DNA from: a virus
Strand: one strand, 5' to 3'
Virus record (IMG/VR): IMGVR_UViG_3300046171_000193
Coordinates: 87,682-151,681 of that record
Length of the DNA stretch: 64,000 bases
Position numbers and translations under genes: made by a program. This document shows, one piece after another, positions 1 through 64,000 of this stretch. The notes under the pieces are model-generated. The model was not told the DNA's origin and did not search any database. It saw nothing but the letters and a program-made list of their open reading frames with translations. Position 1 is the first letter of the stretch; every line of letters starts with the position of its first letter.

Positions 1-1
1 A

Positions 2-829
2 GTACAATTTGAAATCTGGGGACCGGGTGCTTCTACTACTTGGGGATCTTGTTGCGCATTTAGCCCCAATGGTATAACTGGTGCATACTTGTCTCAAATT
101 ATTTGTGTCTCTCCAGGTGATACATTTTGTCTTCAATCAGGATGTGCTATTTGCTGTTATGCAAAAGGCTGTGAAGGTGGTTATCCAGCTAGTAATATAG
201 GAACTCATAGTGCGGTATACGGTTGTACTACTGCAACAGGCTCGGCTGTTTGTATGTGTATGTGTGCAATGAGCGGATATTCTAATCTGGCATGTGAAAT
301 GGTAGAACGTGATGGTTGTTGTGGTGCTTGGACTCAAGGATACTGCAGAGGCTATTGGAATTCTGGTAATTGTCTATGCACTCAAGGTCACTGGATGTGC
401 TTTGAGAACAGCCGAGGAATGTTCGGTTATGAAGGCCACCAAGGACAAGGTGGCTACTGTCAATGTACAATGCCCTATATGCCTTCTAGATGTACAGTTG
501 CATATACATCAATTAACACCGGTTCTTGGAATGACATTAGAGTGCCTAACACTTGTTTTACAGTTCCTGGTATCCTTTCAAAAGGATTTTTTAGTAACGA
601 CAACTACGGAAATGCGTGTTCTCAAGGTACTCCTAAATTCCCATGTATTCAATGTGATTGCTTTACTTCACAAACATGTTGGGGTGGACAGGCCTGCCAA
701 AACTGTTGTGGCTATAGGCGAATTCCAGGTGCAGGTGGGGCGGTGAACCACGCAATGGGTGGTGGTACTGCTTGGTGTGGTGATATTGGCCGCGGCGGCG
801 CAGTATACTTACGATGGGGTTGCATATAA
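2..829 (+). CDS. Cys/Gly-rich protein, 5'-truncated by the window (probable virion/tail-associated)
   Basis: Frame is open from base 2 (VQFEIWGPGASTTWGSCC...). Shares VQFxxWGPG, GxTGAY/F, CAxCCY and C-terminal PGxGG...GDxGRxGAV motifs with 1740..2936. Confidence 0.7.
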   Translation, partial: VQFEIWGPGASTTWGSCCAFSPNGITGAYLSQIICVSPGDTFCLQSGCAICCYAKGCEGGYPASNIGTHSAVYGCTTATGSAVCMCMCAMSGYSNLACEMVERDGCCGAWTQGYCRGYWNSGNCLCTQGHWMCFENSRGMFGYEGHQGQGGYCQCTMPYMPSRCTVAYTSINTGSWNDIRVPNTCFTVPGILSKGFFSNDNYGNACSQGTPKFPCIQCDCFTSQTCWGGQACQNCCGYRRIPGAGGAVNHAMGGGTAWCGDIGRGGAVYLRWGCI

Positions 830-835
830 TATGAG

Positions 836-843
836 TATAAATA
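836..843 (+). promoter_or_regulatory. T4-type late promoter (gp55-dependent) TATAAATA
   Basis: Exact TATAAATA in the intergenic gap upstream of ORF 886. Confidence 0.7.
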
Positions 844-885
844 AACAAAACAAACAAATTCTTAATTCTCTAAGAGGGATATAAA

Positions 886-1728
886 ATGCCAATTACTATT
901 ACATATCCAATTCCTGATGAGCCATATGTCAACTCTTGGGATGCAGGTAAAACAACAACTACAGTATATAATGGACCAAACGATGTTACATTGTATGCTA
1001 ATCAAGACGGTTCAGTATTTGCAACTTCGTTCGATATGGATAGCGATGCAGCTCACGCTTTTAATAGCGATCCTGTAGCGGGAGATGGAGCTCCTACTTT
1101 AAATATTAGACTAGATGCTACTTCAGGAAATAAACATGCGGCTGCGTGTTGGATATTAAGACATTTCCATTCACAAGATAGTGAGAATGCTGAGTGTATG
1201 AATATGCCTCATGACGAGATAGAAGAAGATGCGACTCTTGCAGCAGATAATTCTGTAACATATAAAAGAGTGACAAATCCAAATCTTCATAAAGTATATG
1301 AGCTTTTTGTAAGCAAAGACGTCGATTCTAATGGAGATAAATTTGATAATATTCTATTTAGACAGATAACAAGATCTGCAGAATCTCATAACGCTTTCTT
1401 AGCTAAACAGCGATTGCATAATGTTAGGCATTATTATGAAACCTACGATCTTGGTCCAGCAGGTGAATCAGACGCAGCTTCCTATATAACAAGATTAAAT
1501 ACTTATATAGCCGGAGAAGAAGGTAAATGGCCATGGGCATATACAACTCATCCTTCAAGAACTGAAGTTCCTAAAGTTCCGCTAACTGTGGCTACAGCAA
1601 TTACTACTGTAAAACAAAATGAGCTTTTAGACAATTCAGGCGGTGAACTTAATCAATATCCTGGGAATTCACCTTATGAGTTACCTACACCAGCTAATTC
1701 ACCAGAAGTTTTCAAAGATTTTAATTAA
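886..1728 (+). CDS. hypothetical protein between two Cys-rich proteins
   Basis: 280 aa ORF with GAGGGA RBS; no recognisable motif. Confidence 0.6.
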   Translation: MPITITYPIPDEPYVNSWDAGKTTTTVYNGPNDVTLYANQDGSVFATSFDMDSDAAHAFNSDPVAGDGAPTLNIRLDATSGNKHAAACWILRHFHSQDSENAECMNMPHDEIEEDATLAADNSVTYKRVTNPNLHKVYELFVSKDVDSNGDKFDNILFRQITRSAESHNAFLAKQRLHNVRHYYETYDLGPAGESDAASYITRLNTYIAGEEGKWPWAYTTHPSRTEVPKVPLTVATAITTVKQNELLDNSGGELNQYPGNSPYELPTPANSPEVFKDFN

Positions 1729-1739
1729 AGGAATAGAGT

Positions 1740-2936
1740 ATGGCAGACGTATTATATTACGCAGCATTAGATAAGTACTTGTATGCCGATACTCAGTTGG
1801 CCGCGGCGCAAGATCAGGCAACTAGAGCAGTAAATAGATTTAACACTGCTAATAACCAAGTCACCGCTTGCCAAACATGTTTAAACTGCTGCAAATGCTG
1901 TTATTGTTGCGAAGAATACAATAAAGTAAACGCCTCTCAAGGATTAGAGGACTTAACTACTTTAAACACGTGTCTTCGAACTGACTCAATGATAGGTCGA
2001 ACCCAGTATTGTAGAGCTTGGAATTGTATTCCAGATCCTTATGTAGAAGGAGCTAGTGGAATCACAACAATTTGGGTAGCAGATCAAACGGTGGCTAATC
2101 CAGGATGTTGTTGCTGTAGTGGATATTGGAGATGCGGTTTTTGTTGTCAATTTACTGTACCATCTGGCGTGTCAAAAGTTCAGTTTACAGGTTGGGGTCC
2201 AGGTAATAGTAGTGGAGGCATATCCGGTTGCGGCGGTTCTCCATACGGTGGTACTGGTGCATTCTTCACAGTAAATCTACCAGTGACTGCTGGAGAACAA
2301 TATACAGTTTGTGCTGGATGTGCTTATTGCTGCTATGTAGGCCAAAACGACACCTATTACACAAACGGCGGTCCTACGTATATACAGGGCCCTGGCATGT
2401 GTAACGTTTGTGCTAACCCTGGCAGACACAGTTTTATGCAAATTGTTTCATTTCAAGGAGGCACGTCTTGCTGTTGTAGAGCTGCTGCACCTTGGTGTTG
2501 GGATTCAGGTGGATGCTGGTGTCAGTGTTCAACATACTATTGCTTTGATAACTCTTGTGCGTCATGCGGAATGGTTGGTAACGTTTCAAATAGAATGTAT
2601 GCTTATGGATGTTCACCAAGATCGGTTATATATAAAGTTCCTGGACACTGGGGCGGTTGGTGCTATGATACAAACCACTACGGATATACCTTTGAGCCAG
2701 GAGTTCCATTCATGTGTAACTCAAATTATAATGGAACATGTTGCGTAGGATGTTGTTTTGGTTGGTCAAGCGGAACATGTTATGGAAAATGTTGTGCTGC
2801 ATGTTGTACCAACGGATCCGGCTGGAGACGCTGGCCAGGATTAGGTGGAACAATGACTCATACCATGGGTGGTAACGGTAACTGCGGAGACTCTGGAAGA
2901 ATGGGAGCGGTAAGAATCACTTATCAAACCCCTTAA
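1740..2936 (+). CDS. Cys/Gly-rich protein (about 48 Cys in 398 aa), probable virion/tail-associated
   Basis: FTVPSGVSKVQFTGWGPG glycine-rich-domain motif, many CC/CxxCC clusters, late-promoter context. Confidence 0.7.
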   Translation: MADVLYYAALDKYLYADTQLAAAQDQATRAVNRFNTANNQVTACQTCLNCCKCCYCCEEYNKVNASQGLEDLTTLNTCLRTDSMIGRTQYCRAWNCIPDPYVEGASGITTIWVADQTVANPGCCCCSGYWRCGFCCQFTVPSGVSKVQFTGWGPGNSSGGISGCGGSPYGGTGAFFTVNLPVTAGEQYTVCAGCAYCCYVGQNDTYYTNGGPTYIQGPGMCNVCANPGRHSFMQIVSFQGGTSCCCRAAAPWCWDSGGCWCQCSTYYCFDNSCASCGMVGNVSNRMYAYGCSPRSVIYKVPGHWGGWCYDTNHYGYTFEPGVPFMCNSNYNGTCCVGCCFGWSSGTCYGKCCAACCTNGSGWRRWPGLGGTMTHTMGGNGNCGDSGRMGAVRITYQTP

Positions 2937-2944
2937 TAAATAGG

Positions 2945-2973
2945 TGTACAATATGAAATTATTATGGTATAAT
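2945..2973 (+). promoter_or_regulatory. phage early sigma70-type promoter TGTACA-N17-TATAAT with extended -10 TG
   Basis: Same motif recurs upstream of many non-structural genes in the window. Confidence 0.6.
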
Positions 2974-3054
2974 ATTAAAAATTACTTTAAAAGAAGAAGT
3001 AAATTGAAAAAAATGAAAGCGAAAGACCCATTTATTTATGAGTACTACAAATAA
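2953..3054 (+). CDS. small basic hypothetical protein (33 aa, ...KKMKAKDPFIYEYYK)
   Basis: Short ORF read manually; fills the gap and overlaps the next start. Confidence 0.35.
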   Translation: MKLLWYNIKNYFKRRSKLKKMKAKDPFIYEYYK

Positions 3055-3934
3055 CAATAATTTTTGGTTGTTCGGTGATAGTTTTACGGCCGGACAACCA
3101 GAAGATCCTCCTGCAGCTAGTTTAAGCTGGTTTAGGCAAGTTCACGCTAAAATTAATGAAACTACAAGAAAAGATATTGATCTTCATAACTTTTCGGCAA
3201 CTGGCTCTTCTATAGAATATACTTTCAAAAACATATTACAGGCAGTTCCTCATATGCAACCAGGGGATTTTGCTGTTTTTCAATTGACTCAATCCTCGCG
3301 AAGATGGTTTGTAAAAGATCGTCCTGATTGGGGAAACATTCATATGCGTGAAGGATACAATCTTCATGATATAAAACCAATAGTGACAGCAATTGATATG
3401 TATAAAGAGCATCTACAAGATGATCTTAATGATCAAGCTCTTTATCAAAGTTTTATTGGGTTTTGTAATTATATAGCGTCAATAAAACGCTTAAGATATG
3501 TTGTAATTCCTGGATTTCCTGAAGCTCATATTGAAGGAATCCCTGTAATGCCTCATGTAGAAGTTTCCGGAAATCTGACCAAAATATCTACTGAAGAATT
3601 TGGAAGTGATCAAGACGAGCATACCAATTTGTGGAAACAAATTATGATAGAGAAATGGCAAGGATGTGACCAAAGATTAAACCATTTAAGCCCAGAAAAT
3701 CATGAACTAGTTGCATACAGAGTATACGAAACATTAATGACTGGAAAAAGGCTAGATTTAATTTCTGACTTTAAGAAAGATTGCGTAAACTTAGATAACT
3801 GGAAAGAAGTAAATAAGGGTAATATATATAGTCATGTATTATCGATAGACGAAGATGGAAATGTAAGAGATCCTGATGGAGATATCGTAAATACAATGCA
3901 AGCCTCTCATTGGTGGGATGCAATGAAAAAATGA
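3038..3934 (+). CDS. SGNH/GDSL hydrolase-like protein
   Basis: FGDSFT block I, NFSATGSS block II, C-terminal NHLSPENH. Confidence 0.65.
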   Translation: MSTTNNNNFWLFGDSFTAGQPEDPPAASLSWFRQVHAKINETTRKDIDLHNFSATGSSIEYTFKNILQAVPHMQPGDFAVFQLTQSSRRWFVKDRPDWGNIHMREGYNLHDIKPIVTAIDMYKEHLQDDLNDQALYQSFIGFCNYIASIKRLRYVVIPGFPEAHIEGIPVMPHVEVSGNLTKISTEEFGSDQDEHTNLWKQIMIEKWQGCDQRLNHLSPENHELVAYRVYETLMTGKRLDLISDFKKDCVNLDNWKEVNKGNIYSHVLSIDEDGNVRDPDGDIVNTMQASHWWDAMKK

Positions 3935-3953
3935 ATGAACAAGTAACTACTTT

Positions 3954-4874
3954 ATGGAGTATACAATGGATAAAGCCTTCTTCGTTAACGGCGGGGCCGG
4001 AAGAGTTCTATGTGCAATTCCTGCACTAGAAAAACATATCAAAGAAAATCCAGATGCTATTATTATAGCTGAAGCCTGGCCAGAACTTTATCTAATGAGT
4101 CCTACTCTTAGAGATAAATCGTATGTTCCTACAACAAAAAATCTATTTGAAACTTTCTTAGCTAATCGAGAATGTATTAGCCCTGAGCCGTATAGGCTTA
4201 ATGCATATTATACTCAAAAATGTAGTATGTCTCAGGCCTTTGATATACTAATTAACGAACATGATGATATTCCAGAACCTATGGACTTAAATTTAGAGCT
4301 ATCTAAAAGAGATCAGGTATTCGGTTATAATTTTGTTGAAGATGCTAAAAACAATATGCGTAAGAAAAAGTCTATTGTTTTTCAGCCTTTTGGTTCAGGT
4401 GCTACACTTGAGGGAAGATTTATAATTGATTCTACAGGAAGAAGCTTTGAGTTATCTGATGTTCTTTGGTTCATTGATAAACTTAAAGAAGAATATGCTA
4501 TTATTATGATGAGCTCTTTTCCTATTCCAACTGATAAAGATCTAGGAATTATGATGCCTAAAGATTTGGGGCTTATTCAATGGGCAGCAATTGTAAATGC
4601 TACTGATGGATTTTTTGGTTGTGATTCTGTAGGACAACACTTTGCAAATGCTTTAAATAAGCCAGCAACCGTTGTAATTGGAGGAACTAATCCAGAAAGT
4701 ATTAGTTATCCTAATAATAAAGATTTTAATATATTTGATCTTGGTGAAGGAAAAAGAAAATTCTCTCCTATGAGAGTATCTTTTGATCCATCATATGATT
4801 TAAACAATGAAGGTTTAATGATAATGGATGATAAGAAAAAAAATGAAATACTTAATGTAGTGAAGGAATATTAA
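3954..4874 (+). CDS. GT9-like glycosyltransferase (ADP-heptose:LPS heptosyltransferase family)
   Basis: GGAGRVLCAIPAL N-terminus; FFGCDSVGQHFANALNKPATVVIGGT matches the GT9 DSGxxHxAxA...P motif. Confidence 0.7.
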   Translation: MEYTMDKAFFVNGGAGRVLCAIPALEKHIKENPDAIIIAEAWPELYLMSPTLRDKSYVPTTKNLFETFLANRECISPEPYRLNAYYTQKCSMSQAFDILINEHDDIPEPMDLNLELSKRDQVFGYNFVEDAKNNMRKKKSIVFQPFGSGATLEGRFIIDSTGRSFELSDVLWFIDKLKEEYAIIMMSSFPIPTDKDLGIMMPKDLGLIQWAAIVNATDGFFGCDSVGQHFANALNKPATVVIGGTNPESISYPNNKDFNIFDLGEGKRKFSPMRVSFDPSYDLNNEGLMIMDDKKKNEILNVVKEY

Positions 4875-4875
4875 G

Positions 4876-6708
4876 ATGAGTACAGGATATATTTTATCTG
4901 TTACAAGAGGACATAATGGAGGAGCTTGTCTTTTAAAAGATGGAGAAATTGTTTTTCACATAGAAGAAGAAAGGTTAACCCGTCACAAATATGATGGTGG
5001 TCCTTATGCATCTTTAATTAAAACCTTAGAATATACAAATAAGATTGATTATCTTGTTATTGCTCATACTCAGCCATTAGATCAATCTGCTTCAGTAGAC
5101 TTTTCTGGTGATGACGTCTATACAGGATTAGCAAGAAAATTAGGATTAATTGAACGACGGAGAGATACTCGCAATCACCCACAAGTGCTAGACTATTCTC
5201 ACATACACCACAAGCTTCATGCCGCTGCTGCTTTTTATAGATCGGGATGGACTGATGCAGTTGCCGTAATCGTAGATGGGGCAGGTACATTTGCAAATAT
5301 GGAATTTCAAAGCGGTATGGGTCCTAGAGCAGAAATAACATATGAAATTGAAAGCATTATTGATTGTGGATATCCACATAAGTTTGCAAACTTATATAAG
5401 CATCATGGCCATGCTGCTGATATTCCTCCAATGCTGACTCGTAATTTTCAATCTCAAGATGAGCTAGGAACTGACTCTTTTGATATGTTAGTATCTGATC
5501 GTGCAGGTATTACAAAAACATATGAGAGTGTTACGGAATATTGTGGATTTTCGGCGATTGAGGCTGGTAAAACTATGGGCTTAGCTCCGTATGGTAAGCC
5601 TAATCCAGATCTTCCTCCTATGTTTGAACCTGCATATATCGACGGAGAGAATTTTTTCTTAGCAAATCGTGGTAAATTTATACCAACATATCCTAATTCT
5701 GCTATTTATGTTGGTGGAACTAATAGGGTATCAGGTCATAATTTGCATAGACAACAAGGGCAGGATCTTACTACTTTAGAAAATAGAAGAGATGTTGCGT
5801 ATCAAGTTCAGCATGAAACACAGGCTCAAGTGCTTAGATTAATTAAAAAAGCAGTTGATATGTCTGGAAAAACTCAAGTTGTTTTATCTGGAGGATACGG
5901 ATTAAACTGTGTAGCTAATTATGAATATTTAAAAGATTTACAAGAAAAAGGCATTGAATTATATGTTGAACCTATTTCTAGTGATGCTGGTACGTGTATT
6001 GGAGGAGCTCTTCTTTGTTATCATTTAAATACTGCTATTACTGGAGAAGGTCGATATAAATTAACTAGAAGTTGCTATTTAGGTCCAGAACAAAAATATA
6101 ACTTAGATGATGTTAAATCTCTTGTTCCTCAAGATTCAGAGATAAAAGAAAATGTTAAATATTCTGATGTAGTTGATATTATTAAAGATAATACTATTGT
6201 GACTATTTTTCAAGGAAGATCTGAATCTGGTCCAAGGGCATTAGGTAATAGAAGTATATTATATAATCCTGCAGATCCTAATGGCAAAGATCATGTAAAT
6301 CAAGTAAAACGAAGAGAATATTTTAGACCGTTTGCCGGTACAATTCTTGAAGAAGACGTTCATGATTGGTTTGATTTGCGAGGCATGGAATCTAGTCCAC
6401 ATATGATGTATGCCGTAGATTGTAAAGAAGGTGTGGGAGAAAAAATTCCTTCAATTATCCACGTCGACGGAACTTGTAGAATTCAAACTGTAAACGAAGA
6501 ACAAAATCCTCACTATTATAATTTGATAAAAGAGTTTAAAAAACAAACTGGAATTCCAGTAATTTTTAATACATCGTTTAATTTAGGTGGAGAACCTCTT
6601 GTGGAAACATTAGAAGATGCAGTTAATACTCTGGTAAATTCAGCGATTGAACACTTATATTTACCAGAGTTAAATGTTCTAGTTACTATTGCCAATTCAG
6701 AGGATTAG
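4876..6708 (+). CDS. carbamoyltransferase (NodU/CmcH/TobZ family), full length
   Basis: EEERLTRHK, HHKLHA, DGAG, GKTMGLAPYG, SGGYGLNCVAN, GPRALGNRS, KRREYFRPFA, NTSFN motifs. Confidence 0.92.
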   Translation: MSTGYILSVTRGHNGGACLLKDGEIVFHIEEERLTRHKYDGGPYASLIKTLEYTNKIDYLVIAHTQPLDQSASVDFSGDDVYTGLARKLGLIERRRDTRNHPQVLDYSHIHHKLHAAAAFYRSGWTDAVAVIVDGAGTFANMEFQSGMGPRAEITYEIESIIDCGYPHKFANLYKHHGHAADIPPMLTRNFQSQDELGTDSFDMLVSDRAGITKTYESVTEYCGFSAIEAGKTMGLAPYGKPNPDLPPMFEPAYIDGENFFLANRGKFIPTYPNSAIYVGGTNRVSGHNLHRQQGQDLTTLENRRDVAYQVQHETQAQVLRLIKKAVDMSGKTQVVLSGGYGLNCVANYEYLKDLQEKGIELYVEPISSDAGTCIGGALLCYHLNTAITGEGRYKLTRSCYLGPEQKYNLDDVKSLVPQDSEIKENVKYSDVVDIIKDNTIVTIFQGRSESGPRALGNRSILYNPADPNGKDHVNQVKRREYFRPFAGTILEEDVHDWFDLRGMESSPHMMYAVDCKEGVGEKIPSIIHVDGTCRIQTVNEEQNPHYYNLIKEFKKQTGIPVIFNTSFNLGGEPLVETLEDAVNTLVNSAIEHLYLPELNVLVTIANSED

Positions 6709-7633
6709 GATCATCCATATCTAAGTCAGATAAAAATTGAATGATTTCTGTCCAATCAAAATCACCACCTAAGGCTGCCTCTAACATTTTAGGGTTGGCC
6801 TTAGTGTAGTATTGATAATGCGCTTTAAGATTTTCTGGCATTTCTTTTTTATATACACTAAACCCCTTATATTTTGTCATGATATTAGCTAAATGTTCAA
6901 AGCTATAGCATATTCCTGTTCCTACATTATAAATTCCAGAATATGGAAGATCTAACATTCTCCTATGTATTTCACATATATCTTTTACGTGAACAAAATC
7001 CCTAAACATTGATTTGCTATCTTCAAATATTTCCGCTTTATTATCTCTTATCCATTTACTAACGACACTAGCTTGTTCACCCTTATGTTCTTCATGCGGG
7101 CCATACACATTAAAATATCTAAAGCCTTTAATATGGATAGGTATATTAACCCTTAACGTATCTTTTACTAATCTATCAAACATGTATTTAGACCAGGCGT
7201 ATGCATTCTGAGGGTCTGGTAAACCTTCTTCATGCGTACCATCATGATCCATTGGATCAAGTATAGGGTTTCCGCCAGTTTCATAAAGTTCGTCTTGCCT
7301 TGATTTAATTTCATCTAAAGTAAAACCATTCTTTTTTCCATATACCGAAGCTGAAGATGCATATTGAAAATCTACTTTATGTTCTAGACATTGCATCAGA
7401 AGTTTATAACTAAAATTATAATTGTGATCTAATATTAGATCGACATCAGTTTCCGTTGTACTCGAGATAGCTCCTAGATGTATAACTTCATCTATTGAAT
7501 CCATAATTGTTGCATCAGGAATTGCATATGGAGTATTCCATTCTATAGTTTCTATATTATTATTATTAAAGTACTCTACTAGATTTTTTCCAATAAATCC
7601 TTCTGTACCAGTTATTAACACTCTTTTTTTCAT
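6686..7633 (-). CDS. hldD: ADP-L-glycero-D-manno-heptose 6-epimerase
   Basis: ITGTEGFIG, HLGAISSTTE, YASSASVYG, YAWSK, RYFNVYGPHEEHKG, YQYYTKA motifs. Confidence 0.88.
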   Translation of the reverse strand: MKKRVLITGTEGFIGKNLVEYFNNNNIETIEWNTPYAIPDATIMDSIDEVIHLGAISSTTETDVDLILDHNYNFSYKLLMQCLEHKVDFQYASSASVYGKKNGFTLDEIKSRQDELYETGGNPILDPMDHDGTHEEGLPDPQNAYAWSKYMFDRLVKDTLRVNIPIHIKGFRYFNVYGPHEEHKGEQASVVSKWIRDNKAEIFEDSKSMFRDFVHVKDICEIHRRMLDLPYSGIYNVGTGICYSFEHLANIMTKYKGFSVYKKEMPENLKAHYQYYTKANPKMLEAALGGDFDWTEIIQFLSDLDMDDPNPLNWQ

Positions 7634-8499
7634 TGTAATACCTTTATTGATTCTATCCAGTCTTCGCCTGTAATAGTATAAGTTCCGTTATGTGATACTG
7701 CTATACCAGCTAATTTATTTGCGGTTCTTGTTGAGGCTGATATAGACATGCCAGCCTCTGTACCTAAAGCTAATCCTGCCATAAATGTATCTCCTGCACC
7801 AGTCACATCAAATACTTCTTCAACTTCTGATTCATAGTGCTCTATAGTATCTCCGACCAATAACACTCCGTCTTCTCCTAATGTAACAACTAAATGTTCT
7901 AATTCTAAATGATCTCTTGTTAGTTGCGCTTTAGCCATTAACTCCTTTGGTGTCTTACAGACTCCTACATAATCTTCAAATTCTTTTTGGTTTGGCTTTA
8001 AAAGATATGCGCCTTTATAATTATCTAATGATAACTTAGGATCTACTAACACTTTAGCTTTAGCATTTTTTATAAATTCTAAAGGATTTTTTATAGTTCC
8101 TTTATTATAATCTGATAATACAATAAGTCCACTTTCTGCATTCCATAGTTTTAGTATTTTATCTTCTAATTCAGAATTTTGTATATACTCTTCATCATCT
8201 ATCCGAGACATATATCGATTATTTGACATAATTCTAGTTTTTAGAGGTATTTTATTTGTATCAAAAAATGCATGGTAAGGATTAATTGGAAACATGTCTA
8301 AATTAGAATTATCTTTATAACAAGCTAATCTAGCGGTAGAATAGACTTGTACAATATTATTGTATACATTGCCACAACCTCCCCATCGCTTTTCGCGTGA
8401 GGTTAAATCTACAATGGGGACTGGTGCTTCTGGAGAAATGCGAGTTGTAGTACCATAGATATACTCATCTATAATCATATCACCTGTTACATATATCAT
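7630..8499 (-). CDS. hldA: D-glycero-D-manno-heptose-7-phosphate kinase (HldE/RfaE domain I, PfkB family)
   Basis: GDMIIDEY, RISPEAPVP, LSDYNKG, VDPK, KPNQKE, DVTGAGDT. Confidence 0.88.
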   Translation of the reverse strand: MIYVTGDMIIDEYIYGTTTRISPEAPVPIVDLTSREKRWGGCGNVYNNIVQVYSTARLACYKDNSNLDMFPINPYHAFFDTNKIPLKTRIMSNNRYMSRIDDEEYIQNSELEDKILKLWNAESGLIVLSDYNKGTIKNPLEFIKNAKAKVLVDPKLSLDNYKGAYLLKPNQKEFEDYVGVCKTPKELMAKAQLTRDHLELEHLVVTLGEDGVLLVGDTIEHYESEVEEVFDVTGAGDTFMAGLALGTEAGMSISASTRTANKLAGIAVSHNGTYTITGEDWIESIKVLQ

Positions 8500-8506
8500 A
8501 TAAATA
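8499..8506 (+). promoter_or_regulatory. T4-type late promoter TATAAATA upstream of heme oxygenase-pcyX
   Basis: Exact TATAAATA ending 26 nt before the ATG at 8533. Confidence 0.6.
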
Positions 8507-8532
8507 TCTATTTCATAATTAAGGGTTACATT

Positions 8533-9066
8533 ATGGCGTTACGAGACTTAGTTAAAGACGTACACGGCAGAGCCGAAAATAGTCCTTTTGCAAAATTACT
8601 AATGTCAGGAGAAATACCTGAACAGCAGTATGCAAACTATTTATATCAGCAAAAGATCATGTATAGGGGACTTGAAAATCATGCTGATGATTTAGGTATA
8701 TTAAAAGATATTCCTCATATAAAAAGACATGAAAAAATATCTAATGATTTAGATAGTATAAAGTGCATTAAAGATTTTAGAATATACGATGTTACTCAAG
8801 AATACGTTGATTATGTAAAAACTATAGATGAACAACAATGTTGGGCACATATCTATGTTAGACACTTTGGTGACATGTACGGCGGAAACATGATCTCAAA
8901 AAGAATTCCATATGGCTTACATAGTATGTATCAATTCGATGATAAAAAAGAATTAATCGAATATGTTAGAAACAAACTAAGTGAAGACATGGCCGATGAA
9001 GCCAAGAAAGTATTTAAATATGCCACTACATTATTTAGAGAATTAGAGCAAGAATATGATCTTTGA
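8533..9066 (+). CDS. hemO: heme oxygenase
   Basis: HGRAENSPF (proximal His), AHIYVRHFGDMYGG distal helix, DEAKKVF. Confidence 0.9.
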   Translation: MALRDLVKDVHGRAENSPFAKLLMSGEIPEQQYANYLYQQKIMYRGLENHADDLGILKDIPHIKRHEKISNDLDSIKCIKDFRIYDVTQEYVDYVKTIDEQQCWAHIYVRHFGDMYGGNMISKRIPYGLHSMYQFDDKKELIEYVRNKLSEDMADEAKKVFKYATTLFRELEQEYDL

Positions 9067-9706
9067 AAAACTTATAGAAACTAGTGAAAAAATGAGAGAG
9101 CTTTTAGAATCTCTTTCTACTACTAAACATATACACGATTTTCCGTGGCCTGCAACTACATATTATTCTCCTGACATTTGGCGCAGAGCAGACTTAGACA
9201 TTATTGATGCGCGAGAAGATCGAAAACTATGGATGATGCATTTGTGCGTCTATCCACATGTTAACGATCCTGCACCGATTTACGGTTTTGATATTATTGC
9301 TGGACCAAAGAAAGTAACCGGAGCCTTTCACGACTTTAGTCCTATTGATCCTGATAGTCATATATTATCACAGTTTAAAGAGAATGTACACAGTTTTATT
9401 CCATCAAAGAAAAGAGAATTGCCTGATTGGGCAAAGGCTATATTCAGCGGTTCCATGGTTTCAGCTGGTAACGTTAGAGACCCTGACGAATTACAGGAGT
9501 TATTGGATCTTGCTGTCAATAACTTAGAATACTTTGTAAATAATATAGGACTGAGTACTAAAACAAATTATACTCATAAACATAATTGGTATGCAATCAA
9601 TCAGAAGAAAAATCCACATACACCAAGAGTAATGGAAAATATGGGTGTGGCTCCTGATGTAGTTAGGAAATATATAGACGAATGTTTATTTCCTGAGATT
9701 ACTTAA
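9056..9706 (+). CDS. pcyX: ferredoxin-dependent bilin reductase, PcyX-type
   Basis: DAREDRKLWMMHLCVYP, PIYGFDIIAG, GAFHDFSP, RELPDWAKAIFS, QKKNPHT; coupled to heme oxygenase. Confidence 0.82.
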   Translation: MIFEKLIETSEKMRELLESLSTTKHIHDFPWPATTYYSPDIWRRADLDIIDAREDRKLWMMHLCVYPHVNDPAPIYGFDIIAGPKKVTGAFHDFSPIDPDSHILSQFKENVHSFIPSKKRELPDWAKAIFSGSMVSAGNVRDPDELQELLDLAVNNLEYFVNNIGLSTKTNYTHKHNWYAINQKKNPHTPRVMENMGVAPDVVRKYIDECLFPEIT

Positions 9707-10295
9707 GGGTCTTTTCAAACTCTGTAAGTGATTTAAATATTCGTGTTTTCTTTTTTATCTTTTGATTAGCAAAGCTATTAAGCTTCTTAATCGTTTCTTC
9801 TGTTGGATTAATTAATGCTGTTCGCGAACCAACCTTAAATGCAGCTTTAGCATCTGCAATAGTATAACCTACATACCATCCATTTTTAAAAACAATTCCC
9901 TGTTCTTGCACTGCTCTTTTAAACATTCCTGTACTTGGCTTTACAAAAGGATCTTGTTTTTCTATTCCAATAGAATAGTACATATAGTCAATAGTCATAA
10001 TACCAGCATCACCAAATACTTTCATAAGTCCTTGTAGCATAGATTCTGATTTTTGTTCAGTGGAACCAGCTTCATCCATAATTAATCCGACTTTATAACC
10101 TTTTAGTCTTAGATTTTTTATAGCTTCTAAAGCTCCTTCAATAGGTTCTAACGATGCTCCTTGTGTAATAACATCTTTCCGTTCAAATGCTATATTAGTT
10201 TTAGGAAATGTTTTAGGCCAAATCACCTGGTTATTTTTATTTTCTACCTGACCAGGATTATAATCAGGTATTTCCATTGCTTTTAAATCAACCAT
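9699..10295 (-). CDS. gmhB: GmhB-like heptose-1,7-bisphosphate phosphatase (HAD IIIA) with degenerate catalytic motifs
   Basis: Fold motifs (EPIEGALEAI, KPSTGMF, YVGxxxxDAKAA) in the heptose operon, but DxD reads ERK and GD reads GY. Confidence 0.6.
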   Translation of the reverse strand: MVDLKAMEIPDYNPGQVENKNNQVIWPKTFPKTNIAFERKDVITQGASLEPIEGALEAIKNLRLKGYKVGLIMDEAGSTEQKSESMLQGLMKVFGDAGIMTIDYMYYSIGIEKQDPFVKPSTGMFKRAVQEQGIVFKNGWYVGYTIADAKAAFKVGSRTALINPTEETIKKLNSFANQKIKKKTRIFKSLTEFEKTLK

Positions 10296-11175
10296 TATTT
10301 AAATACGCTAATACTGCGCCCTCCGCTGAACCTGTATCACTTGGATTTGGCGGAATGTATAAGTCATCCCAGGTTTTACCAACAAGCTTTGGCATTGATT
10401 TATTAAATGCCACTCCGCCACTTATTACTAAATTTTTACTAGTTGTAATTTTTCTTGCATATCTTAATATGTAAGTTATACACTGTTCAAATATTCCTCT
10501 TGTTGCACTTGCTATCTCTTTATTGCCTTTACCCCACCACATTCCTCGTGCGCCACGATGAAAGTTCATTTTAAATTTAGGCATAGGTTCCCATTTTTTT
10601 ATTATATCTATTTCAATATGGGTTCTTAATAGAGAAAATGGTGTAAAAGAGTGTGACATCTCTTCAAACTTTGCTTCATCCTTTTGTGGCTTTAATCCTA
10701 CACGATCGGTCATAGCAGAATAAAATAATCCCAAGCTATGAGGATATTTTGATGACTTTAGCTTTTTAAGTTTACCGTTCTCTGCTTTCCATATCGTAGT
10801 ACAATCAAATTCTCCTATACTATCAAAGACAACTACTGTTGCATCTTCAAATCCGCTTTTATAAAAAGCGGCAGCATGAGACTCATGATGTCCAACATAA
10901 GTCCATTTACAGTCAATTTGTATATCACGTAAATAACGTTTAATATTATTTCTATGAAACGGTCTCTTTTGTCCGGCTAAAAATTGCCTAATAGCTTTAA
11001 GATACGGATTTTCATACCATACTACTAAATCAGGTTCGCCTTCTTGTTTAGCATCTCTAACTGCTTTAAGTGTATGCTTACGTCCTTTACCAGATATAAC
11101 TCTAATAAGTTCTTTATCTTTAAATATGGCAATTGCCCAGTCATGGCCATTCTTTGACATACCCCATATTATCAT
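10288..11175 (-). CDS. carbamoyltransferase, N-terminal (Kae1-like) domain only
   Basis: GHD, VWYENP, HHESHAA, YPHSLGLFYSA, SGGVAFN, PSDTGSAEGA; no C-terminal YrdC-like domain. Confidence 0.8.
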   Translation of the reverse strand: MIIWGMSKNGHDWAIAIFKDKELIRVISGKGRKHTLKAVRDAKQEGEPDLVVWYENPYLKAIRQFLAGQKRPFHRNNIKRYLRDIQIDCKWTYVGHHESHAAAFYKSGFEDATVVVFDSIGEFDCTTIWKAENGKLKKLKSSKYPHSLGLFYSAMTDRVGLKPQKDEAKFEEMSHSFTPFSLLRTHIEIDIIKKWEPMPKFKMNFHRGARGMWWGKGNKEIASATRGIFEQCITYILRYARKITTSKNLVISGGVAFNKSMPKLVGKTWDDLYIPPNPSDTGSAEGAVLAYLNNG

Positions 11176-11531
11176 TTTTGACTATTGCCTTTTGCAACTC
11201 TATAATTATCTTCTACGGAATCTGGAGTAGAAACTTCTATAATAGTTCCTTTTTGCACGCATATGAGTTGATGCGGTATCAAAGGTTTAATTCTTCTGCT
11301 ATCTCCAGCCGTTAATCTTTCTTTTTTTACAGTAGCGTCTAAAGTTTCTATTGTGAGTAAATCAAACACTCCTTCAAGAACAAACCATGATTCATCTTTT
11401 TCTGCATGGAAATGCATTGAAAATCTTGATCCTTCATTAAATGCTAATAATTTTCCACAATACTTATCATTAGTAGCAAAGATATTTTCATGGCCCCAAC
11501 CTTTTTCGACAAAGCCTTCAAGTTGTGTCAT
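11172..11531 (-). CDS. cupin (mannose-6-P/D-lyxose isomerase-like)
   Basis: VEKGWGHE, SMHFHAEKDE, PLIPHQL, EVST...DNYR; start MTQLEG chosen. Confidence 0.75.
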   Translation of the reverse strand: MTQLEGFVEKGWGHENIFATNDKYCGKLLAFNEGSRFSMHFHAEKDESWFVLEGVFDLLTIETLDATVKKERLTAGDSRRIKPLIPHQLICVQKGTIIEVSTPDSVEDNYRVAKGNSQK

Positions 11532-11916
11532 TGCGAATCCTTTCAATAAATTTAGTAGTAGAATACCCTATTGTATATGGTATAATTTTTATCCTAGCTA
11601 AATCGTTACCTATAACATTATCTGGAACATAATCACCACCTTTGGTAATTATGTCTGGTCTTATATATTTAATTAATTCATATGGGTTTGGCTCATCAAA
11701 AATATAAACACGATCAACAAAGCTTAAACATTCTAATGCAAACTTTCTGTCTTCTTCTTTATTTATTGGCCTATCTGAACCTTTTAGTTTACGTACACTA
11801 CTGTCTGAGTTGATACCGACAATAAGTCTTTCTCCCCAAAAGGCAGATTCTTTTAAATAATCTAAGTGACCTCGATGTAAAATGTCGAAGCATCCATTTG
11901 TAAATACTGTTTTCAT
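11518..11916 (-). CDS. hldC: heptose-1-phosphate adenylyltransferase (HldE/RfaE domain II)
   Basis: FTNGCFDILHRGH, GINSDSSVRKLKGSDRPIN, KGGDY, GYSTT. Confidence 0.88.
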   Translation of the reverse strand: MKTVFTNGCFDILHRGHLDYLKESAFWGERLIVGINSDSSVRKLKGSDRPINKEEDRKFALECLSFVDRVYIFDEPNPYELIKYIRPDIITKGGDYVPDNVIGNDLARIKIIPYTIGYSTTKFIERIRNDTT

Positions 11917-12497
11917 TAAAAATATATATTAGCTGATAAGCATTTCCTAATATTTTCGGTTTTATTTTTAAACACGCCGTGTTCTAACCAACTTGGAAAT
12001 AATAATAGCTTCCTTTCTTGTGGAGATATTCTTACCATATTTGGTAAATGCGATGTATTAGCTGCATACTTTTGTTGTCCAGGGTTAGAAAAATAGAAAT
12101 CTCCATCTTGCCCATTACTAGCAATGTAATAAGCTACCGATATGCTTGCTGAACCATGTGAATGCTGCTGAGCATAGTCACCCTTTTCATATTTTGTTAT
12201 CCAAGAAGTTCTTGAAAAGTCTCCAATATATCCTCCAATGTTTTTAGAATATTCTTGTATATGCTTTATAAGCTCATCATTAAATTCTGATAAGTCAAAT
12301 TGTGATATAACATCGGATTGAAAATTTGCAGTTCCGTCGGCGGATATATTCATTTTATGTGCTTCTGAAGAATGTTCAACCGGATAATCCCATTGAACAT
12401 TTTCTAATTTATCCATAGTTGTATTATGAACAGCTTCAGTAATTTCACCTTCATATACATTAATTGGAAAAATTTGTATTGTGTTTCCAGTTATCAT
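11916..12497 (-). CDS. 2OG-Fe(II) oxygenase (TIGR02466-like)
   Basis: SWI...HSH...SVAYY...LLLFPSWLEHGV...RKCLSAN; start placed at ATG 12497 because the longer ORF overlaps the promoter. Confidence 0.8.
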   Translation of the reverse strand: MITGNTIQIFPINVYEGEITEAVHNTTMDKLENVQWDYPVEHSSEAHKMNISADGTANFQSDVISQFDLSEFNDELIKHIQEYSKNIGGYIGDFSRTSWITKYEKGDYAQQHSHGSASISVAYYIASNGQDGDFYFSNPGQQKYAANTSHLPNMVRISPQERKLLLFPSWLEHGVFKNKTENIRKCLSANIYF

Positions 12498-12503
12498 TGT
12501 TCT

Positions 12504-12532
12504 ATTATAACACACTTCCTAGTAATTGTAAA
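12504..12532 (-). promoter_or_regulatory. early promoter TTTACA-N17-TATAAT (minus strand) driving the heptose operon
   Basis: Reverse complement reads cgTTTACAattactaggaagtgtgtTATAAT. Confidence 0.7.
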
Positions 12533-12534
12533 CG

Positions 12535-12542
12535 TATAAATA
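12535..12542 (+). promoter_or_regulatory. late promoter TATAAATA for the gp13-17 operon
   Basis: Exact motif upstream of gp13. Confidence 0.8.
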
Positions 12543-12569
12543 GATAAAAGTTTTTGAAAAGGAACGAAT

Positions 12570-13325
12570 ATGGCAGCACCAACATCAAGGCAAGGATTGA
12601 TCGACTATTGTCTTCGTAGACTCGGTGATCCTGTATTAGAGATCAATGTAGATGACGATCAACTTGAAGAGAGAGTTGATGATGCATTACAGATGTATCA
12701 AGAGTTTCACTCTGACGCTACGATTAAAACATACCTAAAGCATCAGGTTACACAAACTGATGTTGATAATGGTTATATTCCTATTTCTTCTAATATTATA
12801 TATGTATCTCGCTTATTACCGATCAATTCTTCATTCGGCTCTTCTCGTAACTTCTTTGATATAAAATATCAGTTGATGTTAAATGATATTGCTGATATGC
12901 AAAACTTTGCCGGTGACTTGGCTTACTATGAGCAATTGCAACAATATCTATCGTTATTAGATATGAAGCTAAATGGGCATCCGCAAGTAGAATTTGCTAG
13001 ACGACAAGATAGGCTTTATATACATGGTTCGTTTGCTGAAAAAGAAATAAAGGTAGGAGATTTTGTAGTTGCAGAGATATATCAAATAATAGATCCAGAT
13101 ACTCATACAAGTGTATATGATGATATGTGGTTAAAAGAATATTCTACTCAGCTAATAAAACAACAATGGGGCGCAAACCTAATTAAGTTCGAAGGAATGC
13201 AATTACCTGGAGGCGTTACACTAAACGGTAGACAGTTATACGACGATGCTTTACAAGAAATTGATAGGCTTCGCGAACGCATACGTTTAGAACATGAACT
13301 TCCACCTAACTTTTTTGTAGGTTAA
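12570..13325 (+). CDS. gp13: neck protein gp13
   Basis: LIDYCLRRLGDPVLEINV, KQQWGANLIKFEGMQLPGGVTLNG; synteny. Confidence 0.92.
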   Translation: MAAPTSRQGLIDYCLRRLGDPVLEINVDDDQLEERVDDALQMYQEFHSDATIKTYLKHQVTQTDVDNGYIPISSNIIYVSRLLPINSSFGSSRNFFDIKYQLMLNDIADMQNFAGDLAYYEQLQQYLSLLDMKLNGHPQVEFARRQDRLYIHGSFAEKEIKVGDFVVAEIYQIIDPDTHTSVYDDMWLKEYSTQLIKQQWGANLIKFEGMQLPGGVTLNGRQLYDDALQEIDRLRERIRLEHELPPNFFVG

Positions 13326-13326
13326 C

Positions 13327-14199
13327 ATGGCACGAAATATTTATTTCTCAGATGCAATTAGATCTGAACAGAAGCTCTATGAAAATATAATCATAGAATC
13401 TCTAAAGATGTATGGACAAGATGTCTATTATCTACCGCGTACTGTTGTAAATGAGAATAGAATATTAGGCGAAGACGTATCGTCAAAATTTAGTAACTCT
13501 TATAAGATTGAGATGTACATTGAAAACACAGAAGGATTCGACGGTGAAGGAGACTTATTCACTAAGTTCGGAGTTGAGATACGGGATGAAGCTACTTTTA
13601 TCGTGTCTCGAAGACGTTGGAATACTACGGTTGGCAAAGTTGATAACCAAATAGAAGGTGAAAGACCGAGAGAAGGAGATCTCATATTCCTTCCACTTTC
13701 TAAATCAATGTTTGAAGTTATGCATGTAGAACACGAGCAACCATTTTATCAGTTAGCAAATCTACCTACATTTAAAATGCGTTGTCAACTATTTGAATAT
13801 TCTGGTGAAGATCTTGATACGGATCTTACCACCATAGATACTATAGAACAAACAAATGCATACGAATTTGATATGGTATTAAGCGGTGTGAGTGGAGATT
13901 TCCAAATAGGCGAGAGAGTAACACAAACTCTTGTTGATGGAACTGTATTAGGTGCAGAGGTTTCTGAATGGGTATCTAGTGCAAATTCGCTTTCAGTTAT
14001 TCATTTAGGCGGAAGTGACGGAAAATTCCATCTGCCAACTACCGGAAAACTTATTACTGGTCAAGAATCAAATGCAACTGGAACTGTATCATCGTTTACG
14101 GAAGATAATCAAATGCATGCCAATGAACAAAATGATGATTTTGAAGGTTTAGATTTTATTGACTTTAGTGAGACAAATCCATTTGGGGATCCTGGATAA
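13327..14199 (+). CDS. gp14: neck protein gp14
   Basis: ESLKMYGQDVYYLPR, RPREGDLIFLP, PFYQL, DFSETNPFG. Confidence 0.92.
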   Translation: MARNIYFSDAIRSEQKLYENIIIESLKMYGQDVYYLPRTVVNENRILGEDVSSKFSNSYKIEMYIENTEGFDGEGDLFTKFGVEIRDEATFIVSRRRWNTTVGKVDNQIEGERPREGDLIFLPLSKSMFEVMHVEHEQPFYQLANLPTFKMRCQLFEYSGEDLDTDLTTIDTIEQTNAYEFDMVLSGVSGDFQIGERVTQTLVDGTVLGAEVSEWVSSANSLSVIHLGGSDGKFHLPTTGKLITGQESNATGTVSSFTEDNQMHANEQNDDFEGLDFIDFSETNPFGDPG

Positions 14200-14984
14200 T
14201 GTTTGGAAATTATTTTTATCATCAAAGAATAAGAAAAGCAGTAGCTACTTTTGGTGCTATGTTTAACGACATATACGTTTTGCGTAAAGACGCTAGCGGT
14301 GGTATTATTAACACACAAAAAGTACCTTTATCTTACGGACCTAGGTCTAAGTTTCTCGATAGAATCAGAGAAGTACCTGATCTAGAAGAACGCAGAGTAG
14401 CGATAAAGCTTCCTCGTATGTCATTTGAGATTATGAATATTTCTTATGATCCTGCAAGACAGTTGCCAAAAGCTAACGTTACTGCACGTGCCCCCGTGGC
14501 CGGTACAGTTTTATCTCGTAGTAAGATAGAAGTTGGCGTTCCATATATGATTAGCTTTCAACTGAGCGTTTTTGCAAAAATGCAAGACGACGCTTTGCAG
14601 GTGGTTGAACAAGTTATACCATATTTTAATCCACAATATACTTTAAGCATTAAACCTTTTGACGATATTGATACTATAAAAGAAGACGTACCAATTATTT
14701 TGACTGGCGTTACAATGAATGATGACTATGAAGGTGAGGTTGCTTCACGTAGAACAATAGTATATACCATGGACTTTGATATGCATATTACGTTTCACGG
14801 ACCGGTTACATCTAGTGGTATTATACGTACAGCTATTACTGATATTCTCGATATTAATGCCGGGCTTAATGATTCAGACGTTCCATTAGAAAGAATAACA
14901 GTGACACCTAATCCAGGCAGTGCTAGCCCAGACAGTGACTTTGGATTTACAACAAATATATTAGGAATTGACAGTGCGTTATGA
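14199..14984 (+). CDS. gp15: tail sheath stabiliser/completion protein gp15
   Basis: FGAMFNDI, KVPLSYGP, LPRMSFE, QVIPYFNP. Confidence 0.92.
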   Translation: MFGNYFYHQRIRKAVATFGAMFNDIYVLRKDASGGIINTQKVPLSYGPRSKFLDRIREVPDLEERRVAIKLPRMSFEIMNISYDPARQLPKANVTARAPVAGTVLSRSKIEVGVPYMISFQLSVFAKMQDDALQVVEQVIPYFNPQYTLSIKPFDDIDTIKEDVPIILTGVTMNDDYEGEVASRRTIVYTMDFDMHITFHGPVTSSGIIRTAITDILDINAGLNDSDVPLERITVTPNPGSASPDSDFGFTTNILGIDSAL

Positions 14985-15319
14985 TGGATTCAAACACAGC
15001 TAATAATGACTTTGAGTATGCTCGACAGATATATCATGATCTGTTAGCAAAAGGATCTGAGTCAATGGAAGAGATGATGGAGGTTGCAAGAGCAACTGAA
15101 CATCCTCGTGCCTTTGAAGTTTTATCTAATATGATGAAAAACATATCAGATATTAATGGCAATCTTATGGATATGCATAAGAAGAAAAAAGACTTTGAAC
15201 AAAAAGAACAGAAAGCTTTGCCTCAAGGGCAGACTACAAATAATGTTTTTGTTGGATCTACTTCAGATTTACAACGTATGCTACAAGATGAAATGATTGA
15301 TGTTACTCCAAAAGAATGA
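14981..15319 (+). CDS. gp16: terminase small subunit gp16
   Basis: DFEYAR, EHPRAFEV, NNVFVGSTSDLQ. Confidence 0.9.
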   Translation: MMDSNTANNDFEYARQIYHDLLAKGSESMEEMMEVARATEHPRAFEVLSNMMKNISDINGNLMDMHKKKKDFEQKEQKALPQGQTTNNVFVGSTSDLQRMLQDEMIDVTPKE

Positions 15320-16901
15320 CACATACTTAGGTAATCCTAATATAAAACGAGACGGAATAGTTACTCAATGGACAAACGAAGAAGTTCTTGAGTATGCTCG
15401 TTGTATGAAAGATCCGTCACACTTCGCCACAACTTATTGTAAGATTATATCCCTTGATGAGGGATTAGTTCCTTTTGAATTATATGCTTACCAAGAAAAA
15501 ATGTTTAAAGCGTTTGATGCAAATCGCTTTAATATAGTATTAGCATGCCGACAGTCTGGTAAATCTATATCTTCAGTGGCATATCTATTATGGTACGCTT
15601 TATTTCATACAGAAAAAACTATTGCTGTTATGGCAAACAAAGGTGCTACAGCTCGCGAGATGCTGGGTCGTATTACTCTTATGCTAGAAAATTTACCTTT
15701 TTTCTTACAGCCCGGTTGTAAGGCTTTGAATAAGGGTTCAATCGAGTTTTCAAATAATTCCCGTATCGTTGCAGCGGCAACGTCAGGCTCCTCGATTCGA
15801 GGTATGTCTGTGTCGTTATTGTATTTAGACGAGTTTGCGTTTGTGGAAAATGCTGCTGAGTTTTATACGTCGACATATCCGGTTATCTCATCTGGTACAA
15901 ATACTAAAATCATTATTACATCTACTGCTAATGGTATTGGTAACGTATTTCATAAAATCTGGGAAGGTGCTGCGCAAGGAATAAATGAGTTTAAACCTTT
16001 TCGCGTTGACTGGTGGGACGTACCTGGACGTGACGAGAACTGGAAAAACCAGACAATAGCAAATACGTCTCAGCTACAATTTGACCAAGAGTTTGGAAAT
16101 ACATTTTTTGGTACCGGAGATACATTAGTTAACGCCGAAACATTACTAAAGCTTCGAGCAAAAAATCCTCTGCGCTATCTTGAAGGCGGTGACCTTAAGA
16201 TCTACGAAGAAACACAAAAAGATAACGAGTACGTTATGTTAGTTGACGTATCGAAAGGAAGAGGACAGGATTATTCTACATTTAATTTAATCGATATAAG
16301 CTCTAGACCTTTTAAACAGGTTGCCGTTTATCGCAACAATCTTATCTCTCCATTACTCTTCCCTAATATTATATATAAGTGGGCGAATTCCTATAACAAA
16401 GCATATGTCGTAATTGAGTCAAATGATCAAGGTTCTCTTGTGACAAATGGTCTCTATCATGATCTAGAATATGAGAATATGCATGTTGAGTCTGCCATTA
16501 AAGCAAATGCTCTTGGAATTGAAATGACTCGTAAAGTTAAAAGGCTTGGCTGCTCATCATTTAAAGATATAATAGAAAATAACAAACTAGACATATGCGA
16601 TGATGATACTATTTTAGAAATATCTACATTTGTAGCAAAAGGAGTATCATACGAAGCTTCTCCTGGAAATCATGACGATTTAGTGATGAATCTAGTAATG
16701 CTAGGTTATTTTATGTCAACACAATATTTTAGCGATATGACTGATATTAATCTAAAAGAAATAATGTTTAAACAAAAGATGAAAGAAATAGAAGATGATC
16801 TCCCTCCATTTGGATTTATTGATGATGGACTACCTGCTCACCCAACAGAAGAAGAAATTGAAGGAAGGCAGTGGGCTATAGAATATATGCCAGATATTTA
16901 A
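15297..16901 (+). CDS. gp17: terminase large subunit gp17
   Basis: Walker A RQSGKS, Walker B LYLDEFAF, ITSTANG, nuclease DVSKG...DYS, HDDLVM. Confidence 0.96.
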   Translation: MMLLQKNDTYLGNPNIKRDGIVTQWTNEEVLEYARCMKDPSHFATTYCKIISLDEGLVPFELYAYQEKMFKAFDANRFNIVLACRQSGKSISSVAYLLWYALFHTEKTIAVMANKGATAREMLGRITLMLENLPFFLQPGCKALNKGSIEFSNNSRIVAAATSGSSIRGMSVSLLYLDEFAFVENAAEFYTSTYPVISSGTNTKIIITSTANGIGNVFHKIWEGAAQGINEFKPFRVDWWDVPGRDENWKNQTIANTSQLQFDQEFGNTFFGTGDTLVNAETLLKLRAKNPLRYLEGGDLKIYEETQKDNEYVMLVDVSKGRGQDYSTFNLIDISSRPFKQVAVYRNNLISPLLFPNIIYKWANSYNKAYVVIESNDQGSLVTNGLYHDLEYENMHVESAIKANALGIEMTRKVKRLGCSSFKDIIENNKLDICDDDTILEISTFVAKGVSYEASPGNHDDLVMNLVMLGYFMSTQYFSDMTDINLKEIMFKQKMKEIEDDLPPFGFIDDGLPAHPTEEEIEGRQWAIEYMPDI

Positions 16902-16905
16902 ATAT

Positions 16906-16913
16906 TATAAATA
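16906..16913 (+). promoter_or_regulatory. late promoter TATAAATA for gp18
   Basis: Exact motif in intergenic gap. Confidence 0.8.
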
Positions 16914-16981
16914 AGACTGAGTGAAAAAGAATTCGTATTATGAACCCGCATATAATTTAAATTTTCGAGAGGACAGAAATT

Positions 16982-18718
16982 ATGGCATTTTCAGAATCTC
17001 CGGCAATTACGGTAAGAGAGATAGACGCGTCTGGTGTAGTGCCAGCAGTTTCTTCTTCTACTGGCGCATTTGTTGGTAATTTCCGTTGGGGCCCTGTTGA
17101 GAAACCAGTTTTGATTTCTAATGAAGCACAGCTGGCAGAAACATTTGGGACGCCAACACCCGCTAATTCTGTCGATTTCCATTCGGCAGCGTACTTTCTT
17201 AAGTACACAAATGCCCTTCAAGTTGTTCGTGTATTAGGCGATACAGATGGTTATAACGCTTATAATCATAACGAAGTAGCTAAGGGCAAAAATGTCAGAG
17301 TTAAAGATGGTGATGCATGGGATGCAGCACTAGCAGGATTTGATTCTGATAAACATACATTCGTAGCTAAATGGCCAGGTGCACTGGGCAATAGCTTAAG
17401 AGTTTCTTTATGCCCACAACAAGGTGCTGATTCAGCATATAATGGATGGGCATATAAGGATAATTTTGATACACCTCCCGGTACATCAGGTTTTGCTGAA
17501 GGCAAAAACGCAGTGAACGACGAAATTCACGTTGCAGTTGTCGACCAAGGCGGCAAATTTTCCGGTACAAAGGGAACAGTATTAGAAACATATCCATTTG
17601 TTTCAGTGGCAGCAAATGCTAAAACATCAGATGGTTCAACAAACTTTGTGAGAGACGTAATCAATAGAAAATCAGCATACATTTGGATGGCTGGTTTTGA
17701 TTCAGATTACACTGTTGCAAACTCTGGACTAGATGCAGATTCTGGAAAAGATTTCCAACTTTCTGCTGGCGTACTAGCTGCTAAAAACTACGAACTAGAT
17801 TCTGGTGATGAGTCAGAAAATATGGACGTAGGTGATTACATTACTGGTTTTGATAAGTTTGAAGACAAAGATAATATCCAAGTAGATCTTATGATTGCTC
17901 CTCAAATGTCATCAAGAACAGATACGACAACAATCGTTAACGATTTGGTAAGTATTGCTCAAGGTCAACGTAAAGACTGCGTAGTAGTTGCTTCACCAGC
18001 AAGAAGCGATATCGTTGGTGCAACTCCGGCAAATGCTAATACTGCTGCTGTGACGACCGCTAATACATTTACTGCTTCTTCATATTTAGTTGTCGACAAT
18101 AACTTTCTTAAAGTCTATGATAAATATAACGATGAGTTTATCTTTGTCCCCGCAAACTCTTCAACCGCAGGCGTTATGGCTGCGACTGATGTAACAGCGG
18201 CAACTTGGTTCTCACCAGCTGGTCCGCGACGTGGTCAATATCTTGGTGTAACAGGTATTTCATACTCTCCGAACAAAGCTCAGAGAGATGTGCTATATCG
18301 TAACGGTATTAACCCGATTGCGAATATTCCTGGTCAAGGATTGCTACTATTTGGTGATAAGACAAAACTCGCAAGGCCTTCGGCATTCGATCGTATTAAC
18401 GTACGTCGTTTGTTCTTGACTATCGAAAGAGCAATCTCGATTGCAGCTCGAAACGTAATGTTCGAATTCAACGATGAATTCACAAGAGCAGAGTTCGTTG
18501 GAGTTGTAGAGCCATTCTTAAGAGACATCAAAGGTCGCCGTGGTATAACAGACTTCCGTGTGATTTGTGACGAAACAAACAATACGGGTGCAGTTATAGA
18601 TAGAAATGAATTTGTTGCGACAGTCTTAGTCAAACCTGCACGTTCGATCAACTTTGTTACTCTTAACTTTGTTGCCGTACGTACCGGAGTTGATTTCGCA
18701 GAAATCGCTGGGGTGTAA
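16982..18718 (+). CDS. gp18: tail sheath protein gp18
   Basis: SPAITVREID, FRWGP, WFSPAG, FDRINVRRLF, KPARSINF. Confidence 0.95.
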   Translation: MAFSESPAITVREIDASGVVPAVSSSTGAFVGNFRWGPVEKPVLISNEAQLAETFGTPTPANSVDFHSAAYFLKYTNALQVVRVLGDTDGYNAYNHNEVAKGKNVRVKDGDAWDAALAGFDSDKHTFVAKWPGALGNSLRVSLCPQQGADSAYNGWAYKDNFDTPPGTSGFAEGKNAVNDEIHVAVVDQGGKFSGTKGTVLETYPFVSVAANAKTSDGSTNFVRDVINRKSAYIWMAGFDSDYTVANSGLDADSGKDFQLSAGVLAAKNYELDSGDESENMDVGDYITGFDKFEDKDNIQVDLMIAPQMSSRTDTTTIVNDLVSIAQGQRKDCVVVASPARSDIVGATPANANTAAVTTANTFTASSYLVVDNNFLKVYDKYNDEFIFVPANSSTAGVMAATDVTAATWFSPAGPRRGQYLGVTGISYSPNKAQRDVLYRNGINPIANIPGQGLLLFGDKTKLARPSAFDRINVRRLFLTIERAISIAARNVMFEFNDEFTRAEFVGVVEPFLRDIKGRRGITDFRVICDETNNTGAVIDRNEFVATVLVKPARSINFVTLNFVAVRTGVDFAEIAGV

Positions 18719-18728
18719 GGAGGTTTAA

Positions 18729-19263
18729 ATGGCTATTTTAGGTATCGACGATTTTAAATCCAAACTTGCAGGTGGGGGGCGCACGTCCAAATCTGTTTAA
18801 AGTCACTGTAAACTTTCCAACAGCAATTCCCACTGCGGGTGATGCTGAATTAACTTCTTTCTTATGTAGAGCGGCTCAGTTGCCTGGTTCTACGATTCCA
18901 CCTATGCCAGTGCCTTTCCGAGGCCGAGTGCTAAATATGGCTGGTGATCGTACATTTGAACCATGGACTGTAACTTGTATGAACGATACAAACTTTACAA
19001 TTCGCGATTCAATGGAAAGATGGATGAATGGGATTAATGCTCATTCACTTAATACAGGGGAAGTGAATCCAGTAAACTATCAAGCTGATTTAAAAGTTGA
19101 CCAATTGGATAAGGACGAAAAAGTTCTTAAAACATACAACTTTATTGCGGCATTCCCAACAGCAATCTCACCAATCGAGCTTGCTTATGATGCCAATGAT
19201 CAGATTGAAGAGTTCACAATTGAGTGGACTTACCAGTACTGGACATCAAACACAACTAGCTAA
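18729..19263 (+). CDS. gp19: tail tube protein gp19 (one extra G in run 18774-18779, likely sequencing error)
   Basis: ATG 18729 MAILGIDDFKSKLAGG joins GGARPNLF...PFRGR...AGDRTFEPW after a one-base shift. Confidence 0.9.
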
Positions 19264-19270
19264 GTTGTTC

Positions 19271-19300
19271 AGGAGGCCAGGTTCTCTGGCCTCCTTATTT
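19271..19300 (+). terminator. stem-loop after gp19 (terminator or mRNA stabiliser)
   Basis: AGGAGGCCAG-gttct-CTGGCCTCCT, 10-bp perfect stem followed by T-rich tract. Confidence 0.65.
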
Positions 19301-19315
19301 AATTTAGGATGAAGT

Positions 19316-20836
19316 ATGGCCGACAATAATGCATTAAAAATATTTGGCTTCGAAATTCGGAGAGCAAATAAAAAAGAAGAAGACAAGAAGTTACAATCTA
19401 TTGTACCTCGTCAAGACGACGATGGTGCAGGATACGTTACTGCTTCTGGTTCTCATTATGGTCAGTATATTAATATTGATGGAGATGATTCTAAAGACAA
19501 TCATCAGATGATAATGAAATACCGTGGCGTTGCAACACATCCGGAAGTTGATGCCGCAATAGAAGATATTATTAATGAATCTGTTTCAGCTTCAGAAGAA
19601 GAGGCACCAGTCACAATTGTTCTTGATAAAGTTGAAGTATCAGATCAGATTAAAAAAGGAATTACAGAAGAGTTCGATAACGTCTTATCGATGTTGGACT
19701 TTACAAATAATGGCCACGACATGTTTAAACGTTGGTATATTGATGGCCGTTTATATCATCACCTTGTTGTAAATGAATCTAATATTAAAGCAGGTATTCA
19801 GGAGATTCGTCCTATTGACTCTGCAAAGATTCGTAAAGTAAAACAAGTAAAGAAAAAGAAAGATCCAGTCACTGGAGCTAACTTAGTTGAATCAGTTGAT
19901 GAATATTACATTTATCAAGAGAAACCTGGGCAACAGACATCAGGCGTAAAACTATCTCATGATTCGGTAAGTTATGTGACATCTGGACTTTTATCAGCTG
20001 ATAGAAAGAAAGTTGTATCACATTTACATAAAGCTCTGAAGCCAATTAACCAGCTTCGAATGATGGAAGACTCACTGGTTATCTACAGGCTTGCACGGGC
20101 GCCTGAGAGACGAATATTCTATATTGACGTAGGTAACTTACCACGAGGTAAGTCTGAACAATATATGAAAGATATTATGGCTCGTTACCGTAATAAACTT
20201 GTATATGATGCAGACACAGGACAAATAAGAGATGATCGCAAACATATGTCAATGCTCGAAGATTTCTGGCTACCAAGACGTGAAGGTGGAAGAGGCACTG
20301 AGATCTCTACTTTACCAGGAGGAGAAAATCTCGGACAGATTGACGATATCGTCTATTTCCAAAAGCGTCTTTATCGGTCTCTTAATGTACCGATTAATCG
20401 CTTAGAACAGGAAGCACAGTTTAGTCTAGGTCGATCTACTGAGATAAGTAGAGATGAATTAAAATTTCAGAAGTTTATTGACAGACTTCGTAAACGTTTC
20501 TCAATGTTGTTCTTAGAAATTCTAAAGAAACAACTTGTGATGAAAGGTTTAATCACTGACGAAGATTGGAATGAATGGAAGAACGATTTAGTTATTGATT
20601 ATACAAGAGATAATCATTTTACAGAATTAAAAGATGCCGAACTATTAAGAGAAAGACTGCAAACGCTTGATCAAGTAAGTCAATACGTAGGTGATTACTT
20701 CTCAAAAGAATGGGTTATGAAAAATGTGTTAATGTTTAACGACGATGACATTAAACAAAACGCTGAGCAAGATGCTGAAGAACAGCCGAATCAGGCAGAT
20801 CAGGATAATGCGCAACAAAATCAAGATGAAGAATAA
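19316..20836 (+). CDS. gp20: portal protein gp20
   Basis: LHKALKPINQLRMMEDSLVIYRLARAPERRIFYIDVGNLP, EDFWLPRREGGRGTEI. Confidence 0.97.
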   Translation: MADNNALKIFGFEIRRANKKEEDKKLQSIVPRQDDDGAGYVTASGSHYGQYINIDGDDSKDNHQMIMKYRGVATHPEVDAAIEDIINESVSASEEEAPVTIVLDKVEVSDQIKKGITEEFDNVLSMLDFTNNGHDMFKRWYIDGRLYHHLVVNESNIKAGIQEIRPIDSAKIRKVKQVKKKKDPVTGANLVESVDEYYIYQEKPGQQTSGVKLSHDSVSYVTSGLLSADRKKVVSHLHKALKPINQLRMMEDSLVIYRLARAPERRIFYIDVGNLPRGKSEQYMKDIMARYRNKLVYDADTGQIRDDRKHMSMLEDFWLPRREGGRGTEISTLPGGENLGQIDDIVYFQKRLYRSLNVPINRLEQEAQFSLGRSTEISRDELKFQKFIDRLRKRFSMLFLEILKKQLVMKGLITDEDWNEWKNDLVIDYTRDNHFTELKDAELLRERLQTLDQVSQYVGDYFSKEWVMKNVLMFNDDDIKQNAEQDAEEQPNQADQDNAQQNQDEE

Positions 20837-20842
20837 TTTTAT

Positions 20843-20850
20843 TATAAATA
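20843..20850 (+). promoter_or_regulatory. late promoter TATAAATA
   Basis: Exact motif after gp20. Confidence 0.8.
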
Positions 20851-20868
20851 ATAGGAAACGGAGTTATT

Positions 20869-21159
20869 ATGGAAAACATTGAGCAATTGATACAGCAAGC
20901 AGCTGATAAAGATTATGCTGGAGCTAATACTACATTTGTAGATATTATGAATCAAAAGCTTTCTGATACTTTGGAACAAGAAAGAATCAAAGTGTCTGGA
21001 CAAATATATAATGGATTAGAATCCGAAGAAGATGAAGAACAACTAGAACTAGATTTAGACGATGACATAGAATTAGAAGATGAGTCTGAAGAGGATGAAC
21101 ACGATGTTGACGACGAGCCTGATACAGACGAATCCGATGAAGACCCTGAAGAATCTTAG
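20869..21159 (+). CDS. acidic prohead core protein (gp67-like by position)
   Basis: Highly acidic C-terminus; lies between gp20 and gp21. Confidence 0.6.
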   Translation: MENIEQLIQQAADKDYAGANTTFVDIMNQKLSDTLEQERIKVSGQIYNGLESEEDEEQLELDLDDDIELEDESEEDEHDVDDEPDTDESDEDPEES

Positions 21160-21340
21160 AGAAGCCGTAACAAAAGAGCGGACAGTATATCAAAGAAAAT
21201 ATACGGGTTTCAGACTAGAGATTATACAGAAGTATGATAAGTTTGAAGCATATGTAGACGGTGAGAAATTAGACACTTATGACACGAAAAAGCATGCAAT
21301 GAAAATGATTATGCAATTCGTTAGGGAAGTAGATCAATGA
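21137..21340 (+). CDS. hypothetical protein (gp68 position)
   Basis: MKTLKNLREA...; stop overlaps the gp21 start. Confidence 0.55.
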   Translation: MKTLKNLREAVTKERTVYQRKYTGFRLEIIQKYDKFEAYVDGEKLDTYDTKKHAMKMIMQFVREVDQ

Positions 21341-21996
21341 AGCTTATTGCTGAATACACTGAACAGAATATACAATGCTTGGTGGAAGCCAAGGAGGACG
21401 GTAGTAAGAGTTATACTATCGAAGGCGTATTCGCGCAAGCTGAACAAAAGAATAGAAATGGACGTATATATCCGCAGCCAATTATGGAAGCTGCAGTAAA
21501 GAAATACGCCAAAGAACAAGTTGCAACTAAACGGGCCGTGGGTGAATTAAACCATCCCGAAGGTCCTACTGTCAACTTGGACAAAGTTTCCCATCTCATA
21601 ACTGACCTCAAAGTTGAGGGTAAGGATGTGGTGGGTAAGGCAACTATATTGGGCACTCCAATGGGTGAAGTCGTTAAAGGCTTACTTGAAGGTGGTGTGC
21701 AACTAGGTGTCTCAACTCGTGGTATGGGTAGCCTTGAGAGACGTGGCGATGCCATGTATGTCAAAGATGACTTTATGCTTAATACGATTGACATCGTACA
21801 AGATCCATCAGCTCCCGGAGCTTTTGTTAATGGAATTATGGAAGGCGTTGACTGGATCTGGAATAATGGCATCATTGAAGCTCAAGAAATTGAAAAAATG
21901 GAGACTGAAATTAAAACAGCTCCACGTGCTGATCTCTATGAGACTCAGACTCGTGAGTTTAAGAATTTCCTCTCGTTACTGAAAACTAAACTATAA
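21337..21996 (+). CDS. gp21: prohead protease gp21
   Basis: NRNGRIYP, GELNHP, GVSTRGMGSL, DIVQDPSAPGA. Confidence 0.95.
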   Translation: MKLIAEYTEQNIQCLVEAKEDGSKSYTIEGVFAQAEQKNRNGRIYPQPIMEAAVKKYAKEQVATKRAVGELNHPEGPTVNLDKVSHLITDLKVEGKDVVGKATILGTPMGEVVKGLLEGGVQLGVSTRGMGSLERRGDAMYVKDDFMLNTIDIVQDPSAPGAFVNGIMEGVDWIWNNGIIEAQEIEKMETEIKTAPRADLYETQTREFKNFLSLLKTKL

Positions 21997-22011
21997 TATA
22001 GGAGTCAAGAC

Positions 22012-23064
22012 ATGACTGACCAAATCCAAGATCAGGATGTTGAGCTCGACGAGAATGAAATCGAAGAAGCTCACGATCCCAAAAATGCAGAGGCGCAATC
22101 AGTTGCTTCTGTAAAGGGTGCTGAAGGAAAAGGAAAGACTGCTAAAGAGCCAGGTGGCAAAGGCGGTCCGAAAGATCCTATGCAAAAGTTGCCAGGAACC
22201 AAAGCTGGTATGATTAATGCAATGTACATGAAAGCAAGCAAAATGAAGAAAGAAGAGCTTGCTGGCATGTATGCTAAACTTATGGGCGAAACTGTGTTAG
22301 AAGAGCTAAATGCTGATGATCAACCACTCGTTGAATATCAGGCTGACTTTTCTGAAGATCTAGACGCATTAATCGAGTCTGAAGCTACTCTTTCTGAAGA
22401 GTTTAAAGCTAAAACAGCCGTAATTTTTGAAGCAGCTATTAAATCTAAACTATCTGAAGAGATCGATCGTTTAGAAGAAAACTATGCAACTGAACTCGAA
22501 GAAGAAGTATCAGCTACTAAAGCAGATATGGTCGAGAAAGTTGACAGCTACCTCAACTATGTTGTTGAGAATTGGATGGAAGAAAATAAACTTGCAGTAG
22601 AAACCGGTCTGCGTACCGAGATTTCTGAGAAGTTTATGAATTCATTGAAAGACCTGTTTACAGAATCTTACATTGAAGTTCCAGAATCTAAAGTTGACCT
22701 AGTTGACGAACTTTCCCTAGAAGTAACAGATCTTGAAGAAGCTCTGAACAATTCTATGGCAAAAGCAATTCAGGCTTCTGAAGAGCTAGAAACAATGAAA
22801 CGACACGAAGTAATTCGTGAAGCTTCAAAAGATCTTGCTGAAACACAAGTTGAAAAACTTGCGAAGCTTGTAGAAGATATTACTTTTGAAGATACAGAAA
22901 CCTTTTCTCAAAAAGTTAAAACTGTAAAAGAGTCATATTTCAAAAAAGAAGCTGTTGAGTCTGTAATTGAAGACGGAGTTGAAGATGACGATGGAAACAT
23001 CGTTGAAGCAACTGGCCCAATGGCGCAATACCTCACCGCGATCCGCAAGTCGGCGCAAACATAA
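22012..23064 (+). CDS. gp22: prohead core scaffolding protein gp22
   Basis: LSEEFKAKTAVIFEAA, VDSYLNYVVENW, coiled-coil; synteny. Confidence 0.92.
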   Translation: MTDQIQDQDVELDENEIEEAHDPKNAEAQSVASVKGAEGKGKTAKEPGGKGGPKDPMQKLPGTKAGMINAMYMKASKMKKEELAGMYAKLMGETVLEELNADDQPLVEYQADFSEDLDALIESEATLSEEFKAKTAVIFEAAIKSKLSEEIDRLEENYATELEEEVSATKADMVEKVDSYLNYVVENWMEENKLAVETGLRTEISEKFMNSLKDLFTESYIEVPESKVDLVDELSLEVTDLEEALNNSMAKAIQASEELETMKRHEVIREASKDLAETQVEKLAKLVEDITFEDTETFSQKVKTVKESYFKKEAVESVIEDGVEDDDGNIVEATGPMAQYLTAIRKSAQT

Positions 23065-23082
23065 ATTTGGGAGTCCAAACAA

Positions 23083-24416
23083 ATGCAATCTTATGACAAA
23101 TTAGTCGAAAAGTGGGCACCAGTACTTAATGAAGAATCTGCCGGTACTATTAAAGATGCTCATAGACGTAGTGTAACAGCTGCGATTCTAGAAAACCAAG
23201 AGGTCGCTCTTCGTGAAGAACGTTCTCAGAATAACTTCTTAACAGAAGCTGCACCAGCCGGTGCTAACACAGGTTCCATCGGAACATGGGATCCTGTATT
23301 AATCTCACTCGTACGACGTGCGATGCCAAACCTAATGGCGTATGATGTTGCTGGTGTTCAGCCAATGTCAGGTCCAACTGGTCTCATCTTTGCGATGAAA
23401 TCACGCTTTGACGGTGGTGCAACTAACCAAACAGAAGCTCTCTTTAACGAAGCTCCTACACGTCACTCAGGTACAAAAACATCTGCAGCCTCAGGTACAG
23501 ATGGCTCAGGTCTAAACGTAACAAATACTGGTGGCGGTGCTGCTGCTCTTACAATCGATTCCGATCGTGTAACAGATCTGAAGAACATGGGTATGACTAC
23601 AGACTCTGCTGAAGCTCTTGGTGACTCAGCCTCAAATGCTTTCGAGCAAATGGGTTTCACCATTGAAAAAGCAACTGTGACTGCAAAGTCACGTGCGTTG
23701 AAAGCGGAATATACTCTAGAACTAGCACAAGATCTTAAAGCCATTCATGGTCTAGATGCTGAAACAGAACTAGCAAACATCTCTATCAACTGAGATTCTT
23801 GCTGAAATCAACCGTGAAGTTATTAGAACTATCAACAGCCAAGCTAAAACATGGTGCAGACATCTAACAGCTGCTTAACGGTATCTTCGACATAGTCATC
23901 AGATGCTGATGGTCGTTGGTCAGTTGAGAAGTTCAAAGGCTAATCGTTCAGATTGAACGTGAAGCTAACGTAATTGCTAAAGAAACACGTACGCGGTAAA
24001 GGTAACTTCATGTATGTTCTTCTGACGTTGCTTCTGCTCTTCAGCTTCTGGCATGTTGGATTACTCTCCTGCATTGTCAACAAACTTGAACGTTGATGAC
24101 ACAGGCAACACATTCGCTGGTGTTCTTAACGGTCGTACACGAGTATACATCGACCCGTATTGCAACTGCTGATTACGTAACTGTTGGTTACAAGGGTACT
24201 AACCCTTATGACGCTGGTCTATTCTATTGTCCATACGTACCATTAACTATGGTTCGTGCGGTAGGGGAAGAAAACTTCCAGCCAAAAATCGGTTTTAAAA
24301 CTCGATACGGCATGGCATCAAACCCATTCGTAGGTGCAACACCTGCAAACGGTTTGGCAGCTGCGAAATCAAACCAATACTACAGAATTTTCCGTGTAGA
24401 CAATATCATGGCATAA
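23083..24416 (+). CDS. gp23: major capsid protein gp23 (several indels at about 23780-24160, likely errors)
   Basis: LISLVRRAMPNLMAYDVAGVQPM, AKSRALKAEYTLELAQDLKAIHGLDAE, C-terminal FYCPYVPL...FQPKIGFKTRYG. Confidence 0.95.
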
Positions 24417-24438
24417 GCCAACGGAAATACCTCCACAA

Positions 24439-24464
24439 GGGTCGCTTCGGCGACCCTTTTTTTT
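24439..24464 (+). terminator. Rho-independent terminator with cUUCGg loop after gp23
   Basis: GGGTCGC-TTCG-GCGACCC-T8. Confidence 0.92.
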
Positions 24465-24466
24465 AT

Positions 24467-24474
24467 TATAAATA
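24467..24474 (+). promoter_or_regulatory. late promoter TATAAATA for gp3-uvsY-uvsW
   Basis: Exact motif immediately after the terminator. Confidence 0.8.
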
Positions 24475-24496
24475 GTGACATATAAAGGAAGATTAT

Positions 24497-25039
24497 ATGG
24501 CTATATCGACAACAACCACATCTGCTGGGATTTTAGAATCTACTATTACATCTAATGCAAACTATCTACAACCTACTGGGTTTAAGATAGGCATTAATCG
24601 TAAGTACTTTCCAAACGTAGAATACTTTGCACAATCTATTATGCATCCAGATATGTCAGTAACTCAAATAGAAGTACCATATAAAAGAATTGGCGGCGTT
24701 CCACTTACAGGAGATAAATTAAATTTCGGTGAGATGACAGCAATGATTATCATGGATGAAAATTTATCAGCATATACAGAAATGTATAACTGGTTAAAGT
24801 CTTTTGTTGAGGCGCCAGACGTTAAAGCATCAGAAGCAGCAAACAGTTCAAAGGGACCTTCTGAAGCAGATATAACTCTCTCTATATTAACAAGTCATAA
24901 TAACGTTGCAAAGAAAATTATATATAGAAGTGCCTTCCCAACATTATTAGGAGATGTAAATTTTGAAGCTTCTACTGGCGATGTTCAATATATTACATTC
25001 CCAATTTCATTTAGATTTACATACTTTGACATTGAATAA
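24497..25039 (+). CDS. gp3: tail tube terminator/completion protein gp3
   Basis: NYLQPTGF, GDKLNF, DENLSAYTEMYNW, AFPT; gp23-gp3-uvsY synteny of marine T4-likes. Confidence 0.85.
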   Translation: MAISTTTTSAGILESTITSNANYLQPTGFKIGINRKYFPNVEYFAQSIMHPDMSVTQIEVPYKRIGGVPLTGDKLNFGEMTAMIIMDENLSAYTEMYNWLKSFVEAPDVKASEAANSSKGPSEADITLSILTSHNNVAKKIIYRSAFPTLLGDVNFEASTGDVQYITFPISFRFTYFDIE

Positions 25040-25054
25040 AAACTAGGATATATT

Positions 25055-25498
25055 ATGGATTTGAAAGTGATTCTCGACATGTGGTCGAGTGACTGTGCTA
25101 TTGCACAAACTAGTTTAGACGAATCATCTAGACAAACCCCGATGCTACACGCAAAATATTTAGAACTTCTTTCTACTATGAAATTGAGGTTAAAGAAAGC
25201 TGAGCAACAACAGAAAATATTACTTAAAGACAAATGGCTTTATTATAATGGAAAGATGGATCAGGATCAAATAGTTGATAAGGGGTGGAAGCCGGACCCT
25301 TTTGATGGACTTAAAATACTAAAAGGTGAAATGGATTACTACTACGATTCTGATCCAGAAATTCAGCAGTCTGTTGATAAAATAGAGTATCTAAAAACTA
25401 TAATAGATACTTTAAATGAGATTATGAATAATATAAATTGGAGACATCAGACTATCGGTAATATGATCAGATGGAGGATCTTCGAAAGTGGTGGCTAA
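25055..25498 (+). CDS. uvsY: recombination mediator UvsY
   Basis: LHAKYL, KWLYYNGK, C-terminal WRIFESGG. Confidence 0.88.
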   Translation: MDLKVILDMWSSDCAIAQTSLDESSRQTPMLHAKYLELLSTMKLRLKKAEQQQKILLKDKWLYYNGKMDQDQIVDKGWKPDPFDGLKILKGEMDYYYDSDPEIQQSVDKIEYLKTIIDTLNEIMNNINWRHQTIGNMIRWRIFESGG

Positions 25499-25658
25499 AT
25501 ATAATAGAGAGTTTAAATTAGATGTAAAAGATATTGAAATAATTGAAAATGCGTTAATAAAATATCAAAGAGATGATGCTAAAGCAACTGAGATATTAGC
25601 AAAACTATATCACCAAAAAGTATGGTACAGACCAGATGAGAATTTTGTAAGTGGCTAA
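25491..25658 (+). CDS. small hypothetical protein (55 aa, MAKYNREFKLDVKDIEIIENAL...LAKLYHQKVWYRP...VSG)
   Basis: Read manually; fills the uvsY-uvsW gap exactly with 8-nt overlaps at both ends. Confidence 0.65.
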   Translation: MAKYNREFKLDVKDIEIIENALIKYQRDDAKATEILAKLYHQKVWYRPDENFVSG

Positions 25659-27168
25659 CATTAAAATATGGAAGAAAAATGAAAGCATAGCTCTTGTTGA
25701 TTGCGATGCCGGAATTGCAAAAGAACTAAGTGATTATTTTTCTTTCTTTGTTCCTGGTTACAAGTACATGAAACTGTACAAACGTAAAATATGGGACGGC
25801 AAAATAAGATTATTTAATAATGTAAGTAAAGAACTTCCTGCAGGTTTATATCCATTTGTCGACGAATTCTGTAAACAAAGAAGTTATACTCTTGAAACAG
25901 AATCAACTAAATATGGCGCGCCGCAGGATAAAAGTGAAGAAGATCCTAAAGAAATATATGAATACATAAAAGATTTAAATTTAACTAGTCGCGGCCAGCC
26001 TATTGAGATTCGTGACTACCAGTTTGATGCGGTAATGAAAGCATTAAACATAAATCGCTGTGTATTGCTGTCTCCTACAGGTTCTGGTAAATCTTTAATA
26101 ATTTATTGTATTTCACAATTATGGCTAAAGTATATCTCAGATGGATTCAGATACCCACGTGCCGGAAGAGTATTAGTAGTTGTACCTACAACATCGTTAG
26201 TAGAACAAATGCAGAAAGATTTTGTTGATTATGGTTTAGGCGAGAAGGCTATACACAAAATATATTCTGGTAAAGATAAAGATAATATAGAATCTTCTGT
26301 AGTAATATCTACATGGCAATCAATATATAAGTTGCCAAAAGAGTGGTTTGATCAATTTGGCATGGTAGTTGGGGATGAGTGTCATGGATTTAAATCAAAG
26401 TCGCTAACTGATATTATGAACAAATGTACCGAAGCAAAGTATAGGATTGGCACAACTGGTACTCTGGACAATGCACAAGTCCATCACCTCGTCCTACAGG
26501 GCCTATTCGGAAAAATACATAGAGTAACAACTACTAAAGCTCTGCAAGACAATAATACTCTTGCTAAACTTGATATAAATATAATTATGTTAAAATATAA
26601 CGAAGAGACACGTAAGTCTTTTGGGAAGATGACATACCAGGATGAAATTGATTGGATCGTTAGAAATAATTCTCGCAACACTTTCATTCGCAATTTGGCT
26701 TTGGATGCTGATGGCAATACTCTCGTCTTATTTAATTTTGTTGATAAGCACGGTAAGCCTCTCTTTGATATGATAAATGCCAAAATTGAAGAAGGAAGAA
26801 AAGTATTTTATGTATCAGGTGAAGTAGAAACGTCAGATAGAGAAGCTATAAGAGAGATTACGGAGAAACAAAAGAATGCTATCATTGTTGCAAGCTTGGG
26901 TACATTTAGTACAGGAATCAACATTAAAAATTTGCATAATATTGTTTTCGCCTCGCCGTCAAAATCTCAAATCAAAGTCCTCCAGTCAATCGGCCGAGGA
27001 CTCAGAAAAGCGGATGATGGCCGCATCACAAGACTATATGATATCGCGGACGACTTACAAACGAAAAGCAGGAAGAACTACGCGATCCTCCACAGCGAGG
27101 AAAGAATAAAAATATATAATAAAGAGAAATTTGATTATAAAGTCATAGAGGTGCCAATTGGAAATTAG
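25651..27168 (+). CDS. uvsW: DNA helicase UvsW
   Basis: SPTGSGKS, DECH, GTTGT, QSIGRGLR. Confidence 0.95.
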   Translation: MANIKIWKKNESIALVDCDAGIAKELSDYFSFFVPGYKYMKLYKRKIWDGKIRLFNNVSKELPAGLYPFVDEFCKQRSYTLETESTKYGAPQDKSEEDPKEIYEYIKDLNLTSRGQPIEIRDYQFDAVMKALNINRCVLLSPTGSGKSLIIYCISQLWLKYISDGFRYPRAGRVLVVVPTTSLVEQMQKDFVDYGLGEKAIHKIYSGKDKDNIESSVVISTWQSIYKLPKEWFDQFGMVVGDECHGFKSKSLTDIMNKCTEAKYRIGTTGTLDNAQVHHLVLQGLFGKIHRVTTTKALQDNNTLAKLDINIIMLKYNEETRKSFGKMTYQDEIDWIVRNNSRNTFIRNLALDADGNTLVLFNFVDKHGKPLFDMINAKIEEGRKVFYVSGEVETSDREAIREITEKQKNAIIVASLGTFSTGINIKNLHNIVFASPSKSQIKVLQSIGRGLRKADDGRITRLYDIADDLQTKSRKNYAILHSEERIKIYNKEKFDYKVIEVPIGN

Positions 27169-27600
27169 ACAATTTAAATTAGCTAACAACGATGAAATTA
27201 TGTGTGAAGTAGTAGAGTATCATGAAGATGATGATGCTATTGTTATACGAAAAACTATGAAGATGGTACAAATGGATAACATGGCAAACGGTACTCGTTA
27301 TTACGCGTTTCGCCCATTTATGATGTATCAGCATACAAAAGTAGGCTTTTCAAATCGATTTAACCGCGAACATATTATCGCAGAAGCAAATCTCGAATCA
27401 AGAATTGATATTAGAATATTTTAAGGCGATCGAAACTTTCTTTAGGATAAGAAGGTGAGAAAAAGAAAAATATGGATGACATTGAGAGATGATGGGTACA
27501 ATACGTATGTCAAACAACAAAGTGAATTGTTATCCGAACTAGATTCCGTATCGGGATGATGTAAGTACGTAATATAATTTACGATAGACAAAATATGATC
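27158..27600 (+). CDS. conserved T4-like hypothetical protein downstream of uvsW (3' part broken by indels; end approximate)
   Basis: RQFKLANNDEIMCEV...YYAFRPFM; frame degenerates after about 27340. Confidence 0.5.
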
Positions 27601-27643
27601 GGCATTGTAGGTATTCCTATCCATCCCTCAACTGTACTCTTTA

Positions 27644-27673
27644 ATTATACACCAGTTTTACTGGTATTGTACA
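27644..27673 (-). promoter_or_regulatory. minus-strand early-type promoter TGTACA-N18-TATAAT with internal inverted repeat
   Basis: Reverse complement gTGTACAataccagtaaaactggtgTATAAT; ACCAGT-ttt-ACTGGT palindrome in the spacer. Confidence 0.5.
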
Positions 27674-27708
27674 CAGTTAATTTAGCAATAAATAAATATT
27701 TTTTTTAG

Positions 27709-27737
27709 TGTACATCCGTGCTTAAACGTGATAGAAT
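27709..27737 (+). promoter_or_regulatory. early promoter TGTACA-N17-TAGAAT for gp55-47-46
   Basis: Matches the recurring motif, with extended -10 TG. Confidence 0.7.
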
Positions 27738-27759
27738 TATATTATATTAAGGATATATT

Positions 27760-28337
27760 ATGAAACCTAAAGACAGACCACATTATGTAAATAATGCACA
27801 ATTCTCACAGGCAGTAGTTGATTACGTTACTGTTGTACGTGAAGCAAAGAGTGAAGAAAAACAACTTCCTATTGTGCCTGATTACATCGCTACTTGCTTT
27901 CTTAAAATAGCAGAAGGACTTTCCCATAAATCTAATTTTATCCGATATACGTATCGAGAAGAAATGGTTATGGACGCAGTCGAAAATTGTCTTAAAGCAA
28001 TAGAAAATTATAATCTAGAAGCAGCTACACGATCTGGCAAACCTAATGCATTTGCATACTTTACCCAGATTTCTTGGTATGCATTCTTGCGACGTATTGC
28101 TAAAGAAAAGAAACAGCAAGACATTAAGTTTAAATATATGTCACAATCAGGGAGTAGAAGCTTTCTTACTAGATGAAACAGACAATAGCGTAGCAGCTAA
28201 CTTTGTTGATACTCTAAAAGACAGAATCGATAAAAGTCAGAGGTTATGACACTGAAAGTAAAAGAATTTGCTAAGAAAGAGAAGAAACGTAAAAGACCTG
28301 TACAAAAAGTAGATTCTGATTTAACAGGCTTTTTTAA
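27760..28337 (+). CDS. gp55: late transcription sigma factor gp55 (indels at about 28150-28260)
   Basis: HYVNN, KIAEGLSHKSNF, EEMVMDAVENC, NAFAYFTQISWYAFLRRIAKEKKQ. Confidence 0.92.
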
Positions 28338-29400
28338 TGAAGGTAGCAATAATAAATGACACTCATTGTGGGATTCGCAATTCTTCTGACGTCTTTCTCG
28401 ATAACGCAGAAAAATTTTATAATGATGTATTTTTTCCTACTCTTTTGGAACGGGGTATTAGCCATATTATCCATCTTGGTGATTACTTCGATCACCGGAA
28501 GTTTATCAATTTCCGTGCCCTTAACCGTAACCGGCATGTATTTCTTGAACGGCTTAGGAAAGAACGAATAACAATGGATATTATTTGTGGTAATCATGAT
28601 ACTTACTACAAAAATACTAATGACTTAAACTCACTCAAAGAATTACTAGGACATTATATGAATGAGGTTCATATTATACATGAGCCTACTGTTATGGAAT
28701 ACGGTTCTTTAAAGATGGGTATGGTTCCATGGATATGTGACGAGAACCATGATAAGACTATGGAGTTTTTAAAGACTGCTAAGTGTGATTGGATCGGTGG
28801 TCATTTTGAGTTTGCAGGGATTTAGCGTATTACGTGGCGTACTTGCTCCTCATGGATTAGATCACACACAACTATCACGATTTGAAAAAGTATTATCTGG
28901 TCATTATCATACAAAGTCTCAAAAAGATAATGTAACATATCTTGGCACACAAATGGAATTCTCTTGGAATGATGCACACGATCCTAAGCATTTTCATATT
29001 CTCGATACAGAAACACGTGAGCTAGAAGCCATACAAAATAATAACACTTTATTTCAAAAAATAGTGTACAATGACGATGAAATAGATTATAATAAATATA
29101 ACGTAACTGATTTAGACGGTAAGTTTGTCAAGGTAGTTGTTGTCAATAAAAAAGATCTATTTACATTTGATAGATTTATTGACAGAATACAGAATAGAAA
29201 GATTCACGATCTTAAGATTGCTGAGAACTTCGATGAGTTTTTAGGATCTAGCGTAGAAGATGAATCAGTTTCTATTGAAGAAACAACTGAACTATTAGAT
29301 ACGTACATTGAAGCAGTAGAAACTGATCTTGATAAAGGCAGGTTAAAACTTTCTATGCGTAATCTTATGACTGAAGCACAGGCTATCGAAAGCAGTATGA
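28337..29400 (+). CDS. gp47: recombination endonuclease gp47 (Mre11/SbcD-like), indel at about 28818
   Basis: DTHCG, LGDYFD, GNHD, GHFE, SGHYH phosphoesterase motifs across two ORFs. Confidence 0.92.
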
Positions 29401-31128
29401 TCGTATTTACATCGTTAAAGTTTAAGAATTTCCTATCTACCTGGAAACGCTTGGACTGATATTAAACTAGATAAATCTAAGTCTACTTTAATTGTAGGCC
29501 AGAATGGTGCTGGTAAATCTACCATGCTAGATGCTATAGCGTTTGGTTTGTTTGGTAAACCACACCGTAATATCAATAAACCTCAGTTAATTAATACTAT
29601 CAACAATAAGAACTGTATTGTTGAAGTAACATTTGTAATAGGTAAAGCAAAATATAAAATTATACGTGGCATAAAGCCAAACGTATTTGAGATTTGGAAG
29701 AATGGTGATATGATTAATCAATCATCTCATTCCAAAGAGTACCAGAAGATTCTCGAGCAAAACATCTTGAAGCTAAATCATAAAAGCTTTCATCAGATCG
29801 TTGTCTTGGGGTCCTCCTCCTTTGTTCCTTTCATGCAACTCCCTGCACAACACCGGCGAGATGTGATCGAGGATCTTCTGGACATTAACGTATTCTCAAA
29901 AATGAATAATCTTCTAAAAGAAAAAACTACTGGGCTGAAAGATAAAATGAAAGATTTGTCTTTTCAGTTAGACGTTGAATCTAATAAGATCACAACTCAG
30001 AAAAAATATATTAATGACTTAAGAGCATTGAATAGAACGGCTAAGGATAAGAAAGATGCTCAGGCTGCTAAACTTAAGACTGAACTCAATAATCTCGTCG
30101 AAGAAAATTCAACGCTCACGACACAGATCCAAGACGAACAAGGTCCGCTTGAAAAAGAACTCAATGCGTTACATGATCGCAAACAAACGTTTACTCAATA
30201 TAGTGGGCAGTTCAGACAACAAATGTCTCAGGTCGTTAAAGAATCTAAATTTTACGAAGAAAATGAAAACTGTCCAACCTGCTCACAAGAAATCACGGAG
30301 TCCGTCAGGAGTGCTAAGTTACAATCCTCGAAGGAAAAAGCGAAAGAACTCCAAGATGCAATGCAAGAAGCGTCTGTAAAATCCGGTGAGTTAGAAGATA
30401 ATATAGAAAAGGTTACTGAGAGACTAAACAATGTGAGATCTATTCAGTCTACGGTTAATAGTAATAATCAATCTATTGGTCGTATGCAAGCTGAGATCAC
30501 GGAATTAGAAGCAGAAATAAATCAAACAGGTGATATTGAATCTGCTAAAGAAGAACTTGATTCAATGGAAAATACTGTAAATGAATTTAATGTTGAAAAA
30601 TTTAAACTAAACGAAGATTATTCTTACAATAATGTTATGTCTGAGATGCTCAAGGATACTGGTATCAAGACAAAGATTATTAAACAATACATACCTGTTA
30701 TTAATAAATTAGTAAATCAATATTTGCAGATACTAGATTTTTATGTGCATTTTGATTTAGATGAAAGTTTTACCGAAACGATTCGATCACGTCATAGAGA
30801 TCAGTTTTCATACGATTCTTTTTCTGAAGGTGAAAAGCAACGTATTGACTTAGCTTTATTATTTACATGGCGGATGATTGCTAAAATGAAAAATTCAATA
30901 TCAACTAACCTTCTACTTCTTGATGAGACATTCGATTCAAGTCTAGATCATGATGGCGTTGAGAACCTAATGAAGATTCTGCATTCTCTTGATGAGAATT
31001 CGAATACGTTTATTATATCGCACAAGGGTGATATTCTTGACGGTAAGTTTAAAGACAAGATAGAATTTGTAAAAGAAAAGAATTTTAGTAAAATAAAAGA
31101 TTTACAAGTCCTAGAAGATGTGATATAA
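29397..31128 (+). CDS. gp46: recombination ATPase gp46 (Rad50/SbcC-like), indel at about 29441
   Basis: FKNFLST, GQNGAGKST, CPTC zinc hook, FSEGEK signature, LLLDE. Confidence 0.93.
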
Positions 31129-31129
31129 T
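31101..31129 (+). promoter_or_regulatory. early promoter TTTACA-N17-TATAAT for gp45
   Basis: Recurring motif with TG extended -10. Confidence 0.7.
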
Positions 31130-31155
31130 AGTATGATAAACAAACGAGGTATATA

Positions 31156-31833
31156 ATGGAACTGAAAGACGAAACACTTTCTGTATTGAAGAATTACGCA
31201 TCTATTAATCCTAATATAGTAATTCAACAAGGCAACACAATTAAGACAATGACTGAGGCACGTAATGTGTTATCCTCTGCAACATTGTCAGAAGACTTCC
31301 CACAAGAGTTTGGCATTTATGATCTCAATGAGTTTCTAGGTGTCATCAATCTTGTTGGAGAACCAAGACTTAAATTTGAAACTGATTACGTGGTTGTTAC
31401 AGATAGTAGCAATCGTTCTCGTGTCAAATACTTTTATTCTGATCCTGAGATGCTGACAACTCCAACCAAAGATGTTAAAATGCCACCAGCAGATGTATCA
31501 TTTCTTTTAGATAACGATACGCTAGGCCGTATTAAAAGAGCAGCATCAACCTTAGGTCATTCAGAACTTTCTATTAAAGGAAAAGACGGTGTGCTTAGTC
31601 TATCAGTTGTTGATAGCCAAAACGCTACGTCAAATGCATTCTCTATCGATATCGAGTGGAGAATTTACAGAAGAGAACTTTAACTTTATATTTGATATTA
31701 AGAATTTAAAAATGATTCCTGGGCGATTATCAAGTTGGACTATCTTCAAAACTCATTTCACATTTTGTTAACAAAGAAACTGGCATCGAATATTGGATCG
31801 CCCTTAGAAAAGACATCAACCTTCGGAGTATAA
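31156..31833 (+). CDS. gp45: sliding clamp gp45 (indels at about 31655-31800)
   Basis: LKNYASINPNI, FGIYDLNEFL; C-terminal NLKMIPG and YWIALE-like segments in shifted frames. Confidence 0.9.
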
Positions 31834-31834
31834 T

Positions 31835-32068
31835 ATGTCAGATAAAAAAGAAGAAACAACGGAAGCAGTGAGATCCACATGCTCCTATCTATGAAACAGG
31901 TAATCGTGCTGCTCGTAGTATGATTGCAGTTGTTGATACTATGTGTCAACGTGGTGGCCTTTAAAGGTGAAGAGCTTTCTACTATTGGTACGACTTCGCG
32001 ATCAATGTGTACAGATTAATTCAAATGGCAGAGAACTATCAGCAGGAGCAAGCTCAAGCTGAAAATAA
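31835..32068 (+). CDS. small hypothetical protein (indel-broken)
   Basis: ATG after gp45 stop; fragments NRAARSMIAVVDTMCQRG / FKGEELSTIG. Confidence 0.45.
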
Positions 32069-32098
32069 TGTACTTTCCTATTGAAACTGTGTTATAAT
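32069..32098 (+). promoter_or_regulatory. early promoter TGTACT-N18-TATAAT for gp44
   Basis: Variant of the recurring motif. Confidence 0.55.
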
Positions 32099-32118
32099 AT
32101 AATTATGAAGGAAAGACT

Positions 32119-33049
32119 ATGTCAAGCGAATTTTTATGGGTCGAAAAATATCGACCAAAAGTAATTTCTGAAACGGTATTGCCTCCCCGACTTAAAGATA
32201 CGTTTCAGAAAATGGTGGATACCGGTGAATTGCCTAATATGCTTTTCACCGGTACCGCTGGTCTGGGTAAAACCACAGTTGCCAAAGCACTGTGTAATGA
32301 ACTTGGTTTAGATTATATTATAATCAACGGTTCAGAAGAAGGCAATATAGATACTCTTCGAACTAAGATAAAACAATTTGCATCTTCTATTTCGTTACAA
32401 GGCGGATACAAAGTTGTCATACTAGACGAAGCAGATTATCTTAATCCACAATCTACTCAACCAGCTCTTCGTGGATTCATTGAAGAGTTTAGTAATAATT
32501 GTAGATTCATTCTCACATGCAATTTTAAGAATCGTATTATTGAACCACTACATTCTCGTTGTGGTGTTTATGAATTCAATACGACTAAAAAGAAATGGCA
32601 GAGCTCGCCGCTGATTTCACAAACGACTCGTATATATATTAAAAGAAGAAGGTATACAAACAGATCAAAAAGCTGCAGCAGATCTTATTCTTAAACACGC
32701 TCCTGATTGGAGGAGAATTTTAAATGAGTGTCAGCGGCTTTCTATTGGTGGGTCTGATATTAGCAATAGCTCTACGGATATTAATAATACAAGCGATCTT
32801 GTAAAAAGTTTAAAAGATAAAGACTTTAAAAAGATGAGGCATTGGGTCGCAAACAATATGGACATTGATGCATCTACAATATTTCGTAGCTTGTATGATA
32901 GTATGACAGATACGGTAGCCAACAGGTCAATACCTCAGCTAGTTTTAATTTTAGCTGACTATCAATATAAACATGCCTTTGTGGCAGACCATGAGTTAAA
33001 CGTTGTAGCTTGTATGACGGAGATAATGGCAAACGTAGAGTTTAAGTAA
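32119..33049 (+). CDS. gp44: clamp loader large subunit gp44 (indels at about 32590-32640)
   Basis: LWVEKYRP, GTAGLGKTT, ILDEAD, PLHSRC; C-terminal LADYQYKHAFVADHE. Confidence 0.93.
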
Positions 33050-33252
33050 TGAAAGAATTTGTATTAGTAATTAGCATGTGGGGCAATAATGGCACCGTAT
33101 GGGAATATATAGGTAATCAATATGTGATGAATGAAAAATTTACAGAAGCTCAATGTGAGATTTTAGTAGATAATTCTAATTGGAAAAAACACATAATAAA
33201 CGAATACTATAAATTACAATTCGATTGTTTTCACGAGGACAACCATAACTAA
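33049..33252 (+). CDS. hypothetical protein
   Basis: 67 aa ORF translationally coupled on both sides. Confidence 0.55.
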   Translation: MKEFVLVISMWGNNGTVWEYIGNQYVMNEKFTEAQCEILVDNSNWKKHIINEYYKLQFDCFHEDNHN

Positions 33253-34292
33253 TGTTAGTATTATATACGCAACCTAGATGTCACTATTGTGAGATCATGA
33301 AAAGGATGCTGAGTAAGATGGACGAGGCCGAAGGCTTTCAAACCTTAGACATTACTAAAGATCCTGAAGCTAGAGCCTTTCTAAAAAAGAAAGGTCACAA
33401 AACCGTTCCTATGCTTTATTTAAAAGTGCCTGATCATGAGATATGGATTAATAAAGATATTGATACTAGAAAGCTAACAGGCGAAAACTTAGGTAAAAGA
33501 ATAACAGATGCTATAGCACAGACAAAGAAGGATAACTGTCTAGTATTTGATGTTGATGGTACGTTAACACCAAGTAGAGAAAAGATAGATCCTGCACATG
33601 CTGAAATAATAATGGATCTTGCTAGTAAGGTCGACATTTACATTATAACAGGATCAGACTTTGCCAAAACAAAAGAACAATTAGGAGACATTACTAAAGT
33701 TGTAAAAGGTTCCTATCAATGTGCAGGCAATGAATTATGGGTAAATGATAAGTTAGTTCAATCTGTTCCTGAATTTAATATGTCTAAAGTAATGGTACAA
33801 TGGTGTAAGCAAAAACTAGAAGAAAGCAGATTTCCTCATAGGACAGGCAAGAAGCATATTGACCTTCGGCCGGGTATGATGAACTTTTCTATTCTTGGTA
33901 GAGGCTGTACTAGAGCTCAAAGAAAACAATACATTGATTATGACACAAAAAATAATGAGAGAGAAGTTTTAGCAAGCGAGTTTAATTCAATATTCCATAC
34001 ATACTCTGCCCAAATAGCTGGAGAAACAGGTATTGACGTGTGCGAACGAGGAAGAGATAAAGGGCAGGTGTACAAACCGCTAGAAACATTGTATAATAGT
34101 ATTATCTTCTTTGGCGATGATACGCAAGAAGGTGGGAACGATTATCCGTTTGCAAAGCAAATAGAAGGATTCCCGCATCGGTGTTTTCATGTCAGCGGAC
34201 CGGAAGAAACATTTGAATCTTTAGAAGGTATCAAAAGATTATTTCTTGATGAATGGCCTGGCCAAGATAGTGGAATAGAAGGACAACTATGA
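33252..34292 (+). CDS. glutaredoxin-like domain fused to HAD-IIB phosphomannomutase-like domain
   Basis: N-terminal CHYC...TVP glutaredoxin motifs; FDVDGTLTPSR, TGSD, RPGMMNFSILGR, FFGD...GGNDY PMM motifs. Confidence 0.75.
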   Translation: MLVLYTQPRCHYCEIMKRMLSKMDEAEGFQTLDITKDPEARAFLKKKGHKTVPMLYLKVPDHEIWINKDIDTRKLTGENLGKRITDAIAQTKKDNCLVFDVDGTLTPSREKIDPAHAEIIMDLASKVDIYIITGSDFAKTKEQLGDITKVVKGSYQCAGNELWVNDKLVQSVPEFNMSKVMVQWCKQKLEESRFPHRTGKKHIDLRPGMMNFSILGRGCTRAQRKQYIDYDTKNNEREVLASEFNSIFHTYSAQIAGETGIDVCERGRDKGQVYKPLETLYNSIIFFGDDTQEGGNDYPFAKQIEGFPHRCFHVSGPEETFESLEGIKRLFLDEWPGQDSGIEGQL

Positions 34293-34675
34293 ATCCCTTT
34301 GAATTTTTAAATGCTATTAATACAACTAAAAAAGATGTTATAACAGATGATATAACAGAAAAGGCTTATAACAGTTTTATGGTTAATCGCTCACTTTCTT
34401 ACTTTAATGATACTGTTGTATTAGCTAATGAGATGAATCGCTACCACCACCTCGATAATAAACTACAATTCGACTTTCTTATAAATATGGTTAGAAAGCG
34501 CAAACGCTTTTCTAAATGGATAAAGCCTCAAATTGAGAGTGACGTCGAAGTGGTAAAAGAATATTATGGCTATAGCAATGAGAAAGCTCGTCAAGTATTG
34601 CCGCTTCTGTCACCCGAACAAATAAATGGGTTAAAGAAGAAGGTGAATAAAGGTGGAAGAACAAGCACTAGTTGA
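34289..34675 (+). CDS. gp62: clamp loader small subunit gp62
   Basis: FMVNRSLS, LANEMN, VKEYYGYSNEKA; synteny. Confidence 0.9.
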   Translation: MNPFEFLNAINTTKKDVITDDITEKAYNSFMVNRSLSYFNDTVVLANEMNRYHHLDNKLQFDFLINMVRKRKRFSKWIKPQIESDVEVVKEYYGYSNEKARQVLPLLSPEQINGLKKKVNKGGRTSTS

Positions 34676-35063
34676 GTGGTCTCCAACTTCAATGTTGGAA
34701 GTAACTCTACACGAACCAGACGATTTTCTAAAGGTTCGTGAAACACTGACACGAATAGGTGTCGCATCCCGAAAAGATAAAAAACTATTTCAGTCTTGCC
34801 ATATATTACATAAGCAAGGCAGATATTTTATTGTACATTTTAAAGAATTATTCTTACTTGATGGTAAGAAAGCAAATTTAGAAGAAAACGACGTAGCACG
34901 TAGAAACACTATTACTACTTTGATGTCAGACTGGGGTTTAGTTGAGATTCAAAATAATGAAGAAGCTAAACCGCTAGCGCCATTACGGCAAATCAAAATT
35001 ATTCCGTTTAAAGAAAAGGATCAATGGGAACTTTGTCCTAAATATAATATCGGAAATAAGTAA
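34653..35063 (+). CDS. regA: translational repressor RegA
   Basis: DDFLKVRETLTRIGVAS, LFQSCHILHKQGRYFIVHFKELF. Confidence 0.95.
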   Translation: MEEQALVEWSPTSMLEVTLHEPDDFLKVRETLTRIGVASRKDKKLFQSCHILHKQGRYFIVHFKELFLLDGKKANLEENDVARRNTITTLMSDWGLVEIQNNEEAKPLAPLRQIKIIPFKEKDQWELCPKYNIGNK

Positions 35064-35105
35064 AAAAATGTATATCTGCTATGTACTTTTTGAATAGATA
35101 CACTA

Positions 35106-35113
35106 TATAAATA
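35106..35113 (+). promoter_or_regulatory. late promoter TATAAATA upstream of hsp20
   Basis: Exact motif. Confidence 0.7.
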
Positions 35114-35115
35114 AT

Positions 35116-35172
35116 ATGGGTGCCGAATGATCGGGCCCATTTTAACCTTGCTAGTCATAGGAGGAAAACATG
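35116..35172 (+). promoter_or_regulatory. ROSE-like RNA thermometer in the hsp20 5' UTR
   Basis: Hairpin 1 (35116-35140), then CCUU(G)CUA-guca-UAGGAGG hairpin pairing UUGCU against the SD with a bulged G. Confidence 0.7.
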
Positions 35173-35634
35173 ACAAGTAATTTCGTATATCCACGGAACG
35201 CATTCTTAGGTTTCGACCACATCTTCGATCAGCTGGAGTCTATTCACAGCCACGCGAAGGATACTTATCCCCCACATAACGTAATTAAACACGACAATAT
35301 GAAATATGAGATTGAACTTGCTGTTGCAGGTTTCAATAAAGATCATATTGATATTGAAATCAAAGACCACGTGCTCACTATCACAGGTGATAGACCACAA
35401 AGGCGTGATCAAAATAGTTACGTTCACAAAGGGATTAGTGCTCGAAGGTTTAAGAAGTCGTATCGTCTAAGCGAATACACAGAAGTCACTGGAGCAGACA
35501 TGAAGGATGGGATTTTGACAGTCGGTTTAGAAGTCGTCCTACCAGAAGAGAAGCGTCCTCGTAAAATCAATATTGGTCAAAACGAGGTAATCAATGACAA
35601 ATCTACTAAAGAACTTCTTACAGAAGCTACGTAA
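35170..35634 (+). CDS. hsp20: small heat shock protein Hsp20 (IbpA-like)
   Basis: YPPHNV, IELAVAGF, HKGISARRF, GADMKDGILTV, PEEKRPRKINI. Confidence 0.93.
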   Translation: MTSNFVYPRNAFLGFDHIFDQLESIHSHAKDTYPPHNVIKHDNMKYEIELAVAGFNKDHIDIEIKDHVLTITGDRPQRRDQNSYVHKGISARRFKKSYRLSEYTEVTGADMKDGILTVGLEVVLPEEKRPRKINIGQNEVINDKSTKELLTEAT

Positions 35635-35797
35635 CAGACAAACCTATAGAAACACTTATAATGAACTTTCAAGCCTTACAGATTATGAATTAAATGATAT
35701 TGGCATTACTCGAGGGGACATTAAAAGAGTAGCTATGGGAGATCCATCTTATCGATTAGTCACAGACTATAATGATAATCTGAAAGGATGGGTTTAA
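35594..35797 (+). CDS. DUF1127 small protein
   Basis: RxxYxELSSLTDYELNDIGITRGDI signature. Confidence 0.85.
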   Translation: MTNLLKNFLQKLRNRQTYRNTYNELSSLTDYELNDIGITRGDIKRVAMGDPSYRLVTDYNDNLKGWV

Positions 35798-35961
35798 TGA
35801 CAATTATAACGTCTTATATATTCTCGCCATTGTCGGGATTGTGGTCTTCATTAGACCGTACTATGAAGGTGATAGGGTACTCACGGGCAGCGGCAGAACT
35901 AACGCGGCTTGGGTATCACGAGCAATCTAAACGGCTTATGATGGAATTTAAGAACTTATAA
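35797..35961 (+). CDS. small hypothetical protein (54 aa, ...IGYSRAAAELTRLGYHEQSKRLM...)
   Basis: Read manually; TAATG coupling to the DUF1127 gene. Confidence 0.6.
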   Translation: MTIITSYIFSPLSGLWSSLDRTMKVIGYSRAAAELTRLGYHEQSKRLMMEFKNL

Positions 35962-35964
35962 ATA
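35957..35964 (+). promoter_or_regulatory. late promoter TATAAATA for the DoxX...pseudoazurin cassette
   Basis: Exact motif. Confidence 0.65.
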
Positions 35965-35987
35965 AGAGAACAATAGTCAGAGGTGAT

Positions 35988-36395
35988 ATGATAAAAAACA
36001 TTGTTAATAAAATTCCAGAATTTTGTATGAGTCATTGGCTTTTTCGTATTCCATTGGCTATTGTTTTTCTACAGCAAGGCTTTAGTAAATTACCGGTAAC
36101 AATAGAAGGTGCAGAAAGTTTTGACTTGCCTTACATTGTGTGGTGGTTTGCAGCATACGGTGAGATCGGTGCTGGTATTGGCTTGCTTGTAGGCGGAGCC
36201 ATTATATGGCAGAAGCTAAAAGAAATTAATGATATTATAACTCGGTTCAGCGGTATTACAATTTGTAGTATTATGACAGGAGTTATATGGGTAGGTCAAC
36301 CAGAAAGTTTCTGGGATGTTATCTTGTACGATAACTTCCATGTGTTTCTTTGGGTTGGCGGTTTATATTTTGCACTGAGAGGTAATAGAACATGA
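35988..36395 (+). CDS. DoxX-family membrane protein
   Basis: RIPLAIVFLQQGFSK, GEIGAGIGLLVG, four hydrophobic segments. Confidence 0.75.
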   Translation: MIKNIVNKIPEFCMSHWLFRIPLAIVFLQQGFSKLPVTIEGAESFDLPYIVWWFAAYGEIGAGIGLLVGGAIIWQKLKEINDIITRFSGITICSIMTGVIWVGQPESFWDVILYDNFHVFLWVGGLYFALRGNRT

Positions 36396-36592
36396 GAGAG
36401 CAACTAATTAAGGCAGCTAGAATGCACGCAGAAGGTGAGCTAGAGCGGGCCAAAACTAATTTTGAGGTCTACTTAAATCATCCTGTAGGCATTGGTGAAC
36501 ATAGCGATATTGTTGAAGCTATGCAGAAAGAGCTAAGTACTATGGGTCATGCATCCGAACGATTAGAAATGCTAGCTAAGCATTTTGAATAA
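36392..36592 (+). CDS. conserved hypothetical protein (YLNHPVGIGEHSD)
   Basis: Coupled ORF. Confidence 0.65.
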   Translation: MREQLIKAARMHAEGELERAKTNFEVYLNHPVGIGEHSDIVEAMQKELSTMGHASERLEMLAKHFE

Positions 36593-36747
36593 TGAGCGAG
36601 AACTATTGTACTACTAAAGGGCTAGGATGGGCCTTTCTAATTATTATTATTGGAATGGTAGGTATGCCTATTCTTGGGGCAGCGATTGCTTATCCAGACA
36701 ACTGTAAGCAGTCCATTCTTATTCCATGCATAGGACTAGGTGAATAA
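36592..36747 (+). CDS. small single-TM protein (51 aa, MSENYCTTKGLGWAFLIII...)
   Basis: Read manually; TAATG coupling and abuts the next start. Confidence 0.6.
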   Translation: MSENYCTTKGLGWAFLIIIIGMVGMPILGAAIAYPDNCKQSILIPCIGLGE

Positions 36748-36939
36748 ATGCACTTTACTATTATTAATAATAGCACAGGTGAAACATTTGATATGGAATT
36801 TGATTCTCATGAACAGAAAGAAAAGTGGCTTGATCTGTCCAAGGGGTTTAAATGCCTTGGTGAAGTACAAGGTGACTATCTTCCAACTCGTCACGTGAGA
36901 ATGAGAAACAAAGAGGAACACGCAGGATGGGGGAGTTAG
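36748..36939 (+). CDS. hypothetical protein
   Basis: 63 aa ORF in tightly packed operon. Confidence 0.55.
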   Translation: MHFTIINNSTGETFDMEFDSHEQKEKWLDLSKGFKCLGEVQGDYLPTRHVRMRNKEEHAGWGS

Positions 36940-37145
36940 ACCCAAGAGCAGAAGCTCAAGAAGAAGCCGAAGTAACATTTGACGCTTTTATGTTATGGAC
37001 AAAAAGAGTTACGATGTATGCTGCAATATTTCTTGGTATTGTTGTGTTTGGTTGTAATGCAGGAGTAGAAACTGGTAAAAATAAGACTGGCTCTCAATAT
37101 AACGGAGAACAGTACGACCCATATAATTTAAATAAGGATAAGTAA
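36927..37145 (+). CDS. aa3-type cytochrome c oxidase subunit IV (CtaH)-like peptide
   Basis: EAEVTFDAFMLWTKR plus one TM helix resembles the alphaproteobacterial subunit IV pattern (E-x-TF/YxGF...TM). Confidence 0.45.
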   Translation: MGELDPRAEAQEEAEVTFDAFMLWTKRVTMYAAIFLGIVVFGCNAGVETGKNKTGSQYNGEQYDPYNLNKDK

Positions 37146-37471
37146 TGAATGGAAGTATAAAAGCATTTCCTCCTATGGCTTTGTGGATAGTAGCCAAGGA
37201 AGGATGGAAGAGTATAATGACTATAGAGCATTCGCCTCTTCGTAAACTACCACCTCAACTCGGATTAATGGTATTTTTAATTCTGTCAGTTATGTGGAGT
37301 GGTATCTTTGCTGCTCTTATAAGCAATCCATACATATTTGGTTGGACAGCTGGCGGACATGTTCTAGTTATTTCCGGAATTTTTATAACAGCAATCGTTC
37401 ATCAGCAGGCTGATAAGTATCCCACACACATGAAGTATAGTGGAAGAAGCGCTAATGGTGAACACGAATAA
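37145..37471 (+). CDS. two-TM hypothetical membrane protein
   Basis: SPLRKLP...LSVMWSGIF...GHVLVISGIFIT. Confidence 0.6.
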   Translation: MNGSIKAFPPMALWIVAKEGWKSIMTIEHSPLRKLPPQLGLMVFLILSVMWSGIFAALISNPYIFGWTAGGHVLVISGIFITAIVHQQADKYPTHMKYSGRSANGEHE

Positions 37472-37480
37472 GGATAAGAT

Positions 37481-37912
37481 ATGAATAAAGCTCTAATATT
37501 TACTATGGTACTTACCTTTTTGAGTACTATGATTATATCAGCTGCTAACGCAGGAGATATTACTATTGAAATGTTGAACAAACGTGACGATGGACAAAAG
37601 ATGGTTTACTCTGCAGATATTGCTAGAGTAGAAGTAGGTACTACAATAACATGGATTCCGACGTCAAAAGGACATAACGTAGAATTTATTGCTGGACCTG
37701 ATGAATGGGATATGCCGAAGAAATCAAAGAACAATAAAGAAGTTTCTATTACCTTTGATGTTCCAGGCGTTTATGTATATCAATGTACGCCACACGCAAC
37801 AATGGGCATGATTGCTTTAGTTGTAGTTGGTGATGGTGATAATGACGTATCTAAAGCAAAGGTACGAGGAAAGTCTAAAAGAAAGCTAAAGGAACTTTTA
37901 AAGGAGCTGTAA
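37481..37912 (+). CDS. pseudoazurin (type I blue copper protein) with signal peptide
   Basis: IEMLNK...MVY, KGHNVE, YQCTPHATMGM (His/Cys/His/Met Cu ligands). Confidence 0.9.
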   Translation: MNKALIFTMVLTFLSTMIISAANAGDITIEMLNKRDDGQKMVYSADIARVEVGTTITWIPTSKGHNVEFIAGPDEWDMPKKSKNNKEVSITFDVPGVYVYQCTPHATMGMIALVVVGDGDNDVSKAKVRGKSKRKLKELLKEL

Positions 37913-37954
37913 TGCTTGATCCTGATCACTCATATCGAAAAAAAGTTGGAAAAT

Positions 37955-37981
37955 AAAAAGGGCGCTTCGGCGCCTTTTTTT
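37955..37981 (+). terminator. Rho-independent terminator with cUUCGg loop (possibly bidirectional)
   Basis: AAAAAG-GGCGC-TTCG-GCGCC-T7. Confidence 0.88.
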
Positions 37982-37982
37982 G

Positions 37983-38011
37983 TTTACATTGCCCGCAAAG
38001 TGTGATAGAAT
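37983..38011 (+). promoter_or_regulatory. early promoter TTTACA-N17-TAGAAT for gp43
   Basis: gTTTACA...gtgtgaTAGAAT, T4-early-like. Confidence 0.75.
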
Positions 38012-38034
38012 AAGTATATCGTTGGAGGTTTAAT

Positions 38035-40545
38035 TTGTCATTTTATACATCAGTCAATCGCTATGGGTCTCAGATCCTATATTGTGGCTATAACGACAAT
38101 GGCGTACGTGTCGAAAAGAAAATAAAGTTTGCGCCCACACTTTTTATTCCAAGTAAAAATAAAAATACCGAGTGGCTTGCCCTTGATGGCACGCCAGTAG
38201 AACCTTTAGGTTTTCCCACAATGAGGGATGCCAAGAATTTTGTAGATCAATACAAAGATGTTGATGGTATGAAAGTCTATGGCAATACTAATTATATTCA
38301 TCAATGCATTACAGACATGTTTCCGGAAGAAATTAAGTTTAAACCAAGTCAAGTAAATGTTGTAAACTTTGATATTGAGGTTGCTTCTGACGATGGCTTT
38401 CCAAAACCAGAAGAAGCAATTCAGCCAATTATTTCTATTGCTTTAAAATCAAGTCAGTCATCAATATATCACGTTTGGGGTTTAGGAGATTACGATTATG
38501 AAAAATGTAATATTGAAATGCATGGCGATCTTATACAATATCGTAAGTTCGATACCGAAGAAGCTTTATTGGCTAGCTTCCATAAGTTTTGGTGCGCTAA
38601 CAGGCCGGACATCGTCACTGGTTGGAACAGTCGCTTTTTCGATATTCCTTACCTTATTAATCGCATCGCACGTATTGGAACTATTGAAGCCGTAAAAAGA
38701 TTATCACCATGGAATATGGTAAACGAACGTAATACAGAAATTACTGGCCGTACACAGTATGGCTATGAGATTGTTGGCATACAACAAGCCGACTATCTCG
38801 AACTATTTAAGAAATTTGGTTATTCATATGGCGCACAAGAATCATACAAGCTTGATCACATTGCTCACGTTGTTCTCGGTGAAAAGAAGTTATCTTACGA
38901 AGAACATGGCAATCTATATACCCTGTATAAAGAAGATCATCAAAAGTTTATAGACTATAATATCAAAGACGTTCAGCTCGTCAATCGCATCGAAGAAAAG
39001 ATGGGGCTTATTCAGCTGGCACAGACTATGGCATATCGTGGCGGTGTTAATCTCCAAGATACATTCGGCACTACGGCCATATGGGATTCTATTATCTATC
39101 GCGAGCTTAACAAGAAAAAGATTGCCATACCACCTAACTATGAAAAGATTAAGAATCCGTATCCAGGCGGTTATGTAAAAGAGCCACAAGTTGGTTTACA
39201 TGATTGGGTTGTATCTTTCGATCTTAATTCTCTGTATCCAAACCTAATTGTACAATACAATATGTCACCAGAGACTCTTGTGGGTCAGACAGAGCGATCT
39301 GGTGTCGATCACTATCTTAACATAGACGGTAAAGTTTCGTCTGAACATTCTGTTGCTGCAAATGGTTCAACATATCGTAAAGACTTTCAAGGCATTTTAC
39401 CTAAGATTATTGAAGCATATTATGCTGAGCGTACGCAAATTAAAAAAGAAATGCTGAGTATCGAGCAAGAGTATCAGAAAAACAAAACGGTTGAACTCGA
39501 GCGAGAGATTAATCGATATAACAATCGCCAAATGGCTATTAAAATTCTACTTAATTCTCTCTATGGCGCGCTCGGTAATAAATACTTTAGATACTTTGAT
39601 ATGCGTATGGCCGAAGGTATTACCCTATCAGGCCAGTTATCAGTCATATGGGCCGAAAGAGCCATTAACAAGGAGATGAACAATGTTCTCAAAACTAGAG
39701 ACGTGGACTACGTTATTGCGATTGATACTGATTCTCTCTATATTAACATGGGCGCTTTGGTAGAACAATTTAAACCTAAAGATCCAGTCAAGTTTCTTGA
39801 TCAGATATGCTCAGACCATTTTGAAAAGATATTAACTAAATCGTATGCCAAATTGTTTGACAAGATGAATGCATATAAACCTCGTATGGAGATGGGCCGA
39901 GAAGTCATTGCTGATCGTGGTATCTGGACTGCAAAGAAGCGTTACATTTTAAACGTGCACAATTCTGAAGGAGTTCAATACGCTGAACCAAAGCTTAAGA
40001 TCATGGGCATTGAAGCCATTAAGTCTTCAACTCCAGAGGTTGTACGCGATAAGTTTAAGAAGGCATTTAAGATTATTATAAGCGGTAACGAGAAAGACAC
40101 ACAACAATTTATTACCAACTTCTATAATGAGTTTAGGTCTCTTCCACCTGAAAACATTTCTTTCCCACGTGGTGCACGTGAAGTAACTAAGTGGGCAACA
40201 AAAAAAGGTGAAAAAATCGCATATAAAAAGGGAACGCCTATTCACATCCGTGGCAGTTTGTTGTATAATGGTCTTATCGATAAATATAATTTACATAAGA
40301 AATATGCCAAGATTCAGAATGGCGAGAAGGTAAAGTTTTGTTATCTCAGGACACCTAATCCAATTCATGAAAATGTGATTGCGTTTCCTGATTACTTGCC
40401 AAAAGAATTTGGCTTAGAAAAATATGTGGATTATGACTTACAGTTTTCTAAAACGTTTAGCGATCCGCTTAAACCGATTTTAGATCCGACTGGATGGTTT
40501 ATTAATTATGATAACTCAAACACGTTGGAGGAATTCTTTGTATGA
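38035..40545 (+). CDS. gp43: family B DNA polymerase gp43
   Basis: DIE exonuclease, SFDLNSLYP, KILLNSLYGALGN, IDTDS, KKRY; GGAGG RBS with TTG start. Confidence 0.97.
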   Translation: MSFYTSVNRYGSQILYCGYNDNGVRVEKKIKFAPTLFIPSKNKNTEWLALDGTPVEPLGFPTMRDAKNFVDQYKDVDGMKVYGNTNYIHQCITDMFPEEIKFKPSQVNVVNFDIEVASDDGFPKPEEAIQPIISIALKSSQSSIYHVWGLGDYDYEKCNIEMHGDLIQYRKFDTEEALLASFHKFWCANRPDIVTGWNSRFFDIPYLINRIARIGTIEAVKRLSPWNMVNERNTEITGRTQYGYEIVGIQQADYLELFKKFGYSYGAQESYKLDHIAHVVLGEKKLSYEEHGNLYTLYKEDHQKFIDYNIKDVQLVNRIEEKMGLIQLAQTMAYRGGVNLQDTFGTTAIWDSIIYRELNKKKIAIPPNYEKIKNPYPGGYVKEPQVGLHDWVVSFDLNSLYPNLIVQYNMSPETLVGQTERSGVDHYLNIDGKVSSEHSVAANGSTYRKDFQGILPKIIEAYYAERTQIKKEMLSIEQEYQKNKTVELEREINRYNNRQMAIKILLNSLYGALGNKYFRYFDMRMAEGITLSGQLSVIWAERAINKEMNNVLKTRDVDYVIAIDTDSLYINMGALVEQFKPKDPVKFLDQICSDHFEKILTKSYAKLFDKMNAYKPRMEMGREVIADRGIWTAKKRYILNVHNSEGVQYAEPKLKIMGIEAIKSSTPEVVRDKFKKAFKIIISGNEKDTQQFITNFYNEFRSLPPENISFPRGAREVTKWATKKGEKIAYKKGTPIHIRGSLLYNGLIDKYNLHKKYAKIQNGEKVKFCYLRTPNPIHENVIAFPDYLPKEFGLEKYVDYDLQFSKTFSDPLKPILDPTGWFINYDNSNTLEEFFV

Positions 40546-40751
40546 CAAACTGGCTAAAAAGACTTTTGTATGACAAGTACGAAGTCACAATATGGTTTAC
40601 AGAAGATGGCAAGAAAACTAAAAGTTTCTTTGAATTAACTGAACTAAATAAGATTGACCAAACATCTTTGCGCGGTAGAGATATGGATGGTCGTAAAATT
40701 AATATCAAGACTACCGAGAAATTTGATTATCAAGTGAGGAAAATATACTAA
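40542..40751 (+). CDS. hypothetical protein
   Basis: Coupled 69 aa ORF. Confidence 0.55.
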   Translation: MTNWLKRLLYDKYEVTIWFTEDGKKTKSFFELTELNKIDQTSLRGRDMDGRKINIKTTEKFDYQVRKIY

Positions 40752-41161
40752 TGAGTGATTGGGCTAATGACATTTATATGATGCATAATAAGTTTGGCGT
40801 CAAAGAATGGTTCGAAAAAAATAAAGATGATAAAGATCTCATGCGGAAATATATTATGTTTCGTATGCTTATGATCGGTGAAGAATATCAAGAAACATTA
40901 TCTGCTATTAATAACTCTGACGCTGAAGAAGTTGTTGATGGTTTGATTGACATGTGTGTCTTTGCTATCGGCACTCTTGATGTTATGGGAGTAGATGCTA
41001 ATAAAGCATGGGACAAAGTCTATGAAGCTAATATGGCTAAGACACCAGGTGTGAAAGTTGGTAGACCAAATAAATTCGGTTTGCCTGATTTAATTAAACC
41101 TGCCGGATGGCAAGGTCCTGATCATGATGGAAACCATGGCGATATCCCTAACACTATTTAA
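40751..41161 (+). CDS. MazG-like all-alpha NTP pyrophosphohydrolase (candidate dCTPase/dUTPase)
   Basis: EEYQE...EEVVDGLID acidic motif, VYEANMAK, LIKPAGW. Confidence 0.8.
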   Translation: MSDWANDIYMMHNKFGVKEWFEKNKDDKDLMRKYIMFRMLMIGEEYQETLSAINNSDAEEVVDGLIDMCVFAIGTLDVMGVDANKAWDKVYEANMAKTPGVKVGRPNKFGLPDLIKPAGWQGPDHDGNHGDIPNTI

Positions 41162-42065
41162 AAGCGTCTTTGATAATAAGACGCATCGTAGAATGGACTT
41201 CGAAGACTGGCAACAGTTCTCGGAGCTTTTCTACAAACTGTCTAAACAACCTTTGAAGGGAAAGAAAGATGCGCAACTTATATCACCAGCTGTATACGTT
41301 CCTGATACAACTAGGGCCAACAAGAATGTGGATGCTTGGGCAGGTTGGGCTGCTATTGATGTTGATGATCACGCTTTTAAAGGCAAACTAGAAGATGAAC
41401 TTAATGAGCGCTTTGGTAATTACACATATGTGTGTTATAGTACCGCTAGTAGCACTCATGAATTTCCAAAGTTTCGTGTGGTTTTCCCGCTTAAAAGTTC
41501 GGTTGAGCAAGATAAGATCAAGCACTTCTGGTATGCGCTCAACTCAGAGCTTGGTAACATGGCAGACAAACAGACTAAAGACTTATCTCGTATGTATTAT
41601 ATTCCTGCAACTTACGATAACGCTTATAACTTCATCTTCTCTAATGATAATGGCGAATATGTTGATCCAGCCAAACTCATGGGAAAATATGAGTATGCAC
41701 AAAAATCAAGCAAAAACTTTATCGACAGACTCCCTGAAGCTTTACAAAAACAAGTTCTTGAACACAAAAAATCAAAACTAGATAATACAAATATAGTATG
41801 GACAAGTTATCGTGACTGCCCTTTCTGGCCAAAGAAATTAGCTAGCGAATACCAGATTATATCTAATACAGGTTGGTATCATAAAATGTATCAGATAATG
41901 GTTGCGGTTGCGGCAAGAGCTGTTGAACGACAGTATCCAATCACATCACATGAGATAACTAATCTATGTCGAGAGTTTGATATGGGAACCGGTAACTGGT
42001 ATGAGAATCGTCCTATGGACGTAGAAGCAGATAGGGCATTAGAATATGTGTACAAAAACATTTAA
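41136..42065 (+). CDS. primase-polymerase (AEP-like) protein
   Basis: LISPA, WAAIDVD (DxD), YSTASS...PKFRVVFPL, SRMYYIP, helical C-terminal domain. Confidence 0.6.
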   Translation: MAISLTLFKSVFDNKTHRRMDFEDWQQFSELFYKLSKQPLKGKKDAQLISPAVYVPDTTRANKNVDAWAGWAAIDVDDHAFKGKLEDELNERFGNYTYVCYSTASSTHEFPKFRVVFPLKSSVEQDKIKHFWYALNSELGNMADKQTKDLSRMYYIPATYDNAYNFIFSNDNGEYVDPAKLMGKYEYAQKSSKNFIDRLPEALQKQVLEHKKSKLDNTNIVWTSYRDCPFWPKKLASEYQIISNTGWYHKMYQIMVAVAARAVERQYPITSHEITNLCREFDMGTGNWYENRPMDVEADRALEYVYKNI

Positions 42066-42077
42066 ATGTGTTATAAT
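42049..42077 (+). promoter_or_regulatory. early promoter TGTACA-N17-TATAAT heading the DNA-modification locus
   Basis: Recurring motif. Confidence 0.75.
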
Positions 42078-42097
42078 AGAATGAGAAAGGATATATT

Positions 42098-42415
42098 ATG
42101 AAAACAAAAACTATGTTCGAAAAAACAAAAGATGGCAGCTATCAGGGATTTAATTTTTATCACCTTAATAAAACCGGAGAATATCAATTACGTTTTTACG
42201 TTGATAACTATTTTGGTAAAAAAGGCAAAAAGTATAATCAATGGTGTGGTAGTGGATGTCGATTTAATACACGGTGCGAAGCAATGGATTTCGGAATATT
42301 CGTATGTAAGAATCTTAAAACCTCAAAAGATTTTACTGTAATCAGAGATTTCTTAACAAGTAATGCAAAATTTTTAAAATCTACGTCTATTGACTTAATG
42401 GAGTTCGCAGCATGA
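42098..42415 (+). CDS. hypothetical protein
   Basis: 105 aa ORF with AAGGA RBS. Confidence 0.55.
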   Translation: MKTKTMFEKTKDGSYQGFNFYHLNKTGEYQLRFYVDNYFGKKGKKYNQWCGSGCRFNTRCEAMDFGIFVCKNLKTSKDFTVIRDFLTSNAKFLKSTSIDLMEFAA

Positions 42416-42756
42416 AAGAATCACTAAAAGTCCTGCAAGAATGTGCAGAAATTCAAGCAAGAAAATCTAACGACTATCAGAACGAAAACTCACGTATTCG
42501 TCAAGCTGATTATTATCCACGTGGCGTTATGTCAATCATGGAATTGATTAACACAAAGACTATTCGTCTATGGTCTGTACTCGAAGCTATGGAAAATGAT
42601 CCTAACTATGAGCCTAACTTTGAAGGTGTCGAAGACTCGCTCAAAGATCTAATTAATTATTCTTCTTTTGCTGTTGCGTATGCCCGCGGTAAGATTGACG
42701 GTCAAGATCCTAACAGAGATTTTTTAAATAGGGCAAAGAAAAATGACGAAGTATGA
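42412..42756 (+). CDS. nucleotide modification associated domain 1 (Nmad1/DUF1599-like)
   Basis: IQARKSNDY...KTIRL...EGVEDSLKDLINYS pattern. Confidence 0.7.
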   Translation: MKESLKVLQECAEIQARKSNDYQNENSRIRQADYYPRGVMSIMELINTKTIRLWSVLEAMENDPNYEPNFEGVEDSLKDLINYSSFAVAYARGKIDGQDPNRDFLNRAKKNDEV

Positions 42757-42946
42757 AGAAATAGATTTATTAAAAAGAAATATTCAGGATTTGCAAAGAC
42801 AATTACAGGATGCTTATATTAGAATCAAGGAATTAACTGGTGAGATTCCTGATGGAACTGGTCATGGTCCAGCTATTGTAGATGATGGGTGGGCAGATGA
42901 AACTGATATTCAAATCATGTCTACTAGTAGAGGGCACAACCAATAA
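42743..42946 (+). CDS. hypothetical coiled-coil protein
   Basis: Coupled ORF. Confidence 0.5.
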   Translation: MTKYEEIDLLKRNIQDLQRQLQDAYIRIKELTGEIPDGTGHGPAIVDDGWADETDIQIMSTSRGHNQ

Positions 42947-43731
42947 TGTTAAGAGTTATTGCTGGACCATGTCAACACGAATCGCTAGAGCAATCAATGG
43001 AGATTGCCAAGCATTGTAAAGATGTATGCGATAAGTATGATATTGAATACATCTTTAAAGCTAGTTTTGATAAGGCAAATAGAACATCTCTTAATGGTGA
43101 ACGAGGACCAGGACTGGTGCCAACAGCACATAGTTTTGTAGATATTAAACAAGAGATTCCTGGATTAAAAACATTAACAGATGTTCATAGTGTTGAACAA
43201 ATCAGAACGATTAGAGATCAGTTTAATTATTGCATTGATGTGTTACAGATACCAGCATTCTTATGTAGACAAACCGATATAATTAGAGAAGCTTGTCGTA
43301 CAGATAAGATAGTTAATATTAAGAAAGGCCAGTTCTTGGCACCTTGGGATGTGGCTGGCATTCTAAGTAAAACAAAAGATGCTAAAGAAGTCTGGATAAC
43401 AGAAAGAGGAACGAGTTTTGGTTATAATAATCTTGTTGTTGATTTTAATGGTTTGCAGTACATGCTTGATAACTATAGCGTTCCGATTGTATTTGATGCA
43501 ACACACTCGTGCCAGAAACCTGGTGGAAGCGGTGAAAGTTCAGGTGGCAATCGTGCTTGGGTCCCAGGGCTTACTCGTGCTGCTTCTGCTATGGGTGTAT
43601 CTAACTTCTTCTTAGAAGTACATCCAGATCCAGATAACGCACCAAGTGATGGACCCAACATGTTACGACTAGATAATTTTGAAGAGGTGATAAATGATAT
43701 CGACCGCTATTCTTATACCGGCTCGTTATGA
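42946..43731 (+). CDS. kdsA: KDO-8-phosphate synthase
   Basis: IAGPC, FKASFDKANRTS, QIPAFLCRQTD, KKGQFLAP, ERGTSFGY, DATHS, DGPN. Confidence 0.95.
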   Translation: MLRVIAGPCQHESLEQSMEIAKHCKDVCDKYDIEYIFKASFDKANRTSLNGERGPGLVPTAHSFVDIKQEIPGLKTLTDVHSVEQIRTIRDQFNYCIDVLQIPAFLCRQTDIIREACRTDKIVNIKKGQFLAPWDVAGILSKTKDAKEVWITERGTSFGYNNLVVDFNGLQYMLDNYSVPIVFDATHSCQKPGGSGESSGGNRAWVPGLTRAASAMGVSNFFLEVHPDPDNAPSDGPNMLRLDNFEEVINDIDRYSYTGSL

Positions 43732-44371
43732 GTCAAGTAGATTTCCAGGCAAACCACTCGTAGATCTTGGTGGTATGACTATGATCGAGCGTGTATATAA
43801 TACATGTATCGGAACAGGATTAGACACTTACATTCTTACTGATGATCTCCGTATTTTTGATTTGTTTGGTCCTCACAAATGCTGGATTGAGAAAGCAGAA
43901 TATGCAAACGGAACTGAAAGATGTTCTGGCGCATTAAGATGGAACGCCTTAAATCGGTATGATCAATTTATTAATGTCCAAGGTGATATGCCAGATGTAA
44001 CTGCCGATATGATTGAAAAAACCCGAATACAACTAATGAAGTATAAGGTATCAACAGTTTGTACAATGATGCCTGAAGAAGAACAGAACAACCCTAATTC
44101 CGTTAAATTAGTAAGAGGCAATGGTAAGTGCTTATGGTTTGGTAGGGGAATGACTGGTTATGGTGATTGGCATTTAGGCATATATGGTTATCAACGCGAA
44201 GCGTTACAATCATATTCAGACTTGATTGGTACTCGTGAAGAACAAGTTGAGCAATTAGAACAATTGCGTTGGCTGAAAAATGGCTGGGACATTAGTGTTC
44301 ATCCAGTAATATTTAACGGAATAGAAATTAACACACCAGAAGATGCAAGGAAATGGAATGATAGCAGGTAA
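43694..44371 (+). CDS. kdsB: CMP-KDO synthetase
   Basis: IPARYESSRFPGKPL, GTER, NVQGD, HLGIYGY, LEQLRWL. Confidence 0.92.
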   Translation: MISTAILIPARYESSRFPGKPLVDLGGMTMIERVYNTCIGTGLDTYILTDDLRIFDLFGPHKCWIEKAEYANGTERCSGALRWNALNRYDQFINVQGDMPDVTADMIEKTRIQLMKYKVSTVCTMMPEEEQNNPNSVKLVRGNGKCLWFGRGMTGYGDWHLGIYGYQREALQSYSDLIGTREEQVEQLEQLRWLKNGWDISVHPVIFNGIEINTPEDARKWNDSR

Positions 44372-44699
44372 AGTTTGGGGACAAACAGAACTCGTAGAAG
44401 CAAATGGAGCTTTAGAGTTTCATCGTATTGAGATGAATAAAGGCGGAGTATGCTCTAAACATCTTCATGAATTTAAGTGGAATGGTTTTTATGTTGAGTC
44501 AGGACAAATGCTTATTCGTGTCTGGCAAAATGATTACAATTTAATTGATGAAACTATTTTAAATCCAGGAGATTACACAAAAGTTAAGCCAGGTGTTTAT
44601 CATCAGTTTGAATGTTTAGAAGACGGTGTTGCATTTGAATTGTATTGGGCAGAATTTAATCATAACGATATTAAACGAGAAACAGTAGGCCACGCGTGA
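44358..44699 (+). CDS. cupin (sugar isomerase-like)
   Basis: GKVWGQT, CSKHLHEFKWN, PGVYHQF. Confidence 0.75.
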   Translation: MIAGKVWGQTELVEANGALEFHRIEMNKGGVCSKHLHEFKWNGFYVESGQMLIRVWQNDYNLIDETILNPGDYTKVKPGVYHQFECLEDGVAFELYWAEFNHNDIKRETVGHA

Positions 44700-45118
44700 A
44701 GGTAGGATTTACAGCATCTACATTTGATTTGCTTCATGCCGGTCATATTGCTATGCTCCGAGAAGCAAAATCAGTCTGTGACTATTTAATTTGTGGCTTA
44801 CAAATAGATCCCACGTTAGATAGGCCTAAGAAAAATAGTCCTGTTCAATCGATTGTAGAACGACAGGCTCAACTCGCTGCAATAAAATATGTCGATGAAG
44901 TAATTATTTATTGTACAGAATCAGAATTATGTGATATAATAAACATGTATCCAATTGATGTAAGGATATTGGGTGAAGAGTACAGAGATAAAGATTTTAC
45001 TGGTAAAGATGAATGTCGTAAACGTGGCATTCAACTTTACTTCAATAAACGAGACCATAGGTTCTCGACGTCTGATTTAAGGAAAAGAGTACAGTATGCA
45101 AATGACAGCAGTCCGTGA
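44696..45118 (+). CDS. cytidylyltransferase (TagD/glycerol-3-P cytidylyltransferase-like)
   Basis: STFDLLHAGH, RILGEEY, HRFSTSDLR. Confidence 0.85.
   Translation: MKVGFTASTFDLLHAGHIAMLREAKSVCDYLICGLQIDPTLDRPKKNSPVQSIVERQAQLAAIKYVDEVIIYCTESELCDIINMYPIDVRILGEEYRDKDFTGKDECRKRGIQLYFNKRDHRFSTSDLRKRVQYANDSSP
44912..44940 (+). promoter_or_regulatory. internal early promoter TGTACA-N17-TATAAT upstream of gp42
   Basis: Perfect match to the motif, inside the cytidylyltransferase CDS. Confidence 0.6.
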
Positions 45119-45779
45119 CATTCGACAATTTTTTATTGATGAATTAAAAGACGAAGCATTTACAATCGATAAGACCGGCGCCAAGACAATAGAGTTGATT
45201 GGCGCATCTTTCATTGCAGATGAACCGGCTATTTTTGGCGAAGTTAATTATGATTATGTCCAAGAAGAATTAGATTGGTATGACAGCCAGTCTACAAATA
45301 TTAATGACATTCGTGATGAACCACCACAAGCCTGGAAGTATGCTGCGAATAAGCATGGTGAAATTAATTCTAATTACGGACACCTTATCTTTTCAGACAA
45401 ATATTATAACCAATATGGCTGCGTGCTGGATGAATTACTAGAAAATCCTGACGGTCGACGTGCTTCCATGATTTACAATAGACCGTCTATTTGGATGGAG
45501 TATAATGAAAATGGAAAATCGGATTTTATTTGTACTAACAGCGTCACTTACTATATTCGTGATAATATATTACATTCTGTAGTTCAGATGCGTTCTAATG
45601 ATGTTGTGTTTGGTTATAAAAATGATTATGCATGGCAACGTGAGGTAATGAAAAGATTAGTCAGAGATTATAATGCTCTAAGTACTTACGACGCAAATAA
45701 CGTAATTGAAGAAGGACACATTACTTGGCAAGTACAAAACCTACACGTCTATGAAAGGCATTTTCACCTTGTCAACTAA
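45096..45779 (+). CDS. gp42: dCMP hydroxymethylase (T4 gp42 orthologue)
   Basis: DKTGAKTIELIGASFIADEP, GEINSNYG, SDFICTN (catalytic Cys), MRSNDVVFGYKNDYAWQ (Asp at the dCMP-specificity position), LHVYERHF. Confidence 0.9.
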   Translation: MQMTAVRDIRQFFIDELKDEAFTIDKTGAKTIELIGASFIADEPAIFGEVNYDYVQEELDWYDSQSTNINDIRDEPPQAWKYAANKHGEINSNYGHLIFSDKYYNQYGCVLDELLENPDGRRASMIYNRPSIWMEYNENGKSDFICTNSVTYYIRDNILHSVVQMRSNDVVFGYKNDYAWQREVMKRLVRDYNALSTYDANNVIEEGHITWQVQNLHVYERHFHLVN

Positions 45780-46206
45780 GTGGGATCATCGGTATTTAGA
45801 AGTAGCCAGAGTTGTAGGAACTTGGTCTAAAGATCCATCTACGCAGATCGGTGCGGTCGCTGTTGGACTTAAAGGTCAAATACTAGCACAAGGTTATAAT
45901 GGATTTGCACGAGGGATTCTTGACGATGTAGATAGGTACGAAGATAGACCGACTAAATACAAGTACATTGTTCATGCGGAACAAAACTTAATTTACAATG
46001 CAACTTACAATGGTGTGTCTTTAGACAAATCTATCTTATACGTAACAGGCTTACCGGTATGCTCTGAATGCGCTAAAGGAGTTATTCAGGTTGGTATACA
46101 AAGAGTTGTAATGCCTAAAGACTTTGACATTAAAGGATGGGGAGATTCATGGGAATTATCTGCATCTATGTTTAGAGAAGCCGGCGTTTTATATGAGTTT
46201 ATATAA
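45769..46206 (+). CDS. cd: dCMP deaminase
   Basis: WSKDPSTQIGAV, GYNG, HAEQN, PVCSEC; TTG start overlapping the gp42 end. Confidence 0.9.
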   Translation: MSTKWDHRYLEVARVVGTWSKDPSTQIGAVAVGLKGQILAQGYNGFARGILDDVDRYEDRPTKYKYIVHAEQNLIYNATYNGVSLDKSILYVTGLPVCSECAKGVIQVGIQRVVMPKDFDIKGWGDSWELSASMFREAGVLYEFI

Positions 46207-46301
46207 TGGATGATGAAGTATTATTGCTACTAGCTTTGATGGCAGTTATCTTTGGCGGTACGTTAATTATTAATTGGATATTTTGGGGAATAGCCGGATG
46301 A
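46206..46301 (+). CDS. 31-aa hydrophobic peptide
   Basis: TAATG and ATGA overlaps on both sides; single TM. Confidence 0.45.
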   Translation: MDDEVLLLLALMAVIFGGTLIINWIFWGIAG

Positions 46302-47254
46302 ACGTAATTACAAATCCTATATCAAATATTCCAAAGAATGAGAAGTCGCATGTTCATGGCTGGTCGCAGTTATGGCGTGATCAACTTAGTGCCTTTATTG
46401 ATCACAAATGTACTCCACAAATAACAAAAGCAGATGTTGTTTATATAGATCATGGTGCTAACTTTGGCGGCAGTTTAAATTTATTTGGCGGAGCTAATAA
46501 AGAAGTTTATGATAGAATTAATCTTGTAATGTCATGTTCTAATATTGTTTCTCTTGATTGGGATATGCCTGACTATGGGGCAATGTTAAAGAAAAGACTT
46601 TCTGCTGCGACAACCTATAAAGGTATTACGGACAAGTGGTGTGATTCTGTTTCTAAACGAATTAAAAGTATTACATCTCTTAAGCAGAAGGATTTAAAAA
46701 CCGATGGCATTATCTTTGGAGATTCACATACAATCGCTTACGGCGGGTCTGGCGATCGCGTGTACCGTACTGATGGTAAAACTTTATTTGGTACTATTCG
46801 AAGAGGATTACGTACTGAGATATCGGAATCAGTCGGATGCCTTACATTATGCATGGGCTCAATTGACATTAGGCATCATGTTTTACGTCACGGTGATTTT
46901 TCTCTTAGATATACAATCAAGGAATATGTAAGACAAGGCAATGAATTAGCTGACGATGTATGGTTTACAGCTCCAGTACCGGTAGAGTTTGAAGGCAGAC
47001 GTATACCTAAATCAGGATTTTATAAGAAGACTCCATTCTTTGGTTCATGGAAAGAACGTTGGGATCTTACTAACGAATTTATTGACGTACTTAATGATGA
47101 GTCTAAAGGCAAAGTTATTATGCCACCAAAAGAATGGTATATAATGGATCCTGAAAAATACGCAAATACTTATATGGAACACGGTTCTAGTTTTCATATA
47201 GCACCTCCGTATTATAGACGTAACGATTGGGGAGTATCACCTCTTGCCGCATAA
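46298..47254 (+). CDS. uncharacterised protein with SGNH-like C-terminal domain in the DNA-modification locus
   Basis: IFGDSH...G...DIRHH...ExxSSFHIAP; overlaps the PLP enzyme gene. Confidence 0.6.
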   Translation: MNVITNPISNIPKNEKSHVHGWSQLWRDQLSAFIDHKCTPQITKADVVYIDHGANFGGSLNLFGGANKEVYDRINLVMSCSNIVSLDWDMPDYGAMLKKRLSAATTYKGITDKWCDSVSKRIKSITSLKQKDLKTDGIIFGDSHTIAYGGSGDRVYRTDGKTLFGTIRRGLRTEISESVGCLTLCMGSIDIRHHVLRHGDFSLRYTIKEYVRQGNELADDVWFTAPVPVEFEGRRIPKSGFYKKTPFFGSWKERWDLTNEFIDVLNDESKGKVIMPPKEWYIMDPEKYANTYMEHGSSFHIAPPYYRRNDWGVSPLAA

Positions 47255-48128
47255 TAACCACGTCATAGATAGAGTCAATAAAGACATTAATCCGTTTTAT
47301 GGAGATCCAAAAGAATATTATTTAGAACTAGCAAAAGATTGGGAGGATCCTTATGGAATACCAGATGTTAGAGAACATGATACTATTCGTGTTGTTCGTG
47401 ACGATCGCTTGGTTGGTTCTAAAGTTCGTGGTGGTGATTGCCTTATCAGCAGTCTCCCTGATCATATCGATACTATCGTTTATGTTCAACCCCGTACTGG
47501 TCTTGCTGGTGTTAGCATTCTTGATGTGGCAAAGCGTCACGGAAAAGAAGTCATGCTCTTCATGCCCTCAAGTAAACGAATCAGTGAGCATCAAGCCTGC
47601 TGTATTGAACGGGGAGCACGTACTAGTTTCCATAGAATAGCAGCTATGCCTAACCTTAATCTGATTGCAAAGAAATGGGCAGATGAAAGAAAGAACGCTT
47701 TCTTTGTACCGCTAGGACTTAAACATGAAATGGTAACCGCTGGCATTGTAAAGGCTGCTTCTAAGATAAGAGAACCTGAAGAAGTATATACTGCCACGTC
47801 CACGGGCGTGCTCACACGGGGGCTGCAGATTGCTTGGCCTAATGCCAAGTTTACTTCTGTTTGTGTGTCACGTAATATGAAAGCTGGTGAATTAGGTATT
47901 GCAGAAGCCGTATCAGAACCATTAGCATTTACGGCTGCAGAGAAAAAAAATAATCTTCCACCATTCCCGACTATAGATACCTACGATGGTAAGGTATGGA
48001 AATATATTCCAAAGAATACAGGACGTGATATTTTATTCTGGAACGTTGGTAAAGAACCGATATTACAGAATCAAGACTTACCAAATACAATAGATTCATA
48101 TAGAGATTGGGAAAAGAATGTGGCTTAA
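47244..48128 (+). CDS. PLP-dependent enzyme, fold type II (type associated with phage base hypermodification)
   Basis: VVRDD...GSKVR (PLP Lys), STGVLTRGL phosphate loop, YDGKVW, ILFWNVG. Confidence 0.75.
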   Translation: MPHNNHVIDRVNKDINPFYGDPKEYYLELAKDWEDPYGIPDVREHDTIRVVRDDRLVGSKVRGGDCLISSLPDHIDTIVYVQPRTGLAGVSILDVAKRHGKEVMLFMPSSKRISEHQACCIERGARTSFHRIAAMPNLNLIAKKWADERKNAFFVPLGLKHEMVTAGIVKAASKIREPEEVYTATSTGVLTRGLQIAWPNAKFTSVCVSRNMKAGELGIAEAVSEPLAFTAAEKKNNLPPFPTIDTYDGKVWKYIPKNTGRDILFWNVGKEPILQNQDLPNTIDSYRDWEKNVA

Positions 48129-49138
48129 CGAAGAAGCAATTGACGTTCTTGTAAACTACTATTATCCGAAAGCAGGCTGGTTACAAGACAATGTAAACTG
48201 GGGTCCATTAGATTATGAAGGACCGGAAGCAAATGAAATTATTAACGACCCTCTTCTGCAGAAGATTGACATCTATGATTGTAAAACAAGAAACGCTGCA
48301 AGGCTTTTCAAATGTATTACAAGATTTAAGATACGGATCTAAAACTCCTAAGTGGAGATGGCAGAAAGAAGATAGACGTAAGATCTCAGCGTCTAATGAC
48401 GATATTAGTTGGTCTATTGAAACATGGCTATATACATTTCTTTGTCATCGAATTACTGGGTCAGGAGCTTCATTTGAAAACGATCATGGTTATCGTAACA
48501 ATATAATTCAGCATTGGGGTAAGCATAGAGACATTAAAGATATGGCAGAAGATTTAGTTGAGACTAAAGCCTCTGGAAAACCAATGTTTACTTCTATAGG
48601 TAATCAACCTCCAGCTCCTAAGAAGGGAGTTAGTAATGTTGACTTTATGGTAAAATGAGTTGCCAGAAGTTATTAATAAATTTACAGATTTTCTTTTACT
48701 AAAAAGAAGAGGTCATAAAGAAATAGTTGATCATTTAAACGAACATAATAAAAAAGCAGGCCATCGTAAATTTAATTTTCAATATGCAGGCTTTTTCTAT
48801 GGATTGCTCTGACTATTTTCCTGAAAATCGCCGATGTAGATTCTCATACATATTTAGGCAATAACGCAGTAAGGTGTATGAAAAAATTATCTAAAGGTTG
48901 GAAAGATGATGACTTTATGGATCTACTAAGAGAAAAAACTGGTGGCAAACCAAAAGACCTTGAAGATGTTATGTGTGATTTTGTTAGATTCGGGCAAAAC
49001 TATGTGCCACGAGGTAATGGAACATTTGATCATATTCCTTCGACGTTAGCAAATGCATCTGGATGGGAATCTGGATGGGAACAAAGGCAAGGAACTCCGC
49101 CTATTAGAGGTGTACAACTTGACGAATTTATGGTATAA
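48118..49138 (+). CDS. amino acid:DNA transferase / aGPT-Pplase-like (HhH glycosylase-fold) protein, indel-broken
   Basis: Fragments RNAAGF, LCHRITGSGASF..DHGYRN, FTSIGNQPP, DLEDVMCDFVRF; adjacent to the PLP enzyme. Confidence 0.6.
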
Positions 49139-49139
49139 T
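49111..49139 (+). promoter_or_regulatory. early promoter TGTACA-N17-TATAAT; predicted leaderless transcript
   Basis: Only 5 nt separate the -10 box from ATG 49145. Confidence 0.65.
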
Positions 49140-49144
49140 AACAT

Positions 49145-49996
49145 ATGTTAAAAATTACAATCATTGGCCACGGCTTTGTTGGCAAAGCAATCGACTACGC
49201 ATTTCAAGATGACGTAGAAAAACAAATCATTGATCCTAAGTATGACGTTCATTTACACGATGTAAGATTATCTGCTGACGTAACGTTCGTTTGCGTTCCA
49301 ACGCCAATGCATGAACATGGACAATGTGATGTAAGCATTCTTCAAGATGTTTTAAAGAAAATTGCTCAACGAAGAAGTGGACTCATAGTTGTCAAATCTA
49401 CAGTACCACCTGATCAAATAGAAAATTTATTTCGTGGTTCTGCTAAACATAGAATGGTTTATAATCCAGAATTTTTGACAGAAAAAAATGCAAATGAAGA
49501 TATTATAAATCCGTTTGTACATATTTTTGGTGGCGATAACGAGGCTACTGAAAAGCTGGAAAGATTTTATAAAGAATATAGTATATGTAAGCCATGTCCA
49601 GTATCTCGTATGTCAGCAACAGATGCTAGCTTTGTTAAGTATGGAATCAATACTTTCTTAGCAACTAAACTTACATTTTTTAACGAATTTTATGATGCAA
49701 TAAAAAACTTTGGAGGTAATTATGGTCGTATCGCAAACGCAATTGGTACTGATCCAAGAATTGGGCACTCCCATACTCGTGTCCCTGGTTTTGACGGCAA
49801 GCGTGGTTTTGGCGGTGCTTGTTTTCCAAAAGATGTTTCCGCCTTCATAAACTTTACAACTCAAACTCCCTTACTAGAATATGTTATGGATCGTAACAAT
49901 CAATATCGATCCGAATATGAAAAGGATGATCGAGAAATAGAACAAAACATTCAGTATGATATGACTGGCCAAACAGCACACGTGAATGAACGATGA
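49145..49996 (+). CDS. ugd: UDP-glucose/GDP-mannose 6-dehydrogenase (short form lacking the C-terminal domain)
   Basis: GHGFVG, CVPTP, KSTVPP, NPEFL, GFGGACFPKD. Confidence 0.88.
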   Translation: MLKITIIGHGFVGKAIDYAFQDDVEKQIIDPKYDVHLHDVRLSADVTFVCVPTPMHEHGQCDVSILQDVLKKIAQRRSGLIVVKSTVPPDQIENLFRGSAKHRMVYNPEFLTEKNANEDIINPFVHIFGGDNEATEKLERFYKEYSICKPCPVSRMSATDASFVKYGINTFLATKLTFFNEFYDAIKNFGGNYGRIANAIGTDPRIGHSHTRVPGFDGKRGFGGACFPKDVSAFINFTTQTPLLEYVMDRNNQYRSEYEKDDREIEQNIQYDMTGQTAHVNER

Positions 49997-50943
49997 AGAT
50001 ATTCATAACAGGAATATCAGGGTTTATAGGATTCCACTTAGCCAGAGAACTTAAAGCCTACGGTCATGATGTCTGCGGTTGTGATAATTATAACCGCATG
50101 TATGATCCATCTCTAAAAATATCTCGATACAAGATTTTAGAGATGTCAAATATTCCTGTTGAGAATGTCGATATAAGTCCTCAACCTGGCGTCAAACGAT
50201 TAAGCGAAGATATGATTGAAGACTGCGACGTTATTGTACATTTAGCAGCTTGGGCCGGTGTAAGACACTCATTAGAACAACCAAATGTTTATACACAAAA
50301 TAATATAATGGGAACACAAACCATTATAGATATTGCTGAGAAGCTAAACATTCCTGTAGTGTATGCTTCCTCATCAAGTGTATATGCAGGTCAAACGCCG
50401 CCATTCATGGAAGACATGAGTTTTACGCATCATCTAAATCCTTATGCTTGGAGTAAATATGTTAATGAATGCCAGTTCAAACATAGTAACGTACCTTCGT
50501 CAATCGGCTTCAGATTTTTTACAGTGTATGGTCCTTATGGACGGCCTGACATGGCACTTCATGGATTTACGAACAACATTATAAAAGATGAACCAATAGA
50601 AGTTTATGGTCATGGTGATATGTCACGTGATTTTACATATGTACAAGACATCGTAAATGGTGTACAATTGTTAATAGATAAAGTTTCTAAAATAAATGAT
50701 CATCAAATCTATAATATTGGTAGTGGTGAATCAGTTCCGCTTATGAGTTTTGTAAGACTCATAGAAGAAAATTTAGATCGCAAAGCAAAGATTAATTATG
50801 TTGATATGCATCCAGCGGATATTCGACATACTTTAGCTGATATAACAGAAATAAAAAGATTAGGCTATCGACCGATGACTTCTATTGAAACCGGTATTCG
50901 AAGCTTTATTAGCTGGTACAAAGATTATTATCAGAAGAACTAA
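49993..50943 (+). CDS. NAD-dependent epimerase (UDP-glucuronate 4-epimerase-like)
   Basis: TGISGFIG, HLAAWAGVRHS, YAWSK, RFFTVYGPYGRPDMA, RDFTYV. Confidence 0.88.
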   Translation: MKIFITGISGFIGFHLARELKAYGHDVCGCDNYNRMYDPSLKISRYKILEMSNIPVENVDISPQPGVKRLSEDMIEDCDVIVHLAAWAGVRHSLEQPNVYTQNNIMGTQTIIDIAEKLNIPVVYASSSSVYAGQTPPFMEDMSFTHHLNPYAWSKYVNECQFKHSNVPSSIGFRFFTVYGPYGRPDMALHGFTNNIIKDEPIEVYGHGDMSRDFTYVQDIVNGVQLLIDKVSKINDHQIYNIGSGESVPLMSFVRLIEENLDRKAKINYVDMHPADIRHTLADITEIKRLGYRPMTSIETGIRSFISWYKDYYQKN

Positions 50944-51638
50944 TGAAAATATATTATGACTTTAAAACATAAAGATGTAGGAACTGAAATCGAAGATCTT
51001 ATTGTTCCTCTTAAGACACAGCCAAAATGGTATGAAGCACTACCTCCATTTTATATGGATTTAAGAATGCGGCATCTCTAATAAAAACTGGATGGAATGA
51101 TATATTTCAAGGAGATCAGGTAGGAGCTAATAGTGGATTTACAACCATTAGACATTGTCCTGGATTTACTGGATTATTTAAATATAGTTTAGTTACTAAA
51201 TTTCCAGCAGAAATTTTTTTAGAAACTAGGGAAGATGGACATTACAGAGCATCAACACCTACATTATCACAGACAATTCTTGATCATCCAGAAGAACAAT
51301 TTGGTCCAGGTTTAGGAAAAGACTGGATAGTAATTAAATTTAATTTAAATGTAGGAATAAAAGTAAGTGAAGATTGTACAGTTACTTCAATTGATCCTGT
51401 CATATGGAATAAGCAACCATATAGGTCGTGTCCTGGTATAATTGAATTAAAAAAGAACAAATTATTTTCGTTAAATCAAATAGTGCTATTTCCTAAAATA
51501 GATGCAAAGTATGTTTTTAAAGCAGATCAAATAATGATGGCGTATAGTTTTAGTAAGGCACCAACTAAATTAATAAAGGCTGATTTTACACATGATTATA
51601 ATAGATTATATAATCACAGCCGCTGGACTATTAACTAA
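50943..51638 (+). CDS. hypothetical protein missed by the ORF track (indel-broken, about 230 aa)
   Basis: TAATG start; fragments PKWYEALP, TIRHCPG, HPEEQF, CPGIIEL read across frames. Confidence 0.5.
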
Positions 51639-51658
51639 TAATTGGAAAAGGATGTAAC

Positions 51659-52705
51659 ATGTCAATAATGGATAAACTCAAAAAGAACTCTAAGTTAAAA
51701 AATACGGAGGTTCTTTCTGAGTCAAAATTCTTTAACGAAAAGGATATGACTCCAACAGATGTGCCAATGGTAAATGTGGCACTATCTGGATCTGTCGATG
51801 GCGGTTTAGCTTCGGGCCTTACTGTTCTTGCAGGTCCATCAAAACATTTTAAAACGTCATTCGCTCTACTAATGGCTGCAGCATATCTTAATAAACATAA
51901 AGATGCTGTTATGCTATTTTATGATTCTGAGTTTGGTTCACCTCAAGCTTATTTTGAACAATTTGGTGTTGATACATCTAGAGTCCTTCACACTCCTATT
52001 ACAAATGTAGAAGAACTCAAATTCGATATGATGGGCCAACTAGAAGGTCTTGAGCGCAAAGATAAAGTTATCGTTGTTATCGATTCAATTGGTAACTTAG
52101 CATCTAAAAAAGAAATGGAAGATGCTTTAAACGAAAAGTCAGTAGCTGATATGTCAAGAGCAAAAGCTCTTAAAGGATTATTCCGAATGGCAACACCATA
52201 TCTTGCTATGAAAAATATTCCAATGCTTGCTGTAAATCATACGTATATGGAGATTGGATTATTTCCAAAAGCTATTGTCGGTGGTGGCACAGGCATTTAC
52301 TACTCAGCAGATAATATATGGATTATTGGTCGTCAACAAGATAAAAAAGGCACTGAGGTTCAAGGTTATCATTTCGTTATTAATGTGGAGAAATCAAGAT
52401 ATGTTAAAGAAAAGTCTAAAATACCTATTACCGTTAGTTGGGATGGTGGTGTTCGTAATTATAGTGGGCTCCTTGATGTCGCTCTCGCAGGCTCTTACAT
52501 CATTAAACCATCGAACGGCTGGTATGCACGAGTCGATCAAACAACTGGAGAGTATGGTCCAAAAGTTAGATACGACCAAACCTTAGAAAAAGAATTCTGG
52601 GATCCTATCTTTGCTGAAACTGATTTCAAAGAATTTATTAAAAAGCAATATACGATAGGTCATAAAGAACAGGTATCGATGGATGAAATCGTAGAAGAAG
52701 CATGA
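51659..52705 (+). CDS. uvsX: RecA-like recombinase UvsX
   Basis: AGPSKHFKT, YDSEFG, DSIGNLAS, GGGTGIYYSAD. Confidence 0.95.
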   Translation: MSIMDKLKKNSKLKNTEVLSESKFFNEKDMTPTDVPMVNVALSGSVDGGLASGLTVLAGPSKHFKTSFALLMAAAYLNKHKDAVMLFYDSEFGSPQAYFEQFGVDTSRVLHTPITNVEELKFDMMGQLEGLERKDKVIVVIDSIGNLASKKEMEDALNEKSVADMSRAKALKGLFRMATPYLAMKNIPMLAVNHTYMEIGLFPKAIVGGGTGIYYSADNIWIIGRQQDKKGTEVQGYHFVINVEKSRYVKEKSKIPITVSWDGGVRNYSGLLDVALAGSYIIKPSNGWYARVDQTTGEYGPKVRYDQTLEKEFWDPIFAETDFKEFIKKQYTIGHKEQVSMDEIVEEA

Positions 52706-53010
52706 TCAATATAGATAAACTTTCTGAAGGGGTTGACTATGAGTTAATCCCTTCTCCTGAAAATGAACAGGCATGGAACATAAGATTTAAGACAGGCCCT
52801 TATGTTGAGACTGTTGTACAGTTTGGTGCTATTTCTATTAATGGACCTGATGAAGCAATTAATTTTAATTTTACTATCATCGAAAGTCCTGATGATAATT
52901 TAACTCCTGACAACCCAATGTTTCAACAAGTTTGTGGATTAGTCTTACATGACGTCATTGAAATGGCTATAAGTAAAGACGAATTAATCATGAGCGAGAG
53001 GAAAGAATGA
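52702..53010 (+). CDS. hypothetical protein (gp40 position)
   Basis: Between uvsX and gp41. Confidence 0.5.
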   Translation: MINIDKLSEGVDYELIPSPENEQAWNIRFKTGPYVETVVQFGAISINGPDEAINFNFTIIESPDDNLTPDNPMFQQVCGLVLHDVIEMAISKDELIMSERKE

Positions 53011-53429
53011 GAATATTAATTATGGGTTTACCTGGTTCTGGCAAGACACATCTTGCAGTCAGGTTACAAGGACTTTTAAAAGACTGTGCATGGTATAATG
53101 CTGATGCTATTCGTAAGATGGCTGACGATTGGGACTTTACCGAATCAGGTAGACACAGACAAGCAGAACGAATGAACACACTAGCTAACTTTGAAGGTGC
53201 TCGAGGCCGTACAGTCATATGTGACTTTGTGTGTCCAACAATTGAAACTAGAAAACTATTTGATCATGACATTATGATTTGGATGAATACTATAGAGCAA
53301 GGCAGATTTGCAGATACAAACAAAATGTTCCAGAATCCTGATAATCCTACATACACTGTCAAGGGATTTCAGTCAGACGAAGAAATACAAAAATTTGCAA
53401 CACAATTAGGGAGCGCATATGGCATTTGA
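53007..53429 (+). CDS. P-loop kinase (adenylylsulfate kinase-like)
   Basis: GLPGSGKT, NADAIR, DFVCP. Confidence 0.8.
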   Translation: MRILIMGLPGSGKTHLAVRLQGLLKDCAWYNADAIRKMADDWDFTESGRHRQAERMNTLANFEGARGRTVICDFVCPTIETRKLFDHDIMIWMNTIEQGRFADTNKMFQNPDNPTYTVKGFQSDEEIQKFATQLGSAYGI

Positions 53430-53832
53430 TTGGAAGAAACCAACAGCACAGATGTTGGGACGATGGCAACCATGGCACAAAGGCCATACTAATTTATTTA
53501 AAAAAGCATTAGAGCAAACCGGTCAAGTAGCTATTATGGTTCGAGATGTTGGTGGAATCATCGGTCAGGATGCTGGCGGTGGTAGAACAGTAAAACAAGA
53601 TGATAACCCATTTGATTTTAATTTTGTTTCTGCACAAATTATTCTTAATTTGCAAAATGAAGGATTTACAATAAACGAAGAATATGTTATAATGGAAGTA
53701 CCAAACATTGTTGACATTAGTTATGGTCGTGGTGTTGGGTATACATTTACAGAGCACGATCTTGGAGAAGAGATTCATAAGATTAGTGCTACCAATATCC
53801 GTAAAAACATGCGAGAAAGTGGAATGCTTTGA
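53419..53832 (+). CDS. HxGH nucleotidyltransferase (cytidyltransferase-like)
   Basis: GRWQPWHKGH, DNPF, YGRGVGY, ISATNIR. Confidence 0.8.
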   Translation: MAFDWKKPTAQMLGRWQPWHKGHTNLFKKALEQTGQVAIMVRDVGGIIGQDAGGGRTVKQDDNPFDFNFVSAQIILNLQNEGFTINEEYVIMEVPNIVDISYGRGVGYTFTEHDLGEEIHKISATNIRKNMRESGML

Positions 53833-55197
53833 ACACAAACATTGAACAGACTATATTGCGAAACCTTCTGGTGGATGATAAATTCATGCGGAAGGTTTTG
53901 CCTTTTATAAAGAATGAATATTTTGAAGGTGTCTATCGCCAACTGTTTAAACAAGTCGGACTATATGTTCAGAAATATAATAAACTACCAACACAAGAAT
54001 CTTTTAAAATTGAATTAGATGATGCTGATAATTTTAACGATGAGCAATATCGCCATGCAGTAGAAATCCTACCTGAGATATTTAAGACAGAAGAAATTGA
54101 TAATGAATGGCTGATTGACAAGACCTGAGAAGTGGTGTCAAGATAGAGCATTACATAATGCTGTAATGGAATCTATCAGTATTATAGATGGTAAACATCA
54201 AAGTCTTTCAAAGAATGCGTTACCAGAGATCCTCTCTGATGCTCTGGCAGTCAACTTTGACGCAAATATCGGTCATGACTATCTTGGTAACTTTAATGCT
54301 CGATATGAGTTTTATCATAAAGAGGAAGAACGTGTAGCATTTGATTTAGAATATTTTAATAAAATTACAAAAGGCGGTTTGCCAAATAAGACTTTAAACA
54401 TTTGCCTTGCCGGTACGGGTGTCGGTAAATCGTTGTTTATGTGTCACCAAGCTTCGGCTGCTCTTACAGATCAAAAGAATGTTCTTTACATTACAATGGA
54501 AATGGCAGAAGAACGTATCGCAGAGCGTATTGATGCCAACCTTCTTAATATTCCAATCGATCAACTAGATAAACTTTCAAGAGATATGTTCTCGCAGAAA
54601 GTATCTCAGCTTGCTAAACAAACAAACGGTCGATTAATTGTAAAAGAATATCCTACTGGCTCTGCACACTCTGGTCACTTCCGTGCATTACTTAACGAAC
54701 TAAAACTAAAAAAGAAATTTGTGCCAGATATTATCTTCATTGATTATCTTAATATCTGTGCATCTTCACGTATGAAAGCAATGGGAGGATCAATCAATTC
54801 CTATACGTACATTAAAGCAATTGCTGAAGAGCTACGTGGTCTTGCGGTCGAGTTTGACGTACCGGTCGTCTCTGCAACGCAAACGACTCGTAGTGGTTAT
54901 TCTAACTCAGATATTGGGCTTGAAGATACGTCCGAGTCTTTTGGATTACCCGCAACCGCCGACTTAATGTTTGCACTTATCTCTTCTGAAGAGCTTGAGA
55001 AAGAAGGCAAGATTATGGTCAAGCAATTAAAGAATAGATATAACGATCCAACTTATAAAAAGAAATTTGTAGTAGGCGTCGATAGATCTAAGATGAGATT
55101 GTACGACGTTGATGAAACTAGTCAGACTCTTAGTGATGATACTCCGGTCTTTGATCGGGCAGAAATGAACAAGCGATTTGAGGACTTTAAACTTTGA
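53829..55197 (+). CDS. gp41: replicative helicase gp41 (indel at about 54125)
   Basis: AGTGVGKS, TMEMAEE, KEYPT, IDYLN, SATQTTRSG, KNRY. Confidence 0.95.
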
Positions 55198-55847
55198 AGG
55201 TAAGATTAATTGGTTACACTCAACCACCAGAAGATATCGTCGGTCTCGACGATCTACAAGACATCGTCGCGTATTGTGCCCGTGTCTCCAACCCATCCAA
55301 CCAAATCAACTCAGAGACATCGGGAAAACTCCTCGACTACCTCATCAAGCACAAACACTGGTCACCGTTCGAAATGTGCTCGGCCACGCTCGAAGTCGAA
55401 ACGACAAGAGATATTGCGAGACAGTTCCTCAGGCACAGGTCGTTTTCCTTTCAAGAGTTTAGCCAGCGTTATGCTGATATTCGTTCTTTTAATAATTCTT
55501 TTGTGATACGTGAGGCAAGACTTCAAGACGAAAAGAATCGGCAAAATAGCGTAGCTAATACAGATAAGAAGCTTTCTATGGAATGGGACGCTAAACAAAA
55601 TAAAGTAATAAAAGAAGCTAAAGCTGCTTATAATTGGGCAATAGAAAATGGAATCGCAAAAGAACAAGCAAGAGCAGTGTTGCCAGAAGGTAACACCGTT
55701 AGTAAGCTCTATGTTAATGGCACCATTCGTAGCTGGATACATTATATCGAGCTCCGTTCTGCAAATGGGACACAACTTGAACATATGGAATTGGCAAGAG
55801 AAGTCGGACAAACAATAGCAAAGATTTTTCCATATTTTGCAGAGTGA
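55194..55847 (+). CDS. thyX: flavin-dependent thymidylate synthase
   Basis: HWSPFE, RQFLRHRSFSFQEFSQRY, EQARAVLP. Confidence 0.95.
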   Translation: MKVRLIGYTQPPEDIVGLDDLQDIVAYCARVSNPSNQINSETSGKLLDYLIKHKHWSPFEMCSATLEVETTRDIARQFLRHRSFSFQEFSQRYADIRSFNNSFVIREARLQDEKNRQNSVANTDKKLSMEWDAKQNKVIKEAKAAYNWAIENGIAKEQARAVLPEGNTVSKLYVNGTIRSWIHYIELRSANGTQLEHMELAREVGQTIAKIFPYFAE

Positions 55848-55885
55848 CAATTATGTTACACATAACCGCTGAGACAAAATAACTG

Positions 55886-55914
55886 TGTACATTTGCTTTT
55901 TTATGTGGTAATAT
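55886..55914 (+). promoter_or_regulatory. early promoter TGTACA-N17-TAATAT
   Basis: Variant of the recurring motif with TGTGG before the -10 box. Confidence 0.55.
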
Positions 55915-55942
55915 AGTATCATATAAAAAATGAGGCAGTACA

Positions 55943-56431
55943 ATGAAAAAGTTAATATCAGCAGTATTAATCAATACCGTTATAGCAACATCAGTTGCAT
56001 ACGCAGGTATTGACGTTGTTAAGAAGAAGCAACAATCAGAGAACTTAGAATGTTTGGCTTTAAATATTTACTTTGAGACTTCAGCTCGCAGTTTAGCAGA
56101 TTCTATGGCTGTAACAGATGTTGTCTTAAATAGAGTTGAGAGTACACGCTATCCAGATAATATTTGTGACGTTGTGCATCAAGGATATAAAAAAGGCAGT
56201 CGCTATTGCCAGTTCAGCTGGTATTGTGACGGCAAATCAGACACACCTCATAATGATGAGGTATGGGAAAAGTCACGTAAGTTTGCACGTGACATGTTAG
56301 TCAACGGCCAGTTTAGGGGTATAACTGAAGGAGCAACACATTATCATGCTACTTACAGTAAACCATTCTGGTCATCTAAACTTAATCGTATTGCTCGTAT
56401 CGGAGCACACATATTTTATTGGGAGAAGTAA
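55943..56431 (+). CDS. cell wall hydrolase (SleB/Hydrolase_2) with signal peptide
   Basis: CLALNIYFE, VVLNRV, CQFSWYCDGK, GATHYHA, IGAHIFY. Confidence 0.9.
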   Translation: MKKLISAVLINTVIATSVAYAGIDVVKKKQQSENLECLALNIYFETSARSLADSMAVTDVVLNRVESTRYPDNICDVVHQGYKKGSRYCQFSWYCDGKSDTPHNDEVWEKSRKFARDMLVNGQFRGITEGATHYHATYSKPFWSSKLNRIARIGAHIFYWEK

Positions 56432-56808
56432 TGATAAATTCAACTATGGCATCAGATAGCATAACAACAATATCTCTAGATGATCCAAGAGACACAATTG
56501 TTACCTTAACAGGTGATACTACATTTGATTATGTTGATTATAAGTTCGGTGAGAATAAATACTTACAAGAGCTAAAGGAGTATATTGACTCAACTTATCA
56601 AGGACACTATGCTACAAATAAATTTCAGTCAACAGAAGTTATTATTGCTAGAGGTCATGGTACAGGTTTCTGTATGGGCAACGTTGATAAGTACGCTAAT
56701 CGATACGGTAAAAAAGGTACTAAGGAGGATGCTCGTAAGGATCTCCTAAAAGTTATCCATTACGCATTATTACAATTGTATGTACACGATAGTGAAGAGG
56801 AAAAATAG
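56430..56808 (+). CDS. DUF3310-like protein
   Basis: YIDSTYQGHY, GFCMGNVDKYANRYGKK, DLLKVIHY. Confidence 0.7.
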
Positions 56809-56914
56809 ATACGTAGCATATGACGATAGAGGTTATGTGATAATTATATCACATAATCCACGTATAGTTAAGCATCAAGCCAAATTGGAGATGCAAAGAA
56901 GGGTAAATAACCCC

Positions 56915-57128
56915 ATAGATGATTGAGGATATACAGGACCCCGGGGCGGTACCGGGCGCCTCCACCAAAAGCACAGTTAGATAAGTGTGTTTTTATGGGG
57001 GCGAAATAGGAATCGACTGGTATTTGAGTCTATAAATCACAAATGCAAACAATAATTTTGCACCTTCTAATTACGCCTTAGCGGCATAATTAAGGGGGCG
57101 GCCACTGCCTAGCAACAGAAGTGTGGCG
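56915..57128 (+). ncRNA. ssrA: two-piece (circularly permuted) tmRNA of alphaproteobacterial type; tag ANNNFAPSNYALAA
   Basis: Acceptor piece: T-arm CCCGG-ggcggta-CCGGG, then CGCCTCC-A-CCA (ends 56967). Hairpin intervening segment. Coding piece starts GGGGGCG (56997), giving G3-U70. Tag ORF 57045-57089. Outer boundaries approximate. Confidence 0.93.
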
Positions 57129-57152
57129 TTTTAACTAATCAAGGGGACAACT

Positions 57153-57386
57153 ATGGAAATCTTAAACAAAGTAAAAGCCTGGGCTGGAGGACTAGCTGAG
57201 GTTGGTCTTAGTTTAGCAGCTCTAGCGATTATACTTGAAATCTTAGGCCTACGTAATATGCCATTTATGCCAGCAAATATGAGCGTGGTTGACAATGTCA
57301 CTGATATGGTATCAGCTATAGGATCTCAAGGTGTAATAGGTTTGATCGCTGTTTGGATTCTATATGAAATCTGGAATCGTAAATAA
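57153..57386 (+). CDS. small two-TM membrane protein
   Basis: Hydrophobic segments; AGGGG RBS. Confidence 0.65.
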   Translation: MEILNKVKAWAGGLAEVGLSLAALAIILEILGLRNMPFMPANMSVVDNVTDMVSAIGSQGVIGLIAVWILYEIWNRK

Positions 57387-57398
57387 AAGGAACGAATA

Positions 57399-57764
57399 AT
57401 GAAATATGCTGCTTTAACAGCTGCTGCTCTACTAACAGCAACATCCATCCAAGCTGCCGAGATTGGTGCCACTGGCATTTCAATCGGTGCTTCTGCAACA
57501 TCTGAATATAACGTTGATGCAGAAAACATGACACTAGAAGTTACTCCTTCAATGGGCTATGAGCTCTGGGGAACAGATCTAAGTGTATCTACTGATCTTA
57601 TGATTTACAACGATGAGTTTGTATTCATGGACGTTAATCCAACAATTGATTTCAAAGTTGGATACGGCATCTGGGATAATGCAGAAGTCTATGTAGAGAC
57701 TGGTTATGATTTAGAAATGGAAGATATGTCAGACGTTGTAGTCGGCGCAACTTTCTCATTCTAA
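57399..57764 (+). CDS. small outer-membrane beta-barrel-like protein
   Basis: Signal peptide, alternating beta pattern, C-terminal VVVGATFSF (terminal Phe BAM signal). Confidence 0.65.
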   Translation: MKYAALTAAALLTATSIQAAEIGATGISIGASATSEYNVDAENMTLEVTPSMGYELWGTDLSVSTDLMIYNDEFVFMDVNPTIDFKVGYGIWDNAEVYVETGYDLEMEDMSDVVVGATFSF

Positions 57765-57772
57765 TATAAATA
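57765..57772 (+). promoter_or_regulatory. late promoter TATAAATA
   Basis: Exact motif directly after the stop codon. Confidence 0.55.
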
Positions 57773-57795
57773 GTGTCACGACTTAAATAGTGCGC

Positions 57796-57820
57796 GGGGG
57801 CCATGGTTAGCCCCCATTTT
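57796..57820 (+). terminator. GC stem-loop, probable terminator
   Basis: GGGGGC-catggtta-GCCCCC-atttt. Confidence 0.55.
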
Positions 57821-57838
57821 CTATGGATATATAGTACT

Positions 57839-58480
57839 ATGGAATTAGTTTACGCAATAATATTAGGTATACTTTGGAGTCAAGTGATTTCTCACTGGGG
57901 CGCTAGCATACTTTTACATAGACATTATTGTCATAATCAATTTAAAGTACCGGTATGGTTTGAAACTATTGGTTTGGCCATGCTAATGATTGCGTGTATC
58001 AGAACACCAATCGGTTGGATTGCATCACACAGAATGCATCATCAACATTCAGATACAGAAGACGATCCTCATGCCGCAGAGCATGTAGGTTATTGGAAAG
58101 TATTGTTTACTACATGGGATATTCCTAATATACCATCTAAATACGCTAGAGATCTATATAAAAATCCTAGATTAGTTTTTTGCCATAAACATTGGCTAAA
58201 AATATTAATCGTTGTTAATGTCATTAGTTTTATTATTAGTCCTTATTTCTGGATAGCATTTTGCGCAGTACCGTTTGTATTTGCAAAGATAGGATTCGGA
58301 TTGCTAAATACTGTAGGACATAAAGAAGAAGGTGGAGCAAACGTTCCTTGGTTAAATTTTTTTATAGCAGGTGAAGGTTATCATAAAAATCACCATGATA
58401 ATTGGAAAAGAGTAAGGCTGCATAAATACGATACCGCTGGATGGATTGCTGAAAAATTATTTAAAAATGAAAAAGCATGA
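57839..58480 (+). CDS. membrane fatty acid desaturase (delta-9-like)
   Basis: Three His boxes HRHYCH, HRMHH(...DPH), GEGYHKNHH. Confidence 0.9.
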   Translation: MELVYAIILGILWSQVISHWGASILLHRHYCHNQFKVPVWFETIGLAMLMIACIRTPIGWIASHRMHHQHSDTEDDPHAAEHVGYWKVLFTTWDIPNIPSKYARDLYKNPRLVFCHKHWLKILIVVNVISFIISPYFWIAFCAVPFVFAKIGFGLLNTVGHKEEGGANVPWLNFFIAGEGYHKNHHDNWKRVRLHKYDTAGWIAEKLFKNEKA

Positions 58481-59087
58481 ATTACCCACAATAGCAAACT
58501 TTAATCTAAATATTGATTTAAAAGATTTGCAATACGAAGCGCATAAGCTTTACGAAAAATTTACTGATGTACGAACTGCTAATCCAATGTTATGTGACAA
58601 TCATATGGAATTAGTTAAGAACGTATACGATAACTTTGAACAGATTAATCTAACGGAGCCAAGCGAAATACTTCCATATACGGAAAGTATTAAAGAACGG
58701 CTTAAGCGTAGGGAAGAGCATTTATATAATGTTCCAACTGAAGATTATACTAATAGTTATTTTGAAAAGATTGTCACACAACTTAAATCGCCAGCCAGTA
58801 GAGTTCGAATAACCAAATTGGCACCAGGCAAAACAATTCCGTTCCATGTTGATTATGATGTATCGTATGCGGTAAGATGCATATGTCCAATCTATGGTGG
58901 TAAGAATGTTATAAATCTCTTTAGAAGAGACGGTAAACTTGAAGCATATAATTTAGAAGACGGAAATGCATACTTTCTGAATATAGGTTACCCTCATGCA
59001 GTTGTGAACATGAGTGATGCACCTAGGATTGCATTGATGTTTAGTTTGGATGGAACAGATGACCTTACAGATCTCAGATTACGCTGA
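58467..59087 (+). CDS. Asp/Asn beta-hydroxylase-like 2OG-Fe(II) dioxygenase
   Basis: RVRITKLAPG...FHVD...PHAVVN...RIALM. Confidence 0.75.
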   Translation: MKKHELPTIANFNLNIDLKDLQYEAHKLYEKFTDVRTANPMLCDNHMELVKNVYDNFEQINLTEPSEILPYTESIKERLKRREEHLYNVPTEDYTNSYFEKIVTQLKSPASRVRITKLAPGKTIPFHVDYDVSYAVRCICPIYGGKNVINLFRRDGKLEAYNLEDGNAYFLNIGYPHAVVNMSDAPRIALMFSLDGTDDLTDLRLR

Positions 59088-59844
59088 TGGACAATTAAGA
59101 CAACTTTGCACAGATGTTCAGTTTTATGGCTGGCAAATAATGCATGAGCAAGATCTTAACGAAAGCCAACTAGCAGATTTATTTAAACGAATAGGAGACT
59201 GTGAAACTCCTGATCTGTTTATGAATCATAAAGAAAATCCAGAAATATTTAACGTCTCAGGTGAACGTGATAGTGCCGGCAAGAAGATTGGAATGTTTGG
59301 GGATGGAGAGCTGGGTTGGCATTCTAATGGAAACAGTAGACACCTTATTGATAAAATTCTAATCGGATTATATTGTGTTAAAGGTGACGTCAACACTACG
59401 TTAAGTGTTTGTAATACATCAAAGCCATTTTTAGATATGTCTGAAGATGAACAAGAGTATTATCGTAGCATAAAAATTAAGTTAAAATTTAAAAATCATA
59501 CCATGTATAGTTTAGACGAAGATGATCCTGAGCTTGAGTTCATGAGTAAGAACAAAGGTAGTATTAGGCCATTAGTTGGCCAGCATCCACATACTAACGC
59601 CGATTATTTTTACTTTCCATACCATTTTATTTGTGGAGCATGGGAAGGTAAGAAGAAAGTAGATCACGAACCAATCATTGAAAAACTTATGCCAAAAATA
59701 TTTAAAAGTAAGTATATGATCCATCATATATTTCAAGAAGGTGATTTGTTATTAATGGATCAATTCACTTCCTTACATAGAAGAACACCAGTAATGGGAC
59801 CTAGATTATTATGGAGAGTAGCGAGTGATTACTCAAAAATTTAG
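59059..59844 (+). CDS. TauD/TfdA-family dioxygenase (H-x-N variant)
   Basis: GMFGDGELGWHSNG, GLYC, RPLVGQHP, GDLLLMDQFTSLHRR, RLLWR. Confidence 0.75.
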   Translation: MTLQISDYADGQLRQLCTDVQFYGWQIMHEQDLNESQLADLFKRIGDCETPDLFMNHKENPEIFNVSGERDSAGKKIGMFGDGELGWHSNGNSRHLIDKILIGLYCVKGDVNTTLSVCNTSKPFLDMSEDEQEYYRSIKIKLKFKNHTMYSLDEDDPELEFMSKNKGSIRPLVGQHPHTNADYFYFPYHFICGAWEGKKKVDHEPIIEKLMPKIFKSKYMIHHIFQEGDLLLMDQFTSLHRRTPVMGPRLLWRVASDYSKI

Positions 59845-60724
59845 GAACTATCCTTACGTGGATGTCCCCTGTCATTTTGAAGTAGCAAAGGTATTTGACA
59901 ATCAAAAAGTATCAGATACTTATTTTGCTAGAGGTAGAGGTGAGGCAATCGCAAACTTAGAAGAGACTGAAGCAATGCATAGAGAATGGGTTAGCTCTAT
60001 GATTGACTTATCAGACTTTCTATATTGTTATGCCACTCATGGTACTACCGATGCAATACATCATTGGGTTATGACAGAAAACCGCGGTTCACAAGTTATG
60101 TGCTATGGAGAGTATGAATATTCAAGTATGATTGGATTACCTCGTACTGTTACTTGTGATGTGCCGGGACAGTACATGGAGAATGGCAGATCGGCTATAC
60201 CTGGTATTGCATTGCCTGACGTGCCATTGTTTGTATCAATTCCCTCTGCGGCTGATGGAAATATATTTAATCCTGGCTTTGAGAATTGGAAAGTAAAACC
60301 ACCAGTCATATTAGACTGCACGTACGTAGGTTCTACTAAGATTGAAAAAATAAACGTACCATCTACAACAGAACAAGTGTTTTTTAGTTTCTCTAAGGGC
60401 TTTGGCGCAATAGGTCAACGCTTAGGTTTGGTATACACTAAAAAGCCACATGCTAGTTTACATAGATTAAAAAAATATGAGAACTGGAACTATGGATCTG
60501 TTATGACAATGAAATTGCTTATGGAGACATTTACAGTAGATGAAATGTGGAATACATATAGTGGTAGACAGCTAGAAATTTGTAAAGAATATGGGTTTAA
60601 GCCGTCGAGTGTTTACTATCTAGCTACTACAAAAGATGAATATTATAAAAAAAGACGAAGAATGAAATGGAATGATGATGCAAGAATATGTCTAACGCCG
60701 TTGTTTGAAGAGAGAATAAGATGA
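59825..60724 (+). CDS. PLP-dependent aminotransferase-like (fold type I) protein
   Basis: GTTDAI, ILDCTY, FSFSKGFGAIGQRLG (PLP Lys motif). Confidence 0.65.
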   Translation: MITQKFRNYPYVDVPCHFEVAKVFDNQKVSDTYFARGRGEAIANLEETEAMHREWVSSMIDLSDFLYCYATHGTTDAIHHWVMTENRGSQVMCYGEYEYSSMIGLPRTVTCDVPGQYMENGRSAIPGIALPDVPLFVSIPSAADGNIFNPGFENWKVKPPVILDCTYVGSTKIEKINVPSTTEQVFFSFSKGFGAIGQRLGLVYTKKPHASLHRLKKYENWNYGSVMTMKLLMETFTVDEMWNTYSGRQLEICKEYGFKPSSVYYLATTKDEYYKKRRRMKWNDDARICLTPLFEERIR

Positions 60725-61599
60725 AACAAATATTAGATTACACACATGAAGATTTTGCAGAGCTTGTAACTAAAATAGTTGATAAGGGTTCAGCTGTACT
60801 TTATGATCAGAAGTTAACCCGCCAAGAACTAGCAGCGGTTTGTGCTAAAATGGGTAAAGTCGAAGAACTAGATTATTTTATGAATCCAAAAGATAGTCCT
60901 CAGATTAGCATTGTATCCGGTAAAGTAATTGATGGTAAAGCTATAGGAATGTTTGGACCTACTGAACTTGAATGGCATGCAAACGGTACTGGTCGATATG
61001 ACTTTGATGAGGTTTGCGTAGGATTGTATTGTCAAACGGAATGCATTGATACAGTACTATCTCTCGTAGATCAGCGAGCAAGCTTTGCAGAATTATCTGA
61101 AGAAGATAAAGAATATTTTCGCAGCATTGATATTAATTTAAATAATTCTGGACCTCGTGCAAGAATCTGGCGAGATGACGGCGTATATTCAAAGGCTTAT
61201 AAAAGTCAAGGCGAGGCAAGCTTTCGTATAGGGCAAGAACATTACAAAGAAACTATTGATAGACGTCCATTAGTAGCAAAACATCCTGTAGATGGAACAG
61301 AATACTTTTATCCTATGTTTATCTATTTGTATAAAGCATGGGTGAATGATGTAGAAATGACACAAGAAGAATTTGACAAGTTTTTTGACAGGCTAAATAG
61401 TATTGTTACTCGCTCAAAATATATGGTTCATCATGTATTTAGGGAAGGCGACTTATTGTTCATGGATCAGTTAATTACAAGTCATCGTAGAAGTGCTGTT
61501 AAAAATAAAGACAGACAGCTTTGGAGAACAGCTTTTGATTATAGTGTTGCAGTTAAAGATTATACACCGGTAAGATTTGATGAATCAAAACGCGATTGA
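60721..61599 (+). CDS. TauD/TfdA-family dioxygenase paralogue (H-x-N variant)
   Basis: GMFGPTELEWHANG, GLYC, RPLVAKHP, GDLLFMDQLITSHRR, RQLWR. Confidence 0.75.
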   Translation: MKQILDYTHEDFAELVTKIVDKGSAVLYDQKLTRQELAAVCAKMGKVEELDYFMNPKDSPQISIVSGKVIDGKAIGMFGPTELEWHANGTGRYDFDEVCVGLYCQTECIDTVLSLVDQRASFAELSEEDKEYFRSIDINLNNSGPRARIWRDDGVYSKAYKSQGEASFRIGQEHYKETIDRRPLVAKHPVDGTEYFYPMFIYLYKAWVNDVEMTQEEFDKFFDRLNSIVTRSKYMVHHVFREGDLLFMDQLITSHRRSAVKNKDRQLWRTAFDYSVAVKDYTPVRFDESKRD

Positions 61600-62254
61600 T
61601 GTTCCCTGGCCTAAAATACATAAGTTAGATAATTTAGTAAAGGATAGTACTGAAAAGGTTAATGTTCCTTTACAAGAAAATTATTCTATGGAGGACATGT
61701 GGTATTTAGATACGCCTGAAGCATATCCTTTATTTGAAAAACAGGCTAGAATAATCACAGAACGCAAATACAAAAACATCTTAGATGTCGGTTGTAGACA
61801 TGGTCCAGTAAATAAAATACTACATGAAGACTTTGATTATATTAATTATTCTTATTTCGGTTTTGATACTTCAGAAGAACCCATTGAACTCGCAAATGAA
61901 ACATGGAAATATTATGAGCATATAAAATACGAATGTGCTAGTTGGGAAAATAATATAGATGTAGGATTTACTCCAGACGTTATTATATTCAGCGGAGTGC
62001 TATTATATATTAAGGATGATAGTGATCGCTCTAATTTCTTTGATGAGATTATGTTAAAAAACAACTGCGTCAATGCCATAATTCAAGAACCATATCATGA
62101 ACAAAGATATTGGGATGATAGACTTATTCTAAACACAATAACAAATGGCGGATTAGATTTTCTCAACGAGGAGTATAATGTAGATAAACATTACTTAGAC
62201 CTTCCTGTATTTGCTGGAAAGAGAATGATATACGATGTCACTTATAAGTCTTAG
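61577..62254 (+). CDS. class I SAM-dependent methyltransferase
   Basis: ILDVGCRHG, GFDTS, DVIIFSGVLLY. Confidence 0.85.
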   Translation: MMNQNAIDVPWPKIHKLDNLVKDSTEKVNVPLQENYSMEDMWYLDTPEAYPLFEKQARIITERKYKNILDVGCRHGPVNKILHEDFDYINYSYFGFDTSEEPIELANETWKYYEHIKYECASWENNIDVGFTPDVIIFSGVLLYIKDDSDRSNFFDEIMLKNNCVNAIIQEPYHEQRYWDDRLILNTITNGGLDFLNEEYNVDKHYLDLPVFAGKRMIYDVTYKS

Positions 62255-62828
62255 TACCAGCTCATCGGAAAATGCTTTAAACTATAGAGGATTGTTAGTT
62301 TTAAATGAGCTAGTAGATTTAGGAACTATAGATGGACTACACAATTATAATCTCCCAGTAATTAATGTAAATGGCATAGACGAGAAAATACCTGACGAAG
62401 TAAATAGACTTATAGATTATATGCATACCTTTGATCAGTTTATATTCACAGTACCAGAATTTACCGGTATGATGAGCGCGTCTACAAAAAATTTATTAGA
62501 TTGGTTAGTGGTTGCAACTAATATGAATTTAGATCATGGCAAAGGTTATCCGTTTAGTGATAAGCATACAATGATATTTACTTTTACTCCAAGTGGTTCA
62601 GAAGGTGGCGGTAGACACATGCCACAAACCAAAGATATATTTAAGAAGTTAGGCGCTAACGTAATTCATACAGAAGTGTTTAATTACGGATGGGAAACGG
62701 TAGTTCCTGGAAATACTGAACCGTTTAAAGATGCTGCTGATAGAATAAATAATTATTTAAACTATAAACCAGATCAATCACAGGCTTTTAAACAAAAATA
62801 TAATGAATGGAATGATAAGTGGAATTAA
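62235..62828 (+). CDS. NADPH-dependent FMN reductase (flavodoxin fold)
   Basis: STSSSENALN, VPEFTGMMSASTKNLLDW. Confidence 0.85.
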   Translation: MSLISLSTSSSENALNYRGLLVLNELVDLGTIDGLHNYNLPVINVNGIDEKIPDEVNRLIDYMHTFDQFIFTVPEFTGMMSASTKNLLDWLVVATNMNLDHGKGYPFSDKHTMIFTFTPSGSEGGGRHMPQTKDIFKKLGANVIHTEVFNYGWETVVPGNTEPFKDAADRINNYLNYKPDQSQAFKQKYNEWNDKWN

Positions 62829-63220
62829 ATAACAAAGGGCTTTACATATTAAAAAATGGTGATTATGTGCCATATAATATACCACAAGATAAAGTAATAC
62901 TATGCGGAGTACCAGGAGCATTTACACCAGGATGTAATAAACACCTACCAGGCTTTGCAAATAATTTAGATAAATTAGACGCTAAGGTAGTATTTGTTGC
63001 GGTAAACGATCCGAGCGTTATGCACGAATGGAATGTGTTATTTGGTCATCCTGATATTGATGCTGTAGCAGATCCGCTGGCAGTGTTTACTAAAAATATT
63101 AATAAAGATATTGACTTCGGAGACTATATGGGCATTAGATGCAAAAGATATGCTATGCTTATACAAGATGGAGTATTTGTAAAAGAATACGAAAACCCGT
63201 TTATTGAAGGTGTACTATGA
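62819..63220 (+). CDS. peroxiredoxin (Prx5/redoxin family)
   Basis: GVPGAFTPGCNKHLPGF, AVNDPSVM, RCKRYAM. Confidence 0.88.
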   Translation: MELNNKGLYILKNGDYVPYNIPQDKVILCGVPGAFTPGCNKHLPGFANNLDKLDAKVVFVAVNDPSVMHEWNVLFGHPDIDAVADPLAVFTKNINKDIDFGDYMGIRCKRYAMLIQDGVFVKEYENPFIEGVL

Positions 63221-63882
63221 TACCAGGAATTGCAGAGTACGTAGACGTTAATCCACAACACGAATTATTACTTAGTTTGTATGATAAAGTAAGGGGCGTA
63301 CGTGCAGGAGAAGATTTTAATACATTTGGCAAAACTCCGTTCGAAAGTTATTCATTAGAGTATAGTATGACTGGTAAAGATACTGGATACGAACAAGTTT
63401 ACGATCCAATATTATCTCTTCATAGAAAAGTGCATCCACATTATCAGTTTAGATCAACTGGATTTAACACTGCAGATAGTACAGAGAAAGATGTATTCCC
63501 TCATACAGACATAGATCAGAACAGAGAACACAGTCAAGGGTATAATATTATCTACCCCGTACTTGGTGCAAGCCGCTTGGATTATTATGAAACATTAGAA
63601 GATGAAATATGTTTACCTGAAAAGAACGCTCAAGGATATTATTACTATCACGAATTTAAAGCTCAAGCAGAGATGGGACAGGGTACACCTGAGTTTGAAA
63701 AATTCTTAGCTGACCGTAAGATAGGTGAAATTATTATCGACAAACCATGTCTTATTGACACCGAGACAATGCATAGGGTTGTTATCACTGAAGCACCTAG
63801 ATGCGCATTTGTAACAAGATGGAATAATATACCTCCTATTGATTTTCATTCTTTTAAAGAAAGAGTTGAATCGATATTATGA
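63217..63882 (+). CDS. putative double-stranded beta-helix Fe dioxygenase
   Basis: PHTD...NIIYP...PCLIDTETMHRV...R pattern. Confidence 0.55.
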   Translation: MIPGIAEYVDVNPQHELLLSLYDKVRGVRAGEDFNTFGKTPFESYSLEYSMTGKDTGYEQVYDPILSLHRKVHPHYQFRSTGFNTADSTEKDVFPHTDIDQNREHSQGYNIIYPVLGASRLDYYETLEDEICLPEKNAQGYYYYHEFKAQAEMGQGTPEFEKFLADRKIGEIIIDKPCLIDTETMHRVVITEAPRCAFVTRWNNIPPIDFHSFKERVESIL

Positions 63883-64000
63883 GAATAGTAAGCTTGCATG
63901 AAGAACCTAACTTGTGTATGGCTGCGATACAAAAAGCAGAAGAAGAAAGTAAAGGCGACAGATTAGCTAATAACTATACTAAGAATAAATTAAATTTAGA
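63879..64000 (+). CDS. hypothetical protein, truncated by window end
   Basis: ATGA overlap; open to the end of the window. Confidence 0.5.
   Translation, partial: MRIVSLHEEPNLCMAAIQKAEEESKGDRLANNYTKNKLNL

What the first reader, a model, noticed from the sequence alone, without database searches (positions are those of the whole stretch)
45096..49138. Candidate new cytosine hypermodification system: dCMP hydroxymethylase paired with amino acid:DNA transferase and PLP enzyme
Seen: five enzyme-like genes linked by overlaps: gp42-like, dCMP deaminase, SGNH-like unknown, fold-type-II PLP enzyme and an aGPT-Pplase/AADT-like gene. The synthase has MRSNDVVFGYKND, with Asp at the position of T4 gp42 D179 (dCMP-specific) rather than the Asn of ThyA (N177). 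Known: AADT plus PLP decarboxylase modules in phages such as ViI and M6 act on 5-hydroxymethyl-uracil, whereas gp42 phages glucosylate hmC. Inference: this phage either attaches an amino acid-derived group to hmC, a chemistry I do not know to be characterised, or makes hmdUMP by an unusual route (hmdCMP then deaminase). A separate ThyX suggests thymine is kept, which favours the cytosine option. The AADT call is from memory of motifs and the gene is indel-broken.
Basis: partly seen in the sequence, partly recalled or inferred. Interest (0 to 1): 0.9.

Follow-up and report, generated by a model that had tools for sequence, protein, structure and literature searches.

The report
Amino-acid-type hypermodification cassette for phage hydroxymethylcytosine
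An uncultured marine T4-like phage couples the T4 enzyme that makes hydroxymethylcytosine to relatives of the enzymes that attach amino acids to thymine in other phages. Its DNA therefore probably carries a decorated cytosine that has not been described.

Summary
Window 45096-49138 encodes a T4 gp42 orthologue (PDB 1b49, E 5.5e-75) that keeps the catalytic Cys and the dCMP-selecting Asp. It is followed by a dCMP deaminase, an SGNH-fold protein, a PLP enzyme and an AADT-like gene.

The PLP enzyme falls in the same PHROG as M6 gp52, the decarboxylase that works on DNA-borne amino-acid adducts, and its lysine aligns with gp52 K36.

The last gene has no Pfam hit. A model of its intact orthologue matches the PaMx11 amino acid:DNA transferase best of 48,161 solved chains. 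It carries E-D-x-x-C where that enzyme has its active-site E-T-x-x-C.

The four frameshifts are errors of this record. Contigs from four seawater studies are identical except that they lack the four extra bases.

gp42, SGNH, PLP and AADT-like genes travel together as a cassette in about 80 viral contigs. They sit where T4 has its beta-glucosyltransferase. In distant relatives the SGNH and AADT-like proteins are fused. No 5-hmdU-type DNA kinase was found.

Most likely this is post-replicative, amino-acid-derived hypermodification of hmC. The product is unknown, and so is the route from hmdCMP to hmdCTP (no gp1/gp56 homologue found).

The flanking sugar genes are variable and not part of the cassette. 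The scan noted this module before on other genomes.

The parts
45096..45779 (+). dCMP hydroxymethylase, orthologue of T4 gp42 (227 aa)
   Evidence: PDB 1b49/1b5d E 5.5e-75 over residues 6-226. The Cys (FICTN), the Asp three residues before it and the D179 equivalent (YKND) are all kept. About 53-56% identity to T-even gp42. Far from the 9iqu/9iqc 'thymidylate synthase' chains (E 4e-9), which I take, without having checked, to be the 5-hydroxy-dCMP synthase type of PMC13326640.
45706..46206 (+). dCMP deaminase (T4 cd-like); start codon uncertain; accessory to the cassette rather than core
   Evidence: Pfam dCMP_cyt_deam_1 2.4e-16, phrog_174 2.6e-37. In the second gene order it lies about 5 kb from the cassette, and it was not found within the fetched stretch of some loci.
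46274..47254 (+). SGNH/GDSL-fold enzyme with an N-terminal ~130-aa extra domain (phrog_13881); likely start at 46298
   Evidence: AF2 pLDDT 85.6. Foldseek finds sialate O-acetylesterase and GDSL esterases at prob 1.0. All 50 best VIA rows are SGNH/GDSL proteins, Z up to 11.5, covering residues ~133-313. Invariant GDSH, G-x-ID-x-x-HH and S-x-H. Fused N-terminally to the AADT-like domain in P0144, P0147, P0153, P0216, P0168, P0191 and P0240.
47244..48128 (+). Fold-type II PLP enzyme, homologue of M6 gp52 (PLP-dependent decarboxylase acting on amino-acid adducts in DNA)
   Evidence: phrog_7093 at 1.4e-34; M6 gp52 hits the same PHROG at 2.2e-159. hhalign against M6 gp52: prob 96.4, E 1.3e-9, 217 columns. 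Invariant K60 aligns with gp52 K36, the proposed PLP lysine (PMC8989533). M6 gp52 hits this gene directly by tblastn in 33 loci.
48118..49138 (+). AADT-like DNA transferase of the HhH glycosylase fold. It is 338 aa once the four spurious inserted bases (48300, 48652, 48788/9, 48828/9) are removed.
   Evidence: Indels located. Model of the intact orthologue L006:5776-6792 has pLDDT 87.6. [quoted passage not shown] Best of 48,161 PDB chains is 8z2m PaMx11 gp46, Z 9.3. E281-D282-x-x-C285 registers with E243-T244-x-x-C247.
41124..42065 (+). Context: DNA primase (gp61-like), upstream border of the slot
   Evidence: phrog_9765 at 1e-52.
42946..45118 (+). Context, not core: KDO-8-P synthase-like, CMP-KDO synthetase-like, cupin and small cytidylyltransferase-like genes
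   Evidence: Pfam and PHROG hits. Found in only 3-16 of 80 related loci.
49145..50943 (+). Context, not core: UDP-glucose dehydrogenase-like gene and SDR nucleotide-sugar epimerase/dehydratase
   Evidence: Pfam and PHROG hits. Found in 16-23 of 80 loci. Kept in phage C48C1, which lacks gp42 and the cassette.
51659..52705 (+). Context: UvsX recombinase, downstream border of the slot
   Evidence: Pfam T4_UVSX_C and RecA.
55251..55832 (+). Context: ThyX flavin-dependent thymidylate synthase
   Evidence: PF02511 at 1.6e-45, G000:C1:142932-143513.

Best explanation
This is a four-gene cassette (gp42, SGNH-fold enzyme, PLP enzyme, AADT-like enzyme) that gives the phage a hypermodified cytosine.

Step 1, well supported: gp42 turns dCMP into 5-hydroxymethyl-dCMP. 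Its incorporation into DNA is inferred by analogy with T4. The kinase and dCTPase for that route were not found.

Step 2, inferred from fold, motif and homology: after replication the AADT-like enzyme flips hmC out of the helix. Cys285 adds to C6, with Glu281 as acid and Asp282 reading the N4 amino group. The exocyclic methylene that results is captured by an amino acid.

Step 3, inferred from homology to M6 gp52: the PLP enzyme decarboxylates the DNA-borne adduct. This leaves an aminoalkyl-type group on C5, as in the 5-NeOmdU and 5-NedU thymidine pathways.

Step 4, speculative: the SGNH enzyme stands where the 5-hmdU DNA kinase stands in the thymidine pathways. It either makes an O-acyl leaving group on hmC or trims an ester intermediate.

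The likely role of the modified base is protection of virion DNA from host nucleases.
For: - gp42 orthology with all specificity residues kept. 55 of the 56 gp42-homologue matches in the related contigs and this genome show the Asp motif.
- The PLP enzyme shares phrog_7093 with M6 gp52. hhalign gives prob 96.4, E 1.3e-9, with the lysines aligned.
- AADT-like fold: BFVD AADT-domain protein TM 0.80, E 7e-14. PaMx11 gp46 is the best solved chain, Z 9.3, followed by HhH glycosylases.
- The best ungapped profile window between the two families puts EDxxC on ETxxC. It uses the same offset as the ends of the structural alignment, and 1% of shuffles reach its score. The motif is kept in nearly all 71 family members.
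- gp42, SGNH, PLP and AADT-like genes co-occur in every related locus with enough flank, in two gene orders. They recur with an Asp-type TS homologue on an unrelated contig (L095); a second unrelated contig carries the fusion beside a 293-aa unannotated gene and a TS-family gene that could not be read, because no DNA was returned for it.
- SGNH and AADT-like proteins are one polypeptide in seven distant relatives.
- The cassette is absent as a block from the closest GenBank phage, C48C1. It fills the slot that holds beta-glucosyltransferase in T4.
- The gene is intact in nature.
- Aeromonas phages 44RR, 31 and 25 have gp42 but no glucosyltransferase (PMC2993671). They carry an SGNH plus HMUDK_hel-like fusion.
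Against: - There is no chemical evidence; no isolate exists.
- The AADT-like family does not hit Pfam ADDT PF18724, and HMM and hhalign comparisons with M6 gp51 are not significant. Homology therefore rests on a predicted structure plus a short motif. Z 9.3 is only moderate for an all-helical protein.
- Known AADTs need a phosphorylated substrate, and no 5-HMUDK kinase or helical domain was found.
- No gp1 dNMP kinase, gp56 dCTPase, MazG or thymidylate kinase homologue was found in this 83%-complete record or in four related partial records. How hmdCMP reaches DNA is therefore open.
- Whether the SGNH enzyme is a hydrolase or a transferase, and what its substrate is, remain unknown.
Confidence: 0.65

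Rival explanations
1. The target is hydroxymethyluracil, not hmC. hmdCMP made by gp42 would be deaminated by the adjacent dCMP deaminase to hmdUMP, and the cassette would then run a ViI/M6-type thymidine pathway.
For: All characterised AADT and PLP decarboxylase pairs act on hmU derivatives (PMC8989533). A dCMP deaminase sits directly after gp42 in this gene order, and one also appears on the distant P0144 contig.
Against: T4 itself has both gp42 and cd, so the pairing is ordinary. The deaminase is displaced by about 5 kb, or not found within the fetched stretch, in many related loci that still hold the cassette. The family has E-D-x-x-C, whereas all seven Pfam-ADDT thymine enzymes examined have E-T-x-x-C. 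ThyX is kept. No 5-HMUDK is present.
Confidence: 0.07
2. The SGNH, PLP and AADT-like proteins do not modify DNA bases. They would be auxiliary metabolic or host-envelope genes (for example O-acetyl esterase and amino-acid metabolism), or act on free nucleotides, and merely sit beside gp42.
For: No Pfam assignment for two of the three. Sugar and LPS-type genes flank the locus. SGNH enzymes usually act on carbohydrates or lipids.
Against: The closest relatives of the fold are a DNA transferase and DNA glycosylases. The PLP enzyme is homologous to a DNA-acting decarboxylase. Linkage to an Asp-type TS homologue is strict across unrelated backbones. The sugar genes vary independently and persist in C48C1 without the cassette.
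Confidence: 0.12
3. The final modification is a sugar. hmC would be glycosylated with an acidic or unusual sugar made by the neighbouring KDO, UDP-glucose dehydrogenase and epimerase genes, with the AADT-like protein acting only as a DNA-binding module.
For: Nucleotide-sugar genes lie on both sides. Phage cytosine glycosylation with phage-made NDP-sugars is known (PMC13326640).
Against: No glycosyltransferase was detected among the annotated genes of window 41-53 kb. The weak glycosyltransferase hits on P0191 and P0240 were replaced by clear SGNH matches. The sugar genes occur in only 3-23 of 80 related loci and are present in C48C1, which has no gp42.
Confidence: 0.08
4. In this particular phage the pathway is dead because the AADT-like gene is a pseudogene, so the DNA carries plain hmC.
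For: Four frameshifts in the record.
Against: Contigs from four runs and four studies are identical to the window and lack all four inserted bases. All 79 other loci are intact. Substitutions against the orthologues appeared to fall mostly at third-codon positions when the alignment was read by eye; this was not counted.
Confidence: 0.03

Closest known systems
Thymidine hypermodification pathways of phages M6, PaMx11 and ViI (5-HMUDK kinase, AADT of Pfam ADDT PF18724, PLP decarboxylase M6 gp52 / ViI gp226; PMC8989533, PMC11472151)
   Same: A TS-family hydroxymethylase supplies a 5-hydroxymethylpyrimidine. A helical enzyme of the HhH glycosylase fold carries a Glu-x3-Cys active-site motif. A fold-type II PLP enzyme of the same PHROG as M6 gp52 is present. 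The genes are clustered.
   Different: The base is cytosine (Asp-type gp42) rather than uracil. The AADT-like protein is too diverged for Pfam ADDT and has E-D-x-x-C instead of E-T-x-x-C. There is no P-loop DNA kinase and no HMUDK_hel protein. An SGNH-fold enzyme is the obligatory third partner and is often fused to the transferase.
T-even hmC pathway (gp56, gp42, gp1, alpha/beta-glucosyltransferases)
   Same: An orthologous gp42. T4-like replication genes around it. The modification genes lie between gene 42 and uvsX, where T4 has beta-gt.
   Different: No glucosyltransferase and no detectable gp1 or gp56. The hmC is predicted to be decorated with an amino-acid-derived group rather than glucose.
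MT/TET phage contigs with a P-loop kinase and aG/PT-PPlase next to TET (Burke et al. 2021, PMC8256090)
   Same: A proposed, uncharacterised further modification of 5hmC in DNA by a glycosylase-like transferase.
   Different: There hmC is made post-replicatively by a methyltransferase plus TET, at specific sites, and a kinase is present. Here hmC comes from gp42 at the nucleotide level, and an SGNH enzyme takes the place of the kinase.
Aeromonas T4-like phages 44RR2.8t, 31 and 25: ORF233c (795 aa)
   Same: The N-terminal domain is homologous to the SGNH protein here (about 30% identity, E 1e-36). The C-terminal helical domain gives a weak HMUDK_hel hit. These phages have gp42 and gp56 but no glucosyltransferase (PMC2993671).
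   Different: The helical domain is of another type, with no ED..C motif. No PLP partner was found in those phages. The function is untested.

Membership tests
T4 gp42 dCMP hydroxymethylase | Full-length similarity to T4 gp42 rather than to ThyA or to 5-hydroxy-dCMP synthases | tested here: met
   1b49 E 5.5e-75 over residues 6-226. The next families are at 4e-9 or weaker (9iqu/9iqc, MilA, ThyA).
T4 gp42 dCMP hydroxymethylase | Catalytic Cys148, Asp179 (dCMP selection) and an acidic residue at the ThyA L143 position | tested here: met
   FICTN, KND and SDF-I-C align with T4 FMCTN, RND and SDF-M-C. The meaning of these features is taken from PMC13326640.
Amino acid:DNA transferase (Pfam ADDT PF18724, aGPT-Pplase clade 2) | Match to the Pfam model | tested here: not met
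   No hit at E<=1 for the intact orthologues, nor for 10 more distant family members. M6 gp51 scores 1.4e-46. hmmsearch and hhalign against ADDT proteins are not significant.
Amino acid:DNA transferase (Pfam ADDT PF18724, aGPT-Pplase clade 2) | Two-lobed helical HhH-glycosylase-like fold of PaMx11 gp46 | tested here: met
   8z2m_A is the top hit of 48,161 chains: Z 9.3, rmsd 3.7 A, 203 residues. BFVD AADT-domain protein TM 0.80. Caveat: this rests on a predicted model, and the Z is moderate for a helical protein.
Amino acid:DNA transferase (Pfam ADDT PF18724, aGPT-Pplase clade 2) | Essential Cys and neighbouring Glu (PaMx11 E243, C247) | tested here: met
   Invariant E281 and C285. The best ungapped profile window pairs 279-298 with 241-260 at the structural offset, and 1% of shuffles reach its score. 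No residue-level structural superposition was available.
Amino acid:DNA transferase (Pfam ADDT PF18724, aGPT-Pplase clade 2) | Works with a 5-hmdU DNA kinase that supplies a phosphorylated substrate | tested here: not met
   No PF18723 match in the record. M6 gp54 and gp55 find nothing by tblastn in the record or in the 81 related loci searched.
DNA-acting PLP decarboxylase (M6 gp52 / ViI gp226, phrog_7093) | Family membership and the PLP-binding lysine | tested here: met
   phrog_7093 at 1.4e-34. M6 gp52 is in the same PHROG. hhalign prob 96.4, with K60 aligned to K36. Decarboxylase activity itself is not testable here.
SGNH/GDSL hydrolase superfamily | SGNH fold with the GDS(H) block I serine and a C-terminal catalytic His | tested here: met
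   All top-50 VIA rows are SGNH, Z up to 11.5. Invariant G141-D-S-H144 and S298-x-H300. The usual D-x-x-H aspartate is replaced by Ser. Pfam Lipase_GDSL appears only as sub-threshold hits on the fused relatives.

The most novel reading that the evidence does not exclude
A kinase-independent route to an amino-acid-derived cytosine (for example an aminoethoxymethyl- or aminoalkyl-cytosine), carried by abundant marine myophages. In this reading an SGNH-fold enzyme replaces the DNA kinase of the thymidine pathways as the activating or partner step. A cytosine-adapted (E-D-x-x-C) branch of the AADT fold does the transfer on hmC in DNA.
Probability: 0.4. Interest if true: 0.9.

Novelty: new variant of a known kind. 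Interest (0 to 1): 0.8.

Why it matters
In the literature searched here, the characterised amino-acid-type DNA hypermodifications are on thymidine, and the described cytosine hypermodifications are sugars or sugar-like groups. This cassette predicts a new family of cytosine bases and a new activating chemistry.

It is common. About 300 (AADT-like) to 1,500 (PLP) protein clusters were found in marine metagenomes. This exact stretch occurs in 20 seawater runs from 17 studies. No hit was found in 50,697 deposited phage genomes.

Such DNA would resist many restriction enzymes and probably some CRISPR nucleases. It could bias virome sequencing. It would also offer new enzymes for site-selective labelling of 5hmC.

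The Aeromonas phages that carry the related SGNH fusion are cultured, so they give an immediate experimental entry point.

Tried and rejected
- Pfam, PHROG and PDB sequence searches of the four broken fragments and of the intact 338-aa orthologue found nothing.
- tblastn of the fragment and of the whole protein against 50,697 phage records found no match.
- megablast of 12 kb against the phage collection found no match.
- hhalign of the family against M6 gp51 and against a 7-member ADDT alignment, and hmmsearch of a 71-member profile against M6 gp51, were all non-significant.
- A profile of the PLP family against the PDB gave only non-significant hits. All nine were fold-type II PLP enzymes.
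- The weak glycosyltransferase hits on the fused relatives P0191 and P0240 were rejected after BLASTP showed their N-terminal halves are SGNH-like.
- Complex prediction of the SGNH protein with the AADT-like protein returned no verdict, score 0.00.
- The idea that gp42 here is an RB69-type 5-hydroxy-dCMP synthase was rejected on similarity (PMC13326640).
- Searches for T4 gp1, gp56, MazG and thymidylate kinase in the record and its relatives found nothing. All these records are incomplete, so absence is not shown.
- Literature searches found no description of this gene combination.

Full report
**Setting.** The window is bases 87682-151681 of a 151.7-kb IMG/VR virus record estimated to be 83% complete. 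The genes around the finding are T4-like. A gp61-type primase lies at 41124-42065, UvsX at 51659-52705 and ThyX at 55251-55832. The closest deposited phage by UvsX (78% identity) is phage C48C1, family Kyanoviridae.

**The observation.** ORF listing and family scans confirm five consecutive + strand genes.
- 45096-45779 is a clear orthologue of T4 dCMP hydroxymethylase. Against PDB 1b49 it scores E 5.5e-75 over residues 6-226. The printed alignment shows the catalytic Cys (FICTN against FMCTN), the Asp three residues before it, and MRSNDVVFGYKND against T4 MRSNDVVFGFRND, so the D179 equivalent is Asp.
- The 2026 paper on RB69 and DLP3 shows that some TS homologues carrying these same substitutions make 5-hydroxy-dCMP instead (PMC13326640). 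Those enzymes resemble MilA. The protein here is 53-56% identical to T-even gp42 and matches the 9iqu/9iqc 'thymidylate synthase' chains only at 4e-9. I therefore read it as a hydroxymethylase.
- 45706-46206 is a dCMP deaminase.
- 46274-47254 is phrog_13881, with no Pfam hit.
- 47244-48128 gives a sub-threshold PALP hit but phrog_7093 at 1.4e-34.
- 48118-49138 is broken over frames.

**The broken gene is an artefact of the record.**
- A scan of IMG/VR with the longest fragment returned 80 loci. In 79 of them the gene is a single open frame of about 338 aa.
- DNA alignment with three close orthologues shows four single-base insertions in the window.
- Logan contigs of four seawater metagenome runs from four different studies were laid on window 47900-49300. 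Contigs with zero substitutions lack exactly one base at 48300, at 48652, at 48788/9 and at 48828/9.
- The same strain therefore exists with an intact gene, and the frameshifts are sequence errors. I used the intact orthologue L006:5776-6792 (about 97% identical in protein in the unbroken parts) as a proxy.

**What the last gene is.**
- Sequence methods see nothing. There is no Pfam, PHROG or PDB hit, even with a profile. About 300 homologous clusters all lack annotation.
- An AlphaFold2 model built on 28 sequences is confident (pLDDT 87.6, pTM 0.87).
- Against predicted viral structures the three best hits are uncultured-phage proteins at TM 0.73-0.80 and 28-29% identity. [quoted passage not shown] Weaker hits go to Pplase1 and to 5-hmdU DNA kinase helical domains.
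- In an exhaustive comparison with 48,161 solved chains the best is 8z2m, the 5-PmdU glycinyltransferase gp46 of phage PaMx11 (Z 9.3, rmsd 3.7 A, 203 residues). It is followed by queuine salvage proteins and HhH DNA glycosylases.
- In PaMx11 gp46 the flipped base sits between Cys247 and Trp146, and Glu243 and Thr244 hold the ion bound to thymine O4 (PMC11472151). In M6 gp51 and ViI gp247 the Cys and the Glu are essential (PMC8989533).
- The family here has invariant E281, D282, C285 and D286.
- I compared a 71-member profile of the family with seven Pfam-ADDT proteins. The best ungapped 20-column window is DLEDVMCDF... on EVETVLCKW... (279 on 241). That is the same offset of 38 as the ends of the structural alignment (296 on 258). 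Only 1% of column shuffles reach its score.
- The E-D-x-x-C motif is kept in nearly all members, including the fused forms.
- Conclusion: it works like an AADT. It fails the Pfam ADDT model, so I do not file it as a member of that family.
- The Thr-to-Asp change next to the Glu parallels the Asn-to-Asp switch that turns ThyA into a dCMP enzyme. That reading is my inference.

**The PLP enzyme.**
- M6 gp52 is the PLP-dependent decarboxylase that converts C-alpha-glycinylthymidine in DNA to 5-NedU (PMC8989533). It belongs to the same phrog_7093 (2.2e-159).
- A profile of the family here aligns to gp52 with probability 96.4 and E 1.3e-9 over 217 columns. The invariant Lys60 in VVRDD..GSKVRG falls on gp52 K36, the proposed Schiff-base lysine, and the two share a C-terminal PFP..YD.K.W...FWN.G block.
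- M6 gp52 also finds this gene directly by tblastn in 33 loci.
- Other phage homologues lie inside a ParB-methylase protein of Erythrobacter phage R6L and next to ParB/Srx genes in Microcystis phage Mae-JY30. These are again DNA-modification contexts.

**The SGNH protein.**
- The model (pLDDT 85.6) has an SGNH/GDSL domain at about residues 133-313. Foldseek finds sialate O-acetylesterases and GDSL esterases. All 50 best rows of the exhaustive search are SGNH proteins, Z up to 11.5, and they include O-acetyltransferases such as OatA and PatB.
- GDSH, G-x-ID-x-x-HH and S-x-H are invariant.
- This protein and the AADT-like protein are one polypeptide in seven distant relatives: P0144, P0147, P0153, P0216, P0168, P0191 and P0240.
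- In Aeromonas T4-like phages a homologous SGNH domain is fused to a different helical domain that gives a weak HMUDK_hel hit. Those phages have gp42 and gp56 but no glucosyltransferase, and the fate of their hmC has been an open question since 2010 (PMC2993671).

**Cassette behaviour.**
- Across the 80 loci, gp42, SGNH, PLP and AADT-like genes are together wherever the flank allows. They occur in two orders: gp42-cd-SGNH-PLP-AADT and gp42-AADT-PLP-SGNH.
- The KDO, UGDH and epimerase genes occur in only 3-23 loci. The deaminase is sometimes about 5 kb away and sometimes not found within the fetched stretch.
- One unrelated short contig (L095) carries the SGNH-AADT fusion beside a PALP gene, an Asp-type TS homologue and a MazG-like gene. 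A second, for which no DNA was returned, carries the fusion beside a 293-aa unannotated gene, a TS-family gene, a dUTPase_2 gene and a dCMP deaminase.
- Phage C48C1 has primase, epimerase, UGDH and UvsX in the same order but lacks gp42, cd and the three enzymes. The sugar genes therefore belong to the backbone, and the rest is an insertable unit.
- In T4 the gene between 42 and uvsX is beta-glucosyltransferase, followed by a homing endonuclease. The cassette sits in the slot of the hmC-decorating enzyme.

**Mechanism and its gaps.**
- The most economical reading is the thymidine scheme transposed to cytosine. hmC is incorporated through gp42. The AADT-like enzyme then uses Cys addition at C6 to form an exocyclic methylene that an amino acid captures, and the PLP enzyme decarboxylates the adduct.
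- First gap: the thymidine enzymes need a phosphate leaving group. No 5-HMUDK kinase or helical protein is found in the record or in any related locus. The SGNH enzyme, which is fused to the transferase just as the kinase is fused to its helical domain, is the obvious candidate for making another leaving group (an O-acyl ester) or for processing an ester. From memory, C5-methyltransferases can substitute the hydroxyl of 5hmC with thiols without prior activation, so activation may not be required at all.
- Second gap: no gp1, gp56, MazG or thymidylate kinase homologue was found in this record or in four related partial records. None of those records is complete.

**Rivals.**
- The hmU route through the deaminase is unlikely for the reasons above.
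- A non-DNA function is hard to square with the fold, the gp52 homology and the strict linkage to gp42.
- A sugar end-product is not supported, because the sugar genes vary independently and no glycosyltransferase was seen.
- The pseudogene reading is contradicted.

**Novelty.**
- The held literature describes AADT and PLP chemistry only on thymidine (PMC8989533, PMC11472151). It contains only a hypothesis that kinase plus aG/PT-PPlase might act on TET-made 5hmC (PMC8256090). I found no description of gp42 combined with SGNH, PLP and an AADT-like gene.
- The family is absent from 50,697 deposited phage genomes but abundant in seawater.
- Earlier notes of this scan describe the same module on other genomes. 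They agree with what I tested here independently.

Noticed in passing
window 48300, 48652, 48788/9, 48828/9: Four single-base insertion errors are concentrated in one 1-kb gene of the record. The neighbouring ~12 kb shows no frame breaks against its relatives. Run X11 holds two co-existing variants here, so the errors may come from consensus-building over a microdiverse region. Other genes of the record could carry similar errors.
   Followed up: partly
window 42946-45118 and 49145-50943: KDO-8-P synthase-like, CMP-KDO synthetase-like, cupin, small cytidylyltransferase (phrog_7878), short UDP-glucose dehydrogenase-like and SDR epimerase genes flank the cassette. They vary among relatives. The epimerase and UGDH genes persist in phage C48C1, which has no gp42, so they look like envelope-sugar auxiliary genes rather than DNA-modification genes.
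   Followed up: partly
L001 (Aeromonas phage 44RR2.8t) 5995-8382, with a Na+/solute symporter gene at 4402-5925: The 795-aa ORF233c fuses an SGNH domain homologous to the one here with a helical domain that gives a weak HMUDK_hel hit. It occurs in cultured phages that have gp42 but no glucosyltransferase. This is a testable proxy for what the SGNH enzyme does to hmC.
   Followed up: partly
L083 (Erythrobacter phage R6L gp1) 5001-5675; L084 (Microcystis phage Mae-JY30) 4986-5696: Homologues of the PLP enzyme are embedded in a ~810-aa 'DNA modification methylase' (R6L) or stand next to two ParB/sulfiredoxin genes (Mae-JY30). This suggests further DNA-modification systems that use this PLP family.
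   Followed up: no
G000 whole record and G001-G004: No homologue of T4 gp1 (dNMP kinase) or gp56 (dCTPase) was found in G000 or in G001-G004, and no MazG or thymidylate kinase homologue in G000 (not searched in G001-G004), despite a gp42 orthologue. All five records are 39-86% complete, so this is unexplained rather than shown.
   Followed up: partly
L097 (phage C48C1) 5295-6179: The closest deposited relative carries a DNA methyltransferase between DNA polymerase and primase, and lacks the gp42 cassette. The two lineages may use alternative DNA-protection strategies.
   Followed up: no
L006 3291-3854 and 1168-1749: Close relatives carry extra ORFs of 187 aa and 193 aa in the cluster (the 187-aa one between cd and SGNH). 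Neither has a Pfam or PHROG hit, and neither is present in the window.
   Followed up: no

What the first reader, a model, noticed from the sequence alone, without database searches (positions are those of the whole stretch)
57839..64000. Phage-encoded biosynthetic-gene-cluster-like operon
Seen: at least ten consecutive overlapping genes: desaturase, AspH-like dioxygenase, TauD-like, PLP aminotransferase-like, second TauD-like, SAM methyltransferase, FMN reductase, peroxiredoxin, a further DSBH dioxygenase and a truncated gene. Every junction overlaps, implying one translationally coupled unit. Isolated 2OG oxygenases and desaturases are known in marine phages, but this oxidise/transaminate/methylate set with its own redox support looks like a pathway. 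Inference: it tailors a small molecule, a host lipid (e.g. aminolipid or lipid A) or virion components.
Basis: partly seen in the sequence, partly recalled or inferred. Interest (0 to 1): 0.8.

Follow-up and report, generated by a model that had tools for sequence, protein, structure and literature searches.

The report
Mobile oxygenase tailoring operon in phage
A marine T4-like phage carries ten tightly packed enzyme genes (a membrane desaturase, five iron oxygenases, a PLP enzyme, a methyltransferase, two redox helpers and a likely acyltransferase). Dozens of related phages and a few predatory bacteria inherit them as one set, so they probably form a single pathway whose product is still unknown.

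Summary
Window 57839-64000 holds ten co-directional genes and every junction overlaps. The "truncated" tenth gene is whole, because the contig end joins the contig start.

All family calls hold. The Pfam-blind "PLP-like" gene is a fold-type-I aminotransferase-like protein with its Schiff-base lysine. The Pfam-blind "further DSBH" gene is a 2OG-oxygenase fold with HxD...H.

New points:
- Both TauD-like proteins carry a conserved HxN in place of the HxD iron ligand. This marks a whole subfamily.
- In 22 related viral loci with enough flank, the nine-gene core is present in 19 to 22. Gene order falls into at least five block arrangements.
- TauD and the methyltransferase are fused in some phages.
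- Gene 10 and a GNAT gene replace each other and never co-occur.
- The core genes are 66-80% identical to those of Pelagibacter phage Mosig, while the DNA polymerases are 42% identical.
- A chromosomal contig of a Bacteriovoracaceae MAG carries six of the genes in a row.
- A T4 late-promoter octamer precedes the operon here and in 12 of 36 relatives.

No scaffold enzyme or precursor peptide follows the operon. The product is unknown. My best guess is an acyl-bearing amino metabolite or envelope lipid.

This scan has already found the same cassette on other DNA (e1-3446452, e1-5336251).

The parts
57765..57772 (+). TATAAATA octamer (T4-type late-promoter consensus), 66 nt upstream of the g1 start
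   Evidence: 11 of the 12 window copies are on the + strand and most are intergenic; the same octamer lies at most 70 nt upstream of the first cluster gene in Mosig and in 12 of 36 related loci, against about 1.5 expected from its density.
57796..57815 (+). GC-rich hairpin followed by a T run (terminator-like), between the octamer and g1. It probably ends the upstream gene 57399-57764
   Evidence: A hairpin is also present in L004, but there it lies upstream of the octamer.
57839..58480 (+). g1: miniature membrane di-iron desaturase (213 aa), delta-9 acyl-CoA/acyl-lipid type
   Evidence: PF00487 42.5 bits. His boxes HRHYCH, HRMHHQH and HKNHH align with mouse SCD1, PDB 4ymk. 80% identical to Mosig_00080.
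58467..59087 (+). g2: AspH-family (Asp_Arg_Hydrox) DSBH oxygenase with H134-x-D136...H184 (numbered from the TTG at 58446)
   Evidence: PF05118 27.9 bits, sequence. 71% identical to Mosig_00072 and 54% to the Bacteriovoracaceae MAG copy.
59050..59844 (+). g3 (TauA): TauD/TfdA-family protein with WHSNG, i.e. HxN in place of HxD. The distal His and the 2OG-binding Arg are kept
   Evidence: PF02668 53.5 bits. Alignments to ScoE and RdpA. N is invariant in orthologues. The clade holds 17 phage and 2 bacterial rows.
59825..60724 (+). g4: short fold-type-I PLP aminotransferase-like protein (299 aa) with no Pfam hit
   Evidence: the SFSK motif (K191), D164, N146 and R199 are invariant. Foldseek matches HisC, TAA1 and PSAT, TM 0.45-0.56.
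60721..61599 (+). g5 (TauB): second TauD/TfdA-family paralogue with WHANG (HxN). Variable among relatives
   Evidence: PF02668 77.3 bits, alignment A3. Fused in frame to the methyltransferase in L004, L005 and L012. Replaced by an unrelated N-terminal domain in L007-L009.
61577..62254 (+). g6: class I SAM-dependent methyltransferase
   Evidence: PF13489 and PF13649 above cut-off. Always adjacent to a TauD-like gene in the arrangements.
62235..62828 (+). g7: NAD(P)H-dependent FMN reductase family flavoprotein
   Evidence: PF03358 57.4 bits.
62819..63220 (+). g8: small Prx5-like peroxiredoxin with the PGAFTPGC active site
   Evidence: PF08534 54.4 bits. P32, T36, C39 and R107 are invariant in 18 orthologues.
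63217..63882 (+). g9: DSBH 2OG-oxygenase-fold protein with no matching family in Pfam, PHROGs or NCBIfam (H96-x-D98...H186)
   Evidence: Among 50,697 deposited phages it is found only in Mosig. Found in 2 of 301 sampled Bdellovibrionota genomes.
63879..64000 (+). g10: first 40 codons of a 168-aa protein that continues at the contig start (G000:C1:2-385). Last gene of the operon and a possible divergent GNAT-like acyltransferase
   Evidence: continuity. No Pfam or PDB match. The language-model neighbours with a named family are all GNAT. It is mutually exclusive with the GNAT gene in 51 loci.

Best explanation
The ten genes are one co-inherited, horizontally mobile operon. It encodes a self-sufficient oxidative tailoring pathway for a small, probably acyl-chain-bearing amino compound: a lipoamino-acid or aminolipid-like envelope lipid, or a related amphiphile. 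The target is not virion proteins.

Inferred roles:
- g10, or the GNAT gene that replaces it in Mosig-type phages, joins an acyl group to an amine.
- The miniature delta-9-type desaturase g1 acts on the acyl chain. It draws electrons from the FMN reductase g7.
- The AspH-like g2, the two HxN TauD-like proteins g3 and g5, and the DSBH g9 hydroxylate or otherwise oxidise the chain or head group.
- g4 transaminates a keto or amino position.
- g6 methylates, working directly with a TauD-like partner.
- The peroxiredoxin g8 removes peroxide from uncoupled turnover.

In this phage and in Mosig-type phages the operon is probably transcribed from a late promoter, so the product would appear late in infection.

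Shown: the gene families, the catalytic motifs, co-inheritance, the fusion and the mobility. Inferred: the substrate class, the order of steps and the timing.
For: Coherence of the set:
- Nine-gene core present in 19-22 of 22 related loci with enough flank.
- Recurring blocks Fred-Prx-DSBH9, TauD-MT and AT-TauB across at least five arrangements.
- TauD-MT is one 488-aa ORF in three contigs.
- G10 or GNAT is present in 47 of 51 loci, and never both.
- Core genes are 66-80% identical to Mosig, against 42% for DNA polymerase.
- The closest deposited relative by UvsX, phage C48C1, lacks the cluster.
- Six of the genes lie in a row on a 118-kb Bacteriovoracaceae contig that also carries AcrB, a 2-oxoacid dehydrogenase E1 and RNase Y.

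Small-molecule or lipid leaning:
- g1 has intact desaturase His boxes that align with SCD1.
- The related bacterial module adds a FA_hydroxylase-family enzyme.
- The closest solved relatives of the HxN TauD family act on small anionic substrates, two of them with alkyl chains: ScoE on an amino fatty acid and AtsK on alkyl sulfates. RdpA/TfdA and TauD are the others.
- g4 is a HisC-like aminotransferase fold.
- From general knowledge, the AspH family also contains the lipid hydroxylases LpxO and OlsC.

Timing and expression:
- TATAAATA lies upstream here and in 12 of 36 relatives, with none inside the operon.
- Contigs from RNA libraries of three studies cover most of the operon at low depth.
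Against: - No substrate or product has been observed.
- No recognised acyl-ACP or acyl-CoA transferase is present. The GNAT assignment of g10 rests on language-model neighbours with low shared-feature counts and a weak hhalign match (E 6e-4, probability 28%). Direct comparison with the Mosig GNAT failed.
- g2 gave no NCBIfam match at E<=0.01, so nothing ties it specifically to the lipid hydroxylases of its family.
- Both TauD-like proteins lack the canonical Asp ligand, so their chemistry is uncertain.
- Late promoters, and the position next to tail-fibre genes in Mosig, would also fit virion modification.
- Class IV relatives have a sigma-70-like promoter instead.
- The RNA-library coverage could be DNA carry-over.
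Confidence: 0.45

Rival explanations
1. The operon modifies proteins or a peptide after translation, either virion or tail-fibre proteins or a RiPP-like peptide. AspH-like, DSBH and TauD-like enzymes would hydroxylate residues, and the methyltransferase and GNAT would decorate them.
For: - Late-promoter octamer upstream.
- In Mosig the cluster abuts the tail-fibre genes.
- The structural neighbours of g9 include protein hydroxylases (prolyl hydroxylases, JMJD5, AspH).
- The related bacterial module has a radical SAM enzyme, an HTTM-domain protein and a conserved 90-aa protein.
Against: - A membrane fatty-acid desaturase, a HisC-like aminotransferase and an FMN reductase have no obvious role on proteins.
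- In this phage the operon lies in the replication-side variable region, far from the fibre genes.
- The 90-aa protein has no homologue in this genome.
- The nearest solved TauD relatives act on small molecules.
Confidence: 0.2
2. There is no single pathway. The genes are a packed set of independent host-fitness genes (membrane fluidity, oxidative-stress defence, assorted oxygenases) that are merely co-transcribed.
For: - Gene order differs among relatives and several genes come and go: TauB, DSBH160, X262 and AspH2.
- Single desaturases are known cyanophage auxiliary genes (PMC5776448).
Against: - The nine-gene content is kept through at least five rearrangements and across phage lineages with 42% polymerase identity.
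- There is a TauD-MT fusion.
- G10 and GNAT exclude each other.
- The same families recur together in Bdellovibrionota chromosomes.
Confidence: 0.15
3. The operon scavenges organosulfur, like the bacterial sulfate-starvation set (general knowledge: TauD or AtsK, the SsuE-type FMN reductase and a peroxiredoxin such as LsfA). It would release sulfur from sulfonates or sulfate esters for the sulfur-auxotrophic host.
For: TauD-family, FMN_red and Redoxin genes lie together. TauD and AtsK are among the nearest solved relatives.
Against: - No SsuD-type monooxygenase and no transporter are present.
- The TauD-like proteins have HxN instead of HxD and score far below the taurine dioxygenase equivalog cut-off (16.9 against 313 bits).
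- The desaturase, aminotransferase, methyltransferase and two further DSBH enzymes are left unexplained.
- From general knowledge, SAR11 cannot reduce sulfite.
Confidence: 0.07
4. The enzymes hypermodify phage DNA or a nucleotide precursor. AlkB/TET-like DSBH oxidation would be followed by amination, methylation or acylation.
For: The top Foldseek matches of g9 include ABH2 and other AlkB homologues. PLP enzymes, methyltransferases and acetyltransferases occur in known phage base-hypermodification pathways (general knowledge).
Against: - The g9 matches are generic DSBH (Z 9-11 across many subfamilies).
- The cluster has no kinase, glycosylase-fold transferase or nucleotide-binding enzyme.
- A membrane desaturase does not fit.
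- The operon is also found in a bacterial chromosome.
Confidence: 0.05

Closest known systems
Gene cluster Mosig_00072 to Mosig_00081 of Pelagibacter phage Mosig EXVC030M (MT647606.1)
   Same: Same families: desaturase, two AspH-like, TauD-like, PLP aminotransferase-like, FMN reductase, peroxiredoxin, the g9-type DSBH protein and a methyltransferase. Identity is 32-80%, with a late-promoter octamer upstream.
   Different: The order is rearranged in blocks. There is one TauD-like gene instead of two, a GNAT gene in place of g10 and an extra AspH-like gene. The cluster sits next to tail-fibre genes and back to back with a radical-SAM/DegT/carbamoyltransferase cluster. It is annotated gene by gene, and the genome announcement does not mention it as a unit.
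Bacterial aminolipid and lipid A tailoring enzymes (general knowledge: OlsB N-acyltransferase, OlsC and LpxO of the AspH family, OlsE of the FA_hydroxylase family, OlsG methyltransferase)
   Same: The same enzyme families are combined: an AspH-family hydroxylase, a methyltransferase, a possible GNAT-fold acyltransferase and membrane di-iron lipid oxidases. The FA_hydroxylase occurs in the bacterial sister module.
   Different: No orthology is shown: NCBIfam gave no match for g2, g9 or g10. TauD-like proteins, a PLP aminotransferase, an FMN reductase and a peroxiredoxin are not part of the known systems.
Cyanophage lipid desaturases (vFADs; PMC5776448)
   Same: A phage-encoded membrane fatty-acid desaturase of the DesC/delta-9 type in a marine T4-like phage.
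   Different: Those are described as single auxiliary genes. In one search the terms 'oxygenase', 'hydroxylase' and 'neighbo' did not occur in that paper. Here the desaturase is a 213-aa miniature inside a ten-gene operon, and it has no detectable homologue in deposited cyanophages.
TauD/TfdA group of Fe(II)/2OG dioxygenases (RdpA, TfdA, ScoE, TauD, AtsK)
   Same: Full-length profile match (E 1e-29 to 1e-17). The distal His, the 2OG-binding Arg and the Thr are conserved.
   Different: The metal-binding Asp is replaced by an invariant Asn. This holds for 73 of the roughly 104 full-length proteins among the best 150 representatives. I found no paper describing such a variant.

Membership tests
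TauD/TfdA Fe(II)/2-oxoglutarate dioxygenases (PF02668) | Sequence profile match over the whole domain | tested here: met
   53.5 and 77.3 bits against a cut-off of 27. Profile against PDB gives E 1e-29 to RdpA.
TauD/TfdA Fe(II)/2-oxoglutarate dioxygenases (PF02668) | 2-His-1-carboxylate facial triad (HxD/E...H) | tested here: not met
   g3 has WHSNG and g5 has WHANG. The Asn aligns with the ligand Asp of ScoE and RdpA and is invariant in orthologues. The distal His is present.
TauD/TfdA Fe(II)/2-oxoglutarate dioxygenases (PF02668) | 2OG C5-carboxylate-binding Arg after the distal His | tested here: met
   H255 and R269 (g5 numbering) are invariant in A3, and the corresponding H282 and R297 (P0370 numbering) are invariant across the 51 sequences of A4.
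TauD/TfdA Fe(II)/2-oxoglutarate dioxygenases (PF02668) | 2OG-dependent oxidation of a substrate | not testable with these tools
   Needs an enzyme assay.
Membrane fatty-acid desaturases (PF00487, delta-9 acyl-CoA type) | Three conserved His boxes | tested here: met
   HRHYCH, HRMHHQH and HKNHH align with SCD1, PDB 4ymk. Pfam 42.5 bits.
Membrane fatty-acid desaturases (PF00487, delta-9 acyl-CoA type) | Equivalog-level similarity to a named desaturase | tested here: not met
   NCBIfam DesA-family model gives 34 bits against a cut-off of 400. The protein has only 213 aa.
Aspartyl/asparaginyl beta-hydroxylase family (PF05118, includes LpxO and OlsC) | Profile match and iron-binding His residues | tested here: met
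   27.9 bits against a cut-off of 22.6. H134-x-D136...H184 is read from the sequence.
Aspartyl/asparaginyl beta-hydroxylase family (PF05118, includes LpxO and OlsC) | Assignment to the lipid-hydroxylase branch (LpxO/OlsC) rather than the protein-hydroxylase branch | tested here: inconclusive
   No NCBIfam match at E<=0.01. PDB sequence search gave only weak cupin matches.
Fold-type I PLP aminotransferases (class I/II, HisC-like) | Fold, Schiff-base Lys, pyridine-N Asp | tested here: met
   Foldseek probability 1.0 and TM 0.45-0.56 to HisC, TAA1 and PSAT. K191 in SFSK, D164 and N146 are invariant. The profile aligns the motif to HisC.
Fold-type I PLP aminotransferases (class I/II, HisC-like) | Pfam PF00155 match above threshold | tested here: not met
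   No hit for the window protein. The Mosig orthologue gives 18.3 bits against a cut-off of 19.7.
Peroxiredoxin (Redoxin PF08534, Prx5-like) | PxxxTxxC peroxidatic motif plus a conserved Arg | tested here: met
   54.4 bits. P32, T36, C39 and R107 are invariant.
NAD(P)H-dependent FMN reductase (PF03358) | Profile match | tested here: met
   57.4 bits against a cut-off of 24.
GNAT acyl/acetyltransferases (for g10) | Profile or fold match to the GNAT superfamily | tested here: inconclusive
   No Pfam or PDB hit. All ten best named Atlas neighbours are GNAT but share few features (114-140). hhalign against the Mosig GNAT is negative. g10 is mutually exclusive with the GNAT gene across loci.
Natural-product biosynthetic gene cluster | A core scaffold-forming enzyme (NRPS, PKS, terpene synthase) or a RiPP precursor peptide next to the tailoring genes | tested here: not met
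   The operon ends with g10 and the strand then flips. The next 10 kb hold QueC-like, ligase-like, DUF932, AspH-like and DUF6267 genes. The 90-aa protein of the bacterial module has no homologue in this genome.

The most novel reading that the evidence does not exclude
The cassette makes a previously unknown, heavily oxidised and methylated lipoamino-acid-type compound. Marine T4-like phages and predatory Bdellovibrionota both deploy it against the envelope of Gram-negative prey, for example to weaken or re-label the outer membrane late in attack. Its HxN TauD-like enzymes would represent a new 2-His-plus-Asn variant of Fe/2OG chemistry.
Probability: 0.12. Interest if true: 0.9.

Novelty: new variant of a known kind. 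Interest (0 to 1): 0.62.

Why it matters
Phage auxiliary genes are usually treated one at a time. Here a complete multi-enzyme set travels as a unit among abundant marine myophages and is near-identical in seawater runs from at least ten study codes. It also occurs in Mosig, a cultured phage of Pelagibacter ubique HTCC1062, so its product can be looked for directly.

It could reveal how phages remodel the envelope or metabolite pool of the ocean's most abundant bacteria. It also offers a natural test case for a TauD subfamily that has replaced its iron-binding Asp with Asn. The sporadic presence in predatory bacteria hints at a shared tool of two kinds of bacterial predators, or at gene flow between them.

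Tried and rejected
- **Prx-DSBH9 complex:** the prediction for g8 with g9 gave no verdict (score 0.01).
- **g10 fold:** Pfam (single and per member), a PDB profile search and hhalign against the Mosig GNAT gave nothing. Its 138 homologues carry no Pfam domain, apart from one 327-aa fusion with PF01467.
- **L013 flanking proteins:** the 221-aa and 202-aa proteins of phage L013 are not g9 homologues by hhalign.
- **Direction of transfer:** the TauD tree leaves the bacterial TauA copies in an unresolved polytomy with the phage ones.
- **Is the bacterial contig a mis-binned T4-like phage?** A Gp23 capsid search in the five MAGs rang nowhere, but the controls were also silent, so this shows little. 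The housekeeping genes on the 118-kb contig are the real argument.
- **Wide bacterial search:** an alignment of 51 TauD-like proteins was too diverse for the genome scan. The successful scan used one peptide pattern only, so the list of bacterial holders is a lower bound.
- **Literature:** the pelagimyophage comparative paper (PMC7029224), the Mosig announcement (PMC7892664) and the cyanophage desaturase paper (PMC5776448) do not describe this cluster. No paper on an HxN TauD variant was found.
- **ARAGORN** did not call the neighbouring tmRNA that Rfam finds.
- **Carnitine-type logic** (two TauD-family oxygenases, a PLP enzyme and a methyltransferase) was considered. It was dropped for lack of an aldehyde dehydrogenase and of any orthology evidence.

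Full report
**Setting.** The window is the last 64 kb of a 151,681-base IMG/VR virus record. It is a T4-like phage: UvsX, a gp41-type helicase and ThyX lie just upstream of the finding. A permuted alphaproteobacterial-type tmRNA lies at 56915-57089. Its closest deposited relative by UvsX is the uncultured Kyanoviridae phage C48C1 at 78% identity. The contig end and start abut without a gap in the near-identical contig L003, so the genome is closed and the break falls inside the last gene of the finding.

**The observation.** Ten + strand genes run from 57839 to the contig end and on to G000:C1:385. Every junction overlaps, by 4 to 38 nt, and no opposite-strand ORF exceeds 75 aa.

Pfam places seven genes above the curated cut-offs:
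- a fatty-acid desaturase
- an Asp_Arg_Hydrox protein
- two TauD proteins
- a SAM methyltransferase
- an FMN reductase
- a Redoxin

The two Pfam-blind genes were folded from alignments of metagenomic homologues.
- g4 is a short fold-type-I aminotransferase-like protein. Its SFSK lysine, the pyridine-binding Asp and the Asn are invariant.
- g9 is a DSBH 2OG-oxygenase fold with an invariant HxD...H. It is equally close to prolyl hydroxylases, AlkB homologues and AspH, so no subfamily can be named.

The desaturase has the three His boxes of the delta-9 acyl-CoA type in only 213 residues. The peroxiredoxin keeps Pro, Thr, Cys and Arg.

**The HxN variant.** The Asn aligns with the iron-binding Asp of ScoE and RdpA. 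It is invariant in orthologues of both paralogues, which are only 36-38% identical to each other.

A profile search of 1.84 billion representatives found 736 relatives. Among the best 150, 73 have HxN...H, 20 HxD, 6 HxA and 1 HxG. The distal His, the 2OG-binding Arg and the Thr are kept. Human AspH shows that 2OG oxygenases can work without the carboxylate ligand (abstracts of PMC13168262 and PMC10915816). Activity is therefore plausible but unproven.

**Is it a unit?** Two scans of IMG/VR with g9 gave about 50 loci with g9 at 50-100% identity. I labelled genes by tblastn.

In the 22 loci with enough flank:

| Gene | Loci with it (of 22) |
|---|---|
| PLP gene | 22 |
| g9 | 22 |
| peroxiredoxin | 21 |
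| desaturase | 19 |
| AspH-like | 19 |
| TauA | 19 |
| methyltransferase | 19 |
| FMN reductase | 19 |
| g10 (8) or GNAT (11), never both | 19 |
| TauB | 16 |

- Order falls into at least five arrangements. They are built from recurring blocks: FMN reductase-peroxiredoxin-g9, TauD-methyltransferase, and PLP-TauB.
- In three contigs TauB and the methyltransferase are one 488-aa ORF.
- Over all 51 loci, g10 and GNAT never co-occur, and one of them is present in 47.

The cultured Pelagibacter phage Mosig has the same set. Identities are:

| Gene | Identity to Mosig |
|---|---|
| g1 | 80% |
| g2 | 71% |
| g3 | 69% |
| g9 | 66% |
| DNA polymerase | 42% |

C48C1 lacks the cluster. In Mosig the cluster lies beside tail-fibre genes; here it lies after the replication genes. 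So the content is conserved, the order is shuffled, and the position moves. That is the pattern of a mobile functional cassette, not of a random island.

**Cellular counterparts.** A pattern scan of 185,579 species genomes with the TauD-HxN motif returned six loci. Five are labelled Bdellovibrionota and one only 'bacterium'.
- One is a 118-kb Bacteriovoracaceae contig that also carries AcrB, an outer-membrane efflux protein, a 2-oxoacid dehydrogenase E1 and RNase Y. It holds AspH (54%), TauA (56%), FMN reductase (33%), g9 (27%), methyltransferase (41%) and g10 (42%) in a row, next to a radical SAM enzyme, a further TauD and a further AspH.
- Large contigs of 0.35 to 2.35 Mb, and a distant phage (L013), carry a sister module. 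It has AspH, a 202-aa protein, a desaturase, a FA_hydroxylase, a TauD (HxN), a cupin-like protein, a radical SAM enzyme, an HTTM-domain protein and a conserved 90-aa protein.
- The g9 profile hits only 2 of 301 sampled genomes of that phylum, so the presence is sporadic.
- In a TauD tree the two bacterial TauA copies fall in the same well-supported clade as 17 phage copies, but the branching inside it is unresolved. The direction of transfer is open.

**Transcription.** The T4 late-promoter octamer TATAAATA lies 66 nt before g1. Eleven of the twelve copies in the window are on the + strand, mostly in intergenic gaps.

The octamer also lies just upstream of the first cluster gene in Mosig and in 12 of 36 related loci with an upstream boundary. 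About 1.5 would be expected from its density. It is absent inside the operon in all loci but one.

In other loci the operon simply continues upstream. Class IV loci have a sigma-70-like TTGACA-17-TATAAG instead. Late expression is therefore likely here but not universal.

Contigs from RNA libraries of three studies cover most of the operon at depth 2-6, against 27-195 on the neighbouring tmRNA and small ORF. This is compatible with transcription but does not exclude DNA carry-over.

**What it does.** No scaffold enzyme or precursor peptide follows. After g10 the strand flips to QueC-like and other genes. The evidence leans to a small amphiphilic substrate rather than proteins:
- a bona fide membrane desaturase, with a flavin reductase that could feed it
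- a FA_hydroxylase in the sister module
- TauD relatives whose solved members act on small anionic compounds, including an amino fatty acid (ScoE) and alkyl sulfates (AtsK)
- a HisC-like aminotransferase
- a methyltransferase physically fused to a TauD-like enzyme in some phages
- a terminal gene that swaps with a GNAT and whose only named language-model neighbours are GNATs

I therefore propose an acylated amino compound that is desaturated, hydroxylated, transaminated and methylated, with the peroxiredoxin mopping up peroxide. This agrees with two earlier follow-up notes of this scan on other DNA (e1-3446452, e1-5336251). Those are not independent evidence.

Protein or peptide modification is the main rival. 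It is favoured by the late promoter, the fibre neighbourhood in Mosig, and the radical SAM, HTTM and small-protein content of the bacterial module. A mere collection of independent genes, sulfonate scavenging and DNA hypermodification are less likely, for the reasons listed under the rivals.

**Verdict.** The finding is real, and the pathway idea is supported by comparative genomics. The 'BGC' label and any specific substrate are not. The cassette does not appear to be described in the literature I could search. This scan has seen it before. It is testable in the Mosig/HTCC1062 system.

Noticed in passing
window 56915-57089 and 57153-57386: Rfam finds a permuted alphaproteobacterial-type tmRNA (83 bits) that ARAGORN misses. 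RNA-library contigs pile up on it and on the small ORF 57153-57386 (depth 27-195, against 2-6 on the operon). One contig ends at 57388 with a poly(A) tail.
   Followed up: partly
window 64000 joined to G000:C1:1: The contig end and start are contiguous in the near-identical contig L003 (gap 0). The 151,681-base record is therefore a closed, circularly permuted genome, although it is labelled linear and 83% complete.
   Followed up: yes
L003:4585-5868: The near-identical phage from another sample shows frame breaks inside the desaturase and the AspH-like gene. These are either sequencing errors or decaying copies.
   Followed up: no
L016:6146-15082; L019:8001-13643; L020:7557-16565; L013:6500-11288: Large Bdellovibrionota-type contigs and a distant phage carry a sister module. 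It has a conserved 90-aa protein, AspH, a 202-aa protein, a desaturase, a FA_hydroxylase, an HxN TauD, a cupin-like 238-aa protein, a 581-aa radical SAM enzyme and an HTTM-domain protein. The 202-aa protein may be remotely related to g10 (hhalign E 6e-4, probability 28%).
   Followed up: partly
proteins P0206-P0355 (best 150 representatives of the TauD-like family): At the carboxylate position, 6 proteins have Ala and 1 has Gly, the pattern of 2OG halogenases, beside 73 Asn and 20 Asp.
   Followed up: no
L001:1-7323 (Mosig); L072:11000-18663; L074:10000-18651: A second cluster often lies back to back with, or next to, the oxygenase operon. It has three radical SAM genes, a DegT aminotransferase, a nitroreductase, a carbamoyltransferase and a methyltransferase. 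In this phage its homologues are scattered (window 5749-6657; G000:C1:37028-41206).
   Followed up: partly
window 57399-57764: A 121-aa protein with a clear signal peptide and a Gly/Thr/Ser-rich, beta-like sequence lies just upstream of the operon. Homologues at 33-37% identity occur near the cluster in several relatives.
   Followed up: no
L052:2680-2840; L075:6010-6172: In one arrangement class the cluster is preceded by TTGACA-17-TATAAG, a host sigma-70-like promoter, instead of the late octamer. Timing may therefore differ between phage lineages.
   Followed up: no
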